Of a stretch of DNA of 64,000 nucleotides, positions 1-64,000 are shown in pieces. The position numbers and the translations under genes were made by a program. Source of the DNA: a virus. Lineage: Duplodnaviria > Heunggongvirae > Uroviricota > Caudoviricetes. Under the pieces are notes generated by a model. That model ran no database searches. It was given only the letters and a program-made list of their open reading frames with translations, and had not been told where the DNA came from. The DNA lies in the IMG/VR virus record IMGVR_UViG_2690316121_000006. One strand, 5' to 3'. Positions within the stretch are counted from its first letter, which is position 1. Every line of letters begins with the position of its first letter.

Positions 1-31454: not shown

Positions 31455-32255
31455 TTAGCGCGTAGCTGCGACAGGTACCAGCACACCAGCATCAAGCAAT
31501 CGCTTCATTAGCCACTGCTGACCTTTGCCGGTTATACGAGTCGTGAAAGAAATCCTGCTTCCGTTGCTTGTGTCGATCACGGTTTCTTTGAGGGTGAAGT
31601 ACCCACGGGATATGTATTCTTGTTTGGGGACGTTCCTGCGTTCACCGGTTGCGATCAGAATTCCGTTATCACGCAACCAGGTGAAGAGATAGTTTTGGCC
31701 CAGGCCGAGCACTTTGGCATAGTTGCCGATTAGAACCCCGCTGGCGGTAGCAACGCGTTCGGCGAATTCGACTTTAGGTGCATCCATAAGCATTTTTTGC
31801 TCCAGCCGTTGCTTTTGCTCTGCCAGGTCGGCAGCCAAACGGAGAGCTTCAGGGAGACTCTGCGGAATAGCAGGTTGTAATCTTCCGGCTCGATAGTCGA
31901 TAAATGTCTGGTTTACCTTCAGCCGAAATGCGGGAGAAATCCAGCCTGCGTACTCCACAGCGAGCAATTCATGGGCAAAAGTGCCGCCGCCACGGCCTTC
32001 GAACGAAACTATGCACTTCTGCATAGTTTCTTTTTCAAGCTCTTCGATGAGCTGTTTGGCTGACAGCGTTCTTAGCCATTGAGCTGGCGCTTTATGGGCA
32101 CCGAGTCCGCTCGCTCTGTGTAGAGCATTAAGGTTGTAACGGCCAGCGCGGTCGGTCGTAATTTCAACACCACAAATAACAGGCAGAGTGGTTGAAGGAT
32201 CGACATTTTGATGAAGGTTTGATATATTCATATCCGCATTGAATGTTTGTTGCAT
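31455..32255 (-). CDS. kilA: KilA: KilA-N domain plus Ant/Bro-C-like C-terminal domain
   Basis: 266 aa; C-terminal 120 aa paralogous to C-terminus of the ant ORF; downstream of a C1 operator. Confidence 0.6.
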   Translation of the reverse strand: MQQTFNADMNISNLHQNVDPSTTLPVICGVEITTDRAGRYNLNALHRASGLGAHKAPAQWLRTLSAKQLIEELEKETMQKCIVSFEGRGGGTFAHELLAVEYAGWISPAFRLKVNQTFIDYRAGRLQPAIPQSLPEALRLAADLAEQKQRLEQKMLMDAPKVEFAERVATASGVLIGNYAKVLGLGQNYLFTWLRDNGILIATGERRNVPKQEYISRGYFTLKETVIDTSNGSRISFTTRITGKGQQWLMKRLLDAGVLVPVAATR

Positions 32256-32324
32256 TTTTTCTCCAAATTTGCATCAACCTTCAATCACCAGCTCGAAATG
32301 GTGATTCTTTGCACTTAGAAAACG

Positions 32325-32341
32325 AAATTTATTAGAGCAAA
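32325..32341 (-). promoter_or_regulatory. C1-repressor operator (1 mismatch) upstream of kilA-repL
   Basis: plus strand AAATTTATTAGAGCAAA. Confidence 0.55.
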
Positions 32342-32419
32342 TTTTTCTGACTCGATCCAGATCGGGTTGGACGATCTGCTCAGAAACCTGCCAGTTTGCT
32401 GGCAGGTTTTTTTCTTTTG

Positions 32420-33463
32420 TTAACCTATTGCTACTGGTTTTAACAAACCAGCATCAAGTAGCTTGCGAGTTAACCACTGCTGGCCTTTACCCGTTAATTG
32501 TGGCGTCAGCCGTATCTGATAGCCATTTTCATCATCCAGCACCACTTCTTTCACCGTGAAATACCCGGCGTTAATGTACTGCTGGCGCGGTACGTTTTTG
32601 CGCGCACCAAAAGCCATGAGAATGCCGTTCTGGCGCAACCATGAGAAAAGGGCGTTTTGCTTAAGTCCAACGACCTTTGCAAAGTTACCGATCAGGATTC
32701 CATTAGCCACTGATACCCGGTCGGCAAAATCGACTTTAGGTGCTGCGGCCACCAGCTGTTGTTCCAGATGCATTTTCTGTTCTGCCAACTCGGCAGCCAG
32801 GCGTAGGGCTTCTGGTAATGTTTGGGGGATCGATGGGGTAGGGGAGTTTGCCTGCTGTAATTCTTCCAGTTTGTCGATCAGCGAACGGCGGACCGCTTTT
32901 GACTCGCGCGCGGCGACTCGCAGGGCTTGTTTGTAGGTCATGGTTATGACCTCAAAAGAGCGCCCGGCCCTTGTGCCATGGGATTTTACGAAAGTTTCGT
33001 AAAATTCCCCATCAAGTTCATCCTTAATTCTATTGAGAAAATCGTTATTGCGGATCTCATTTTCCCCACATAGCTTGCGCGCATCATTAACCATCTTTAA
33101 CAGCGTCTGGCTGTCGATTGTGTCTCCAGTGTTGGAGATAACATTCACAGCTGGTGATGGCGTAGCTGACGTAACAGGTGCTGTTTTTTCAACATTCAAA
33201 TTATTACCGGTCATTCTATGTGCCTCCTTTCTCATTTCTGCTGCCACTGTTGCGTAACGTAGACGTCCTTGTTCAATCAAATAATCCCTGATCTCGGCTA
33301 TCAGTAGCTTGTTGATCACAGCCTTATCTGTTCGGGTATAAAAACGTCTGGTTATCATGAAATAGTTGGCAATTGCGCCGGGGATCTCCCGTGTCGGCAT
33401 ACAGATTGTATGCAAGGCGATCGCTTCGGCTATTTCATTACGGGTGACGAGAGGTGTTTTCAT
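32420..33463 (-). CDS. ant1: antirepressor Ant (immI)
   Basis: 347 aa; C-terminal Bro-C/KilAC-like domain; preceded by icd-like ORF and c4-like region. Confidence 0.6.
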   Translation of the reverse strand: MKTPLVTRNEIAEAIALHTICMPTREIPGAIANYFMITRRFYTRTDKAVINKLLIAEIRDYLIEQGRLRYATVAAEMRKEAHRMTGNNLNVEKTAPVTSATPSPAVNVISNTGDTIDSQTLLKMVNDARKLCGENEIRNNDFLNRIKDELDGEFYETFVKSHGTRAGRSFEVITMTYKQALRVAARESKAVRRSLIDKLEELQQANSPTPSIPQTLPEALRLAAELAEQKMHLEQQLVAAAPKVDFADRVSVANGILIGNFAKVVGLKQNALFSWLRQNGILMAFGARKNVPRQQYINAGYFTVKEVVLDDENGYQIRLTPQLTGKGQQWLTRKLLDAGLLKPVAIG

Positions 33464-33681
33464 AAACCCCCCTGAACGTCGGCAGAGAAGGGGAGGTTCC
33501 AGTAACTAAGTGAATTGCGCGAGTCAGTAGAAAAACGGGCAGTAAAAATGCAGGGGCCATCAGGCAATTGAGAGCGTGCTTCGTCTTCTGTTGCTGCGAT
33601 AACGAAGTGATAGTGGTGTTTTTTACAGGAATAGAAACGCCAGATAAATTCAGGGCGCGCGCAAGGATTGGCATTAACCAT
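33460..33681 (-). CDS. small ORF translationally coupled to ant (Icd-like)
   Basis: 73-aa ORF whose stop overlaps the ant start; RBS region carries the repeated GTTTAGCAGC element. Confidence 0.35.
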   Translation of the reverse strand: MVNANPCARPEFIWRFYSCKKHHYHFVIAATEDEARSQLPDGPCIFTARFSTDSRNSLSYWNLPFSADVQGGL

Positions 33682-33739
33682 AGTTACGGCCTCACAATCA
33701 GGTTTAACAACCTGCTACCCGCTGCTAAACAGGTGGCAG

Positions 33740-33830
33740 GACGTGACGGGGTTAGCAGACTGGCGATTGTGAAACCAGCAGGCCGAAGCCTCCCCATCAC
33801 GCCCCACCATAATTTGGGCGTAACGCGGTT
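33740..33830 (-). ncRNA. candidate c4-like antisense RNA region of immI
   Basis: antisense element AGTCTGCTAACC lies between two copies of GTTTAGCAGC, the second at the icd RBS; boundaries not determined. Confidence 0.3.
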
Positions 33831-33995
33831 TTACGGACACAAAAATACCGCAATATCGGATATCTGCGGCTGTCCGCACAATCATTCAGGCTGCTAAACC
33901 CGGTCGCAGAATTTGCTACGACAGCGGAACTATAAGCCTGAACGATTAAAAGGTCAATATGATGCGAAAAGATAGCATTCGCGACTTAAAAACAC

Positions 33996-34012
33996 AAATT
34001 TATTAGAGCATT
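33996..34012 (-). promoter_or_regulatory. C1-repressor operator (1 mismatch) upstream of immI
   Basis: plus strand AAATTTATTAGAGCATT. Confidence 0.5.
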
Positions 34013-34081
34013 GATTGTATAATAAATACACAAATGGAGCTAATAACCTCTTTTTTTTAAAGGCGAAAATATGTACCCTAA

Positions 34082-34747
34082 ATGGGGTATAAGGCAGGTG
34101 AGGTTTTAATGAGAAAACTATTACTACCGTTATTATTTATGGCTGGGACTGTTAATGCAGCATCAAGTGTAAAGGAGATTTGTACAGATTATACGAAATA
34201 CCTTGGGCACGTTTACGGTTTCACTGTCAGTCAGGACGGCAAAATGAAAAAAGCTCTCCAGAATGATATGACACGCTTAAGTTTGTCTGAAGCAATGGTT
34301 CAGCAAGAAATGTATAAGGTTGCGACAGATGATGCTGCAAAAATGTATTATTCGAAATTTCTTAATCCTAATCTTAATGAATATAACCGTTCGGCTTTTA
34401 ATCAGATGGTAGCGTATTGTGAAACTGCACCAGATATGATGATTCCTAGTTGGGCTGTATTAGTGGCTAATGGAAAAATTCGCAAAGAAGACCAAGGAAA
34501 ATCTTTAAGTAGCTATATAAATAGCGAACAATTTCTGAATGCGCGTGGCATGCGTACTCAAAATACTCAAGGTGCGCTTGAGCGGAGGGCTTTAGGGATC
34601 GCTGATACAAATGATACTGATAATTTGCCCCCTGGAATAAAAAAATGTGTTGAAACTAAGTTAGCTCTAATGAAACGGGACAGCCCTAACATTCCTGTTT
34701 CACAACTTACCGCTACGGCAACTAGTCTCTGCAAAGACGGGCTTTAA
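34082..34747 (+). CDS. secreted protein of unknown function (AT-rich cassette gene 1; probable start at MRKLLL near 34110)
   Basis: signal peptide MRKLLLPLLFMAGTVNA; AT-rich codon usage. Confidence 0.4.
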   Translation: MGYKAGEVLMRKLLLPLLFMAGTVNAASSVKEICTDYTKYLGHVYGFTVSQDGKMKKALQNDMTRLSLSEAMVQQEMYKVATDDAAKMYYSKFLNPNLNEYNRSAFNQMVAYCETAPDMMIPSWAVLVANGKIRKEDQGKSLSSYINSEQFLNARGMRTQNTQGALERRALGIADTNDTDNLPPGIKKCVETKLALMKRDSPNIPVSQLTATATSLCKDGL

Positions 34748-34811
34748 ATGTAAAGATATTCGAAGAAATGTTATTTTAAGGCGTTTTATCTGTGACTGGA
34801 GATAGCTAATC

Positions 34812-35162
34812 ATGTCATCTGAACATGTTCGTAAAGGTGTAACAAATGCGAAATTCAATGAAGAGCAATCTAATATTCTCTTTATTGAAATAGGAATTCT
34901 GTCAATACTGATAGGTTTAATGTCTAGATCATGGTGGGCCTTTGGCGGTTCTTTTCTTGGACTGATTTTTAGTTTAAGAATAAAATTTCTGGCAATACCA
35001 TTGATGATTGTCTTTAGCTTAGTATGGGGAGCTATTGGCTATAGTATTGGTACTTTGTTTGAATCAACAGCAGCAAGTATTGTTTTGGGGGTAATTGCTT
35101 TCCTGAGTGGCTTGGGTACTCATTTTGCTGCCGTGCAATGGGCAAATGATATTGCAGAATAG
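34812..35162 (+). CDS. small multi-TM membrane protein (cassette gene 2)
   Basis: 116 aa with three hydrophobic helices. Confidence 0.4.
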   Translation: MSSEHVRKGVTNAKFNEEQSNILFIEIGILSILIGLMSRSWWAFGGSFLGLIFSLRIKFLAIPLMIVFSLVWGAIGYSIGTLFESTAASIVLGVIAFLSGLGTHFAAVQWANDIAE

Positions 35163-35184
35163 TTACAGATAAGAAGCGAAAAGA

Positions 35185-35661
35185 ATGAATATGAGATGGT
35201 TTTTATTATTTGTATCGTTAGTTTCAGCAGGATCATTTGCAAAAGTTGATCCTCTACAATGGAATGTAATTGAAGAGAGAGGGGGAAGAGAATATACAAT
35301 CCATAATCATAATGGTGATAAGATAAGTTTTTTATGTGATATGGGATTCATGTATGGTTCACCAGATAGTGCAGGTAGTTTAGGCTTGTTGCTAAGTTCG
35401 TCGAATAATAAAAAGGAGTATAATGCTGACAAGAATAAAATAGTATTAACTATAGATGGTGAGCAATATCCTTTTAGCAATCTTGGGTCAATGGTTGGAG
35501 ATTCTTGGTGGTATGCCTTTTGGCAAGATGCAGCAGATTCAAATGCTAATATGATTGATGCTTATGTTGATAATGAAAAAATTGCTACATTCCCTCTTTC
35601 TGGGCTAAGTAAGTTGTATCAACAAGCCAAAATGGATGGATGTATTAAACGGGGCAAATGA
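35185..35661 (+). CDS. secreted protein of unknown function (cassette gene 3)
   Basis: 158 aa; signal peptide MNMRWFLLFVSLVSAGSFA. Confidence 0.4.
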   Translation: MNMRWFLLFVSLVSAGSFAKVDPLQWNVIEERGGREYTIHNHNGDKISFLCDMGFMYGSPDSAGSLGLLLSSSNNKKEYNADKNKIVLTIDGEQYPFSNLGSMVGDSWWYAFWQDAADSNANMIDAYVDNEKIATFPLSGLSKLYQQAKMDGCIKRGK

Positions 35662-35702
35662 TCTTTCTGTGTTAAAGACTAACGCAACCAATAAAACATT
35701 GG

Positions 35703-36770
35703 TTGCGTAATATTCTATTATATAGATGGAATAATATGACCAAAATTACTAATTCTAATGAGTTGGAGTTACTGTACAAACAGTCAGTAATCATTCCATC
35801 ATACAAAGATCACGTAGCGATTTTGCAAAAACAATTAGGAATAGAAAAATATTCTTTTCAAAATATGACAAGATTGAATAGACAAGCTGTAATTAGTAAC
35901 TCTCTTCGGAAACAATTGGCTAGTATGCCGAACTTGGCTGGAATAGGCAGCAAGTATCGTGAACATATCGCGATTTTACAGAAACAGACTCAGGCTCTTT
36001 TTCCTCATGACGCAAATAAATACATTCAAATGCTAAGGAAACAGGCAGAAATTGCTATGCCGTTGCGAAACCAGTTAGAGATACTTAATAAACAGGCTGG
36101 TTTAAATAACATGCAGGCGATGCTTAATGAATTAAGACAACATGTAAATTATAAGACAGATTTTAATAATGGAATAGCACTATTATTAAAACAATATACT
36201 CTGGCAAAAGGTTCTCCATTGCATCAAGTAATGGAGCAAGGTCTTTCATCTATTGCACAGGCTTATGCTGAAGGTGCTACTGAAACATCACACACGAAAA
36301 GTAATGTTCAAAATAAAGGATTAAATAAATATAGCTCAAAGTTTGTTGATTCATTTAAAGAGCTTCCTTATCCACTGCAATGGTTACTAATGGTTATATT
36401 TTCTCAAGTTGTGTTTGGTGCTTTTATTGATTACGGAAAAGAGAAAACCTTGCTGGGAATACACAAGGCAGAATCATATGTTATATCGCTGTTTGAGGAT
36501 AAACCAATATCAAAACAACAAATAATTAAAGAAAACAAAGAAATTAGTTGGGAAGATCTCAATGGTTTTCGTTTTATAACTGGTGAGAACGTAAGATTAC
36601 ACGTCAGTCCGTCTATAAATAGTGAGGTTATTGAATGCATTGGCAAAAATACTATAGTGGCTGTTTTAGATAAAAAAGATCGCCAATGGCTTTTCGTGCA
36701 GGTTAAATCAGGGGACGAGTTTATTACTGGATGGATTACACGAACATACACAAAGCCTCTTAAGGCTTGA
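35703..36770 (+). CDS. membrane-associated protein with internal sequence repeats and C-terminal SH3b-like domain (cassette gene 4)
   Basis: 355 aa; repeats HVAILQKQLG / HIAILQKQTQ / IQMLRKQAEI; TM segment; C-terminal SH3b-like pattern. Confidence 0.4.
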   Translation: MRNILLYRWNNMTKITNSNELELLYKQSVIIPSYKDHVAILQKQLGIEKYSFQNMTRLNRQAVISNSLRKQLASMPNLAGIGSKYREHIAILQKQTQALFPHDANKYIQMLRKQAEIAMPLRNQLEILNKQAGLNNMQAMLNELRQHVNYKTDFNNGIALLLKQYTLAKGSPLHQVMEQGLSSIAQAYAEGATETSHTKSNVQNKGLNKYSSKFVDSFKELPYPLQWLLMVIFSQVVFGAFIDYGKEKTLLGIHKAESYVISLFEDKPISKQQIIKENKEISWEDLNGFRFITGENVRLHVSPSINSEVIECIGKNTIVAVLDKKDRQWLFVQVKSGDEFITGWITRTYTKPLKA

Positions 36771-36875
36771 ATTTTATCACCGTATCTTGGGGCTGGTTGT
36801 TGATGACGATGTGCTACTTGACGTACTTGAGTTTTTTAACGCAGCATCTGAAATGTGCAGACTGACCGGTAACAA

Positions 36876-37490
<615 letters not shown>

Positions 37491-37500
37491 GGGGGCTGAT

Positions 37501-38112
37501 ATGGGGCTTAATGTTGCTTCAGTAAAGTCTTATGTATCTTCGGCATTAACGACGACATTATTTGGCTCCGGCGTTGGTGAACGGGAAGTTGGTAAGCTGA
37601 CGTCAATCATCATGAACAAAATGCTGTTCGCGCAAGGATGGCAGTTCTCTGTCGAAGTTGATGGTCTGGAGGGGGCAGACTTCTTTGCTAAAGACATTAC
37701 CTACCACGATTACAGCATCGAATATGAAACGATTAAAATCGGCGGAGGGAATATCCTTCAGCCAACGGAGCGTTCGCCAGGGCAGATAACAATGATGGTC
37801 AGGGATACCGTTGATGGCCTCGTTTTGGACTGGTTTAAGACGGCAAAAAGTCGGGTGATCAATCCTGACGGCACCGGGAACATACCATCTAAATATTTGC
37901 TCAATGTGCGTATTTATCGGTTGCTGTCCTCCGGTTTAACCAAACTGGAAAATGAGATGACGGTATTCCCGGTCACTACCGGAGATGTCACCTATGCGCG
38001 GGATCAGGTTACGGAATTTAAGTCATTCCCAATGACCTTCGCATTGCACAGCACGTTTAACCAATCCTCAAGTTCTTTGGCTTCCCTTCTGGGCTTTAGC
38101 TTTTCTCTTTGA
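37501..38112 (+). CDS. tail tube protein candidate
   Basis: 203-aa ORF two genes upstream of tape-measure-like Sit. Confidence 0.4.
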   Translation: MGLNVASVKSYVSSALTTTLFGSGVGEREVGKLTSIIMNKMLFAQGWQFSVEVDGLEGADFFAKDITYHDYSIEYETIKIGGGNILQPTERSPGQITMMVRDTVDGLVLDWFKTAKSRVINPDGTGNIPSKYLLNVRIYRLLSSGLTKLENEMTVFPVTTGDVTYARDQVTEFKSFPMTFALHSTFNQSSSSLASLLGFSFSL

Positions 38113-38126
38113 ATTAAGGAGCAAGG

Positions 38127-39008
38127 ATGCTTTTACCTCTTTTCCCGCTACCATCGCGGCCAACTGAATTGATCCAGTTCCGTCAGCCAAATATTGCTGA
38201 TGCGATGCGTTTCAACTCGATAACACCGGAGGAACAAGAACAACAGACAACGGCGTATTTAAAAGCCTTGCTGGCTGAACCCGCGAAACATGATCCCCTG
38301 ACATGGACAGCGCAGGACCGGATTACCGCGTTATGGTGGATATTTACCGGCTCCCGTGAAACACCGGTCGAGACATTCACCTACACCTGTAAACATTGCG
38401 GTAAAGAGCATTATTACGATTGCGATATGAATGCCCTGGCTGAAGATATCCAGGTCCTGGAAGCGGAACCGTTCATTGACGATATTGAGGTGTCTGTAGA
38501 GGGAGTGCCTTATCAATGGCGTATCGTGCCGCTTGATGGTTGGGCAATGGAAATGCTGGAGATGCGCCGTGCAGCATTGCCACCTGAAGACGACGCGGAA
38601 TTCAAAGAAGCGATCGTTGATTTGCGTTTTTGGGAATTCGCTTATCAGTGTGAGCTTTATAACGATGTTAGCGGTACTCGTGAAGATCAGGCTGAGCGTC
38701 GTTATGAAACGATTAAACGGATGGCCATTGATACTGAATTTATGAAGCTGGCGGCACACATCCGACTGGCTCATGAAAAGCTCGAACATGGTTTGCCGTG
38801 CTACATCGATAAAGGTGAAATGCGTCTTCGTCTCCCGCCGCATAAATGCCCAAATCAGGATAAAAAGGAGTCCACAGAGGGTGCATATACCCGTCTGTGG
38901 GTGCCCTTTCGGGCTACCGACTTCATTCCACAGGTGGGGATTGAAAAGCTATCAGACCTTAGTGTCCAACCTGGTTTTGTATGGGGGTATACCGATTCAG
39001 GACGCTGA
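38127..39008 (+). CDS. tail assembly protein with Cys-rich motif (P1 PmgB-like position)
   Basis: 293 aa; CKHCGKEHYYDCD motif; immediately upstream of sit. Confidence 0.35.
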   Translation: MLLPLFPLPSRPTELIQFRQPNIADAMRFNSITPEEQEQQTTAYLKALLAEPAKHDPLTWTAQDRITALWWIFTGSRETPVETFTYTCKHCGKEHYYDCDMNALAEDIQVLEAEPFIDDIEVSVEGVPYQWRIVPLDGWAMEMLEMRRAALPPEDDAEFKEAIVDLRFWEFAYQCELYNDVSGTREDQAERRYETIKRMAIDTEFMKLAAHIRLAHEKLEHGLPCYIDKGEMRLRLPPHKCPNQDKKESTEGAYTRLWVPFRATDFIPQVGIEKLSDLSVQPGFVWGYTDSGR

Positions 39009-39089
39009 AAGGCTTACTGAATCCTATGCGTTTTTCCTGTTGGAGAAACTGGAAGAAAAACTTAAACCGAAACGGTAGGCGATAAGATC

Positions 39090-42000
39090 ATGGAACGAAA
39101 AAACGCCAACATTGACGATGTTATAAGGACAGTTGAAACCGCCAGCGCAAAAGAGCTGGAAGAGCTTGCAGGTATCCGGGAAGCTGTTGAAGATTTGAAA
39201 GGGGGGCGCGTTGCAACTGTTGATCCTGTCTCTCGCAGTGTGTCGGCATTAAATCGCACAATCGAAAATTCACGGCCAGACTTTGTGGCCAATGCGCCAT
39301 CAGTGGACCCTATTGTTGAGGCAATGAAACGGCTTAACTTAGGGGACGTTTCTCGTGTAGTTCAGGAAGATGTTGCTCAACAGGAACAGCGGGCCAAATC
39401 AACCACACCAAAGGGTAAAAAACGACGCAGGAAGGCTATACCAGAGGATGTAAAGGCACAACGGACCGAAGCAGCCGAACACGCTCGCGAAATGTTCGGT
39501 CAAAAAGGCGGTGCGCAAAAAAGCCAAAACCAACGCGATGCGCGTGGTCGTTTTATTGGGAAGTCAGGGAGTAAGGCCGCAGCGGAAGATGCCCGTGCTG
39601 AACGTGCTGAAAAAGCTAGGCGCAAAGAGGATGATGAGCGTCTAAATGCTGAATCGGGTTTATTAAAAAAACTGTCAAAAGTAGCTGAAGGCATAGGTAA
39701 CCCTTCAGAGACTCGTGCCGTCGATGCTTTAGGTTATGCCGTTGCTGGTCCATTGTGGGCAGCAGGAAAGGAGCTTGGCGGAATATCAAAAGAAGTTGGC
39801 GGTTCGCTTAATGGTGCCAGAAAGTCAATTGCCGATGTGATTCGTGGCAATGACGATAACAGCCGTAGAAAAGGTTTTTTTAGGCGTAAATCGCAAAGTA
39901 GTGCCGATGTCGTTCAGGTTAACACCCAAAAACGGACGGTTCAGGAACTTCAGGATCAGACCAGCGAAATTAAAGAGGGCAATGACAAGATTCTCAGCGC
40001 CCTTGATCAGATAGCCAAAAACACCGGGAAAAAGAAGGGCGGCTTGCTGTCCAAATTATTTAGCCTGTTAGGGAAGGGGGCCGGTGGTATTGCTTCCCTT
40101 ATTTTTGGCCGTGGGGCACTAAAGAAAGTTGGCTCGATGGCACTAGGCGCTTTAGGTATAAAAAAAGTTGCAAGCTTATTGGGCTTTGGTGGGAAAAAAG
40201 CTGCTGCCAAAGAAGCTGGCGAATTGGCTACTCGCGGTGCCGGAAAACTTGCAACTAAGGGATTGGAGAAACTAGGTGTTAAGGCTTTTGCAAAGGGGGC
40301 TTTACGCGCAATTCCGCTAGTCGGCACGGTGGCTGGAGGTATCTATGATGCGGTAACCGGTTGGAATGATACAGAAGCACAACGTCGGACCTTTGGGCTT
40401 AAGGATGGGGAAGATCCATCTTTTCAGCAAAAAGCGGCTTATACACTGGCTAACGTTCTCGATATGGGAGGACTGGTATCTGGTATTAGCAATGCCATTG
40501 GTGGCGTTCTCAAATCACTTGGATTTGAGGATATCGGCAATATGTTGCAATCATTTTCGACGGAAAGTATTGCCCAGGCCATTGATAGTGGGATTACCAA
40601 TTTAGAAACATATATTTCTAACCTTGGTGACACCATATCCACAACATTCAACGATTACACAGCCAAGATTGGCGATGCTATTTCAGCCTGGTTCAGTGAC
40701 ACAACCAAGAGTCTGAACGAAAAATTAGACGCCATCAAAGACTTCTTTACTGTCGATAACCTGAAAAAGGTTTTCAGTGATGCAATTGATAGTGCAATTG
40801 ATTTCATTAAGAACCCGGGAAAATACATTAAAGAGGCTGGTAGTAATCTATGGAATGCCGCAAAAGAGCTTCCTGGTAAGGTTGCCGATGCCGCTGTTCA
40901 GAGCACCCCTGTGGCCTGGGTTGCATCAAAGCTAGTCAACAAAGCGGATGCGAAAGAGGTTACACCTGAATTAAAAACACCAGCTAAAGAAAGTCAGGAG
41001 GACAATGCTCCTAAGACTGAATATACCCCTAAAAAGGCTAATATTGTCACTCGTGTTGTAAATGCATCCCTAGAGACGGCGAAAGATAGCAATAAAACAG
41101 TTAAAGAAACTGCCAATCAGATTATCAATGCAAATGCCGTAGAAACGGGCAATCGAGCGTTGCAGAAAATTGATAATGCTATTGGTCAAAATAGCTCATC
41201 ATCATCGTCGCTTAATACTACTGGCACTAGGAATGACATTCAGAAAGCTGCGGATACCTACAACAATGGCAACTTAGATGTAAAAGTCGGAAGCCTTGGC
41301 GCTGAAGGTAAGGCAAATCTGGATAAGCTGGCTCCGTATTTTGCTGAACTAGAGAATAAATATGGCCTTCCTGAAGGCACTCTTTACTCGATTGCGGCAA
41401 CTGAATCAGGAGGGGATCCTAACGCAAAGTCTCCGCTTACAAGATCACCAGATGGAAAGTTAAGTGGTGGCGCACTCGGGATGTTCCAGTTCACGAGTAT
41501 TGCTCGTAAAGAGACAGGGATATCGGAACAGGATGCTTTTGATCCTGTGAAATCGGCAGAAGCTGCGGCTCTTCTCATGAGCAAGTATCTGAAGCAAGCC
41601 AATGGAGACTTAAACGAGGCCATCACTGCATATAACGCTGGGTTTGGCACTATTAATAAGTGGAAAAAAGGCACAGGTGACTTATCGAAAGAAAACCGTG
41701 AGTACGCGATCAAGGTCAATACTCATCGTGCTCGCTATTTAGGTGGTGAAATCTATACACCTAGAGCAGGAACACAAGGGGGAAGACCGCAACAAAGTGG
41801 CCAATCACCAAGAATGGATAACCTTCCTGAAAACGCCTTTGTTGATCAGTCTACGGGCCTGGCGTTTACCCCTGGCCAAAATCCGTTTGAAAAAGGGGGA
41901 TTAGTAGACCGGATTGGTGAACTTACGGGGGTGAACGATCTGGCCAGCAAATTCCTGAATGGCCGGGGTATGCGTCGGGAAGTCGTTCAGGGAACGCTCG

Positions 42001-42533
42001 AAGAACGTGCACGAGGAAGGGGAACCGCAACGGCAGCTGGCAATGTGTATGTTGATACACCTATGCCAGTTGAAGAGGCACGTCCGGTGGCCAACAACTC
42101 AAGTTACTTTGACCAGCTCGGCGCACAAATGGGGATTGATGGACTGTATGACAAACTCATTAATGCCCGGGGAATGCGCTCAAATAATTCTCCTCAACCA
42201 GCTTCCACGTCCCAGATGACGACTGTCGCCAACGATTTGCAGCAACCAACCGGTCGTATGCAGATAGACGGACAGGTTATTAGTGACCTTGGCGGCTCCG
42301 GTGCCAAGCCGACAATGCAGTTGGCTGATAATACCGTTTCACTTGATGGTGAAACGAAGCGGCTGTTTGCGCAGATGACCTCATTGCTTGCCAGGATTGA
42401 AGAGCACACTAAAGACTCGGCGAAAGGCCAGGGAACTGTCGTAAAGGTCAGCACGCCTCAACCGGGCGTTATGCGCACGGTGCCACTGTCAATTGATGAT
42501 CCGTTGATGAATGACTACGCGAGAGTTGATTGA
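39090..42533 (+). CDS. sit: Sit-like tape-measure/injection protein with lytic transglycosylase (SLT) domain
   Basis: 1147 aa; Gly/Ala/Lys-rich repeats; SLT motif region YSIAATESGGDPNAKS...GALGMFQFT. Confidence 0.75.
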   Translation: MERKNANIDDVIRTVETASAKELEELAGIREAVEDLKGGRVATVDPVSRSVSALNRTIENSRPDFVANAPSVDPIVEAMKRLNLGDVSRVVQEDVAQQEQRAKSTTPKGKKRRRKAIPEDVKAQRTEAAEHAREMFGQKGGAQKSQNQRDARGRFIGKSGSKAAAEDARAERAEKARRKEDDERLNAESGLLKKLSKVAEGIGNPSETRAVDALGYAVAGPLWAAGKELGGISKEVGGSLNGARKSIADVIRGNDDNSRRKGFFRRKSQSSADVVQVNTQKRTVQELQDQTSEIKEGNDKILSALDQIAKNTGKKKGGLLSKLFSLLGKGAGGIASLIFGRGALKKVGSMALGALGIKKVASLLGFGGKKAAAKEAGELATRGAGKLATKGLEKLGVKAFAKGALRAIPLVGTVAGGIYDAVTGWNDTEAQRRTFGLKDGEDPSFQQKAAYTLANVLDMGGLVSGISNAIGGVLKSLGFEDIGNMLQSFSTESIAQAIDSGITNLETYISNLGDTISTTFNDYTAKIGDAISAWFSDTTKSLNEKLDAIKDFFTVDNLKKVFSDAIDSAIDFIKNPGKYIKEAGSNLWNAAKELPGKVADAAVQSTPVAWVASKLVNKADAKEVTPELKTPAKESQEDNAPKTEYTPKKANIVTRVVNASLETAKDSNKTVKETANQIINANAVETGNRALQKIDNAIGQNSSSSSSLNTTGTRNDIQKAADTYNNGNLDVKVGSLGAEGKANLDKLAPYFAELENKYGLPEGTLYSIAATESGGDPNAKSPLTRSPDGKLSGGALGMFQFTSIARKETGISEQDAFDPVKSAEAAALLMSKYLKQANGDLNEAITAYNAGFGTINKWKKGTGDLSKENREYAIKVNTHRARYLGGEIYTPRAGTQGGRPQQSGQSPRMDNLPENAFVDQSTGLAFTPGQNPFEKGGLVDRIGELTGVNDLASKFLNGRGMRREVVQGTLEERARGRGTATAAGNVYVDTPMPVEEARPVANNSSYFDQLGAQMGIDGLYDKLINARGMRSNNSPQPASTSQMTTVANDLQQPTGRMQIDGQVISDLGGSGAKPTMQLADNTVSLDGETKRLFAQMTSLLARIEEHTKDSAKGQGTVVKVSTPQPGVMRTVPLSIDDPLMNDYARVD

Positions 42534-42889
42534 TGGCCAACAATAACGAAATTGATCCTTTACTGACGCTGGAGTTATCCGGCGTAAAAACGTATGAGTC
42601 CCAGGAGGAGGCCTGGGGCGCTCGTTTATATGAGTGGCTAAACACTTATCAGGGTGAGGTATACGGAGATCCGTCATGGGGCAATGTTTTACCGCAGTTT
42701 AAACACGAACCGACCAACTTGTCGCATGTTCAAATTGCGGTTGAGGCAATGCTGTTGCAAAAACTGACGGTAGATTTACCTGACATACCGATTTCTGGCT
42801 TGTCAGTAGCCGAGGGAGATGCTTTTGATAAGTTGAAAATATCCATTCGTATCAGGGATATAACTATCACACAGGACGTGGTGCTATGA
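42530..42889 (+). CDS. baseplate wedge protein (gpW / gp25-like)
   Basis: 119-aa ORF coupled between sit and a large baseplate gene. Confidence 0.4.
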   Translation: MMANNNEIDPLLTLELSGVKTYESQEEAWGARLYEWLNTYQGEVYGDPSWGNVLPQFKHEPTNLSHVQIAVEAMLLQKLTVDLPDIPISGLSVAEGDAFDKLKISIRIRDITITQDVVL

Positions 42890-44319
42890 GTAAAACAACA
42901 CCGACTAAAGACAGTATTCGTGCAGAGTTTGAAGAGCTTGTCGAGAAAGATTCATTCTGGTCGAAGTTTGTCGGCTCTCAATTTGTCTCGATGCTGACAT
43001 TGTTTATTACCCAGATTGTCTACAGGTGCTTTCAGTATGCCGATGCGGCGCTGGCTGAAGGCTTTATATCGACCGCGACGCGGCGTTCCTCTATCCTGGC
43101 AGCGGCAGAAACGAATAGTTACGTTGGTACCAAGCCAACACCGTCATCGGGGATGATTGAGATCACCGCCACAAGTGAAGATGCCCCAGCGGTAATCCCC
43201 AAAAACATGCCTTTAATATCTGACGACCAGTATCCTTACATGACTATGGATGTATGCAGGTTGGTTGACGGCACCGGTACGGTAGAAGTGGCACAGTTGG
43301 AAATCCAGGAGGTGACATATACCGTTACGGCAGCCAAAGAATTTCTGGAAGTCGTGTTATCAAAGGCTCTCACTGCTGTCTGCTATAAGCTGGAAGTATT
43401 CGTGACGACCGATGGTAAGACCACGCAGTGGTCTTCCAGCACTATGTTCCGGTTAGCCGGTAGTAAAAGCCAGGTCTACGTTGAGTTTTATAAACCATCC
43501 GAACAGTTGGGTGTCCGATTCGGCGATGGGCTAATTGGGCAAATACCGCCAGAAGGCTCGACAATTACGCTTAAGGTATGGTGCACCAACGGCGATATAA
43601 CCCTGGTTGCTGGCCAAAACCTGACGCCTGTCGATTCTGCGGCTAATTTAGCTAATTTGATTTCAGTTAAGACAACGACACCTATAACCGCAGGTACCGA
43701 TGCTGAAACAACGGAGATCACACGTAACCGTGCACAATATTACCTTGCCTATGATGATCAGGTCGTATGGGGCGGGGACTATACGTATTTTCTTGTTCGT
43801 AACATCCCGGGGCTGTCCTGGGTAAAGGCATGGGGCGAAGGCCAGCAAGAGAAATTAGATGGTGCTTATAATGTTCAGAATATCAATAAGATATTTATTT
43901 CAGGATGGCATCCAAATAAAAGCCAGTCAGAGCTTGAAGAAATGATCCTGACTGCCTTTAAGAAGGTACCGAATGAACTGAACAAGAAATTCTCTTATAA
44001 AGAGGTCAGAAAACTACCATTTAAGATAACCATCACCGGACGGATATCGGCAAGCCTGACCATTGAGAATGTGACCGATGAGCTGAAGTCGGCACTGGAA
44101 ACAAAATTTGGGCGCGACTCAACTTTCTTTGATCCGAATCGCGTCGGAAAGTACATCCTGATTAAGAAAAAAGACGTTTGGGCTTTTATAGAAACGCTGG
44201 GTTATTTCCGCGACTTTTATCTGGAATTTGTCGAGTGGAATGAGTCCAACGGCTTTTACGATTTCGTTTATCTGGATACAGAAAACTCCACCTTTAATAT
44301 TTCGTATGAGGAGGAGTGA
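42886..44319 (+). CDS. baseplate wedge protein (gpJ / gp6-like)
   Basis: 477-aa ORF, start overlaps previous stop. Confidence 0.45.
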   Translation: MSKTTPTKDSIRAEFEELVEKDSFWSKFVGSQFVSMLTLFITQIVYRCFQYADAALAEGFISTATRRSSILAAAETNSYVGTKPTPSSGMIEITATSEDAPAVIPKNMPLISDDQYPYMTMDVCRLVDGTGTVEVAQLEIQEVTYTVTAAKEFLEVVLSKALTAVCYKLEVFVTTDGKTTQWSSSTMFRLAGSKSQVYVEFYKPSEQLGVRFGDGLIGQIPPEGSTITLKVWCTNGDITLVAGQNLTPVDSAANLANLISVKTTTPITAGTDAETTEITRNRAQYYLAYDDQVVWGGDYTYFLVRNIPGLSWVKAWGEGQQEKLDGAYNVQNINKIFISGWHPNKSQSELEEMILTAFKKVPNELNKKFSYKEVRKLPFKITITGRISASLTIENVTDELKSALETKFGRDSTFFDPNRVGKYILIKKKDVWAFIETLGYFRDFYLEFVEWNESNGFYDFVYLDTENSTFNISYEEE

Positions 44320-45155
44320 TGCAGCGTTCCTGGTTTAATAACCGGCTTACATCAGCTAAGCAAAAGTCATTGCTCTATAAATCATTGGCTGATTTGGTTC
44401 AGTCAATGATGGATACCTTTGTTGACCCATGGTTGGAGCGAATTACCAACCGGAAGTCTATTTTTTCCATGAGCAAGGAGGATCTGGAGACCAGGACAAA
44501 TGAACTTGGCCAGTTCTTTACTATCAGAACGTCGAACTCATCTTCCGTTCCGATGTTGTTACAACAGCGTCTTGATGAGATTCACTTTAAGGGGACTGAA
44601 CGCCCTATAAACCAGACAATTTACCGCGAATTTAACGGTATTTCTGTTTTATGGGATCCGATATATGCACCGGTGGACCTTGAGCGTCATCCCTATGGCA
44701 CGGTTCTAATACCAGAAAGCACACTGGAAACTACCGGCGGCACATTCGGCGAGATGTTTCTGACTTCCAGAGGGATGATCAGTATTCCCATAAACGACCT
44801 GGCCCGGACAATGGGGATTACTGGCACGATAGATCAGTCCGCAATTACAGAAGAAATTCTCAGAAAGTTTAATCAGTTCGTAAAGCCTCTACTGCCACTG
44901 CATATAGTGTTTGATGGGCTTACGCTCTATTTGTCGGTTGTTGTAAATGAACAGGCCGACATGATCACTTTGAACGAGATTTCTGATACCGAAAAAGCAT
45001 TCTGCTGGTTTGAAACTTCGGATACAACTTCGCTTACTGGAGTTACGTCGATTAGCGCCCCGATCACCGCAACGCCTGGTGGCACTATTGTGAAAGCGAC
45101 ACCTACGTTTGATCGCACACGCGCAGATGATTTGTTGCTGGATAGCGACGCCTGA
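44316..45155 (+). CDS. baseplate protein (gpI-like)
   Basis: 279-aa ORF, overlapping start/stop with previous gene. Confidence 0.4.
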   Translation: MMQRSWFNNRLTSAKQKSLLYKSLADLVQSMMDTFVDPWLERITNRKSIFSMSKEDLETRTNELGQFFTIRTSNSSSVPMLLQQRLDEIHFKGTERPINQTIYREFNGISVLWDPIYAPVDLERHPYGTVLIPESTLETTGGTFGEMFLTSRGMISIPINDLARTMGITGTIDQSAITEEILRKFNQFVKPLLPLHIVFDGLTLYLSVVVNEQADMITLNEISDTEKAFCWFETSDTTSLTGVTSISAPITATPGGTIVKATPTFDRTRADDLLLDSDA

Positions 45156-45233
45156 CAATCACCCCGTCCGCAGGGCGGGGTGACAAGTTACTTCTCTTAC
45201 AATGAGGCTTCACAACATTGATTAGGGAAAATC

Positions 45234-45668
45234 ATGTCTGACGTCTCAACAAACCTCTATAAGAGTCAGTTGTTGGACTATTACTATCAGCGGCGCGCTG
45301 AATCGTCCATTAACAAAGGCTCTCGATTTTTAATCAGCAAGGCCGTTTTCGGTACCAGTTCACTGGTTACTAAGAAAGGAGATGGCACTTATGAGATTGG
45401 AGAACTGCCAAAGGCTTTCGATCTGGCAGAACTGACCAGTCAATTTTGCACCATCAACCTCGTCCCAACCTACTCAGGCGGGATAATTACTGTCCGAATG
45501 GACCTTGATCAAAGCCAGTTGCAGGAAGGGAAAAACTACCCATTCAACACTCTGGTTGTTCTGGATAACGAGAACAAGCCAATCGCCATTATTTGTGTCC
45601 AGGAAGACTCGCTGTATGTGGGCAAAACATATACCGCAGTTATGGCCATAAACACGACTACAGCATAA
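45234..45668 (+). CDS. tail fibre-associated protein upstream of the fibre gene (P1 R-like position)
   Basis: 144-aa ORF directly preceding tail fibre gene. Confidence 0.4.
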   Translation: MSDVSTNLYKSQLLDYYYQRRAESSINKGSRFLISKAVFGTSSLVTKKGDGTYEIGELPKAFDLAELTSQFCTINLVPTYSGGIITVRMDLDQSQLQEGKNYPFNTLVVLDNENKPIAIICVQEDSLYVGKTYTAVMAINTTTA

Positions 45669-45679
45669 GGATATGCTTG

Positions 45680-48600
45680 ATGAATGACGTTACAGTTGTC
45701 ACATCGGTTACTTACCCATCACCCGAGTCGTTGGCTCTGGTGGCTGATGTGCAATACCACGAACCATATCTGTCAGCCGCGCTAAACCGAAAATTCAGGG
45801 GGATTGTTGACCCGGGATTTTATGCCGGTTTCTTACCTAAGCCTGGCGGTGGGATGAACCTGTTAATCACCTCAGTGGATGGTGATAAAACCGCAGGCGC
45901 GGCGTCGGTGGATATTGGTGAATTCTACCAGGTAACTATTCAGCAACGTAAGGATATTTCTCTTGCACTTAGTGCAGGCAAGAAATATGCAATTGTGCTG
46001 AAGGGAAGATACCTCCTTGGAGAAGATACCTATCAGGTGAATACCGCGTCACATATTCATGCGGCTGAATTTGTTTCCAGAACCTATACCGATTCATATC
46101 AGTTAGGAGATGGGGAGCTGCTTGTTTGTACGGTGAATATCCCTGCTGGTGTATCTGCCATTACCCAGGAGATGATTGATACATCCGAGCGTATTAACCG
46201 CACGATCGGCATTGATATTTCAGACTCTGTAACCAGTAGCAGAAGTGATGTTGCGGCAAGTTCGCTGGCAGTTAAAAAAGCCTACGATCTGGCGAAAAGT
46301 AAGTATACGGCGCAGGATGCAAGCACAACGCAAAAGGGATTAGTTCAGCTCAGTAGCGAAACTAACAGCGACAGCGAAACAATGGCTGCTACCCCTAAAG
46401 CAGTTAAGTCTGTAAAAGATCTTGCTGATACCAAAGCGCCAATAGAAAGCCCGAGTCTGACAGGAACGCCAACCGCGCCGACGGCAGCGCAAGGTACAAA
46501 TAGCACGCAGATCGCAAATACAGCCTTTGTTAAGGCAGCTATAACGGCACTTATCAACGGCGCACCTGGCACACTGGATACGCTTAAAGAAATAGCTGCT
46601 GCGATCAATAACGACCCGAATTTCAGCACAACTATCAACAATGCTCTGGCTCTTAAAGCTCCTTTAGCAAGTCCTGCATTAACGGGAATACCTACTGCGC
46701 CTACCGCTGCACAGGGTACGAATAACACGCAGATTGCTACGACCGCTTATGTAAGAGCTGCCATATCCGCATTGGTTGGTTCATCACCAGAAGCTCTTGA
46801 TACCCTGAATGAGCTTGCCGCAGCACTTGGTAATGACCCTAACTTTGCGACAACAATGACAAATGCGCTGGCAGGCAAACAGCCTCTGGATGCAACTTTA
46901 ACCGCGCTTGCTGGTCTTGCTACAGGTGCAAATAAATTGCCGTACTTTACCGGTACAGACACTGTTTCTCAGACTGACTTAACGTCAGTCGGTCGCGATA
47001 TTCTGGCCAAAACAAGCGTCCTTGCTGTTATCCAATACCTTGGTTTAAGAGAACTCGGTACCAGCGGTGAAAAGATCCCCCTGTTGAGCACGGCTAACAC
47101 ATGGAGTGCACGCCAGACTTTCAACGGCGGGATCACCGGGGCGCTGGCAGGGAATGCCGACACCGCGACGAAATTGAAAACAGCACGCTCGATTGGCGGT
47201 GTGGCATTTGATGGCTCGGCCAATATCAATCTTCCAGGTGTAAATACAACAGGTAACCAGAACACCACGGGGAATGCTGCTACCGCGACAAAACTTGCGA
47301 CGGCAAGAAACATCAACGGTGTTAAATTTGATGGTTCTGTGGACATTTCGATACCAACAATTACGTCCAGAGGGCGTGTTACTGCGCTCACCGGTACAAC
47401 ACAAGGTGCTGCTACTGGATTGCAAATGTATGAGGCGTACAACAACGGCTATCCTTCTGCTTACGGGAATGTGCTTCATCTTAAGGGCGCAACGGCAGTT
47501 GGTGAAGGTGAGTTGTTCATAGGTTGGAGCGGTACAAGTGGCGCTCATGCACCTGTACATGTACGTTCGCGACGAGATACTGATACAGCCAGTTGGTCAG
47601 AGTGGGCGCAGGTCTACACATCGAAGGATTCCATCCCTGGTGTAAATACCACGGGCAACCAGAACACAACCGGAAACGCGGCGTCTGCAACGAAATTACA
47701 AACGGCAAGAACTATTGGTGGTGTTTCATTTAATGGCACCGCAAACATCGACCTGCCGGGCGTGAATAAAACAGGCAATCAGAGCACTACCGGCAATGCA
47801 GCTACAGCCACAAAACTGCAAACAGCACGCACCATTAATGGGGTTTCATTTGACGGAACGGCTAATATTTCGCTGTCACCGGCAAATATTGGTTGCCCGG
47901 CATCTCCTACTGGTTGGCTTGAAACAGGTGATAATGGAGCATCAATAACAACAGAGCAATTAGTGACTCTGCTACGAGATAATGGTGCTTTTAATGCAAA
48001 GGTATGGATAGCGCGTTGTGCTTGGGCGTATGCAAATAGTGCATCCATACCAGACAGCGAAACAGGATGCGGCATTATTCCACTGGCTGGCGCAGTTATT
48101 GAGGTGTTTAATAACGGCAGTAGCTCAAACAATTATACGATTCGTATAACAACGGCAACAACGACAAGCGTTTCTGGCGCACTCACTAATGCGGAGTTTG
48201 TCTATGTGTTTAACGGGACGAGCTATTCACCAGGATGGCGCAGAGCGTATAACACTAAAAACAAACCTACTGCGGCTGATGTCGGAGCTTTACCACTATC
48301 TGGAGGAGCGTTAACTGGCGGATTAACTGCTGCTGGCGAGATTATTTCCAAATCGGCGAATGGTCTTCGTATTGCCTATGGCAACTATGGATTCTTTATC
48401 CGAAACGATGGTTCAAGCACATACTTCATGTTGACCGCCTCGGGTGACAATCTTGGAACATGGAATAGTTTAAGACCGCTTACCATTAACAACGCCAACG
48501 GGGCTGTTTCAATCGGTAATGGACTCAATGTAACTGGCGATATAAGAACCAATGCATGGGTATATGCAAACAGATTTTCTGTTAATAGCAGCTCAGGTTC

Positions 48601-49093
48601 TTGGATTAGTATGCGAGATCAAAATGTTATTTTTGGTCTTAATAAGGTATCAACCAGTTCCGCCCAGGCATTATTAAGACAAGACCATGCTGACAGAAAG
48701 TTCTTTATTGGTGGTCTTGGTAATAGTCAATTCGGCTTTTACATGATTAACAACTCAAGAACAGCAAATGGTACAGATGGCCAAGCATTTCTTGATAGCA
48801 GTGGTAACTTCCAGTGCGGCAGGCAAATACTTCCAGCTAACTATAGTAATTTTGACTCGCGCTACGCATTAAAAACGGCTTGTGTGACAAGCGTAAGAAT
48901 GGGATCTGCTGCCAGTTATAAACCATCAAGCAATGGTGTTTCCTGGACTCAGAATCTAGGAAGCGGACTGGTTATGACAGGTATTATTGTTCAAGAAACA
49001 GGAAGTAATTCAGCTGACAATATCGGTGGTATTTATTATCGACCGGTTCAATATTGTATCAATGGAACATGGTACACAGCAGCATCAGTATAA
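45680..49093 (+). CDS. tail fibre protein: constant N-terminal part plus currently expressed variable C-terminal part
   Basis: about 1137 aa from ATG at 45680; repeated PGVNTTGNQNTTGNAATATKL and ALKAPLASPALTGIPTAPTAAQGTN units; 3' third lies inside the invertible segment. Confidence 0.8.
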   Translation: MNDVTVVTSVTYPSPESLALVADVQYHEPYLSAALNRKFRGIVDPGFYAGFLPKPGGGMNLLITSVDGDKTAGAASVDIGEFYQVTIQQRKDISLALSAGKKYAIVLKGRYLLGEDTYQVNTASHIHAAEFVSRTYTDSYQLGDGELLVCTVNIPAGVSAITQEMIDTSERINRTIGIDISDSVTSSRSDVAASSLAVKKAYDLAKSKYTAQDASTTQKGLVQLSSETNSDSETMAATPKAVKSVKDLADTKAPIESPSLTGTPTAPTAAQGTNSTQIANTAFVKAAITALINGAPGTLDTLKEIAAAINNDPNFSTTINNALALKAPLASPALTGIPTAPTAAQGTNNTQIATTAYVRAAISALVGSSPEALDTLNELAAALGNDPNFATTMTNALAGKQPLDATLTALAGLATGANKLPYFTGTDTVSQTDLTSVGRDILAKTSVLAVIQYLGLRELGTSGEKIPLLSTANTWSARQTFNGGITGALAGNADTATKLKTARSIGGVAFDGSANINLPGVNTTGNQNTTGNAATATKLATARNINGVKFDGSVDISIPTITSRGRVTALTGTTQGAATGLQMYEAYNNGYPSAYGNVLHLKGATAVGEGELFIGWSGTSGAHAPVHVRSRRDTDTASWSEWAQVYTSKDSIPGVNTTGNQNTTGNAASATKLQTARTIGGVSFNGTANIDLPGVNKTGNQSTTGNAATATKLQTARTINGVSFDGTANISLSPANIGCPASPTGWLETGDNGASITTEQLVTLLRDNGAFNAKVWIARCAWAYANSASIPDSETGCGIIPLAGAVIEVFNNGSSSNNYTIRITTATTTSVSGALTNAEFVYVFNGTSYSPGWRRAYNTKNKPTAADVGALPLSGGALTGGLTAAGEIISKSANGLRIAYGNYGFFIRNDGSSTYFMLTASGDNLGTWNSLRPLTINNANGAVSIGNGLNVTGDIRTNAWVYANRFSVNSSSGSWISMRDQNVIFGLNKVSTSSAQALLRQDHADRKFFIGGLGNSQFGFYMINNSRTANGTDGQAFLDSSGNFQCGRQILPANYSNFDSRYALKTACVTSVRMGSAASYKPSSNGVSWTQNLGSGLVMTGIIVQETGSNSADNIGGIYYRPVQYCINGTWYTAASV
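48397..48422. other. candidate cix-like crossover site inside the tail fibre gene
   Basis: ATCCGAAACGATGGTTCAAGCACA resembles Gin/Cin sites; marks start of a roughly 100-bp inverted repeat shared with 50820-50949. Confidence 0.45.
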
Positions 49094-49104
49094 TGAGAGA
49101 GCAT

Positions 49105-49620
49105 ATGAATAACTTTAAAAATTTCGCACCATATACGCCAGGCGAAGATAAAAGAGAGCTTGTTGATGCAGGAGTTTTATTCCTGTTGGATGAAAACGGT
49201 AACGACTGGTATGAATGTCAGAAGTTATTTTCGGAATGTACAAAGGTAATTGCGTATGATAGCAACAACATCGTTGTCAGCATTACAGATGATGTCTCAA
49301 CCCTTTGGCCCATAGGATTATCTGTAGCAGAAGTGGATGGTTTACCTGAAGATGTAGATATCAACGGTGGTTGGGTGTTTAGAGACAACTCTGTTGTTAA
49401 ACGCATATATTCTGATACGGAGTTACAACAGCAAGCTGAATCAAAAAAGGCCGCCTTGCTTTCACACGCCGAATCAGTAATTGTAACTCTTGAGCGGGCG
49501 GTTAAATTGAATATGGCAACAGATGAGGAACGAGCTAAACTGGAAGCATGGGAGCATTATAGCGTGTTGGTTTATCGCGTAGATACAGCTAAACCAGAAT
49601 GGCCAGAAGAACCGGAGTGA
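49105..49620 (+). CDS. tail fibre assembly chaperone (Tfa / U-like)
   Basis: 171 aa from ATG at 49105; paralog of the minus-strand ORF 49652..50209. Confidence 0.6.
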   Translation: MNNFKNFAPYTPGEDKRELVDAGVLFLLDENGNDWYECQKLFSECTKVIAYDSNNIVVSITDDVSTLWPIGLSVAEVDGLPEDVDINGGWVFRDNSVVKRIYSDTELQQQAESKKAALLSHAESVIVTLERAVKLNMATDEERAKLEAWEHYSVLVYRVDTAKPEWPEEPE

Positions 49621-49621
49621 A

Positions 49622-49650
49622 GTGAAGGCCCGATTTATCGGGCCTTCACT
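49622..49650. terminator. bidirectional hairpin between convergent chaperone genes
   Basis: GTGAAGGCCCGAT..ATCGGGCCTTCAC perfect stem followed by TTTT. Confidence 0.55.
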
Positions 49651-49651
49651 T

Positions 49652-50209
49652 TTAACCTGGCTCAGTAGGCCAGACGATCGCATTGAAACTGGCTTTATCT
49701 GTTATTGTGTTGAAATCTAATGCATTAACTGCATCAATATAGTCCAGCCAGGCGTCAAGAGAAGACTGTTCATCTTCAGATAATATTCTGCCGCGTAGTA
49801 ATTTTGTCTGGCTAATCACGAGTTGTTGACGTGCGTTGTTAAGTAGCTCAGTGCGTCTTGATTCCGCCATAGCTTTTAACTCATCTGCGGTTCTTACTCT
49901 TTCAACCACATTTTTTCCGTCAAACATCCAGTTCCCGTTAATATCTACTCCATCAGGCAGGATTTCTATTTCTGCTACAGATGCTCCCACTGGCCAGAGT
50001 GTTGAAACATCGTTTGAAATACTCACAACAATATTATCGCTGTCATAAACTATCTTTATCGTGTTCTCATGAAAAAATTTCTGACATTCATACCAGTCAT
50101 TACCGTTTTCATCACGTAAAAATACAACTCCTGCTTCAACAAGCTCTGACTTATCTTCATCTGGGGTGTAGGATGTGAACTTTTTAAAATTAATCATCGT
50201 TTGATCCAT
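49652..50209 (-). CDS. alternative tail fibre assembly chaperone (U'-like), silent orientation
   Basis: 185 aa; shares NFKKFTSYTPDEDK...ENGNDWYECQK with the plus-strand chaperone. Confidence 0.6.
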   Translation of the reverse strand: MDQTMINFKKFTSYTPDEDKSELVEAGVVFLRDENGNDWYECQKFFHENTIKIVYDSDNIVVSISNDVSTLWPVGASVAEIEILPDGVDINGNWMFDGKNVVERVRTADELKAMAESRRTELLNNARQQLVISQTKLLRGRILSEDEQSSLDAWLDYIDAVNALDFNTITDKASFNAIVWPTEPG

Positions 50210-50215
50210 TAATAA

Positions 50216-50917
50216 TCATGCTGTGGCTGCTGTATACCAAGTTCCATTAATGCAATACTGTAAAGGCCTCAATCTTGCTGGGTCGTCACCATCAACTTCA
50301 CCAATAATCCCAAGCCCTGTAATGACATAGCCAGCAGTTTCAAACATCGTGCCTTTCTGCATGGTATGAGTTTTATATGCCCCAAGTCTGACGCTAGTCA
50401 CACAAGCCGTCTTTAATGCGTAGCGCGAGTCAAAATTACTATAATTAGAGGGGGACACCTGACCATTTACAGCAAATGTTATACTGTTATCAGTATTTCT
50501 CTGACTATAAAAATGCCATCCTGAATCATCACCTAATTCAGCTACAACAGGACGAGTAGAGGCACCCCATAGATTAAAGGTTACGTTCTTAGTGGATGTG
50601 TTTGAACTTGATAATGAAAAAGTTTTACTATCTCCGACCAGCAATTTTTTTAAAGAAAAAGCTGCATCATTCTTAAAGCGGAATACTCGCTGACTATTAG
50701 CGTAAACATCAAGAATGCCATCACCATTCTGTTTAAAACCAGTATCATTATCGCCAAGGACGATAGAGTTACCACCAAGAGCATTTGCAGTACCCAGACC
50801 AACAGAACCATAAACAGTTAAACCATTACCGATTGAAACAGCACCATTGGCGTTGTTAATGGTAAGCGGTCTTAAACTATTCCATGTTCCAAGATTGTCA
50901 CCCGAGGCGGTCAACAT
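50216..50917 (-). CDS. alternative tail fibre variable C-terminal segment (Sv'-like), expressed only after inversion
   Basis: N-terminal 33 aa identical to the fibre segment encoded at 48421; conserved C-terminal QYCINGTWYTAA. Confidence 0.65.
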   Translation of the reverse strand: MLTASGDNLGTWNSLRPLTINNANGAVSIGNGLTVYGSVGLGTANALGGNSIVLGDNDTGFKQNGDGILDVYANSQRVFRFKNDAAFSLKKLLVGDSKTFSLSSSNTSTKNVTFNLWGASTRPVVAELGDDSGWHFYSQRNTDNSITFAVNGQVSPSNYSNFDSRYALKTACVTSVRLGAYKTHTMQKGTMFETAGYVITGLGIIGEVDGDDPARLRPLQYCINGTWYTAATA

Positions 50918-50923
50918 GAAGTA

Positions 50924-50949
50924 TGTGCTTGAACCAAGGTTTAGGATTG
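50924..50949. other. candidate cix-like crossover site next to cin
   Basis: reverse complement reads ATCCTAAACCTTGGTTCAAGCACA, similar to the site at 48397-48422. Confidence 0.45.
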
Positions 50950-51501
50950 AAATGATGACGCCGGAAACTTCTTATAAAGCGTGGAAACAGCCACATCATA
51001 GATGATTGCAACCTGCTTACGGGGGATGCCCTTCTCCAGCAATCGCCGCATTTGCTGCAATGTTTCTTCTTGGTATTTAGGCCGACGCCCACCTATACGA
51101 CCTTCTGCGCGAGCTGCATCAAGTCCAGCGCGTGTACGTTCAACGATAAGCTCACGTTCCATTTCTGCCAGCGCCCCCATTACGTGAAAGAAAAAGCGCC
51201 CCATTGGTGTACTGGTGTCGATGGAGTCAGTGAGACTCCGGAAGTTAATGCCTCTGTCACGCAGCTCTTCCACCAGCACAACTAAGTGACGCATGCTGCG
51301 CCCAAGACGGTCTAACTTCCATACGACCAGGGTATCACCTCTGGAAAGCATACGGAGTACCTTTTTTAACCCAGGGCGCTCAGCCTTTTTGCCGCTCGCC
51401 TTGTCCTCAAAAATTAGCTCACATCCTGCGCTTTCAAGAGCATTTCGTTGTAAAGCAGTGTTTTGTTCATTTGTTGATACGCGTACATAGCCTATTAGCA
51501 T
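50941..51501 (-). CDS. cin: serine DNA invertase (Cin/Gin/Hin/Pin family)
   Basis: 186 aa; N-terminal MLIGYVRVSTNEQNTALQ with catalytic Ser; C-terminal HTH; adjacent to invertible segment. Confidence 0.85.
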   Translation of the reverse strand: MLIGYVRVSTNEQNTALQRNALESAGCELIFEDKASGKKAERPGLKKVLRMLSRGDTLVVWKLDRLGRSMRHLVVLVEELRDRGINFRSLTDSIDTSTPMGRFFFHVMGALAEMERELIVERTRAGLDAARAEGRIGGRRPKYQEETLQQMRRLLEKGIPRKQVAIIYDVAVSTLYKKFPASSFQS

Positions 51502-51628
51502 ATTTTCTGCTCACTATCGTTATTTATAGCAAGCTGCGGATTTTAATTAACAAAAACCTGTGTGTGTGGAAATCACAAAGTACATACCGTTTCCCAATGA
51601 TATTTAATTCACTATTAAGGAAATAGTT

Positions 51629-51910
51629 ATGTGTGATTTCACAATAATGCTCCTCTCTATCCTTGGCGGGGTGCATTCGTTTCTGAATGGGGTTCGTGAA
51701 AAACGTTACGAAGCGTCATGCAGGCAATTGATGGCCGAGTGTATTGCTGCCGTACTTGCAGGCTTTATAGGCATGTATTTCGCGGAATATAAGGGTATGG
51801 ATGAAAGTCTTCAGAATTGCGTGACTATTATTTGCAGCATCAATAACAGGCTCATTCTTGAAAAGTTACAAAGGATTATCGATTCGTACCTCAATAGAAA
51901 TGCCTCTTAA
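51629..51910 (+). CDS. holin-like small membrane protein (paralog of next gene)
   Basis: 93 aa; LLSILGGVHSFLNGVREKR...AAVLAGFIGMYFAEYKG aligns with the following holin ORF. Confidence 0.45.
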   Translation: MCDFTIMLLSILGGVHSFLNGVREKRYEASCRQLMAECIAAVLAGFIGMYFAEYKGMDESLQNCVTIICSINNRLILEKLQRIIDSYLNRNAS

Positions 51911-51977
51911 GCAACAAATGACCGGTTGAGAAGTTACTTTGCATACCATTACCTCCTGACAACGTAGGAGGGAACTT

Positions 51978-52307
51978 GTGCTTGACACACAGGAATTAGC
52001 TCCAGTTGCTATTGCGCTCCTGCTTTCAGTAATTGGTGGGATAGGCACGTTCCTGATGGATGTCCGAGACGGTCGCCAGTCTGGCAATTTGTTGGGATTG
52101 GTTACGGAGATCTTTGTTGCAGTGACAGCTGGCGCGGTGGCGTACCTATTGGGGCAACACGAGGGCTGGGAGTTATCAATTACGTACTTAATGGTAACGA
52201 TAGCCAGCAATAACGGTCATGAGGTGATTTCAGGGATGAAACGAGTGAATATCGATAGCATTCTGAATGTTCTTACAAGTTTGGTGAAAAAGGGAGGCGG
52301 GAAATGA
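51978..52307 (+). CDS. holin (LydA-like)
   Basis: 109 aa with two or three TM segments; upstream of Dar-like operon as in P1. Confidence 0.5.
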   Translation: MLDTQELAPVAIALLLSVIGGIGTFLMDVRDGRQSGNLLGLVTEIFVAVTAGAVAYLLGQHEGWELSITYLMVTIASNNGHEVISGMKRVNIDSILNVLTSLVKKGGGK

Positions 52308-52747
52308 TTGGCTGGGGTGTATGCGTTCTTGCGTTAGCCTTAGCCGATCGCTATTTGCTAAAACGCAAGGACATCACGCATTTAGAACTTGGTGATGTGG
52401 AAATTAAACCGGGTTTCATCCGGGTGCCGTTCAAGTACCGGTCTAAATTCCCGTTTTTGCGCGGCGCAACGGTCAGATATTGGATCCGCGATGTTCAGAA
52501 GCCGACGACAGTGATTGAAGGTGAACAACGTTGTCTGACGTCGGCTGAACAGGGCGAAAACAGTGAATGGTTGTACATACCCACTGAATATATGGGTAAA
52601 GGAGAGCGACTGTGGCATTTCAACGTCATGGTTACGCATGGCGACTCGTTCATTAACCCGTTGTATCGCATTTTCCCTGTTACTCAGCAAATCCGCAGAA
52701 GTTACGTAATAAATCTCGCACAGGATGTGTCAGATGACGAAAAATAA
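52304..52747 (+). CDS. holin-associated protein (LydB-like position)
   Basis: 147-aa ORF whose start overlaps the holin stop. Confidence 0.35.
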   Translation: MIGWGVCVLALALADRYLLKRKDITHLELGDVEIKPGFIRVPFKYRSKFPFLRGATVRYWIRDVQKPTTVIEGEQRCLTSAEQGENSEWLYIPTEYMGKGERLWHFNVMVTHGDSFINPLYRIFPVTQQIRRSYVINLAQDVSDDEK

Positions 52748-53336
52748 GTATGCAACGGTCGATTTTGACCAGGTTAATGAAAAGGGGCTGAAATCCCTTA
52801 TCGCGGCGATCAATAAAACCGGTGTTACGGTAATTGAGGTTGACTCCAGCAACCGCGCAACAACGAAAGATGGCGTTAAAGTTAAAACCGCAAAGCTGGT
52901 TCTTAACGACGGACAAATTCTTGCCATACAGGTAAACGATACTGGCGATATATCGTCTGTGAAGCTGAATGGAAAAGCTATTCCTAACGCTCAGTCGCCG
53001 GATATCAAGACGCTTGGTACCGTTATGGGACAGGCGGCCCGCAAAAACTCCGCAAAATTCCAGAAATCACTGATCGCCAAAGCGAAGCGTGTTGCCAATC
53101 CGGTAGACAAGAAACCGGCAGTTAAATCCAACTTTCAGCGCCTGCAAGAAGCAAAACAGCGGAATGCTCAGGTGGTTGCCGCTTATAAGTCCGCGCAGAA
53201 TTCGGTGTCTTTCAATCAACAGCAGATCACTGATTTGCGGGCGAAGCTGGATAAGGAGACAGGCCGACTCAATAACGAAAAGGCCCGAAATGGCGAACTC
53301 AAACGCCGTCTTAAGCAACTGAAAGCAGGAAATTAA
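52725..53336 (+). CDS. Hdf-like head protein, paralogous segment to DarA-like N-terminus
   Basis: 203 aa; NSAKFQKSLIAKAKR motif also present in the next ORF. Confidence 0.4.
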   Translation: MCQMTKNKYATVDFDQVNEKGLKSLIAAINKTGVTVIEVDSSNRATTKDGVKVKTAKLVLNDGQILAIQVNDTGDISSVKLNGKAIPNAQSPDIKTLGTVMGQAARKNSAKFQKSLIAKAKRVANPVDKKPAVKSNFQRLQEAKQRNAQVVAAYKSAQNSVSFNQQQITDLRAKLDKETGRLNNEKARNGELKRRLKQLKAGN

Positions 53337-53337
53337 C

Positions 53338-55257
53338 ATGGAACAGTTCAATATCAATAAAGGGGTGACGATCAAGCCTGGGCTGGACGTGCTTCCCCCG
53401 CCAGTGACTGATGATGAATATCGCGCATTAATGGCCGGTGAGGACCGCTATCTGATGACGGAATCCAACACCCTGGAGGAAATCGAGGCTACGTTCTTCT
53501 ATGACACGCCGATCCACTGGTGTGCTACGGATTTACTGGAGGCGATTAGTTCTACTCGTTTGCAGTTACACCGGACCATGCAGGCATTTGTCCGGGCATT
53601 GAACCAGAAGCTGAATGGTACCGGAATCTCTGCGGGGAGTGATAAAACGGGGGATGTTGCCCAGAGCGGCGCGCGCGCGATCGGCGGCGCTGAAATTGGT
53701 CGGGCACGTAACGTTAACGGGCTGCCGGTCCTGCCAGCCATTATTCCGCTCAGTGATGGTCAGACTATCAGCATTGTGTTTCATAGCCCGACAGCGGAAA
53801 ACCGGATCACCAATAGCGATACGCTGGTTGCTTTCCAGTTCTTACTGAATAAAAAAGACGTTACTCACACCGTTGCTCCGATGAGTGGACGTGATATGAC
53901 GCTGGCGCAGGTCACCATGAAACTTGCCAACCTTGCAGAGAAAAACTCGGCAAAATTCCAGCGGGCGCAGAAGAAGAAAAAAGCCCTTGTTGATGAAATA
54001 ACCCAACTACAGGCTGACAGTGACCAGAAAGAGGATGCCATGAGCGACCTCGCGGATCAGGTGGCAGCGGTAGAAGGGCAGAAGGCAGATCTGGAGCAGA
54101 AAATTAACGCTGTTGCATCGGAAGCGGATTCTCTTTATGAAGAGAATGAGCGTTTGCAGACGGAGATTGATCAGCTCAATCGCACTGGTGGGCGCGATAC
54201 CATTGCTCCAGCGGGGATGACTGGTGGGCACTCTCGCGCGCTGACGGATCGCCTTGCCAGTATCAAAAATCGTATGCATATGAACGGGGAAGTGACGCTC
54301 AGTAATGGTGCATCAATGAAGCAATTCATTGAGGACGGCGAAGGGTATATCCAGTTAACCGATTCGGATGGCAGCGTGTACATGATCAAGGCTAAATCCA
54401 TACAGGGTGTGGACATGGCAGATGCGATCGGCAAGCTGTTTAAAGCCTATAAAGCGGGTAATGTATCGGAATATCTGGTCCAACCAGAAGAACATAAACC
54501 GGAAAACGTCGAACCTGAACCAGCGGAGGATACCGGTAGCTCTTCGCCTGAACCAGAAGTCTCTGTAGGTGCATATCGATATGCCCTGCAAATGCGTCCG
54601 GCGGCCCCTGGCGCAATACCTGAAGGTAACAAAGCAATTCTGCCGCGCCCTGATGAAGGTGACCCGTATTATGAATATGCTCGCTACGGCATTGCTACTT
54701 ACGATACCCCGCTTTCTGATCAGCAAATGAGTGAGTACGACATGAAGTTATTGCCTCGCGAGGATTCTTTCGACTTCCTGGCGAAGACACTTACTAATGG
54801 TCCGTTTGGCAAATATGCACAAAAAGCTCTGGAGCTGGCCACCAGCTCACCAGACGAGTTCCGCGTAATGCTGAAAACTCAGTTTCAAAAAATTTTCCCC
54901 AATATTGCGTTTCCTGGTGGCGCTGGCACCGAGAAAATGGTGCAGAGCATGATCAATGCATTGCAGGCCGAAGTCGGTGAGATTACTCAGCCAGAACCGG
55001 CCCCGGCACAGCCTGATGAAACGGTTAGCGAAGCAGATGCAGAGGCTAATAAAGCCATTGAATATCTCAATAACGTGATGGATATACAAAGCACTGACAT
55101 GGCGGAGATCCGTAACGCCCGGGGCAATGTCCGGGAAGCGATTGCAGCCCTTCAGGCTGCCGGACGTTTTGAGGAAAACGAAGAGCTGGTTAACGGCGCA
55201 GCTCGCCACCTGGCTGATCTGTTGGTAGCAATCCAGAAAGCGGGGGTAGCGGCATGA
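53338..55257 (+). CDS. DarA-like capsid-internal antirestriction protein
   Basis: 639 aa (P1 DarA size recalled as 639 aa); central coiled coil; operon context with holins. Confidence 0.45.
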   Translation: MEQFNINKGVTIKPGLDVLPPPVTDDEYRALMAGEDRYLMTESNTLEEIEATFFYDTPIHWCATDLLEAISSTRLQLHRTMQAFVRALNQKLNGTGISAGSDKTGDVAQSGARAIGGAEIGRARNVNGLPVLPAIIPLSDGQTISIVFHSPTAENRITNSDTLVAFQFLLNKKDVTHTVAPMSGRDMTLAQVTMKLANLAEKNSAKFQRAQKKKKALVDEITQLQADSDQKEDAMSDLADQVAAVEGQKADLEQKINAVASEADSLYEENERLQTEIDQLNRTGGRDTIAPAGMTGGHSRALTDRLASIKNRMHMNGEVTLSNGASMKQFIEDGEGYIQLTDSDGSVYMIKAKSIQGVDMADAIGKLFKAYKAGNVSEYLVQPEEHKPENVEPEPAEDTGSSSPEPEVSVGAYRYALQMRPAAPGAIPEGNKAILPRPDEGDPYYEYARYGIATYDTPLSDQQMSEYDMKLLPREDSFDFLAKTLTNGPFGKYAQKALELATSSPDEFRVMLKTQFQKIFPNIAFPGGAGTEKMVQSMINALQAEVGEITQPEPAPAQPDETVSEADAEANKAIEYLNNVMDIQSTDMAEIRNARGNVREAIAALQAAGRFEENEELVNGAARHLADLLVAIQKAGVAA

Positions 55258-55619
55258 CACTATCAGCGATTGAGTTAATGGACCTCAGCGATAAGTTGGA
55301 TGCTCTGATGTCCAAAGCGGCTACCGCGAGTGGCATGGAGTTGCTGGATATCAGCGATGAAATTGACCAGATCATGCAACAGATGGGGTACGGCGCGTCT
55401 GGCGGCGGTAGTGGCGAGGAAAAACAACCTTCGGAACATGATGGTGTGCCAAAACTGGTTGCGGATTTCCTGGCTGATAAATTCGTCGATCAGAGCACTG
55501 ATGCATTTATCGGTACGTTACAGGACTTGAGTCAATATGTTGGCACATACATCGACCTGGACCAGGTTAAACAGCACACGGCGGCATGGATAGCCGCCAA
55601 CATTAAAGAGGCAGCATAA
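55254..55619 (+). CDS. small acidic protein of the dar operon (DdrA-like position)
   Basis: 121-aa ORF overlapping neighbours. Confidence 0.35.
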   Translation: MTLSAIELMDLSDKLDALMSKAATASGMELLDISDEIDQIMQQMGYGASGGGSGEEKQPSEHDGVPKLVADFLADKFVDQSTDAFIGTLQDLSQYVGTYIDLDQVKQHTAAWIAANIKEAA

Positions 55620-55631
55620 GGCGTAACAGGG

Positions 55632-58619
55632 ATGAGCTTAAGCGATCAGGTGGTAATGGCCACCAGCATAGAAACGCTGATCGAGCTGCTAAAGAACCTG
55701 CCCGATTATGGGCGGGTTTCGTATGTGGTGACAGCGAAGGGAGACGAGGTAAAAACAGCGTTTGATATCGTCGATGCCTCAGTTCTTTTGGTATCCAATA
55801 CTCTGGATGGGAAAATTAATCCTGACTATCCCCAGGAACTTCAACCGCGCGACCGGACCCGCGCATCCAGCCTTCTTCAGGTTAACCAGATATCCAAAGA
55901 TTTGCGGCCTGCTCAGCTTACTGATTCCGGTTTATCCAGCCATGGCGCGCCGATAATTGGTGAGGACAATGCCGTTGAGTCAGGTAATGGGCGGACCATG
56001 GGGATCATTAAAGCCTATCAGGACGGTAATGCGGATCGGTATCGGGAGTACCTGATTGAACATGCGACCGAATTCGGAATACGACCTGAAAAGGTTGAAT
56101 CAATGACGGCTCCGGTACTGGTGCGCCGCCGGTTAACGAAGGTTGACCGTGTTCAGTTTGCCAAGGACTCAAATATTTCTGATCTCCAGGAAATGGCAGC
56201 CAGTGAAAAGGCTTTTGTTGATGCCGACAGCATAACACCGGCGATGATGGCGTTGTTTAACCCGTCAGAAAGCGGAGATCTGCTTAGCCGCAGTAATGAC
56301 GCGTTTATTCGCGGATTCATGACGCAAGTTGGTGCCACACAGGCTGCTGGCCTTGTAACGGAAGATGGGCGACCAACACGGCAACTTGTAGACCGTATAC
56401 AAAACGCGATCTTTGCCAAGGCATATAAGGATGCGCGCCTGGTAAGGATGGTTGCAGAAGAACCTGATCCGGATATGCGTAATGTTCTGACGGCGCTTAA
56501 TGCGGCAGCCAATGATTTTGTCCAGATGCAGGCTTTATCAGGAGAAGCGCACAAGCAGGCTGTGACAACTATTGTTGATGGCATTGAGACAGCGGATAGC
56601 CTCGATAAAAAGGCGCTGGCGGCATTGAAAGATGCGGTAGACCTGGTAAGGCAATCGAAGGAGTCAGGCCAGCATATTACCGATGTTATTTCTCAGGGGG
56701 ATATGTTCAGCGAAACGGCCCCGGAAGTGAAAGCACTCGCGTTGTTTATCGTCGCGAATAACCGTAGCGCGAAGCGTATGGCCACCGCCTTTAAGTTGAT
56801 GGCGCAACGTATCAATGATGAGTTACAGCACCAGGGCCAGGCGCTCGGGGATATGTTTGGCGGCGGCGATGTGTCGTTACAGGATATCCTTCGCCAGGTG
56901 TCTCAGGAACTGGAAAACGAAGGTATGCAAGGGATATCCAGCGGTCTTTTCGAGTCAGCTTCCGGCGGTAGTTACAACGGTGTTGCTCCATATACCAGCT
57001 TGCTATTACATCGGGCATCCGGCATCAAAGACATTATTCATCTGATCAGGCTGCTTTCCCGTACAGATCCCCAGGATGAACAGCTTGTGCAAGTGCTTGC
57101 GCATTTTGTTCGAATGCCTGTTGCCGACGTGAATAAATGGTGCCGATTATTCGGTATCAGCAATTCGTTACTTCGCGGATTGTTAAATCACGCATCCTCC
57201 CTTGGGCGCGACGGCTTTGATGAGATAGCGCAGACGATAAAAAACGGAGATATGCCACCAGCTATTGACTGGTTTTCCATTCGCCCAACCAGGGTGAAAG
57301 CATTTCTTAGCGCGGCGCAATCAGTATCACCATTGGCAGAAATGGTTCAGAGGTTATCGCTCATATTCACAGACCATACCGCGTTGGGTGATCTGACTCT
57401 GGACGAGATGAAGGAAGCCTCCATTCAGTGGGCCGATCAACAAAATGAGGTTAACTCAGACTTCTTGCCAGCATTCAGGAAGGCCGTTAGTAAAGCGGAT
57501 GATGCCCGTGGAATTCTGAAGGCATTTAAGGCATTGCAAAGTCGTGTTAATAAACATGTCGGTGATATCGATGGGGTAACGGCGGAAGGCCGGGATATCC
57601 TTAAAGAGCACGGCATAACGCCAGAGTTTATTGATGAGATCAGGACTGATATGCAGCGTGAGGTCGTATCGTCCCTGCAAATCGTAGCCAGAGCGTTGGC
57701 GGATGCTAATCCGAAGAGTGCGGCCATTGTTAACCGTGTTATTGGTGATATTGAAGCATCGGAGGGCATGGGGGCGCTGAAACTCTTCCTTTCGCGAGCG
57801 TTTAATCCTAACGGCAATATTCTCCCCAGCATTATTGGTGAGGCTAAAAAGCATGTCAGTGAAGAAGAACTTGAGCAGCTTAACCAGCTACTCAATCGAT
57901 TTTCATATATCCCGCAGAAACGCTGGCAAATGAATCAGCGAAGTATGGATTCGGTCTACGAGAAAGTGTTATCTGCCATGAACAGTGCGATCGCCAACTC
58001 ATCTGTATCAGAAGAAAAAGCTCTTGAGTGGGCCGACTCTTTTATCACGGAAGAAGTGGAAGAAGCCCGCGCTGGACAGAATGGTGGAATAGACCTGCGC
58101 AAGGAACTTGCTGATATTTATCGCCTGACCGGCGGGAAAATATCAACCTTATCAAGGGTAATTCACCACAAGGGTAGGGCGTATGCAAATCTTAATGGTG
58201 TTGTTGCTGTCGATTTGCACGATGAAAATGCAAATGCACTGTGGCACGAGCTGGGTCATCATCTTGAGTACAGTAACCCGGGTTTGTTAGAGAAAGCCAG
58301 GTCATTCCTGAAGGCCAATGTTGAAGGGGATAAGCCATCTTTCGTTAATATCGGTGGGCGTGGCAAGCCTGAATGGTGCTTCAGATCTCGATTGAGTGAT
58401 ATTTATATGGCGAAGGTATACCCGCCTGTCTCAGTGAGTAATTCTGGTAAATTTCGACACAAATCTCCGACAATTTCCAAAACGTCAGCAACGGAAGTGT
58501 TCTCTATGGCTCTTCAGTTGTATCATGACAAAGAGGCCGCTGCCGCATCACTGATGAATGGTGACGGATTGCTGGAACTGTTATTAGGTGTGGCAAAGGA
58601 GCTAAATAATGCAGATTAA
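55632..58619 (+). CDS. large dar-operon protein (DdrB-like position) with C-terminal HExxH motif
   Basis: 995 aa; motif LWHELGHHLEY near residue 870. Confidence 0.4.
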   Translation: MSLSDQVVMATSIETLIELLKNLPDYGRVSYVVTAKGDEVKTAFDIVDASVLLVSNTLDGKINPDYPQELQPRDRTRASSLLQVNQISKDLRPAQLTDSGLSSHGAPIIGEDNAVESGNGRTMGIIKAYQDGNADRYREYLIEHATEFGIRPEKVESMTAPVLVRRRLTKVDRVQFAKDSNISDLQEMAASEKAFVDADSITPAMMALFNPSESGDLLSRSNDAFIRGFMTQVGATQAAGLVTEDGRPTRQLVDRIQNAIFAKAYKDARLVRMVAEEPDPDMRNVLTALNAAANDFVQMQALSGEAHKQAVTTIVDGIETADSLDKKALAALKDAVDLVRQSKESGQHITDVISQGDMFSETAPEVKALALFIVANNRSAKRMATAFKLMAQRINDELQHQGQALGDMFGGGDVSLQDILRQVSQELENEGMQGISSGLFESASGGSYNGVAPYTSLLLHRASGIKDIIHLIRLLSRTDPQDEQLVQVLAHFVRMPVADVNKWCRLFGISNSLLRGLLNHASSLGRDGFDEIAQTIKNGDMPPAIDWFSIRPTRVKAFLSAAQSVSPLAEMVQRLSLIFTDHTALGDLTLDEMKEASIQWADQQNEVNSDFLPAFRKAVSKADDARGILKAFKALQSRVNKHVGDIDGVTAEGRDILKEHGITPEFIDEIRTDMQREVVSSLQIVARALADANPKSAAIVNRVIGDIEASEGMGALKLFLSRAFNPNGNILPSIIGEAKKHVSEEELEQLNQLLNRFSYIPQKRWQMNQRSMDSVYEKVLSAMNSAIANSSVSEEKALEWADSFITEEVEEARAGQNGGIDLRKELADIYRLTGGKISTLSRVIHHKGRAYANLNGVVAVDLHDENANALWHELGHHLEYSNPGLLEKARSFLKANVEGDKPSFVNIGGRGKPEWCFRSRLSDIYMAKVYPPVSVSNSGKFRHKSPTISKTSATEVFSMALQLYHDKEAAAASLMNGDGLLELLLGVAKELNNAD

Positions 58620-58920
58620 AATCGCAGCGCCATTAGGCGGAGATGCCATTATCGAATTTGATGATAATGAAGAAGTTTCCGGGCGTTTAAGCATTATCTC
58701 CGGTGACATTACCGAGGACATGATCGCTGAAGCCATAGCTGGGGCAAATCCCAATAGCTATATGGGATTCGTTAACACCCTTGATGCCCCCGCAAGTGAT
58801 GTTCTCCGAACGCTGCATCTTTACGCTGGCTGGTTTGTTGATTGGCCAGCAGTAGATGGTGGCGATGAGGACGACGACGACGATGATTTTGGTGATCATG
58901 TAGACCAGATCGTATATTGA
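58609..58920 (+). CDS. small protein with poly-Asp C-terminus, last gene of dar operon
   Basis: 103 aa ending GGDEDDDDDDFGDHVDQIVY; followed by terminator. Confidence 0.35.
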   Translation: MQIKIAAPLGGDAIIEFDDNEEVSGRLSIISGDITEDMIAEAIAGANPNSYMGFVNTLDAPASDVLRTLHLYAGWFVDWPAVDGGDEDDDDDDFGDHVDQIVY

Positions 58921-58922
58921 AG

Positions 58923-58951
58923 AAATCCCGCCAATCGGCGGGATTTTTTTT
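58923..58951. terminator. bidirectional intrinsic terminator
   Basis: AAATCCCGCC-AATC-GGCGGGATTT followed by TTTTTTT. Confidence 0.55.
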
Positions 58952-59738
58952 AATCGCTTTCCACTTCTTCCGTGGTGTTTTCTTGCAGTTCTGTTAATGC
59001 AGCACGACATAGGTTCCGGGCATTGGCTATAGCCACACTTTTGACTTCATCCGTCATCGTGCAGGTAATGTACTGATCGAGTTCTTCAGCGCGGATGATG
59101 CTTTTGCCAATCAGAAACTGTATTTGCCAGAGCAGATCGGCATCCATAATCAGAATTTCTGCCGGGCCTTCAGGGCCAGCCGGGAAGGAAACATAAGACT
59201 GTTTGCCCAGGCCGATAACTCGACAACTTGCTTCAAGAATTGCGCGCTTGAGGTCTGACTTTGTAACGGAAACAGGTTGGTTTTCACCAGTGATTATGCC
59301 GTTGATATGGAAGTGGAAGGGCATGTAGCTTGAAATTCGCTCTACTTTCCATACGCCAGCAAGCGATCCTTCATGCAGCACAATGGGGGTAACCGCGAGT
59401 TTCATCTCACCATATAACTGCTGGCAGATAGCTGGATTGCTGAATACATCCAAAGGTTCACACTCAAACAGCGGCGCAATCTGCATGAGGTCCATCATGG
59501 TCATACCAGGGGTACGAGCAGTAATGAATCTGCGCATGCCAGTATCCATTGTGCGCCAGATAGCTACACCATGCTTTTTGCTCACTTCTTCAGTAAAGCC
59601 AAGGTGGCACATGATGGTTTTTTCGATAGCCAGATCAGAGATCGAAACCTTTTCGCCAGGCACACCATCATTATTGATGGTCACTTCGACACTCTGACCA
59701 TTACGCAGGCGGTATTGAATTGCTTTAGTATTTTCCAC
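58950..59738 (-). CDS. hypothetical protein, downstream partner of the DUF2829-domain gene
   Basis: 262-aa ORF with no recognisable motif; 7-nt gap to upstream gene. Confidence 0.4.
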   Translation of the reverse strand: MENTKAIQYRLRNGQSVEVTINNDGVPGEKVSISDLAIEKTIMCHLGFTEEVSKKHGVAIWRTMDTGMRRFITARTPGMTMMDLMQIAPLFECEPLDVFSNPAICQQLYGEMKLAVTPIVLHEGSLAGVWKVERISSYMPFHFHINGIITGENQPVSVTKSDLKRAILEASCRVIGLGKQSYVSFPAGPEGPAEILIMDADLLWQIQFLIGKSIIRAEELDQYITCTMTDEVKSVAIANARNLCRAALTELQENTTEEVESD

Positions 59739-59744
59739 GTTAAA

Positions 59745-60542
59745 TCACTCCACTACAAACCAGTCACATGCCAGTAAGTCGCCTACAGAAGGAACCCACG
59801 GAACAACTACACCTTGTGCATTTTTTAAGGCGAAATAAGCACCATACGGAACGAGGTCACTGGGGAAATATCCCTTAATGGCTTCCATTCGTGCCGGGTA
59901 CTGCCCTTCAGGAACCAGCCAGCAGAATTGGTTTTCGCCGTTCCACCCGCGTCGAGCAACTTTCTTGCCATCCTTCAGCCACATCAGCGCGTCAGAAAAG
60001 TCGGCTGCTTCAAGGTCGATTTCTTCTTGTAGAGTAGCGATACCGCCAGCAGAAATAGTTACGTCCCTGGCTGTAATGAATGTCACCCCGTTGTGACCTT
60101 CAATGCTGAGCAATGCCCCATTTTCGAAGAAGTCGTTAGTCCGACTAAAGCCTTCTTCAAATGTTTTTTCTGGTGAATAGGACAGAGATCCGTCCTCATA
60201 AGCGACCAGATATCCGCCAATTTCTGGTCGGTGTTTTTGCAAAAACATTTTATCAACATGGACTTTTACCCCTTCTGGCTCAACGACTTCGATGTTGCAA
60301 AGAAGGACCACATCCATTAGGGCGATAATTTCGATATCTTTGATTTTTGAGGCACGAACTGTTTTATGGCTTTTGTATTTTGGAAGTGCCGTCAAAAGCT
60401 CTTTCGTTGTCATATTATTCATAGTCTTTCCTCTGCTTAAAACCTGGTGTATTGCGCCTTCAGGTGGGCCAGGAATGTTTTCCCACCAGCGAAAGCAATA
60501 TCTCGGGGTGTTCTTTTCGTGAAAAGCGCGTGCCATTGCCAA
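59745..60542 (-). CDS. two-domain protein with C-terminal DUF2829 (Tad2-like) module; probable start at MNNMTT near 60422
   Basis: C-terminal FSDALMWLKDGKKVARRGWNG ... PWVPSVGDLLACDWFVVE matches DUF2829 pattern; good RBS before internal Met. Confidence 0.45.
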   Translation of the reverse strand: MAMARAFHEKNTPRYCFRWWENIPGPPEGAIHQVLSRGKTMNNMTTKELLTALPKYKSHKTVRASKIKDIEIIALMDVVLLCNIEVVEPEGVKVHVDKMFLQKHRPEIGGYLVAYEDGSLSYSPEKTFEEGFSRTNDFFENGALLSIEGHNGVTFITARDVTISAGGIATLQEEIDLEAADFSDALMWLKDGKKVARRGWNGENQFCWLVPEGQYPARMEAIKGYFPSDLVPYGAYFALKNAQGVVVPWVPSVGDLLACDWFVVE

Positions 60543-60619
60543 CTTTGGCGTTTTTTAGCGAGTTCGTGCTTTTGTTGGCGTCTGGACCACCGCTTTTCTT
60601 TCAATCGTTTTTTACTCAT

Positions 60620-61108
60620 TCAAAACGGAATATCGTCGTCAAAGTCCATTGGAGGTTCGTTATTGGCGTTGCTCTGAGGTTTACCGCCACCACTGTATTG
60701 CTGGTGGTTTTGAGGTTGGTTTGATTGCCCCCAGCCATTTGAGGACTGTGAATCGTCACGGCGAGCGCCGATCATTTGCATGGTGCCGCCCTGGCTGACG
60801 ATAATTTCCGTCGTGTAACGTTCTACACCGGCGTCATCTGCCCACTTACGGGTTTTAAGTTTCCCTTCGATGTAGACCTGAGAACCTTTTCGTAAATACT
60901 CACTCGCAATTTCAGCAAGTTTTCCGAACAAAACGACTTTATGCCATTCTGTTTGCTCTTTCTGTTGGCCCGTTTGCTTGTCGCGCCATGATTCATTCGT
61001 TGCGATGCTGAGTCTTCCGACCGCGCCGCCATTTGGTATATACCTGATCTCCGGGTCTTGCCCTAGGGTACCAATCAGGATGACTTTGTTTACACCGCGT
61101 TGTGCCAC
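60620..61108 (-). CDS. ssb: single-stranded DNA-binding protein SSB
   Basis: 162 aa; OB-fold N-terminus [23 protein letters not shown]; Gly/Gln-rich linker; C-terminal acidic tail DDDIPF. Confidence 0.9.
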
Positions 61109-61126
61109 TTATCTTACCTAATAAAA

Positions 61127-61143
61127 TAAATTAATTAGAGCAA
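61127..61143. promoter_or_regulatory. C1-repressor operator-like site (1-2 mismatches) between divergent ssb and lyz
   Basis: AAATTAATTAGAGCAAT. Confidence 0.45.
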
Positions 61144-61178
61144 TAATGTATATCTTTGAAACGTAGCTAACAAGTGAT

Positions 61179-61835
61179 TTGCATTATCCTGTGCCTTCTA
61201 AAGGGATCGAGTCAGTCGGTATTGGCTGTGAATGGGTGTTTGTCCTGGAGCGTAAAAAATTCGCTTATGAGGTCTTTATGAAGGGAAAAACAGCCGCAGG
61301 AGGCGGTGCAATTTGCGCTATCGCGGTGATGATTACCATCGTGATGGGTAATGGCAATGTGCGAACCAACCAGGCGGGGCTTGAGCTTATCGGAAACGCT
61401 GAAGGTTGCCGACGTGATCCATACATGTGCCCGGCGGGTGTATGGACTGACGGGATTGGTAATACACACGGGGTAACGCCAGGCGTGCGAAAAACCGACC
61501 AGCAAATCGCCGCTGATTGGGAAAAGAATATCCTGATCGCTGAACGCTGTATTAATCAGCACTTCCGGGGCAAAGACATGCCCGATAATGCCTTCAGTGC
61601 AATGACAAGCGCGGCATTCAATATGGGATGCAATAGCTTACGGACCTACTACAGCAAAGCGCGAGGCATGCGAGTAGAAACGTCCATCCACAAGTGGGCG
61701 CAGAAAGGGGAATGGGTGAATATGTGTAACCATCTCCCTGATTTCGTGAACAGTAACGGCGTCCCCCTGCCCGGGTTAAAGATTCGCCGTGAAGAAGAAC
61801 GCCAGCTTTGCCTGACGGGGCTTGTCAATGAATAA
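61179..61835 (+). CDS. lyz: SAR endolysin (T4 lysozyme-like muramidase, P1 Lyz-like); probable start at MKGKT near 61308
   Basis: N-terminal hydrophobic SAR domain GGGAICAIAVMITIVMG followed by E..D..T catalytic spacing. Confidence 0.7.
   Translation: MHYPVPSKGIESVGIGCEWVFVLERKKFAYEVFMKGKTAAGGGAICAIAVMITIVMGNGNVRTNQAGLELIGNAEGCRRDPYMCPAGVWTDGIGNTHGVTPGVRKTDQQIAADWEKNILIAERCINQHFRGKDMPDNAFSAMTSAAFNMGCNSLRTYYSKARGMRVETSIHKWAQKGEWVNMCNHLPDFVNSNGVPLPGLKIRREEERQLCLTGLVNE

Positions 61836-64000: not shown

Follow-up and report, generated by a model that had tools for sequence, protein, structure and literature searches.

A low-GC cassette in the sim slot of a P1-like phage-plasmid and the Sit-like peptide of its SimA-type protein

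The cassette and its slot

The window (the whole 64-kb stretch of DNA analyzed here) comes from a P1-like IncY phage-plasmid. Four plus-strand open reading frames, g1 to g4, lie at 34082-34747, 34812-35162, 35185-35661 and 35703-36770; when checked, these coordinates agreed exactly with the original prediction of a four-gene cassette at 34082-36770. The RefSeq start codons of g1 and g4 are slightly downstream of the starts in the open reading frame list. The g1 start is an ATG at 34109 with a Shine-Dalgarno-like GGTGAGG upstream, and the g4 start is an ATG at 35736 (344 aa), the listed TTG at 35703 falling inside a 12-bp hairpin. The locus is laid out as follows.

33729-33814, minus strand: C4 antisense RNA of immI, left-flank context (Rfam RF01695, 69.6 bits, E = 1e-12)
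33883-33935, minus strand: a1/b1 target sites of the C4 RNA, context (Rfam RF03163, 54.2 bits)
33996-34012, unstranded: C1 repressor operator Oc4 (Op51), left boundary of the slot, exact match to the P1 operator AAATTTATTAGAGCATT
34018-34044, plus strand: region homologous to the predicted sigma-70 promoter PsimA of P1 (alignment with the P1 annotation; prediction only)
34109-34747, plus strand: g1, predicted full-length SimA-type periplasmic protein, 212 aa (221 aa from the alternative start at 34082)
34812-35162, plus strand: g2, small membrane protein, 116 aa, about four hydrophobic segments by hydropathy
35185-35661, plus strand: g3, predicted periplasmic protein of the YfjT/YkfB family, 158 aa, conserved Cys pair C51/C153
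35682-35708, unstranded: perfect 11-12 bp inverted repeat between g3 and g4 (terminator scan)
35736-36770, plus strand: g4, predicted bitopic membrane protein, 344 aa, with N-terminal helical repeats, one transmembrane segment and a C-terminal SH3b domain
36753-36768, plus strand: short GC-rich, terminator-like hairpin overlapping the g4 stop codon (terminator scan)
36874-36892, plus strand: P1 late promoter LPsit, right boundary of the slot, one mismatch to P1

The cassette was expected to be poorer in GC than the flanking phage genes, and it is. Its GC content is 0.357, against a mean of 0.471 (sd 0.03) over all 2.7-kb segments of the 64 kb, which makes it the lowest-GC stretch of that length in the window, and GC3 is 0.24-0.31 in its genes versus 0.41-0.53 in the flanking ones. 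Divergence from the C1-operator-controlled immI had also been proposed; the exact Oc4 sequence and the minus-strand C4 RNA and a1/b1 targets confirm this. The cassette reads away from c4, with Oc4 and immI on its left and LPsit on its right. As the original prediction had stated, this is where P1 keeps its sim genes: simA-simB-simC occupies the identical slot between Oc4 (immI) and LPsit/pmgC, in the same orientation. The two gene sets are further alike in being low in GC, accessory and non-essential for lytic growth, the last as seen for the sim region of P1 by CRISPRi (PMC10695390). A low-GC variable region has been recognized at this slot before (PMC9603915), so the variability of the locus is already known, and the cassette proteins are annotated as hypothetical.

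The only promoter annotated 5' of the slot genes in P1 is the predicted sigma-70 promoter PsimA, which abuts the C1 operator, and its counterpart region in the window contains TATAAT at 34018-34023 (a predicted promoter). LPsit is downstream of g4. The inverted repeat between g3 and g4 is possibly a terminator or a module junction; it is exact only in the identical plasmids.

Sequence features of the cassette proteins

As had been claimed from the sequence, each of the four products is predicted to lie in a membrane or to be exported, judging by signal-like leaders and hydropathy: g1 and g3 begin with signal-peptide-like sequences (read as MRKLLLPLLFMAGTVNA/ASS and MNMRWFLLFVSLVSAGSFA/KVD, respectively), g2 has about four hydrophobic segments and g4 has one. 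The N-terminal hydrophobic leaders of P1 SimB and SimC are similar in this respect to those of g1 and g3. In our preferred reading, we infer the export and topology of these products, as well as their expression in lysogens.

Scans of g1-g4 against Pfam, NCBIfam, PHROGs and PADLOC returned only SH3_3 for g4 and unnamed PHROGs. The original prediction was framed against structural or morphogenetic homology of all four proteins, and none of them resembles a structural protein in the family scans or PDB profile searches. PADLOC-DB 2.0 gave no match for g1-g4 at E ≤ 1. The proteins encoded by other cargo of the slot, SimB and SimC among them, were unmatched as well, so exclusion genes of this class fall outside that library.

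The g2 protein belongs to no Pfam family in a Pfam scan and has an acidic rather than basic C-terminus. Its homologs number 292 representatives at 50% identity. Solo homologs occur on Anoxybacillus and Moraxella plasmids, and relatives also sit alone on conjugative plasmids with no link to P1. A protein search found g2-like genes in 68 plasmids, 52 of them enterobacterial, and two single-protein scans of viral contigs found no match.

By sequence comparison, g3 is a member of the YfjT/YkfB family (Pfam PF27224, a model outside the Pfam set scanned here). It is 28% identical to K-12 YfjT over 143 aa (E = 8e-11), C51 and C153 are invariant in the family alignment, and PF27224 is precomputed on a 98%-identical cluster of g3 and on all neighbors of g1 homologs. 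A PDB profile search with g3 gave no match. The likeness to K-12 YfjT and YkfB (islands CP4-57 and CP4-6) extends from sequence to signal peptide and Cys pair, and yfjT has a small membrane-protein gene, ypjK, nearby, as g3 has g2. The K-12 proteins differ in being products of uncharacterized "y-ome" genes in integrative islands beside the lipoprotein gene yfjS, with no g1 or sit neighbor. These island homologs have no link to P1. Proteins similar to g3 were found in 185 plasmids.

The prediction of repeats, a transmembrane segment and an SH3b-like domain in g4 held up. The internal repeat is clear (score 47 versus a shuffle maximum of 33), and the other two features map as follows.

36372-36437, plus strand: g4 transmembrane segment, aa 213-234 of 344 (Kyte-Doolittle window 1.81)
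36588-36749, plus strand: g4 SH3b (SH3_3) domain, PF08239, E = 1.1e-5

The SH3_3 match scores 26.0 bits against a Pfam gathering cut-off of 27. Because most of the listed g4 homolog clusters carry a precomputed PF08239 assignment and the domain is nearly invariant in the family alignment, in which the N-terminus is hypervariable, the C-terminal domain of g4 is very probably a true SH3b domain. The AlphaFold2 (AF2) model of g4 is too poor to confirm the fold, and a PDB profile search gave compositional helical matches only. An amidase PHROG matches weakly through the SH3 region. Relatives of g4 are solo genes beside umuDC-like or DarB-like genes in P1-like elements; 64 plasmids have a g4-like protein, and a tblastn search of phage records with g4 found no match.

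A full-length SimA and its Sit-like peptide

The cassette proteins had been described as unlike any recognized ones. This was wrong for g1, whose first 50 residues are 88% identical to P1 SimA, a protein of 52 aa (BLASTP, E = 8e-31). It was right as regards SimB and SimC: BLASTP of g1-g4 found no homolog of SimB (best E = 1.3 over 24 aa) or of SimC, the annotated superimmunity protein of P1 (best E = 3.3 over 23 aa). Homology between P1 and window DNA enters g1 for 136 bp and then breaks. Together with the identity over 50 aa, this leads us to conclude that, as judged from the alignments, P1 SimA is what remains of the 5' end of a g1-type gene, which is a new point here. Neither the conserved domain nor the Sit-like peptide of g1 is present in P1 SimA, and P1 also lacks g2, the YfjT-family protein and the SH3b membrane protein.

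The g1 family comprises 28 clusters and is confined to Enterobacteriaceae. Of 267 PLSDB plasmids with a g1-like protein, 88 have matches that cover at least 80% of g1, and about half of the rows in a sample drawn across the whole ranking are the 49-aa remnant alone. Likewise, the roughly 185-200 DNA matches to the cassette at 95-99% are mostly the 136-bp simA remnant, not copies of g2-g4. The AF2 model of g1 (pLDDT 78.5) has a helical domain at residues 20-130, and profile and structure searches found neither a solved-structure relative nor a viral structural relative.

Beyond this domain, g1 carries a peptide with a counterpart in Sit, whose gene lies farther downstream in the window.

34523-34597, plus strand: Sit-like peptide motif in g1, aa 139-163, SEQFLNARGMRTQNTQGALERRALG (six-frame search and motif HMM)
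39090-42533, plus strand: sit, tape-measure / structural injection transglycosylase, 1147 aa, SLT domain at aa 750-869
41943-42017, plus strand: Sit motif 1, aa 952-976, ASKFLNGRGMRREVVQGTLEERARG, counterpart of the g1 peptide (sequence comparison)
42150-42191, plus strand: Sit motif 2, aa 1021-1034, DKLINARGMRSNNS, a second copy

Sit is the best six-frame match to the g1 peptide in the whole window (E = 3e-4), scoring 32.7 and 37.0 bits where shuffled sequences reached at most 26.9 and 28.9. An HMM built from 16 g1 motif segments alone matched Sit in 9/9 elements (E between 2e-11 and 1.5e-7), and its best non-Sit match among 2,626 ORF segments had E = 0.07. Against all ORFs, an HMM of full-length g1 failed to recover Sit, which was picked up by the motif-segment HMM alone. 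The Sit proteins of the compared elements share just 44-50% identity with that of the window, and the motif is a conserved island within them (column conservation 0.85 versus 0.67 for Sit overall). Motif 2 is present in the E. coli P1 lineage only. By these comparisons, the g1 family carries a peptide specifically in common with Sit, the second new point here.

We considered and rejected a recent DNA copy from sit as the source of the peptide, because most codons for identical residues differ synonymously between g1 and sit (10/14 and 8/15). The idea that g1 motif residues track the motif of the resident Sit was not retained either, since they covary only in part. The model confidence of g1 falls below a pLDDT of 50 at residues 148-168, which overlap the Sit-like segment, so the peptide probably sits on a flexible segment.

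The four genes had been put forward as a unit, and this did not survive wider comparison: g2 and g4 are found alone elsewhere, and the modules move independently. In eight of eight diverse g1-homolog loci sampled, a g1 and YfjT pair is directly upstream of pmgC-tub-pmgB-sit, often with only 2-6 nt between the two genes. Hence g1 and g3 look like the conserved pair of the slot, with g2 inserted between them, and we read the cassette as a composite of three accessory mobile modules (g1 and g3; g2; g4). The description "beside immI" is accurate at this locus and misleading as an informative neighborhood, because in elements that lack immI the pair still keeps its place by the tail/injection operon. 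The g1 and g4 families are confined to P1-like elements. The commonest E. coli forms of the slot lack g1 or lack g4, so no single four-gene mechanism is implied. A near-identity DNA search of phage records with the cassette region matched the flanks only. In P7, SJ46 and RCS47, the same slot holds alternative envelope cargo, upf50.5-upf50.0 (a lipoprotein and a DUF5384 protein), with sequences unrelated to g1-g4. Homology of P7 to the window ends at 34010, within the operator, so P7 has not even a g1 remnant. The sim slot is thus a mix-and-match site for envelope cargo.

Possible functions of the cassette

The original prediction of a prophage-expressed exclusion or defense function is partly supported: the Sit-like peptide of g1 backs it indirectly and suggests a mechanism of exclusion. 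We tentatively favor, at a little short of an even chance, a prophage-expressed superinfection exclusion or injection block against P1-type phages, which would act on incoming Sit with g1 as a decoy. The cassette would be expressed from the prophage, and the tape-measure/injection protein would be blocked on its way in, at the inner membrane or in the periplasm. On a flexible linker, g1 would display a copy of the peptide that is conserved after the SLT domain of Sit and compete with incoming Sit for the partner of that peptide; this partner could be a host factor, the SLT domain itself or some other part of the phage. The g2 product would be a small inner-membrane protein, and g4 would be anchored in the inner membrane with its invariant SH3b domain probably periplasmic and its hypervariable helical repeats probably cytoplasmic. 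Position, composition, modular distribution, homologies and the specific sharing of the motif are direct observations; we infer that the cassette excludes phages, that g1 acts as a decoy, and what g2, g3 and g4 contribute.

We lean toward exclusion because the slot and orientation are those of simABC, annotated for superimmunity; because the region is dispensable and its products are predicted envelope proteins with no structural-protein homology; because g1 is a full-length SimA with a Sit-matching peptide; and because the g1 and YfjT pair is directly upstream of the sit operon in all sampled loci. Targeting of the tape-measure protein is, moreover, an established strategy, used in exclusion by T4 Imm (bioRxiv 10.64898/2026.03.06.709160) and Ltp (PMC3952083) and in defense by SNIPE (PMC13190303). 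Counting against this reading are the lack of similarity to SimB and SimC and of a PADLOC match, the partial covariation of the motif, a counterexample to pairing between YfjT and SLT types (below), and the K-12 YfjT and conjugative-plasmid g2 homologs that have no P1 link.

A rather unlikely alternative is that the cassette has no specific role in exclusion and is lysogenic-conversion cargo with effects on the physiology of the host envelope, such as how well it tolerates stress, serum, lysozyme, colicins or type VI effectors; the Sit-like peptide would then be incidental or serve another interaction. The g3 family in the K-12 CP4-57 and CP4-6 islands, beside a lipoprotein and a small membrane protein, fits such a role, as do the lipoprotein and DUF5384 protein of P7 in the same slot, the g2 relatives alone on conjugative plasmids and the solo g4 relatives beside umuDC-like or DarB-like genes; SH3b domains, too, usually bind the cell wall. 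Conversion cargo would, however, leave unexplained why g1 has a Sit peptide conserved at the protein level when Sit identity is just 44-50%, why the g1 and YfjT pair is invariably directly upstream of the sit operon, and why members of the g1 and g4 families occur only in P1-like elements. An auxiliary function in the lytic cycle seems improbable. It would make g2 holin- or antiholin-like, g4 an SH3b lysis accessory that binds the cell wall, in line with a proposal made for T1-like phages, and g1 and g3 periplasmic helpers of lysis or of Sit, and it gains from the holin size and several transmembrane segments of g2, the weak amidase-PHROG match of g4, the adjoining tail operon of the g1 and YfjT pair, and the standalone SH3 proteins tied to lysis cassettes in Drexlerviridae (PMC13164509). 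Yet P1, with just a g1 remnant, and P7, with none, both function fully in the absence of g2-g4, and the sim region is non-essential for P1. LPsit is downstream of the cassette, and the sole upstream promoter annotated in P1 is the predicted sigma-70 PsimA at a C1 operator. No endolysin gene is adjacent, the neighbors being immI and the tail operon; the g2 C-terminus is acidic, not basic; and g1 and g3, being predicted exported proteins, could not act in cytoplasmic tail assembly.

Self-protection, in which g1 and g3 neutralize the transglycosylase or peptide of the resident Sit in the periplasm, matched to SLT class and guarding for example against lysis from without by progeny, strikes us as very unlikely. 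There are two deep SLT classes with which YfjT groups are concordant in 11/11 sampled elements (Mantel r = 0.65, p = 0.002), and 35 of the 37 PLSDB plasmids with a class-2 YfjT allele have a class-2 SLT. Strict matching of YfjT allele to SLT class, although supported in that sample, is broken by NZ_CP148408.1, which pairs a class-2 SLT with a D-type YfjT allele. The class-2 SLT is also found with plain simB/simC, and L026 has both YfjT groups. The association is explicable by lineage and linkage, with few independent events behind it.

Returning to exclusion by way of Sit, several known systems offer comparisons. HK97 gp15 is an envelope exclusion protein that acts at genome injection through the tape-measure protein. 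T4 Spackle is a small protein that the resident phage produces and that inhibits the tail lysozyme gp5 in the periplasm, so that it could counter cell-wall degradation by an incoming tail; the likeness is that g1 and g3 are predicted to be periplasmic and that incoming Sit has an SLT domain, and the difference is that no homology was detected and that matching of YfjT to SLT class in P1-like elements is not strict. No sequence or fold similarity to T4 Imm, Ltp, HK97 gp15 or any solved structure was detected. T4 Imm, Ltp and HK97 gp15 are membrane proteins or lipoproteins that bind the tape-measure protein directly, whereas g1 would be a periplasmic peptide decoy. T4 Imm, TP-J34 Ltp and SNIPE are envelope-located, are encoded by prophages or phages, and act at injection through the tape-measure protein, to which the link of g1 is the Sit peptide (bioRxiv 10.64898/2026.03.06.709160; PMC3952083; PMC13190303). 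Like g4, the standalone SH3 proteins of T1-like phages have no catalytic domain (PMC13164509); unlike them, g4 is predicted to be membrane-anchored, has long hypervariable N-terminal repeats, and is a solo gene away from lysis genes.

In E. coli and Salmonella, P1-like phage-plasmids are frequent and bear the resistance genes mcr-1 and blaCTX-M-55 (PMC5786510, PMC9603915), so control of superinfection affects their spread. The findings recast P1 simA as a gene remnant and give a first functional lead for the YfjT/YkfB family. They also bear on two questions that go back to the description of sim in the 1980s: how P1-type DNA crosses the periplasm and how Sim blocks it. A bolder proposal, which we regard as doubtful, is that the SimA/g1 family is a new type of exclusion by molecular mimicry, in which a copy of a conserved Sit peptide on a flexible periplasmic tether jams a step required for every P1-type injection and the constant YfjT/YkfB partner blocks injection or neutralizes the SLT domain; P1 would have lost this ancestral system when simBC replaced it, leaving the simA stump. 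If the mimicry reading is true, the two uncharacterized K-12 genes encoding YfjT and YkfB would be members of an injection-blocking or SLT-neutralizing family.

The cassette and its borders

The window comes from a P1-like IncY phage-plasmid, and its cassette is 100% identical in the E. coli plasmids CP056621.1 and NZ_JBLWKF010000003.1. The original prediction placed four plus-strand ORFs of low GC content at 34082–36770, and both the coordinates and the composition were confirmed. GC content is 0.357 in the cassette compared with a window mean of 0.471 (sd 0.03), the lowest of any 2.7 kb in the 64-kb window, and GC3 is 0.24–0.31 compared with 0.41–0.53 in neighboring genes. RefSeq starts g1 at ATG 34109 (212 aa) and g4 at ATG 35736 (344 aa). 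The TTG start first proposed for g4 sits within a 12-bp hairpin. Between g3 and g4, at 35682–35708, there is a perfect 11–12 bp inverted repeat (ACGCAACCAAT...ATTGGTTGCGT) that lacks a good T-run. It may mark a module junction or work as an attenuator or protein-binding site, and it is exact in the identical plasmids only. The cassette lies among the following elements:

33729–33814, minus strand: C4 RNA of immI (Rfam)
Left of the cassette, among the immI elements: a1/b1 targets of C4 RNA
33996–34012: C1 operator Oc4, an exact copy of the P1 site
36874–36892: late promoter LPsit, right of the cassette, one mismatch to P1

The region of the predicted sigma-70 promoter PsimA (P1 annotation) is conserved and adjoins the C1 operator. 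To the right of LPsit, the gene order is pmgC-tub-pmgB-sit.

The 116-aa g2 protein has about four hydrophobic segments. No Pfam model matched its family, which is broad (292 representatives at 50% identity), widespread on mobile elements and unnamed. g3 has a predicted signal peptide and two invariant Cys residues and belongs to the uncharacterized YfjT/YkfB family (E = 8e-11 to K-12 YfjT). The N-terminal region of g4 is helical with short repeats, hypervariable across the family in both sequence and repeat number; a single TM segment is present, and the C-terminal ~95 aa are nearly invariant and contain an SH3_3 match. That match scores 26.0 bits in the window against a cut-off of 27; most homolog clusters have a precomputed match. 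Because g4 lacks a signal peptide, its N-terminus would most simply be cytoplasmic and its SH3b domain periplasmic; the flanking charges are ambiguous.

Other accessory cargo lies beyond a 280-aa ORF that is probably repL, because its position adjoins kilA:

About 29324–29479 and about 29972–30487, both minus strand: the hokD type I toxin gene and an Ail/Lom-family outer-membrane beta-barrel gene (RefSeq annotation of an identical plasmid)
30583–31425: the 280-aa ORF

The hokD and Ail/Lom genes show that another variable region of P1 also carries accessory cargo, here of the envelope or addiction type.

A variable slot and its modules

As the original prediction had it, P1 carries its sim genes in this slot: simA-simB-simC, in the same orientation; in P7 it is occupied by upf50.5-upf50.0. 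DNA homology to P1 extends from the left up to 34217, 136 bp inside g1, and picks up again at 36871; homology to P7 reaches only as far as the operator (34010). P1 SimA (52 aa) and the first 50 aa of g1 share 88% identity. From this identity and the position of the break, P1 simA is what remains of the 5' end of a g1-type gene, cut on arrival of simB-simC. Sampling across the ranking of the 267 g1-matching PLSDB plasmids showed only a 49-aa simA remnant in about half of the rows. The cassette is related to simABC through g1: SimA is the sole common component, and in the SimB/SimC sense the cassette does not belong to the Sim system. The simABC genes are one of eight low-GC variable regions in P1-like phage-plasmids (PMC9603915), and we found no paper characterizing alternative cargo of the slot. 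Its contents took these forms:

Form A, g1-g2-g3-g4: the window; at least 80% covered in 3 PLSDB plasmids and 5 of 5,426 complete E. coli genomes
Form B, g2-g3-g4: locus L005
Form C, g1-like, diverged g3 and a g4 whose N-terminus is longer: locus L006
Form D, g1-like and g3-like only: locus L013 and the isolated punavirus vB_EcoM-Ro157c2YLVW
Form E, g2-g3 and a convergent DUF4760 gene: locus L015

Counts in PLSDB were taken from protein searches; DNA match counts are inflated by the simA remnant. g1-like proteins occurred in 267 plasmids (with at least 80% of g1 covered in 88), g3-like in 185, g4-like in 64 and g2 in 52 enterobacterial plasmids (68 in total).

Through g1 homologs we reached eight diverse loci from Salmonella, Klebsiella and metagenomes, whose Sit proteins are just 44–50% identical to that of the window. 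In all eight, one or two PF27224 "YfjT" genes immediately follow the g1-like gene, often with a gap of 2–6 nt, and the pair lies directly upstream of pmgC-tub-pmgB-sit. The immI antirepressor is absent nearby in two of them, and in one a true g2 homolog (72% identity) sits inside the pair. Distant g4 homologs (Salmonella, Citrobacter, Yersinia) occur singly, elsewhere in their elements. Distant g2 homologs are likewise solitary, near recombinase, AbiEi and terminase genes on Anoxybacillus pBstUI51, a Firmicute phage-like plasmid, and near stbB and rep genes on Moraxella bovis conjugative plasmids. The constant pairing beside the sit operon and these lone homologs suggest that g1+g3 is the slot's conserved core, linked to the injection operon, and that g2 and g4 are separate add-ons. 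The cassette is a composite of modules, not a unit.

Several loci showed further variation. In a Salmonella-type element (L026 10747–11774), two tandem YfjT paralogs, one per allele group, lie downstream of g1. The DUF4760 protein of form E (297 aa; L015 2517–3410, NZ_CP015837.1 8016–8909) takes the place of g4 and had no PADLOC match. In the g1-less forms B (NZ_CP012497.1) and E, the Oc4/PsimA region gives way to unrelated sequence and an "ash family protein" ORF adjoins icd to the left of the slot, which suggests that a different immI variant travels with g1-less cassettes. E. albertii plasmid NZ_CP034163.1 (L033 958–2166) has a TnpB-family RNA-guided endonuclease gene between icd and simB, and E. 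coli plasmid NZ_CP044439.1 (L013 405–1379) has ISApl1 in the antirepressor region. The slot region is a hot spot where mobile elements land.

A Sit-like peptide in g1

A segment of g1 that is predicted to be flexible carries SEQFLNARGMRTQNTQGALERRALG, which resembles aa 952–976 of the window's Sit, ASKFLNGRGMRREVVQGTLEERARG. This likeness was first spotted by eye and then put to unbiased searches. When the whole window was searched in six frames, Sit was the best match both for g1 (E = 3e-4) and for its form C homolog (E = 8e-6), and both scores exceeded all 200 shuffles. A profile built from only the 16 distinct g1 motif segments found Sit in 9/9 elements (E 2e-11 to 1.5e-7) among 2,626 ORF segments; the best non-Sit match had E = 0.07. 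Codons for identical residues differ synonymously at 10 of 14 positions in the window and 8 of 15 in forms C and D. With most of these codons differing, the match is not a recent DNA copy of sit but one maintained in the protein sequence.

Within Sit, the motif comes after the SLT domain (750–869) and forms a conserved island (0.85 vs. 0.67 for the whole protein) adjoining a variable stretch. Only the E. coli P1-lineage Sit has a second copy (DKLINARGMRSNNSP, GMR), within a ~45-aa insertion (aa about 985–1035, window about 42040–42200); Salmonella and Klebsiella Sit have a single GMR motif copy. Compared residue by residue, the g1 motif covaries only in part with that of the resident Sit.

The SLT domain itself falls into two deep classes, with 35–43% identity between and 68–99% within them (window sit 39090–42533; loci L009, L030–L034). 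In form C and some other E. coli plasmids, Sit is of the P1 lineage (N-terminus 90%, C-terminus 100%) except for its class-2 SLT domain, a domain-level mosaic in the tape-measure protein. Class-2 SLT is carried by 63 PLSDB plasmids.

Proposed exclusion and its alternatives

We are confident that the cassette is envelope cargo, accessory and non-structural, and that it occupies the sim slot, a known variable region. What it does is less certain. Our preferred but tentative reading is that the cassette acts on Sit to exclude superinfecting P1-type phages, g1 serving as a peptide decoy. Predicted to be periplasmic, g1 would display the Sit peptide on a flexible tether and might so disturb P1-type injection at its periplasmic stage. 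Its predicted location, the exclusion slot, its constant place beside the sit operon and the peptide all fit a decoy. Targeting the tape-measure protein, as proposed here via Sit, is an established exclusion or defense strategy, used by T4 Imm (bioRxiv 10.64898/2026.03.06.709160), Ltp (PMC3952083) and SNIPE (PMC13190303).

PADLOC matched none of g1–g4, but neither did it match SimC. The cassette might instead serve general envelope conversion, which we consider unlikely. An auxiliary role in the lytic cycle seems quite improbable; P1 lytic growth does not need the three sim genes (PMC10695390). Self-protection matched to SLT class would agree with the pairing of YfjT groups and SLT classes in 11/11 sampled elements (Mantel r = 0.65, p = 0.002) and with the class-2 SLT found in 35 of the 37 PLSDB plasmids with a class-2 YfjT allele. 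However, in NZ_CP148408.1 a class-2 SLT stands beside a YfjT of the other group, and class-2 SLT also occurs beside plain simB-simC, so the association is not strict and may be due to lineage or linkage. We regard self-protection as very unlikely.

g1–g4 were already in databases as hypothetical proteins; what is new is that simA is reinterpreted, that g1 and YfjT form a conserved pair, that the cassette is modular and that g1 has a Sit-like peptide.

Follow-up and report, generated by a model that had tools for sequence, protein, structure and literature searches.

A putatively rewired tail-fibre inversion locus with a hybrid crossover site in a P1-like plasmid prophage

The host range of P1-like phage-plasmids, which commonly carry resistance genes in E. 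coli, is determined by invertible tail-fibre switches. Such switches have long been known from the C segment of P1, the G segment of Mu and the Min system of p15B. The Mu G segment has two crossover sites only, which lie in 34-bp repeats. p15B Min is said to have six sites (work of Sandmeier et al. from 1990-92) and the pinB B segment of Shigella boydii reportedly has three (work of Tominaga et al. from 1991), each with one invertase that serves the sites inside a tail-fibre gene and so assembles variable fibres. A p15B-like 5-kb region is found in a P7-like plasmid (PMC5786510). In the prophages of E. coli EC958, invertible segments of 2.1-3.1 kb are associated with repeats of 36-508 bp (PMC4134206).

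The stretch of DNA analysed here (64,000 nt, referred to as the window) matches a 97-kb contig of a P1-like plasmid (GCA_049931785.2) at 100% identity. A preliminary description made from the sequence alone had proposed that a Cin-family invertase switches tail fibres by inverting a segment with two cassettes of tip and chaperone. Near-identical sister plasmids found in both orientations bear this out. The gene layout that it gave, with a chaperone gene, an inverted chaperone paralog, an alternative tip and a Cin-family invertase, is recovered from the open reading frames and Pfam matches (Table 1). The two fibre C-termini, each with its own Tfa/U chaperone, are arranged as mirror images and are in frame with the constant N-terminal part. 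The locus is likely to be the equivalent of the P1 C segment in a P1-like plasmid prophage, but with rewired crossover sites, such that recombination of site B with site C* is impaired and site A is core-matched to C*. Cin and its enhancer would act on 26-bp cix sites to join the constant part of S to either tip, each with its chaperone.

Table 1. Features of the tail-fibre inversion locus (window coordinates).
Feature	Position	Strand	Remarks
Fibre gene S as assembled now	45680..49093	+	1137 aa; constant part, shaft Y and tip Sv; ORF with ATG
Sc, constant N-terminal part	45680..47039	+	~453 aa; P1-like
Crossover site A	47028..47053	+	TTATCCAATACC TT GGTTTAAGAGAA; core 47040-47041; identical to P1 cixR
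Shaft segment Y	47054..48395	+	alternates with another shaft, X, in four-site relatives
Crossover site B	48396..48421	+	TTATCCGAAACG AT GGTTCAAGCACA; core 48408-48409, palindromic AT
Left inverted-repeat arm	48398..48531		encodes the shared start of both tips
Sv, tip expressed at present	48410..49093	+	227 aa; Mu/D108 S-type tip
Internal inverted repeat I3	48837..48903 (partner 50382-50448, 91%)		encodes the shared NYSNFDSRYALKTACVTSVR motif
U, tail-fibre assembly chaperone for Sv	49105..49620	+	171 aa; Pfam Caudo_TAP E = 1e-28; start and stop codons checked
Hairpin between convergent U and U'	49620..49651		perfect 15-bp stem
U', chaperone paralog for Sv'	49652..50209	-	185 aa, or 181 aa from second ATG at 50197; Pfam Caudo_TAP E = 2e-21
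Sv', silent alternative tip cassette	50216..50935	-	239 aa; without own start; open from crossover core to stop
Right inverted-repeat arm	50814..50947		partner of left arm
Crossover site C* (hybrid)	50924..50949	+	TGTGCTTGAACC AA GGTTTAGGATTG; core 50936-50937; overlaps last cin codons
cin, serine DNA invertase	50941..51501	-	186 aa; Pfam Resolvase 2.8e-51 and HTH_7 1.8e-17
Recombinational enhancer in 5' end of cin	51412..51483	-	coordinates transferred from P1 annotation over a gap-free 99.5% match

The locus shares with the P1 C segment its gene order (S, U, U', Sv', cin, lydC), the flanking genome, Cin, the enhancer, an exact cixR (site A) and the outer half and core of cixL (within C*). 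Its tips and chaperones, in contrast, are unrelated or only weakly similar to those of P1 at the DNA level, its segment and repeats measure 2.5 kb and 0.13 kb as against 4.26 kb and 0.6 kb in P1, and it has an extra shaft segment, a third site (B, with an AT core) and a hybrid cin-proximal site. Between the cores the segment spans 2528 bp, whereas that of P1 was measured at 4256 bp with repeats of ~0.6 kb, in agreement with the figures given in the preliminary description (4.2 kb and 0.6 kb). The compactness emphasised there is nevertheless ordinary, because the EC958 prophages combine segments and repeats in the ranges given above with 26-bp sites and mirror-image cassettes; they differ from the window in being chromosomal and in having two sites each, with matched cores (PMC4134206). 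The G segment of Mu resembles the window in mechanism and layout, and the Mu/D108 S tip is about 55% identical to Sv, although Mu is a different genome. As in p15B Min and pinB, a single invertase is accompanied by more than two crossover sites in the tail-fibre gene (three in the window and four in relatives). The sites of the window form two core-dinucleotide classes, which should restrict pairing and may set them apart from those of the two multi-site systems.

Cin fits the Din family, with an N-terminal resolvase catalytic domain that carries the active-site serine and a C-terminal helix-turn-helix. It is identical to P1 Cin at 185 of 186 residues (cin DNA, 99.3%), the sole difference being W148L, and aligns end to end with Gin structures (residues 1-182, E = 2e-87). 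Ser9, whose loss had been named as a finding that would tell against a working switch, is intact and aligns with the active-site position of Gin (alanine in the S9A structure 3uj3). Judging from sequence, the Fis-dependent recombinational enhancer is present in cis, at the same position inside cin as the annotated P1 enhancer and identical to it at 71 of 72 nt. W148L is restricted to the lineage of the window, and all relatives that demonstrably invert have W148, as checked directly for the Cin of CP066198.1; the substitution is a caveat to the proposed explanation. Residue 148 varies across the family, being Q in one solved Gin construct and also in Hin.

The fibre gene S contains the Pfam domains Phage_fiber_2 and Gp34_trimer, the latter at aa 835-936. 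Its constant part shares 95.3% identity with P1 from 45788, the start of the compared P1 stretch, to 47184. Shaft Y holds internal repeat modules (D1/D2), and window positions 47030-48522 correspond, inverted, to positions 8476-6984 of a four-site relative (L003) at 97.7% identity. Tip Sv is about 55-60% identical to the S protein of D108/Mu and to the RCS47 fibre, while Sv' shares 69% identity with a fibre of Yersinia phage Tongde and has homologues in 523-aa prophage fibres. Alignment of the two tips shows 39 shared residues from the crossover, or 33 from an internal Met, as well as the common motifs NYSNFDSRYALKTACVTSVR and QYCINGTWYTAA, with middles unrelated in sequence; the earlier account of a 33-residue common start, a C-terminal motif and divergent middles was thus accurate. 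The common chaperone-docking end that it proposed is plausible, since identity between U and U' is 68% in the N-terminal 100 aa and drops to 28% in the remainder, and the N-terminal domain of Tfa is reported to be the part that binds the distal fibre (PMC9608196). The hairpin between U and U' (-31.7 kcal/mol, z = -7.2), which is followed by UUUU on the + strand, is a likely transcription stop.

The inverted-repeat arms are 134 nt long with 93% identity. Their longest perfect stretch is 90 nt (48409-48498 and 50847-50936), followed by a further perfect run of 20 nt, and a perfect inverted repeat of 90 nt in 64 kb cannot have arisen by chance. The repeat described previously (72 bp perfect and ~100 bp near-perfect, at 48421-48520 and 50820-50917) is real and lies inside the true one, but is too short; its bounds omit the outermost ~25 bp, where the 26-bp crossover sites are located. 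The inverted repeat itself is shared coding sequence, and recombination acts on the 26-bp sites at the outer ends of its arms. Internal repeats I2 and I3 were considered as additional crossover sites and rejected, as a half-site scan found no cix-like sequence in them; they reflect conserved coding sequence. RecA-mediated homologous recombination across the 134-nt repeat could also invert the segment, without Cin or the cix cores, and 90 nt of perfect identity suffices for rare RecA-dependent exchange. This route is very improbable: RecA recombination of such short repeats is very rare, the whole Cin apparatus is conserved, the inverted block in a sister pair ends precisely at the crossover sites (window 48398-50947), and the repeats of four-site relatives reach ~76 bp past the sites and yet their cores are matched.

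Crossover sites were identified with a 26-bp half-site score and by comparison with the annotated cixL and cixR of P1. This score replaced a loose scan for AAACCNNGGTTT with up to two mismatches, which was uninformative (38 matches against 34 expected). Sites of the Din type, with two imperfectly inverted 12-bp half-sites around a 2-bp core, are found in inverted orientation at the ends of the segment. Site A, absent from the preliminary description, is located within the fibre gene, 1.37 kb upstream, and in the pRHB13 relatives serves as the left-hand site for the outer inversion. Site B has an AT core in every copy examined, including 12 of 12 IMG/VR contigs. The sequence of C* shows it to be a hybrid of an inner-pair site, B', and P1 cixL: the inner half is of the B' type, the core and outer half are those of cixL, and the two join at the 2-bp core. 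The AA core of C* is reproducible, recurring in L012, in L016 (a Logan contig) and in L017, an independent metagenome contig identical to the window over the 1.3 kb aligned. A degenerate pattern designed to match either the hybrid site or the product of A x C* recombination had no match in viral_contigs or genome_contigs and one in metagenome_contigs. Read in the sense direction, the cores are TT in A, AT in B and TT in C* (AA on the + strand), so that B and C* are unequal and A and C* are matched.

Nested inversions are found in IncY P1-like plasmids with four sites, in the order A-X-B-tips-B'-Y-C. A single 95,217-bp plasmid, recovered from three isolates of one sample (pRHB13-C01, -C02 and -C03), shows clean inversions of 2720-8476 (5.76 kb, TT pair) and 4493-7174 (2.68 kb, AT pair) between its copies. 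Inversion therefore occurs at the TT pair (A, C) as well as at the AT pair (B, B'), and the copies represent three of the four possible isomers. These plasmids and IMG/VR contigs of the same kind have the same A, B and outer-C sequences as the window, and their Y, tips and chaperones are 97-98% identical to its own. They differ in carrying shaft X in addition to Y, a B' that is separate from C, and cixL in intact form, and hence have two independent matched pairs; the window is collinear with them except that X is absent and B' is fused with C in a hybrid junction. This arrangement probably arose by site-specific deletion between B' and C. A three-site layout ~98% identical to the window is found in the sister plasmids NZ_CP062890.1 and CP066198.1 from pig faeces in Quebec, which carry exactly the 2.5-kb segment in opposite orientations. 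The core of their hybrid site is AT, matching B, as opposed to AA (sense TT) in the window; the two versions would be the two expected segregants of a staggered-cut heteroduplex. In strain M37H the inner segment is held on a separate 2.6-kb contig, which supports flipping in culture.

Serine invertases are expected to religate only when their 2-nt overhangs pair. The inversion between B and C* that was originally proposed, which operates in the AT/AT sisters, is therefore predicted to be strongly impaired in the lineage of the window. It is unlikely that Cin flips the 2.5 kb between B and C* at a normal rate, with the core difference minor in vivo and A ignored. Such a simple two-site switch agrees with the intact state of both tips, both chaperones, cin and the enhancer, with the inversion of exactly this segment between the sisters, and with L012, in which a sense-TT right site stands beside repeat bases of the Sv type. 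However, the sisters that flip have AT/AT cores, site A is an exact P1 cixR that is active in relatives, and the same AA/AT combination as in the window blocks Hin inversion in vitro (PMC4817059). Many natural plasmids carry TT and AT pairs together, and cross-pair products were never found among them: neither the plasmid collection (410 records with partial matches) nor a set of 5,426 E. coli genomes contains a record that covers at least 80% of the junction predicted for A x C*. The absence of A-to-tip junctions from these collections is natural support for the core-matching rule. Against this, the rule was measured for Hin in vitro and would extend to Cin on these sites by analogy.

Cin reportedly recombines mismatched cores in vivo at low frequency, according to work by Iida and Hiestand-Nauer from 1986 and 1987. 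The hybrid C* itself implies at least one mismatched event, and inversion between B and C* would therefore be slowed, not impossible. The sense-TT C* next to Sv-type sequence in L012 could reflect such an inversion. L012 was rejected as a clean inverted isomer, as its tip begins as Sv and takes on the C-terminus of Sv' at repeat I3, where the contig ends; gene conversion, a double event or chimeric assembly could account for it.

Inversion between A and C* (3.9 kb, matched cores) would join Sc directly to Sv'. The predicted product is in frame and comprises 693 aa, without the first three quarters of the Gp34_trimer domain. Natural short homologues keep the domain that is truncated here, and the 693-aa fibre is probably defective. 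As a protein the product was not found, the best matches covering 92-93% of the query with ~100 extra residues at the junction. CP099081.1, considered as a short fusion occurring in nature, was discarded because it is a locked mosaic in which remnants of sites A and B lie 177 bp apart, without an intact cin.

For the exact lineage of the window, neither of the two inversions is represented by a product in the records found: the orientation of L017 is that of the source assembly, L012 is ambiguous with its hybrid tip, and L016 breaks within the repeat. L016 is silent on tip orientation because it ends 29 nt past the core, where k-mers become common to the other repeat arm, and it was set aside as orientation evidence. 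The locus could then be a frozen remnant, with no inversion at a meaningful rate, in which the unequal cores prevent B x C* and A x C* is absent through a Cin weakened by W148L, a weak inner half of C* that pairs poorly with A, or loss of the product. The uniform orientation of every resolvable record and the confinement of W148L to this lineage are consistent with such decay, as is the unbranched course of L016 up to its end, which suggests from the assembly k-mer size that an A x C* variant is not abundant there. This explanation is nonetheless doubtful. With two or three samples a shared orientation could be chance, all reading frames are still intact, each half-site of C* is used successfully in relatives, the enhancer is nearly identical to that of P1, and residue 148 is variable in the family.

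With the rewired locus still the preferred explanation, a tentative further reading, which falls somewhat short of an even chance, is that A instead of T at 50937 re-pairs C* from B to A, that the AT and AA forms are segregants, and that the cores together act as an addressing code. If so, one nucleotide would turn a tip switch into a 3.9-kb inversion toggling between a full-length and a shortened fibre, natural AT and AA hybrid forms would record Cin-mediated deletion across mismatched cores, and P1-like plasmids would keep nested shaft and tip inversions independent under a single invertase by means of core dinucleotides.

The kind of switch is textbook; what is useful is the natural experiment offered by near-identical plasmids that are one core base apart. 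In the relatives, the TT and AT core classes hold two nested inversions apart under one invertase. Annotation and assembly of such plasmids should allow for this region to occur in several isomeric forms, along with stray contigs of 2.6 kb. If confirmed, the locus would show the core dinucleotide deciding site pairing in the wild, and the decay or rewiring of a switch through rare recombination of unmatched sites.

The region around the tail-fibre switch is, judging by its sequence, part of a P1-like plasmid prophage. Positions 50928–52500, which span cin, lydC, lydA and lydB, align to phage P1 free of gaps with 99.5% identity, and the fibre gene shares 95% identity with P1 S over 45788–47184, a comparison that begins where the retrieved P1 stretch begins. 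The window matches one contig (96,997 bp) of NCBI assembly GCA_049931785.2 at 100% identity over 14.6 kb, and IncY plasmids carried by E. coli or E. fergusonii, in samples from pigs, poultry and humans, are close relatives. Cin matches P1 Cin at 185 of 186 residues, the sole change being W148L, and aligns end to end with solved Gin structures. Codon 148 (51058–51060) lies in the DNA-binding domain.

Features of the tail-fibre switch (window positions, except for the last two rows, which give locus positions in the RHB13 plasmids)
Feature	Position	Strand	Description
Fibre S	45680–49093		1137 aa; end (tip Sv) inside the repeat-flanked part
Site A	47028–47053		TTATCCAATACC TT GGTTTAAGAGAA; identical to P1 cixR; 1.37 kb upstream of the left repeat arm, within S
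Site B	48396–48421		TTATCCGAAACG AT GGTTCAAGCACA; outer end of left repeat arm
Chaperone U	49105–49620		Caudo_TAP
Hairpin	49620–49651		−31.7 kcal/mol, z = −7.2
Chaperone U'	49652–50209	(−)	Caudo_TAP, inverted
Silent tip Sv'	50216–50935	(−)	Open from the crossover through to the stop
Site C*	50924–50949		TGTGCTTGAACC AA GGTTTAGGATTG; outer end of right repeat arm; overlaps last cin codons
cin	50941–51501	(−)	Resolvase + HTH_7; Ser9 present
Outer inversion	2720–8476		5.76 kb, 152-bp repeats
Inner inversion	4493–7174		2.68 kb, 191-bp repeats

Repeat comparison, open reading frames and Pfam domains bear out the preliminary description of an inverted-repeat segment with two tips, two chaperones and a Cin-family invertase. 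The arms (48398–48531 and 50814–50947) are 134 nt long and 93% identical, with a longest perfect run of 90 nt (48409–48498/50847–50936), and the segment is indeed shorter than that of P1 (4256 bp with repeats of about 0.6 kb). Sv and Sv' have unrelated middles and a common N-terminus and C-terminus, as described before; the common start comprises 39 residues counted from the crossover, or 33 from the internal Met, and the two C-terminal motifs given before are shared. Sv shares 55–60% identity with the S tips of D108 and Mu and with the fibre of the P1-like phage RCS47, while Sv' shares 69% with a Yersinia phage fibre and 44–46% with fibres of small (32–38 kb) Escherichia phages. The chaperones are 68% identical over the first 100 residues and 28% over the remainder. 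PMC9608196, summarising North et al. (2019), assigns binding of the distal fibre to the N-terminal domain of Tfa. The common tip motifs and common chaperone N-termini thus fit a docking end that both tips may share. U and U' converge, and a perfect 15-bp hairpin stem occupies exactly the space between their stop codons; being inside the invertible segment, it would end the fibre operon in both orientations. Upstream, the shaft of the fibre (shaft Y) holds, within 47150–47868, four copies of a 77–113-nt module at spacings of 120, 402 and 120 nt, with 65–73% identity, encoding repeats of the type GN..TATKL.TAR.I.GV.FDG..NI. Several long open reading frames (up to 171 aa) lie antisense to the fibre gene on the minus strand of 46340–48132, and are most likely by-products of its repetitive, biased coding composition rather than genes.

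Crossover sites were located by a 26-bp half-site scan and direct comparison, and the P1 annotation was carried over at a constant offset, which puts cixL at 50927–50946 with its crossover point at 50936/50937; the enhancer, at 51412–51483, agrees with that of P1 at 71 of 72 positions. Three sites were found, of which C* overlaps the end of cin as cixL does in P1; the inverted repeat itself is shared coding sequence directly inside the crossover sites. In the sense of the fibre gene, A and C* both have a TT core and B an AT core, so that the repeat-flanked pair, B and C*, is mismatched at one core position. Every B-type site examined had an AT core, among them 12 of 12 copies from nine IMG/VR loci.

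The origin of this arrangement is suggested by relatives with four sites. RHB13-C01, -C02 and -C03, three isolates from a single pooled pig-faeces sample taken on one farm, carry one 95,217-bp plasmid with three fibre-gene lengths, and pairwise comparison shows that the plasmids differ by two clean inversions. The outer segment ends in exact P1 cixR and cixL, whose sense cores are both TT (cixL reads AA on the plus strand), while the inner segment has B at one end and B', the exact reverse complement of B, at the other, each with an AT core. The layout, Sc-A-X-B-(tips and chaperones)-B'-Y'-C-cin, where Sc is the constant N-terminal part of the fibre, combines two shafts (X or Y) with two tips under a single invertase. 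With two nested inversions four isomers are possible, each pairing shaft X or Y with tip Sv or Sv', and the three plasmid loci (CP057851.1, CP057856.1 and CP057845.1; record 24870–32530) represent three of them. No description of a core-based separation of nested inversions (TT pair versus AT pair) was found in the literature searched.

The window matches the four-site layout piece by piece at 97–98% identity, with two exceptions: it lacks shaft X, and the inner half of B' has become fused to C, of which the core and outer half remain. As the B'/C junction falls exactly at the core, it bears the signature of site-specific recombination, and the hybrid C* probably arose by such recombination between the directly oriented B' and C. 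After a 2-bp staggered cut, a B' left half carrying top-strand AT would be joined with a C right half carrying the bottom-strand complement of AA, forming a T-T heteroduplex, whose replication would yield two products, exactly the AT and AA forms of the hybrid site. The three-site layout also occurs in two IncY plasmids from Quebec pig faeces, NZ_CP062890.1, collinear with the window, and CP066198.1, inverted over exactly window 48398–50947. The hybrid site of both plasmids is ...GAACC AT GGTTT..., with a core matching B; the window has AA there, a difference of the single base 50937. This AA form is no error. Three other records have it as well: an ENA metagenome contig with the A, B and C* cores of the window and full identity across the 1.3 kb aligned, a Logan contig, and a 98.8% identical metagenome contig. 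Residue 148 of Cin is W in P1, pRHB13 and CP066198.1, and L was limited to the window lineage among the records checked; every contig found with the L148 protein also has the AA-core hybrid site.

In the 98.8% identical contig (ERZ1026890 NODE-270, 5549–6231), the cin-adjacent cassette consists of the N-terminal part and middle of Sv joined at repeat I3 to the C-terminus of Sv', which could reflect gene conversion between inverted cassettes, double inversion or a metagenome assembly chimera. NZ_CP092241.1, a 2,588-bp linear RefSeq 'plasmid p9' of E. coli M37H, consists of nothing but the inner invertible segment, flanked on each side by B-type sequence, and is almost certainly an alternative-orientation contig from the assembler, not a replicon. 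The more distant P1-like plasmid CP099081.1 retains remnants of A and B 177 bp apart (locus 4838–5040), with one fixed 1138-aa fibre gene and cin almost gone; it is a locked mosaic and evidence that these modules are reshuffled.

A serine invertase cleaves the two sites to leave 2-nt overhangs, turns through 180 degrees and can religate only when the overhangs pair. The B/C* pair of the window is an AA/AT combination, as in the Hin pair that fails to invert in vitro. Many natural plasmids have a TT pair as well as an AT pair, and inversions of both matched pairs were seen; neither the plasmid collection (410 partially matching records) nor 5,426 complete E. coli genomes yielded a junction fusing A directly to the tip module. 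The natural data agree with the core-pairing rule. We infer that the B × C* flip is strongly impaired in the window lineage, although not impossible, since the hybrid site is itself the trace of a past mismatched event. Iida and Hiestand-Nauer (1986, 1987; works cited in PMC4134206) reportedly saw Cin recombine mismatched cores at low frequency, with local core conversion, and a mismatched B × C* event could also repair the mismatch.

The A/C* pair has matching cores in the relative orientation of P1 cixR/cixL, and both half-sites of C* are used successfully in relatives. Inversion of 47041–50936 would create an in-frame Sc-Sv' fusion of 693 aa, with U' as the next gene. In this predicted fusion the tip starts at position 91 of the 116 in the Gp34_trimer profile, a domain that occupies residues 835–936 of the present fibre. 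Natural short fibres with Sv'-like tips (e.g., the 523-aa P0009) have about 100 residues between the cix-encoded VIEYLG and the tip, including the whole domain. The fusion would lose a part that these fibres keep, and its product is likely defective; no record with the Sc-Sv' junction was found. All resolvable records of the window lineage have the orientation of the window, which also fits a frozen switch. The proposed flip between B and C*, in our reading strongly impaired here by the mismatched cores, does have a counterpart in CP066198.1, where the same segment is inverted.

By descent the window system is a P1 C segment, and it operates in the same way; multi-site versions of such a switch are already known from p15B Min and S. 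boydii pinB. The compact segment is ordinary. What is particular to the window is a three-site deletion derivative with a hybrid site and a one-base core difference that changes which partner matches, making the locus a testable natural experiment on core matching, of modest interest.

Follow-up and report, generated by a model that had tools for sequence, protein, structure and literature searches.

The window analysed here is a stretch of 64,000 nucleotides of viral DNA (IMGVR_UViG_2690316121_000006), in which positions 55632-58619 of the plus strand hold an open reading frame (ORF) for a protein of 995 amino acids. The ORF list and the translation confirm this frame, with its ATG start and its stop codon, as it had been given in a preliminary description of the same DNA. 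The ORF is the ortholog of ddrB of phage P1. It shares 96.6% nucleotide identity with P1 (NC_005856) and 97.6% with RCS47, in both cases across 100% of its length, and full-length matches were found in 19 P1-like phage records at 96.3 to 97.6% nucleotide identity. P1 DdrB (YP_006491.1, P1_gp022) is likewise 995 amino acids long, and the two proteins are 96.3% identical, differing at 37 of 995 positions. The operon order lydC-lydA-lydB-hdf-darA-ddrA-ddrB-hxr is identical in P1 and JL22, and ddrB keeps the position between ddrA and hxr that it has in the darA operon of P1 and the punaviruses. The genes that matter here, and those that follow hxr, are listed below.

52725-53336, plus strand: hdf (ORF list; length and order as in the P1 and JL22 records)
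53338-55257, plus strand: darA (ORF list; length and order as in the P1 and JL22 records)
55254-55619, plus strand: ddrA (ORF list; length and order as in the P1 and JL22 records)
55632-58619, plus strand: ddrB coding sequence, 995 aa plus stop (ORF list, nucleotide identity and gene order)
58609-58920, plus strand: hxr, Xre-like (ORF list and P1 annotation)
58950-59738, minus strand: first of two ORFs downstream of hxr
59745-60542, minus strand: second of the two ORFs downstream of hxr
60620-61108: ssb, in the region downstream of hxr

DdrB had been introduced as the largest dar-operon protein. This holds within the darA operon; DarB, at 2255 amino acids, is bigger and belongs to a separate operon outside the window. 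Several other features of the locus were observed in passing. The hxr start codon falls in an overlap with the final 11 nucleotides of ddrB (58609-58619, ATGCAGATTAA), which suggests that translation of hxr is coupled to that of ddrB. An antisense ORF of 143 amino acids (56153-56584, minus strand) lies inside ddrB, at the position of the P1 annotation iddB ("internal to ddrB"). P1 carries an IS1 element downstream of hxr, whereas the corresponding region of the window (58950-61108) is without it and instead resembles Salmonella phage SJ46, with 97.7% identity over 100% of its length; P1 covers just 68%. We therefore regard the element as a P1-like phage of a kind that lacks IS1.

Comparison of the window protein with eight homologs of 850 to 1014 amino acids, as the percentage of residues matching window DdrB in 25-residue windows, divides DdrB into three parts. 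The N-terminal module is conserved, with 42 to 77% matching over aa 26-425 and just about 20% over aa 1-25, and contains the sole Pfam domain recognised in DdrB. A hypervariable middle, flanked by this module and a second conserved module, is helical in a low-confidence model of the whole protein; it may serve as an interaction surface that evolves fast, or only as a linker. The parts are as follows.

55632-56951, plus strand: conserved N-terminal module including the ParB domain, aa 1 to ~440 (eight-homolog alignment)
55737-56132, plus strand: ddrB-like ParB superfamily domain, aa 36-167 (Pfam PF18763, E = 6.7e-39)
56979-57956, plus strand: hypervariable, mostly helical middle, aa ~450-775 (mostly 4 to 17% matching in the eight homologs)
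57912-58616, plus strand: predicted C-terminal zincin-like metallopeptidase domain, aa 761-995 as modelled, with a conserved core from ~aa 776

The C-terminal part carries the motif that first drew attention to this protein. As had been described, it is close to the C-terminus, HELGH lying 120 residues from the end.

58239-58271, plus strand: LWHELGHHLEY, aa 870-880 (translation)
58245-58259, plus strand: HELGH, aa 872-876 (H872, E873, H876), predicted zinc-binding histidine pair and catalytic base

Because HExxH is a short string and the region is covered by no curated family model, a chance occurrence in a non-enzymatic helical protein had to be weighed. The count expected by chance for a protein of DdrB-like composition is 0.028, and HELGH is the sole HExxH among window ORFs of at least 150 amino acids (20,839 amino acids in total). 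A word-indexed homology search returned near-identical fragments only. An exhaustive HMMER search with aa 761-995 against 1.84 billion representatives clustered at 50% identity yielded 356 proteins at E <= 1e-3, and motif counts were taken from the 153 domain matches that span HExxH. H872, E873 and H876 are each present in 153 of 153 of these homologous domains, and E914, Y925, K928 and Y930 are also strongly conserved in the set. In a curated alignment of 44 sequences (alignment A1), which are 21 to 39% identical to window DdrB, the invariant columns are H872, E873, H876, Y925 and E955, and conservation reaches at least 90% at R849, E879, E914, Y930, S958 and G986. A chance motif, to which we assign next to no probability, is refuted by this conservation across 153 homologs together with the confident zincin-like model described below. 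The HExxH of the 995-aa ORF is thus genuine, as had been proposed, above all because it is conserved across homologous domains, beyond the low count expected by chance.

Differences from P1 leave the motif untouched. There are 16 substitutions between the window and P1 in the C-terminal domain, none of them at a conserved position, and all predicted catalytic residues are identical in the two proteins. The amino acid changes cluster C-terminally, with 16 in 235 codons versus 4 in the first 170, while synonymous changes are more evenly distributed along ddrB (compared with the P1 locus L002, 6001-8985). P1 DarB lacks an HExxH and is not matched by the HMM of the DdrB peptidase family, nor does that HMM match a second ORF of the window.

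AlphaFold2 run on the whole protein without an alignment gave an unusable model (pLDDT 39.3). Folding the domain with alignment A1 gave a pLDDT of 91.9 and a pTM of 0.89. In this model, four helices are followed by strands at aa 842-845 and 857-860, the HExxH helix (868-881), a helix at 883-896, a beta-hairpin, a helix at aa 956-962 that starts directly past E955, and two terminal helices. HELGH sits inside the helix at 868-881, as HExxH motifs do in zincins, and the modelled overall fold, a beta-sheet with an active-site helix and a glutamate helix, is similar to that of solved zincins. The nearest solved folds are those of the group formed by lethal factor, Pro-Pro endopeptidase (PPEP) and MtfA. 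Structure prediction and fold comparison of the C-terminal region had been named as one way to check the motif, and the confident model that they gave does resemble zincins. We therefore describe aa ~776-995 of DdrB as a predicted gluzincin domain.

Sequence searches did not reach these structural neighbors. Pfam-A gave no hit for aa 761-995 at E <= 10, NCBIfam returned nothing with DdrB, and PHROGs places DdrB in a family without a functional name. Neither phmmer nor the family profile HMM found a meaningful match, or any peptidase, among PDB sequences. The 44 family members showed no consistent match to a Pfam peptidase family; window DdrB matches neither ATLF nor Peptidase_M90, and ATLF was matched by only 1 of the 44, at E = 0.04. 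Alignment to MtfA with hhalign reached a probability of 6 to 8%, with either a single MtfA sequence or a low-diversity MtfA alignment, and the pairing of E955 with MtfA E211 that it yields is therefore a lead and not a statistical result.

A gluzincin requires a glutamate ligand in addition to the two histidines, and the conserved residues that surround the motif are listed here.

58266-58268, plus strand: E879 of HELGHHLE, kept in 152 of 153 homologous domains and on the same helix as both histidines
58371-58373, plus strand: E914, present in 130 of 135 ungapped homologs; in the model it opens the strand at aa 914-919, the second of the beta-hairpin
58404-58421, plus strand: Y925-M-A-K-V-Y930 (family consensus PYVGKVY), Y925 invariant and Y930 at least 90% conserved
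58422-58481, plus strand: insertion of ~20 amino acids in P1-type DdrB (aa 931-950, PPVSVSNSGKFRHKSPTISK), in columns gapped in most homologs
58494-58505, plus strand: E955-V-F-S958, "EXXA-like", E955 invariant and S958 at least 90% conserved in alignment A1; E955 opens the helix at 956-962 in the model

The preliminary description had pointed to a possible third ligand nearby, which would be E879. This residue is conserved, yet it lies on the HExxH helix itself, and its putative role is in the second shell or in substrate binding. No acidic residue is conserved on the helix directly after the HExxH helix, where position 887 is A, E, Q or K. We take E955, rather than E879, as the probable candidate for the third zinc ligand. 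In lethal factor the ligands His686, His690 and Glu735 are on two separate helices, and in MtfA they are H148 and H152 of the HEXXH on helix alpha-5 and E211 of an EXXA on helix alpha-7. E955 stands in the stretch E-V-F-S-M-A-L-Q-L-Y, which hhalign pairs, at 8% probability, with E-C-F-A-V-L-S-E-Y-F of MtfA. The spacing from the second histidine to the glutamate has a family mode of 63 residues versus 59 in MtfA, and that from the last tyrosine to the glutamate a mode of 6 versus 7 in E. coli MtfA (Y204 and E211). In P1-type DdrB the latter spacing is 25, because the insertion of ~20 amino acids falls between Y930 and E955. Y925 and Y930 are placed where lethal-factor-type enzymes have their catalytic tyrosine, and we regard them as candidate catalytic tyrosines. 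Nowhere is the model less confident than in the insertion (block pLDDT 64-80). The insertion holds one of the two Pro-Pro pairs of DdrB (aa 931-932, with the second pair at 542-543), and the best fold matches of the domain are Pro-Pro endopeptidases.

A zincin fold may also serve as a non-enzymatic module for binding or scaffolding. LF, edema factor and Certhrax provide precedents with their lethal-factor-like N-terminal domains, as does MtfA, which is known for binding Mlc. For DdrB we consider such a role very unlikely. The invariant H, E and H, together with the downstream glutamate and tyrosine, recur across 153 diverse homologs as a maintained active-site signature, and the 16 substitutions between the window and P1 domains hit none of those positions. 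The reading of the region as a zincin peptidase is thus supported, with E955 taking the place of E879 as the probable third ligand.

The surroundings of the domain in other proteins bear on what it may cut. DdrB-type peptidase domains occur after InPase and two ParB domains, after a PBECR2 nuclease followed by InPase and ParB, after Phage_Mu_F head-morphogenesis domains, and at the C-termini of large uncharacterised proteins of Vibrio Ackermannviridae. In three proteins (P0024, P0077 and P0079) Phage_Mu_F precedes two or three copies of the peptidase domain, and a protein of 1081 amino acids (P0112) is a Mu-type portal (Portal_Mu, E = 1.3e-85) with the domain at its C-terminal end, aa 877-1041. 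The domain is thus mixed with ddrB-ParB, InPase, PBECR2, Phage_Mu_F and Portal_Mu, the kind of company kept by the metallopeptidases (MPTases) of polyvalent proteins, and each of these proteins is head-associated or ejected.

DdrB is known as a virion protein: in the virion proteome it is represented by 39 peptides with 59.5% coverage; the packaged part was not specified. The gene is non-essential. Incorporation of the Dar proteins is ordered and follows that of Hdf and DarA; on ejection they accompany the DNA. Reports cited by Iyer et al. 2017 (PMC5512222) are said to have DdrB trimmed to ~76 kDa before packaging, a mass that corresponds to about 695 DdrB residues, counting from either end. 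Iyer et al. proposed that the C-terminal domain brings about autoproteolysis of DdrB and that the N-terminal fragment, which contains the ParB domain, is packaged.

We consider the best explanation to be an active gluzincin that cuts DdrB itself and perhaps adjacent head-internal proteins, and we hold this to be probable. H872, H876 and E955 would bind zinc, and E873 would act as the general base. The analysis shows the motif, how well it is conserved, the fold as predicted and the architectures in which the domain occurs, while the zinc ligands, the catalysis and the substrate are inferred. The domain would cut DdrB, and perhaps its neighbors inside the head, in the capsid or upon ejection, and the cleavage would release the N-terminal module with its ParB domain, which would then accompany the DNA. 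This reading is favored because an active site is maintained, because homologs have the domain either terminal to or in between cargo modules and head anchors, and because processing of DdrB has been reported. Counting against it, a cleavage motif was sought around the expected end of a 76-kDa N-terminal fragment, and none was conserved among the eight homologs in the hypervariable middle upstream of the peptidase domain. Sequence-level support was likewise lacking in the Pfam, NCBIfam and PDB-sequence searches.

The assignment of DdrB as its own substrate is made less certain by a second protease, since P1 encodes Pro, a prohead protease like T4 gp21, which could process DdrB instead. The DdrB peptidase might then act on other head-internal proteins (DarA, DarB and Ulx) while Pro trims DdrB. 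DarA is believed to undergo proteolytic processing, normal incorporation of DarB requires DdrB, and the order of Dar protein incorporation is fixed, all of which would fit such a division of labor. The direct fusions of the domain to cargo and anchor modules, however, point to its own polypeptide as the target, and we find the division unlikely.

Cleavage of a host defence factor had been raised as a role for the domain from the start. After ejection, the peptidase would cleave part of the restriction machinery of the host, such as a subunit of a type I restriction-modification system. In favor of this, host-targeting toxins such as anthrax lethal factor, and also secreted Pro-Pro endopeptidases, are among the nearest solved folds, and effector action is listed as possible for polyvalent-protein metallopeptidases (Iyer et al. 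2017, PMC5512222). Dar protection, however, acts in cis only: it covers DNA from the same virion, and Dar- phages that co-infect the cell remain subject to restriction. If a diffusible protease were destroying the restriction enzyme, protection in trans would be expected too, and virion-proteome work has DdrB helping DarB to be added to the capsid. A host-directed effector is therefore disfavored and, in our view, unlikely. There is a variant in which the protease does not diffuse. The DdrB peptidase could be an effector of the lethal-factor or PPEP kind that is tethered to the entering DNA, via the ParB module or the Dar complex, and that clips subunits of type I restriction enzymes solely at sites where these engage that DNA. 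Taken as a whole, tether and target together, this is a long shot. If true, it would explain cis-only protection enzymatically and not by shielding, and the fusions to portal and MuF proteins would be signs of a general class of injected anti-defence proteases that are tethered to DNA.

Since the 1980s it has been asked how the Dar system of P1 guards incoming DNA against type I restriction, and the peptidase domain of DdrB is among the few Dar components for which a catalytic site is predicted and open to direct testing. That the domain is a putative metallopeptidase is already on record, and the present work is a confirmation. The P1 RefSeq entry for ddrB reads "unknown protein function; possible metallopeptidase", that of phage JL22 reads "putative metallopeptidase", and Iyer et al. 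2017 (PMC5512222) named the C-terminal zincin-like MPTase of P1 DdrB explicitly. A literature search, beyond whose reach lay Łobocka 2004 and Piya 2017, found no published test of the DdrB peptidase. What is added is a confident domain model placed beside the lethal factor, MtfA and PPEP group, E955 as a specific candidate for the third ligand, candidate catalytic tyrosines, and conservation figures for the whole family. These additions give exact residues for mutation; they leave the understanding of the Dar system unchanged.

Apart from P1 DdrB itself, the polyvalent-protein MPTases are among the nearest known systems, and the fusions to ddrB-ParB, InPase, PBECR2 and MuF seen here are associations described for them (PMC5512222). 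The DdrB clade lies outside curated profiles, with no Pfam-A model matching it here. Iyer et al. 2017 stated that the MPTase clades have no specific relationship to zincin clades defined earlier, whereas lethal factor, PPEP and MtfA are structurally nearest in our comparison. The DdrB domain is 12 to 15% identical to MtfA (M90), lethal factor and PPEP (M34), with no significant sequence or profile match, and differs from them by an additional beta-hairpin and, in P1-type proteins, by the 20-aa insertion before the glutamate helix. ArdC of IncW plasmids offers a parallel of another kind: like DdrB, it is an antirestriction protein that moves with incoming DNA and has a C-terminal HExxH peptidase domain. 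The N-terminal domain of ArdC binds single-stranded DNA, while DdrB has no ArdC-N match in Pfam and carries the ddrB-ParB domain instead. ArdC is delivered by conjugation at full length, whereas DdrB comes from a phage head and is reportedly processed.

Follow-up and report, generated by a model that had tools for sequence, protein, structure and literature searches.

A Tad2-family domain joined to a Dec-like OB-fold domain beside ssb in a P1-like phage-plasmid

Introduction

What would a phage-plasmid gain from a small two-domain protein encoded next to ssb, and does this protein act as one half of a pair? The question is raised by a locus in a 64,000-nucleotide stretch of viral DNA (IMG/VR record IMGVR_UViG_2690316121_000006, Caudoviricetes), called the window here. 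A DUF2829 gene and a gene for a 262-aa protein both lie on its minus strand, flanked by ssb and hxr. An earlier note, made from the letters alone, had read the two as a candidate counter-defence module, in which a Tad2-like domain would be fused to an N-terminal domain that it left unrecognised and followed by an anonymous gene.

Results

Locus layout

Both open reading frames of the earlier note are present on the minus strand (59745..60542 and 58950..59738), and the motifs it quoted, ALMWLKDGKKVARRGWNG and PWVPSVGDLLACDWF, are located in the upstream one. Counted from a TTG, this frame encodes 265 aa. Translation most likely begins at the ATG at 60422, which would give a protein of 225 aa (MNNMTTKELL), since GAGGAAAG at 60426-60433 precedes this ATG and near-identical database clusters have the same length (P0001, 225 aa, 97% identity, 100% coverage). 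With this start the N-terminal part would be about 135 aa long, close to the 130 or so estimated earlier. We call the gene OB-Tad2 after its two domains (Table 1).

The 111 nt upstream of ssb are identical to P1 save for one base, and in P1 this region is annotated with P1ssb, P2ssb and the operator Ossb/Op21. Promoter assignment rests on this near-identity because a consensus scan was unhelpful. The scan gave nothing useful for promoters or terminators and did not list the hairpin at 58923-58946, which is probably a terminator common to hxr and isaA. Tight gene spacing and the lack of a terminator before 58946 suggest that ssb, the small open reading frame behind it (a single, faint match in PHROGs), OB-Tad2 and isaA probably form one early, C1-repressed transcript. 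An early-operon position adjoining the dar genes fits a counter-defence role. Base composition shows no anomaly over the cassette (GC 0.44-0.49, against 0.45-0.52 in the flanks).

Table 1 Features of the ssb-hxr interval in the window
Feature	Position	Strand	Basis
ssb promoter region with C1 operator Ossb (ATTGCTCTAATTAAATT, about 61128-61144)	61100..61170	-	near-match to annotated P1 sequence
ssb, 162 aa, first gene of the probable operon	60620..61108	-	ORF; DNA 97-98% identical to P1 ssb
Putative ORF, 60 aa, very basic	60437..60619	-	ATG overlaps ssb stop (TGAATG); kept in P1
Shine-Dalgarno GAGGAAAG, 3 nt ahead of ATG 60422	60426..60433	-	sequence; alignment with P1
OB-Tad2 gene, 225 aa + stop, two-domain candidate anti-defence protein	59745..60422	-	ORF, Pfam, homologues
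Dec-like OB-fold domain, residues 10-97	60132..60395	-	PDB profile match, AF2, Foldseek
Beta-rich linker, residues 98-134, poorly conserved	60021..60131	-	pLDDT below 50; homologue alignment
Tad2-like (DUF2829) sponge domain, residues 137-225	59748..60014	-	PF11195, MoTad2 homology, pocket residues
isaA homologue, 262 aa, GTG start	58950..59738	-	ORF; P1 isaA identity
Hairpin AAATCCCGCC-AATC-GGCGGGATTT then T-run, between convergent hxr and isaA	58923..58949	.	read from sequence

Comparison with P1

As judged by alignment and gene order, the supposedly anonymous 262-aa gene is P1's isaA, orthologous and syntenic. It is 96% identical in nucleotides to the 3' 785 nt of P1 isaA (P1_gp017) and occupies the same place by ssb. 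Its product matches phrog_2326 (E=9e-151) and has 24 homologues, all from P1/D6-type elements; searches of Pfam, NCBIfam and PDB sequences gave no match, and the AF2 model is mediocre (pLDDT 67). In P1, isaA is non-essential.

P1 lacks the DUF2829 gene only; 6 nt stand in its place and the junctions are clean. In the window the gene sits precisely at the boundary between the isaA ribosome-binding site/ATG and the body of isaA. In the alignment, GAGGAAAG and the ATG start isaA directly in P1, whereas in the window isaA starts at a GTG after the inserted gene. A GGAG Shine-Dalgarno at 59748-59751, within the end of the Tad2 gene, and the 6-nt gap between the Tad2 stop and the GTG suggest that isaA translation is probably coupled to that of OB-Tad2. 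The expectation that P1 carries different content here, including IS1, held in part: P1 does have IS1, with isaB, inserted between isaA and hxr, but isaA is common to both. In the window IS1 and isaB are both absent, and a 31-nt spacer with the hairpin separates hxr from isaA. The isaA-IS1-isaB stretch is a published variable region, a hot spot of recombination and insertion.

Distribution

OB-Tad2 is an accessory gene, found at the same locus in 110 of 456 matching plasmids. It had been described as new to P1-like phages; RefSeq, however, annotates a DUF2829 protein in SJ46, Ro157c2YLVW, D6 and many plasmids, and a 2025 preprint gives Tad2/AcrIIA7 matches in 56% of P1-like and 93% of D6-like phage-plasmids. 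The open reading frame is intact in hundreds of records (453 member sequences in P0001, 197 in P0011), and homologues from 97% down to about 34% identity keep both domains.

In D6-like elements the gene lies in cre-linked islands, beside dut or an orphan methyltransferase, and an isaA-like gene follows it, directly in one locus (L007) and after an intervening 159-aa open reading frame in another (L010). This recurrence lends the two-gene module weak support, but isaA occurs alone in P1 and many P1-like plasmids, and Klebsiella phage SopranoGao has OB-Tad2 without isaA. Since each gene is found without the other, obligate pairing is rejected. A dUTPase-Tad2 fusion (P0056), considered as a designed pairing with nucleotide enzymes, was also rejected: its dut part (residues 1-143) meets the adjacent gene at an AGG microhomology, which marks it as a deletion product.

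The Tad2 domain and its pocket

The DUF2829/Tad2-like assignment of the C-terminal domain was borne out. PF11195 ('Tad2-like') matches residues 141-224 over profile positions 2-73 of 73 with 80.4 bits (E=1.5e-22), far above chance given a cut-off of 25 bits. Solved Tad2 structures are recovered with E-values of 1.4e-19 (MoTad2, 9eib/8v3e), 2e-10 (HgmTad2/AcrIIA7), 6e-9 (SPO1 Tad2) and 4e-8 (SptTad2). By homology, residues 137-225 are a genuine domain of this family.

They are best matched by MoTad2 (ModTad2) of a Myroides odoratus prophage (8V3E, apo; 9EIB, with His-ADPR), with 44% identity end to end and one single-residue gap. Both have a similarly short β2-β5 insertion and the WNG and W-x-P-S-V-x-D motifs. 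MoTad2 is an 89-aa stand-alone protein, in contrast to the 135-aa N-terminal extension of the OB-Tad2 protein, and its PSVSD reads PSVGD here, a serine to glycine change in the pocket. The ligands of MoTad2 are His-ADPR (type II Thoeris) and cUMP/cCMP (Pycsar); such binding is established for MoTad2, to which the OB-Tad2 protein is compared by sequence.

Because the MoTad2 pocket residues are named in figures only, HgmTad2 was used to map the pocket, with W21, N22, G23, M76, A78, V84, W87, L88, S90, T92 and D93 as the set tested. Seven of these eleven gcADPR contacts are identical (W21, N22, G23, V84, W87, S90, D93) and two are conservatively changed (M76 to L, L88 to V); the pocket, whose loss the earlier note had named as grounds for dropping its reading, is thus retained. 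The remaining two are altered (A78 to N, T92 to G), which counts against a Tad2 sponge. The conserved pocket residues in the OB-Tad2 protein are W160, N161, G162, W209, S212 and D215. W160, W209 and D215 do not vary over 37 homologues, and the Tad2 core is the least variable segment of the protein.

HgmTad2/AcrIIA7 and SPO1 Tad2 (8KBI-8KBM, 8SME) belong to the same DUF2829 fold family. The HgmTad2-type dual sponge is defined by a long (35-41 aa) β2-β5 insertion with R31, S47, F70 and N85, and its cyclic-dinucleotide pocket is missing here: the insertion falls 17 residues short of that in HgmTad2, R31 is V, F70 is Y, and S47 and N85 fall in gaps. An anti-CRISPR function after AcrIIA7 is not favoured because the reported anti-Cas9 activity of AcrIIA7 failed to reproduce. 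Membership of the family guarantees neither activity nor the identity of the ligand, as 19 of 84 tested sponge homologues (about a quarter) inhibited none of seven defence systems. The OB-Tad2 protein is a probable anti-Thoeris-type sponge located in a known variable region.

The N-terminal Dec-like OB domain

By profile and by predicted fold, the N-terminal domain is recognisable: it shares homology with the OB-fold of Dec, the decoration protein of phage L. An hmmsearch of its profile against the PDB gives Dec (6e3c, E=6.6e-7) over Dec residues 14-122. The AF2 model has a pLDDT of about 90 over residues 10-97, and Foldseek with this model against the PDB returns 6e3c as the sole significant match (E=3e-4, probability 1.0, 26% identity over 95 columns). 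For this domain no match came from Pfam or NCBIfam, and PHROGs gave families of unknown function only. Both proteins have an OB-fold with a GGYL...Y...F..Y core motif and a β-rich segment after it, but Dec ends in a trimeric β-helix spike and the OB-Tad2 protein in the Tad2 domain. The alignment extends up to Dec residue 122, with part of the linker set against the start of the spike; in homologues the linker is variable or has helical linkers in its place. Conserved residues of the OB domain are basic and aromatic (K/H/K/R and Y/F/Y), within the motif LPKYKxHKxVRAxKI ... KHxPxxGGYLVxYEDGxLSYSPxxxFExGY. The capsid-contact residues K30 and Y49 of Dec are not conserved and align with E31 and H55, at variable positions. 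Among close homologues, no segment varies more than the hairpin aligned to the main capsid-contact site of Dec.

Dec is a distant outlier within this OB family, which comprises 5046 clusters (50% identity), mostly stand-alone phage proteins of 83-160 aa. In 62 longer members the fusion partners include Tad2 (15), Sequestin (13), Acb4 (6) and Acb2/Tad1 (2), and there are non-sponge partners, MazG-like and RyR. Some members (among them P0150, P0172 and P0188) carry the OB domain twice. Six stand-alone genes were sampled, two in head/structural modules and four among small early or accessory genes; one stand-alone homologue (L015) is flanked by a scaffold-like gene and the major capsid gene, another precedes a tail-tube gene, and one follows directly on an Acb2/Tad1-hairpin gene. 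Fusion of OB domains to sponges is common, as shown by a sponge study, later than the fusion survey described below, that removed sponge proteins containing '6E3C'. Fusion of one sponge to another is a well-established arrangement (Acb4-Tad2 of Pasteurella phage Pm86, Tad2-Sequestin, Sequestin-Acb4), and the OB-Tad2 protein resembles them in that Tad2 is paired with another small phage domain. Queries in the published fusion survey were confined to Pfam families; unlike the partners in that survey, the OB partner, which recurs with Sequestin, Acb4 and Acb2/Tad1, has no Pfam model. What is new here is that this partner is traced to a Dec-like OB family fused to four sponge families.

Discussion

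We propose, with a probability of about 0.7, that OB-Tad2 and isaA are accessory cargo in the ssb operon of a P1-like phage-plasmid and that OB-Tad2 encodes a sponge for a TIR-derived signal. The proposal draws on what was observed: which domains are present, how far the pocket and the promoter/operator are conserved, the order of the genes, and their distribution. The cargo would end the C1-controlled ssb operon and be expressed early. By analogy with solved Tad2 proteins, the C-terminal 89 residues would assemble into tetramers, and the pocket around the W-N-G and W-x-x-S-x-D motifs would bind an ADP-ribose-derived alarm nucleotide produced by host TIR (Thoeris-type) sensors. As MoTad2 is the closest characterised relative, His-ADPR and cUMP/cCMP are the first guesses for the ligand. 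The predicted anti-defence phenotype is that the host suicide effector would be deprived of its signal, and phage development or plasmid establishment would go on. Since its family recurs fused to four unrelated sponge families, the OB domain most likely contributes either another anti-defence activity or targeting. This bulky domain, possibly trimer-prone as Dec is, might disturb the Tad2 tetramer. The isaA gene is a conserved, dispensable second gene, probably coupled in translation to the sponge gene in this element.

Three roles are conceivable for the OB domain: it may be another sponge, tether the protein to capsids, or act as a scaffold. As another sponge it would bind a second immune signal, so that one protein blocks two pathways at once on the model of the Acb4-Tad2 and Tad2-Sequestin fusions. 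OB-folds are often nucleotide binders, which favours this role, as do the conserved basic and aromatic residues. Most family members are stand-alone phage proteins of typical sponge size, the tandem OB domains suggest an oligomeric function, and one gene immediately follows an Acb2/Tad1-hairpin gene. The domain is joined to four different sponge families, and it was the same criterion of 'guilt by fusion' that revealed Sequestin. We nevertheless regard a second sponge as possible but rather unlikely: no solved sponge resembles the OB domain, the one protein related to it in structure binds capsids, MazG-like and RyR also occur among its fusion partners, and two of the six sampled stand-alone genes lie in head or structural modules. 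As a tether, the OB domain would bind the assembled capsid lattice as Dec does and display Tad2 on capsids; this may soak up signal where capsid-sensing enzymes are activated, or mask the capsid surface. Dec, the only characterised homologue, binds capsids through the same OB-fold with its C-terminal spike pointing outward from the shell, and the linker behind the OB domain can be aligned with the first part of that spike. Structural modules house some of the stand-alone homologues (L015 and the one upstream of a tail-tube gene), and high variability of the Dec-contact-equivalent hairpin is as expected of a binding interface. We consider the tether doubtful at best, since (i) Dec K30 and Y49, required for capsid binding, are replaced; (ii) the gene lies in the early C1-repressed operon and not among late genes; (iii) four of the six sampled genes are small early or accessory ones; (iv) the P1 virion is reported to be without decoration proteins, though P1 itself lacks OB-Tad2; and (v) a trimeric Dec-type tether would mismatch a tetrameric Tad2.

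That the gene is inert or decaying cargo, a functionless passenger of recombination, or that its N-terminal domain is merely a scaffold for solubility or oligomerisation, seems improbable to us. The recombination and insertion hot spot would suit a passenger, P1 and many P1-like plasmids manage without OB-Tad2, and deletion derivatives exist (the dut-Tad2 hybrid P0056; truncated open reading frames). Decay is, however, hard to square with the hundreds of intact records, with retention of both domains across the whole range of identities, and with invariant pocket residues in a Tad2 core that is the most conserved segment. The preferred reading remains a sponge for a TIR signal, carried as accessory cargo.

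The Tad2 part adds an unsurprising member to a known sponge family; judged by its nearest characterised relative, the signals would be those of type II Thoeris and Pycsar. The OB part reaches further. The sponge-fusion criterion recently uncovered a new sponge family in a survey blind to domains without a Pfam model. We suggest, tentatively and with the odds somewhat against it, that the OB domain is a new and very widespread anti-defence domain: it would be a fifth family of sponges, for a signal yet to be assigned, or else bind capsids and so bring sponges to the particle that triggers TIR and cyclase sensors. The P1-like protein would then combine two inhibitory functions, with phage L Dec as a relative that was exapted or serves two purposes. 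Should the OB domain bind a signal, it would add a large sponge family and perhaps give access to an immune messenger not yet known; should it bind capsids, it would tie signal sequestration to a structure recognised by many bacterial sensors. Among clinical E. coli, Shigella and Salmonella, phage-plasmids of the P1-like and D6-like kinds are common, and the host defences they can evade shape where these elements, with their resistance or toxin genes, settle.

Locus architecture and comparison with P1

The window belongs to a P1-like phage (Punavirus); around the locus its DNA shares 96-98% identity with P1, Salmonella phage SJ46 and Escherichia phage vB_EcoM-Ro157c2YLVW. Comparison with P1 (NC_005856) by blastn gave three matching blocks: the end of ddrB with hxr; the 262-aa gene, which is the 3' 785 nt of P1 isaA (96%); and ssb with its upstream region (98%). 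The 684-nt stretch with the DUF2829 gene (59735-60418) corresponds to 6 nt in P1, and the junctions are clean. The ribosome-binding site and ATG (AAGCAGAGAAAAGACTATG) that lead directly into the isaA codons in P1 (MTAQNTKTIQY...) lead into the DUF2829 gene in the window, where isaA begins at a GTG 6 nt past the DUF2829 stop codon and has a GGAG Shine-Dalgarno within the last codons of that gene. The earlier note had proposed a two-gene module at a site where P1 carries different content, named there as IS1. IS1 and isaB are indeed annotated between P1 isaA and hxr, a position taken in the window by no more than a 31-nt spacer with a hairpin. The second gene of the proposed module, however, is the isaA of P1 itself, and the DUF2829 gene is the sole addition.

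Features of the locus between hxr and ssb
Feature	Position	Strand	Remarks
ssb	60620-61108	-	ORF
60-aa very basic ORF (MSKKRLKEKRWSRRQQKHELAKKRQ...)	60437-60619	-	ATG overlaps ssb stop codon (TGAATG)
DUF2829 ORF	59745-60542	-	ORF, counted from TTG
isaA, 262-aa ORF	58950-59738	-	GTG start
hxr	58609-58920	+	convergent with isaA
Perfect 10-bp hairpin, then T-run	58923-58949 (hairpin 58923-58946)		between convergent hxr and isaA

For the DUF2829 gene the ATG at 60422 is the most likely start codon, giving a product of 225 aa; GAGGAAAG lies 3 nt 5' of this codon, and near-identical database clusters are exactly 225 aa (P0001: 97% identity, 453 member sequences). The start annotated in RefSeq for P1 isaA (320 aa; P1 locus L001 4283-4540, corresponding to window 60380-60640) is probably too far upstream: the first 56 annotated codons run, in a different frame, over the conserved 60-aa ORF that follows ssb, and the ATG near the ribosome-binding site gives a 264-aa protein matching the 264-aa clusters P0121-P0125. 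The 60-aa ORF is kept in P1, with synonymous as well as non-synonymous changes; a family match was sought for it and none was found. The hxr gene overlaps the end of ddrB, and its 103-aa product, Hxr, has a C-terminal run of acidic residues (DGGDEDDDDDDFGDH). Its sole match was phrog_2292 (unknown function) and no HTH family was matched, so the P1-derived label 'possible repressor, Xre homologue' looks weak.

The 111 nt 5' of ssb match P1 at all bases but one, and the P1 annotation places promoters P1ssb and P2ssb and the C1 operator Ossb in this stretch. The four minus-strand genes from ssb to isaA are packed without gaps and the first hairpin follows isaA. We infer from this arrangement that ssb, the 60-aa ORF, the DUF2829 gene and isaA would form one early, C1-repressed transcript, a timing that would suit an anti-defence protein. 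The hairpin after isaA is absent from the output of a consensus terminator scan, though it apparently meets the stated criteria of that scan.

The isaA-IS1-isaB segment is a published variable region of P1-like plasmids, and an ORF that 'interrupts isaA' was remarked in one study (PMC6906374; PMC9603915). In PLSDB 456 plasmids match the locus, 110 of them with the whole arrangement; many of the sampled rows, at about 60% query coverage, have isaA and the ssb end without the cassette, and other plasmids have the DUF2829 gene elsewhere, adjoining dut.

IsaA and the related islands of D6-like elements

The 262-aa IsaA has no match in Pfam, NCBIfam or PDB sequence searches and belongs to phrog_2326 (unknown function). 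Only 24 homologues were found, and every one comes from a P1/D6-type element of Escherichia, Klebsiella or Raoultella; P1 isaA was scored non-essential by CRISPRi (PMC10695390). D6-like elements have cre-linked islands in which OB-Tad2, the two-domain gene equivalent to that of the window, is followed by an isaA-like gene (40-49% identity), directly in locus L007 and after an intervening 159-aa ORF in L010. The first 14 residues of its product (MENTKAIQYRLRNG) are identical to those of the window IsaA, whereas the P1 version begins MTAQNTK. As the Tad2-coding part and the first isaA codons are common to D6 and the window at 96.5% nucleotide identity, P1-like genomes may have acquired the cassette by recombining with a D6-like element across homologous isaA sequence. 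That OB-Tad2 and isaA are neighbours hints at a link between them; against this, isaA alone is common and Klebsiella phage SopranoGao has OB-Tad2 without isaA.

In the D6-like loci L007, L010 and L003 the island is small and variable and lies downstream of a cre-like recombinase, in the order dut or an orphan N6/N4 DNA methyltransferase, OB-Tad2, sometimes the 159-aa ORF, and the isaA-like gene. It resembles an anti-defence island that parallels the ssb-linked one of P1-like phages. An apparent dUTPase-Tad2 fusion in D6-like plasmids (cluster P0056; L003 4001-4726, L007 3548-4734) joins dut residues 1-143 to ...ITTQQEEIDLEAADF of the adjacent OB-Tad2 at an AGG microhomology, and is a natural deletion product that has lost the OB domain and kept the Tad2 domain.

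The C-terminal Tad2 domain

Pfam, solved-structure matches and pocket residues together allow a firm sequence-based assignment of the C-terminal domain to the Tad2 family. Residues 141-224 match PF11195 (Tad2-like) at 80.4 bits (curated cut-off 25), and residues 137-225 match MoTad2 (8V3E/9EIB, E=1.4e-19; 44% identity over 88 aligned residues), HgmTad2/AcrIIA7 (8KBI, E=2e-10), SPO1 Tad2 (8SME, E=6e-9) and SptTad2. When the gcADPR-contact residues of HgmTad2 (bioRxiv 2023.11.15.567273) were placed on the alignment, W21, N22, G23, V84, W87, S90 and D93 were identical, M76 to L and L88 to V were conservative changes, and A78 to N and T92 to G differed. W160, W209 and D215 of the window protein are invariant across 37 full-length homologues. 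In contrast, the alignment shows substitutions or gaps at the residues of the separate cyclic-dinucleotide pocket of HgmTad2 (R31, S47, N85), and only a short form of the insertion that builds this pocket.

Any ligand proposed for the window domain would be a guess. MoTad2, the nearest relative, has no inhibitory effect on type I Thoeris; its ligands are His-ADPR (type II Thoeris), which it sequesters, and, at a second site, cUMP/cCMP (Pycsar), and 3'cADPR or N7-cADPR are ligands of other Tad2 proteins. Close P1/D6-type homologues carry at least three alternative beta2-beta5 insertions (EGQYPARMEAIKGYFPSDLVPYGAY, DKQGASRLTPIKHAANGELEINFDSPLAPYGAH or AGSVNLHGIHVPYGDH) at residues 169-197 of the window protein (window about 59832-59918), flanked by a nearly invariant core. 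This setting suggests cassette-like swapping of the insertion, which in other Tad2 proteins builds the second ligand site. Other contigs of phage-plasmid size (77-89 kb; L005/L006, 4001-4576) encode a Tad2-Sequestin fusion; its Tad2 domain shares 85% identity with that of the window, and its neighbours include NinX, a RecA-dependent nuclease and a HigB/HTH toxin-antitoxin pair.

The N-terminal Dec-like domain

A profile built from 23 N-terminal segments had one match among solved proteins, the capsid decoration protein Dec of phage L (6E3C, E=6.6e-7, Dec residues 14-122). The AF2 model of residues 1-134 is confident at 10-97 (pLDDT about 90) and poor beyond; in a Foldseek search of the PDB, Dec was its sole significant match (E=3e-4, probability 1.0), followed by weak generic OB-folds. 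The OB-fold of Dec attaches to the capsid, and a C-terminal beta-helix spike holds the trimer together (PMC6449081).

Against 1.84 billion representative proteins the profile matched 5046 clusters at E<=1e-3 and 2749 at <=1e-10. Among the best 150 of the 5046 matches, stand-alone proteins 83-160 aa in length form the majority, alongside a smaller number of longer fusions and a few proteins that have the domain twice. Pfam partners in 62 longer members were Tad2 (15), PF21825 (13), PF13876 (6), the Acb2/Tad1 hairpin (2) and RyR (1). Since PF21825 is the Sequestin and PF13876 the Acb4 sponge family (bioRxiv 2025.07.12.664507), the four main partners are, by family assignment, all sponges of immune signals. 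One protein (P0153) combines OB, Tad2 and Sequestin in a single chain, and weaker matches include MazG-like and RyR fusions in phages. Seven giant proteins of 1781-4559 aa (P0145, P0146, P0147, P0152, P0165, P0237 and P0286) match the profile in 11-28 separate stretches each, either as repeats of the OB domain or as repeat-driven spurious matches.

Two roles are candidates for this domain. It may add a second ligand-binding or anti-defence activity to the Tad2 sponge, a reading supported by the pattern of fusion with sponge families, the small size of stand-alone members, the tandem copies and one stand-alone OB gene directly after an Acb2/Tad1-hairpin gene. It may instead serve to bind the capsid, as homology to Dec would suggest. 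Of six stand-alone genes sampled, two point the same way by their place in structural modules, one between scaffold-like and major capsid genes and another 5' of a tail-tube gene; the other four are among small early or accessory genes. The Dec capsid-binding residues K30 and Y49 align with E31 and H55 of the window protein, in or adjoining a hairpin at residues 29-46. This hairpin is the most variable segment of the protein in 20 close homologues (1.66 bits versus 0.29-0.45 in the Tad2 core), which would fit a fast-evolving binding surface and, just as well, a loop free of constraint. P1 virions are reported without decoration proteins (PMC9024508), an observation not informative for OB-Tad2 because P1 is without this gene.

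Relation to published work and significance

The claim that the module is not described for P1-like phages no longer holds, because an automated screen reports Tad2/AcrIIA7 matches in 56% of P1-like and 93% of D6-like phage-plasmids (bioRxiv 2025.09.12.675607) and RefSeq already names the gene a DUF2829 protein. Tal et al. found that sponge domains are often fused to one another, and discovered Sequestin by its fusion to Tad2 or Acb4; they queried Pfam families alone (bioRxiv 2025.07.12.664507), so a domain without a Pfam model would have escaped them. The methods of a later paper from the same laboratory removed sponge proteins also containing 'PF21825 or PDB 6E3C'; the fusion had thus already been seen. 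A literature search for characterisation of a fusion between a sponge and a 6E3C-like domain found no paper.

Within the literature searched, no description was found of the two-domain architecture in P1/D6-like elements, of the precise point of insertion at the isaA start, or of how broad the Dec-like OB family is and which partners it has. The Tad2 part is of moderate interest. Should the OB domain turn out to act as a sponge or capsid tether, its interest would be high.
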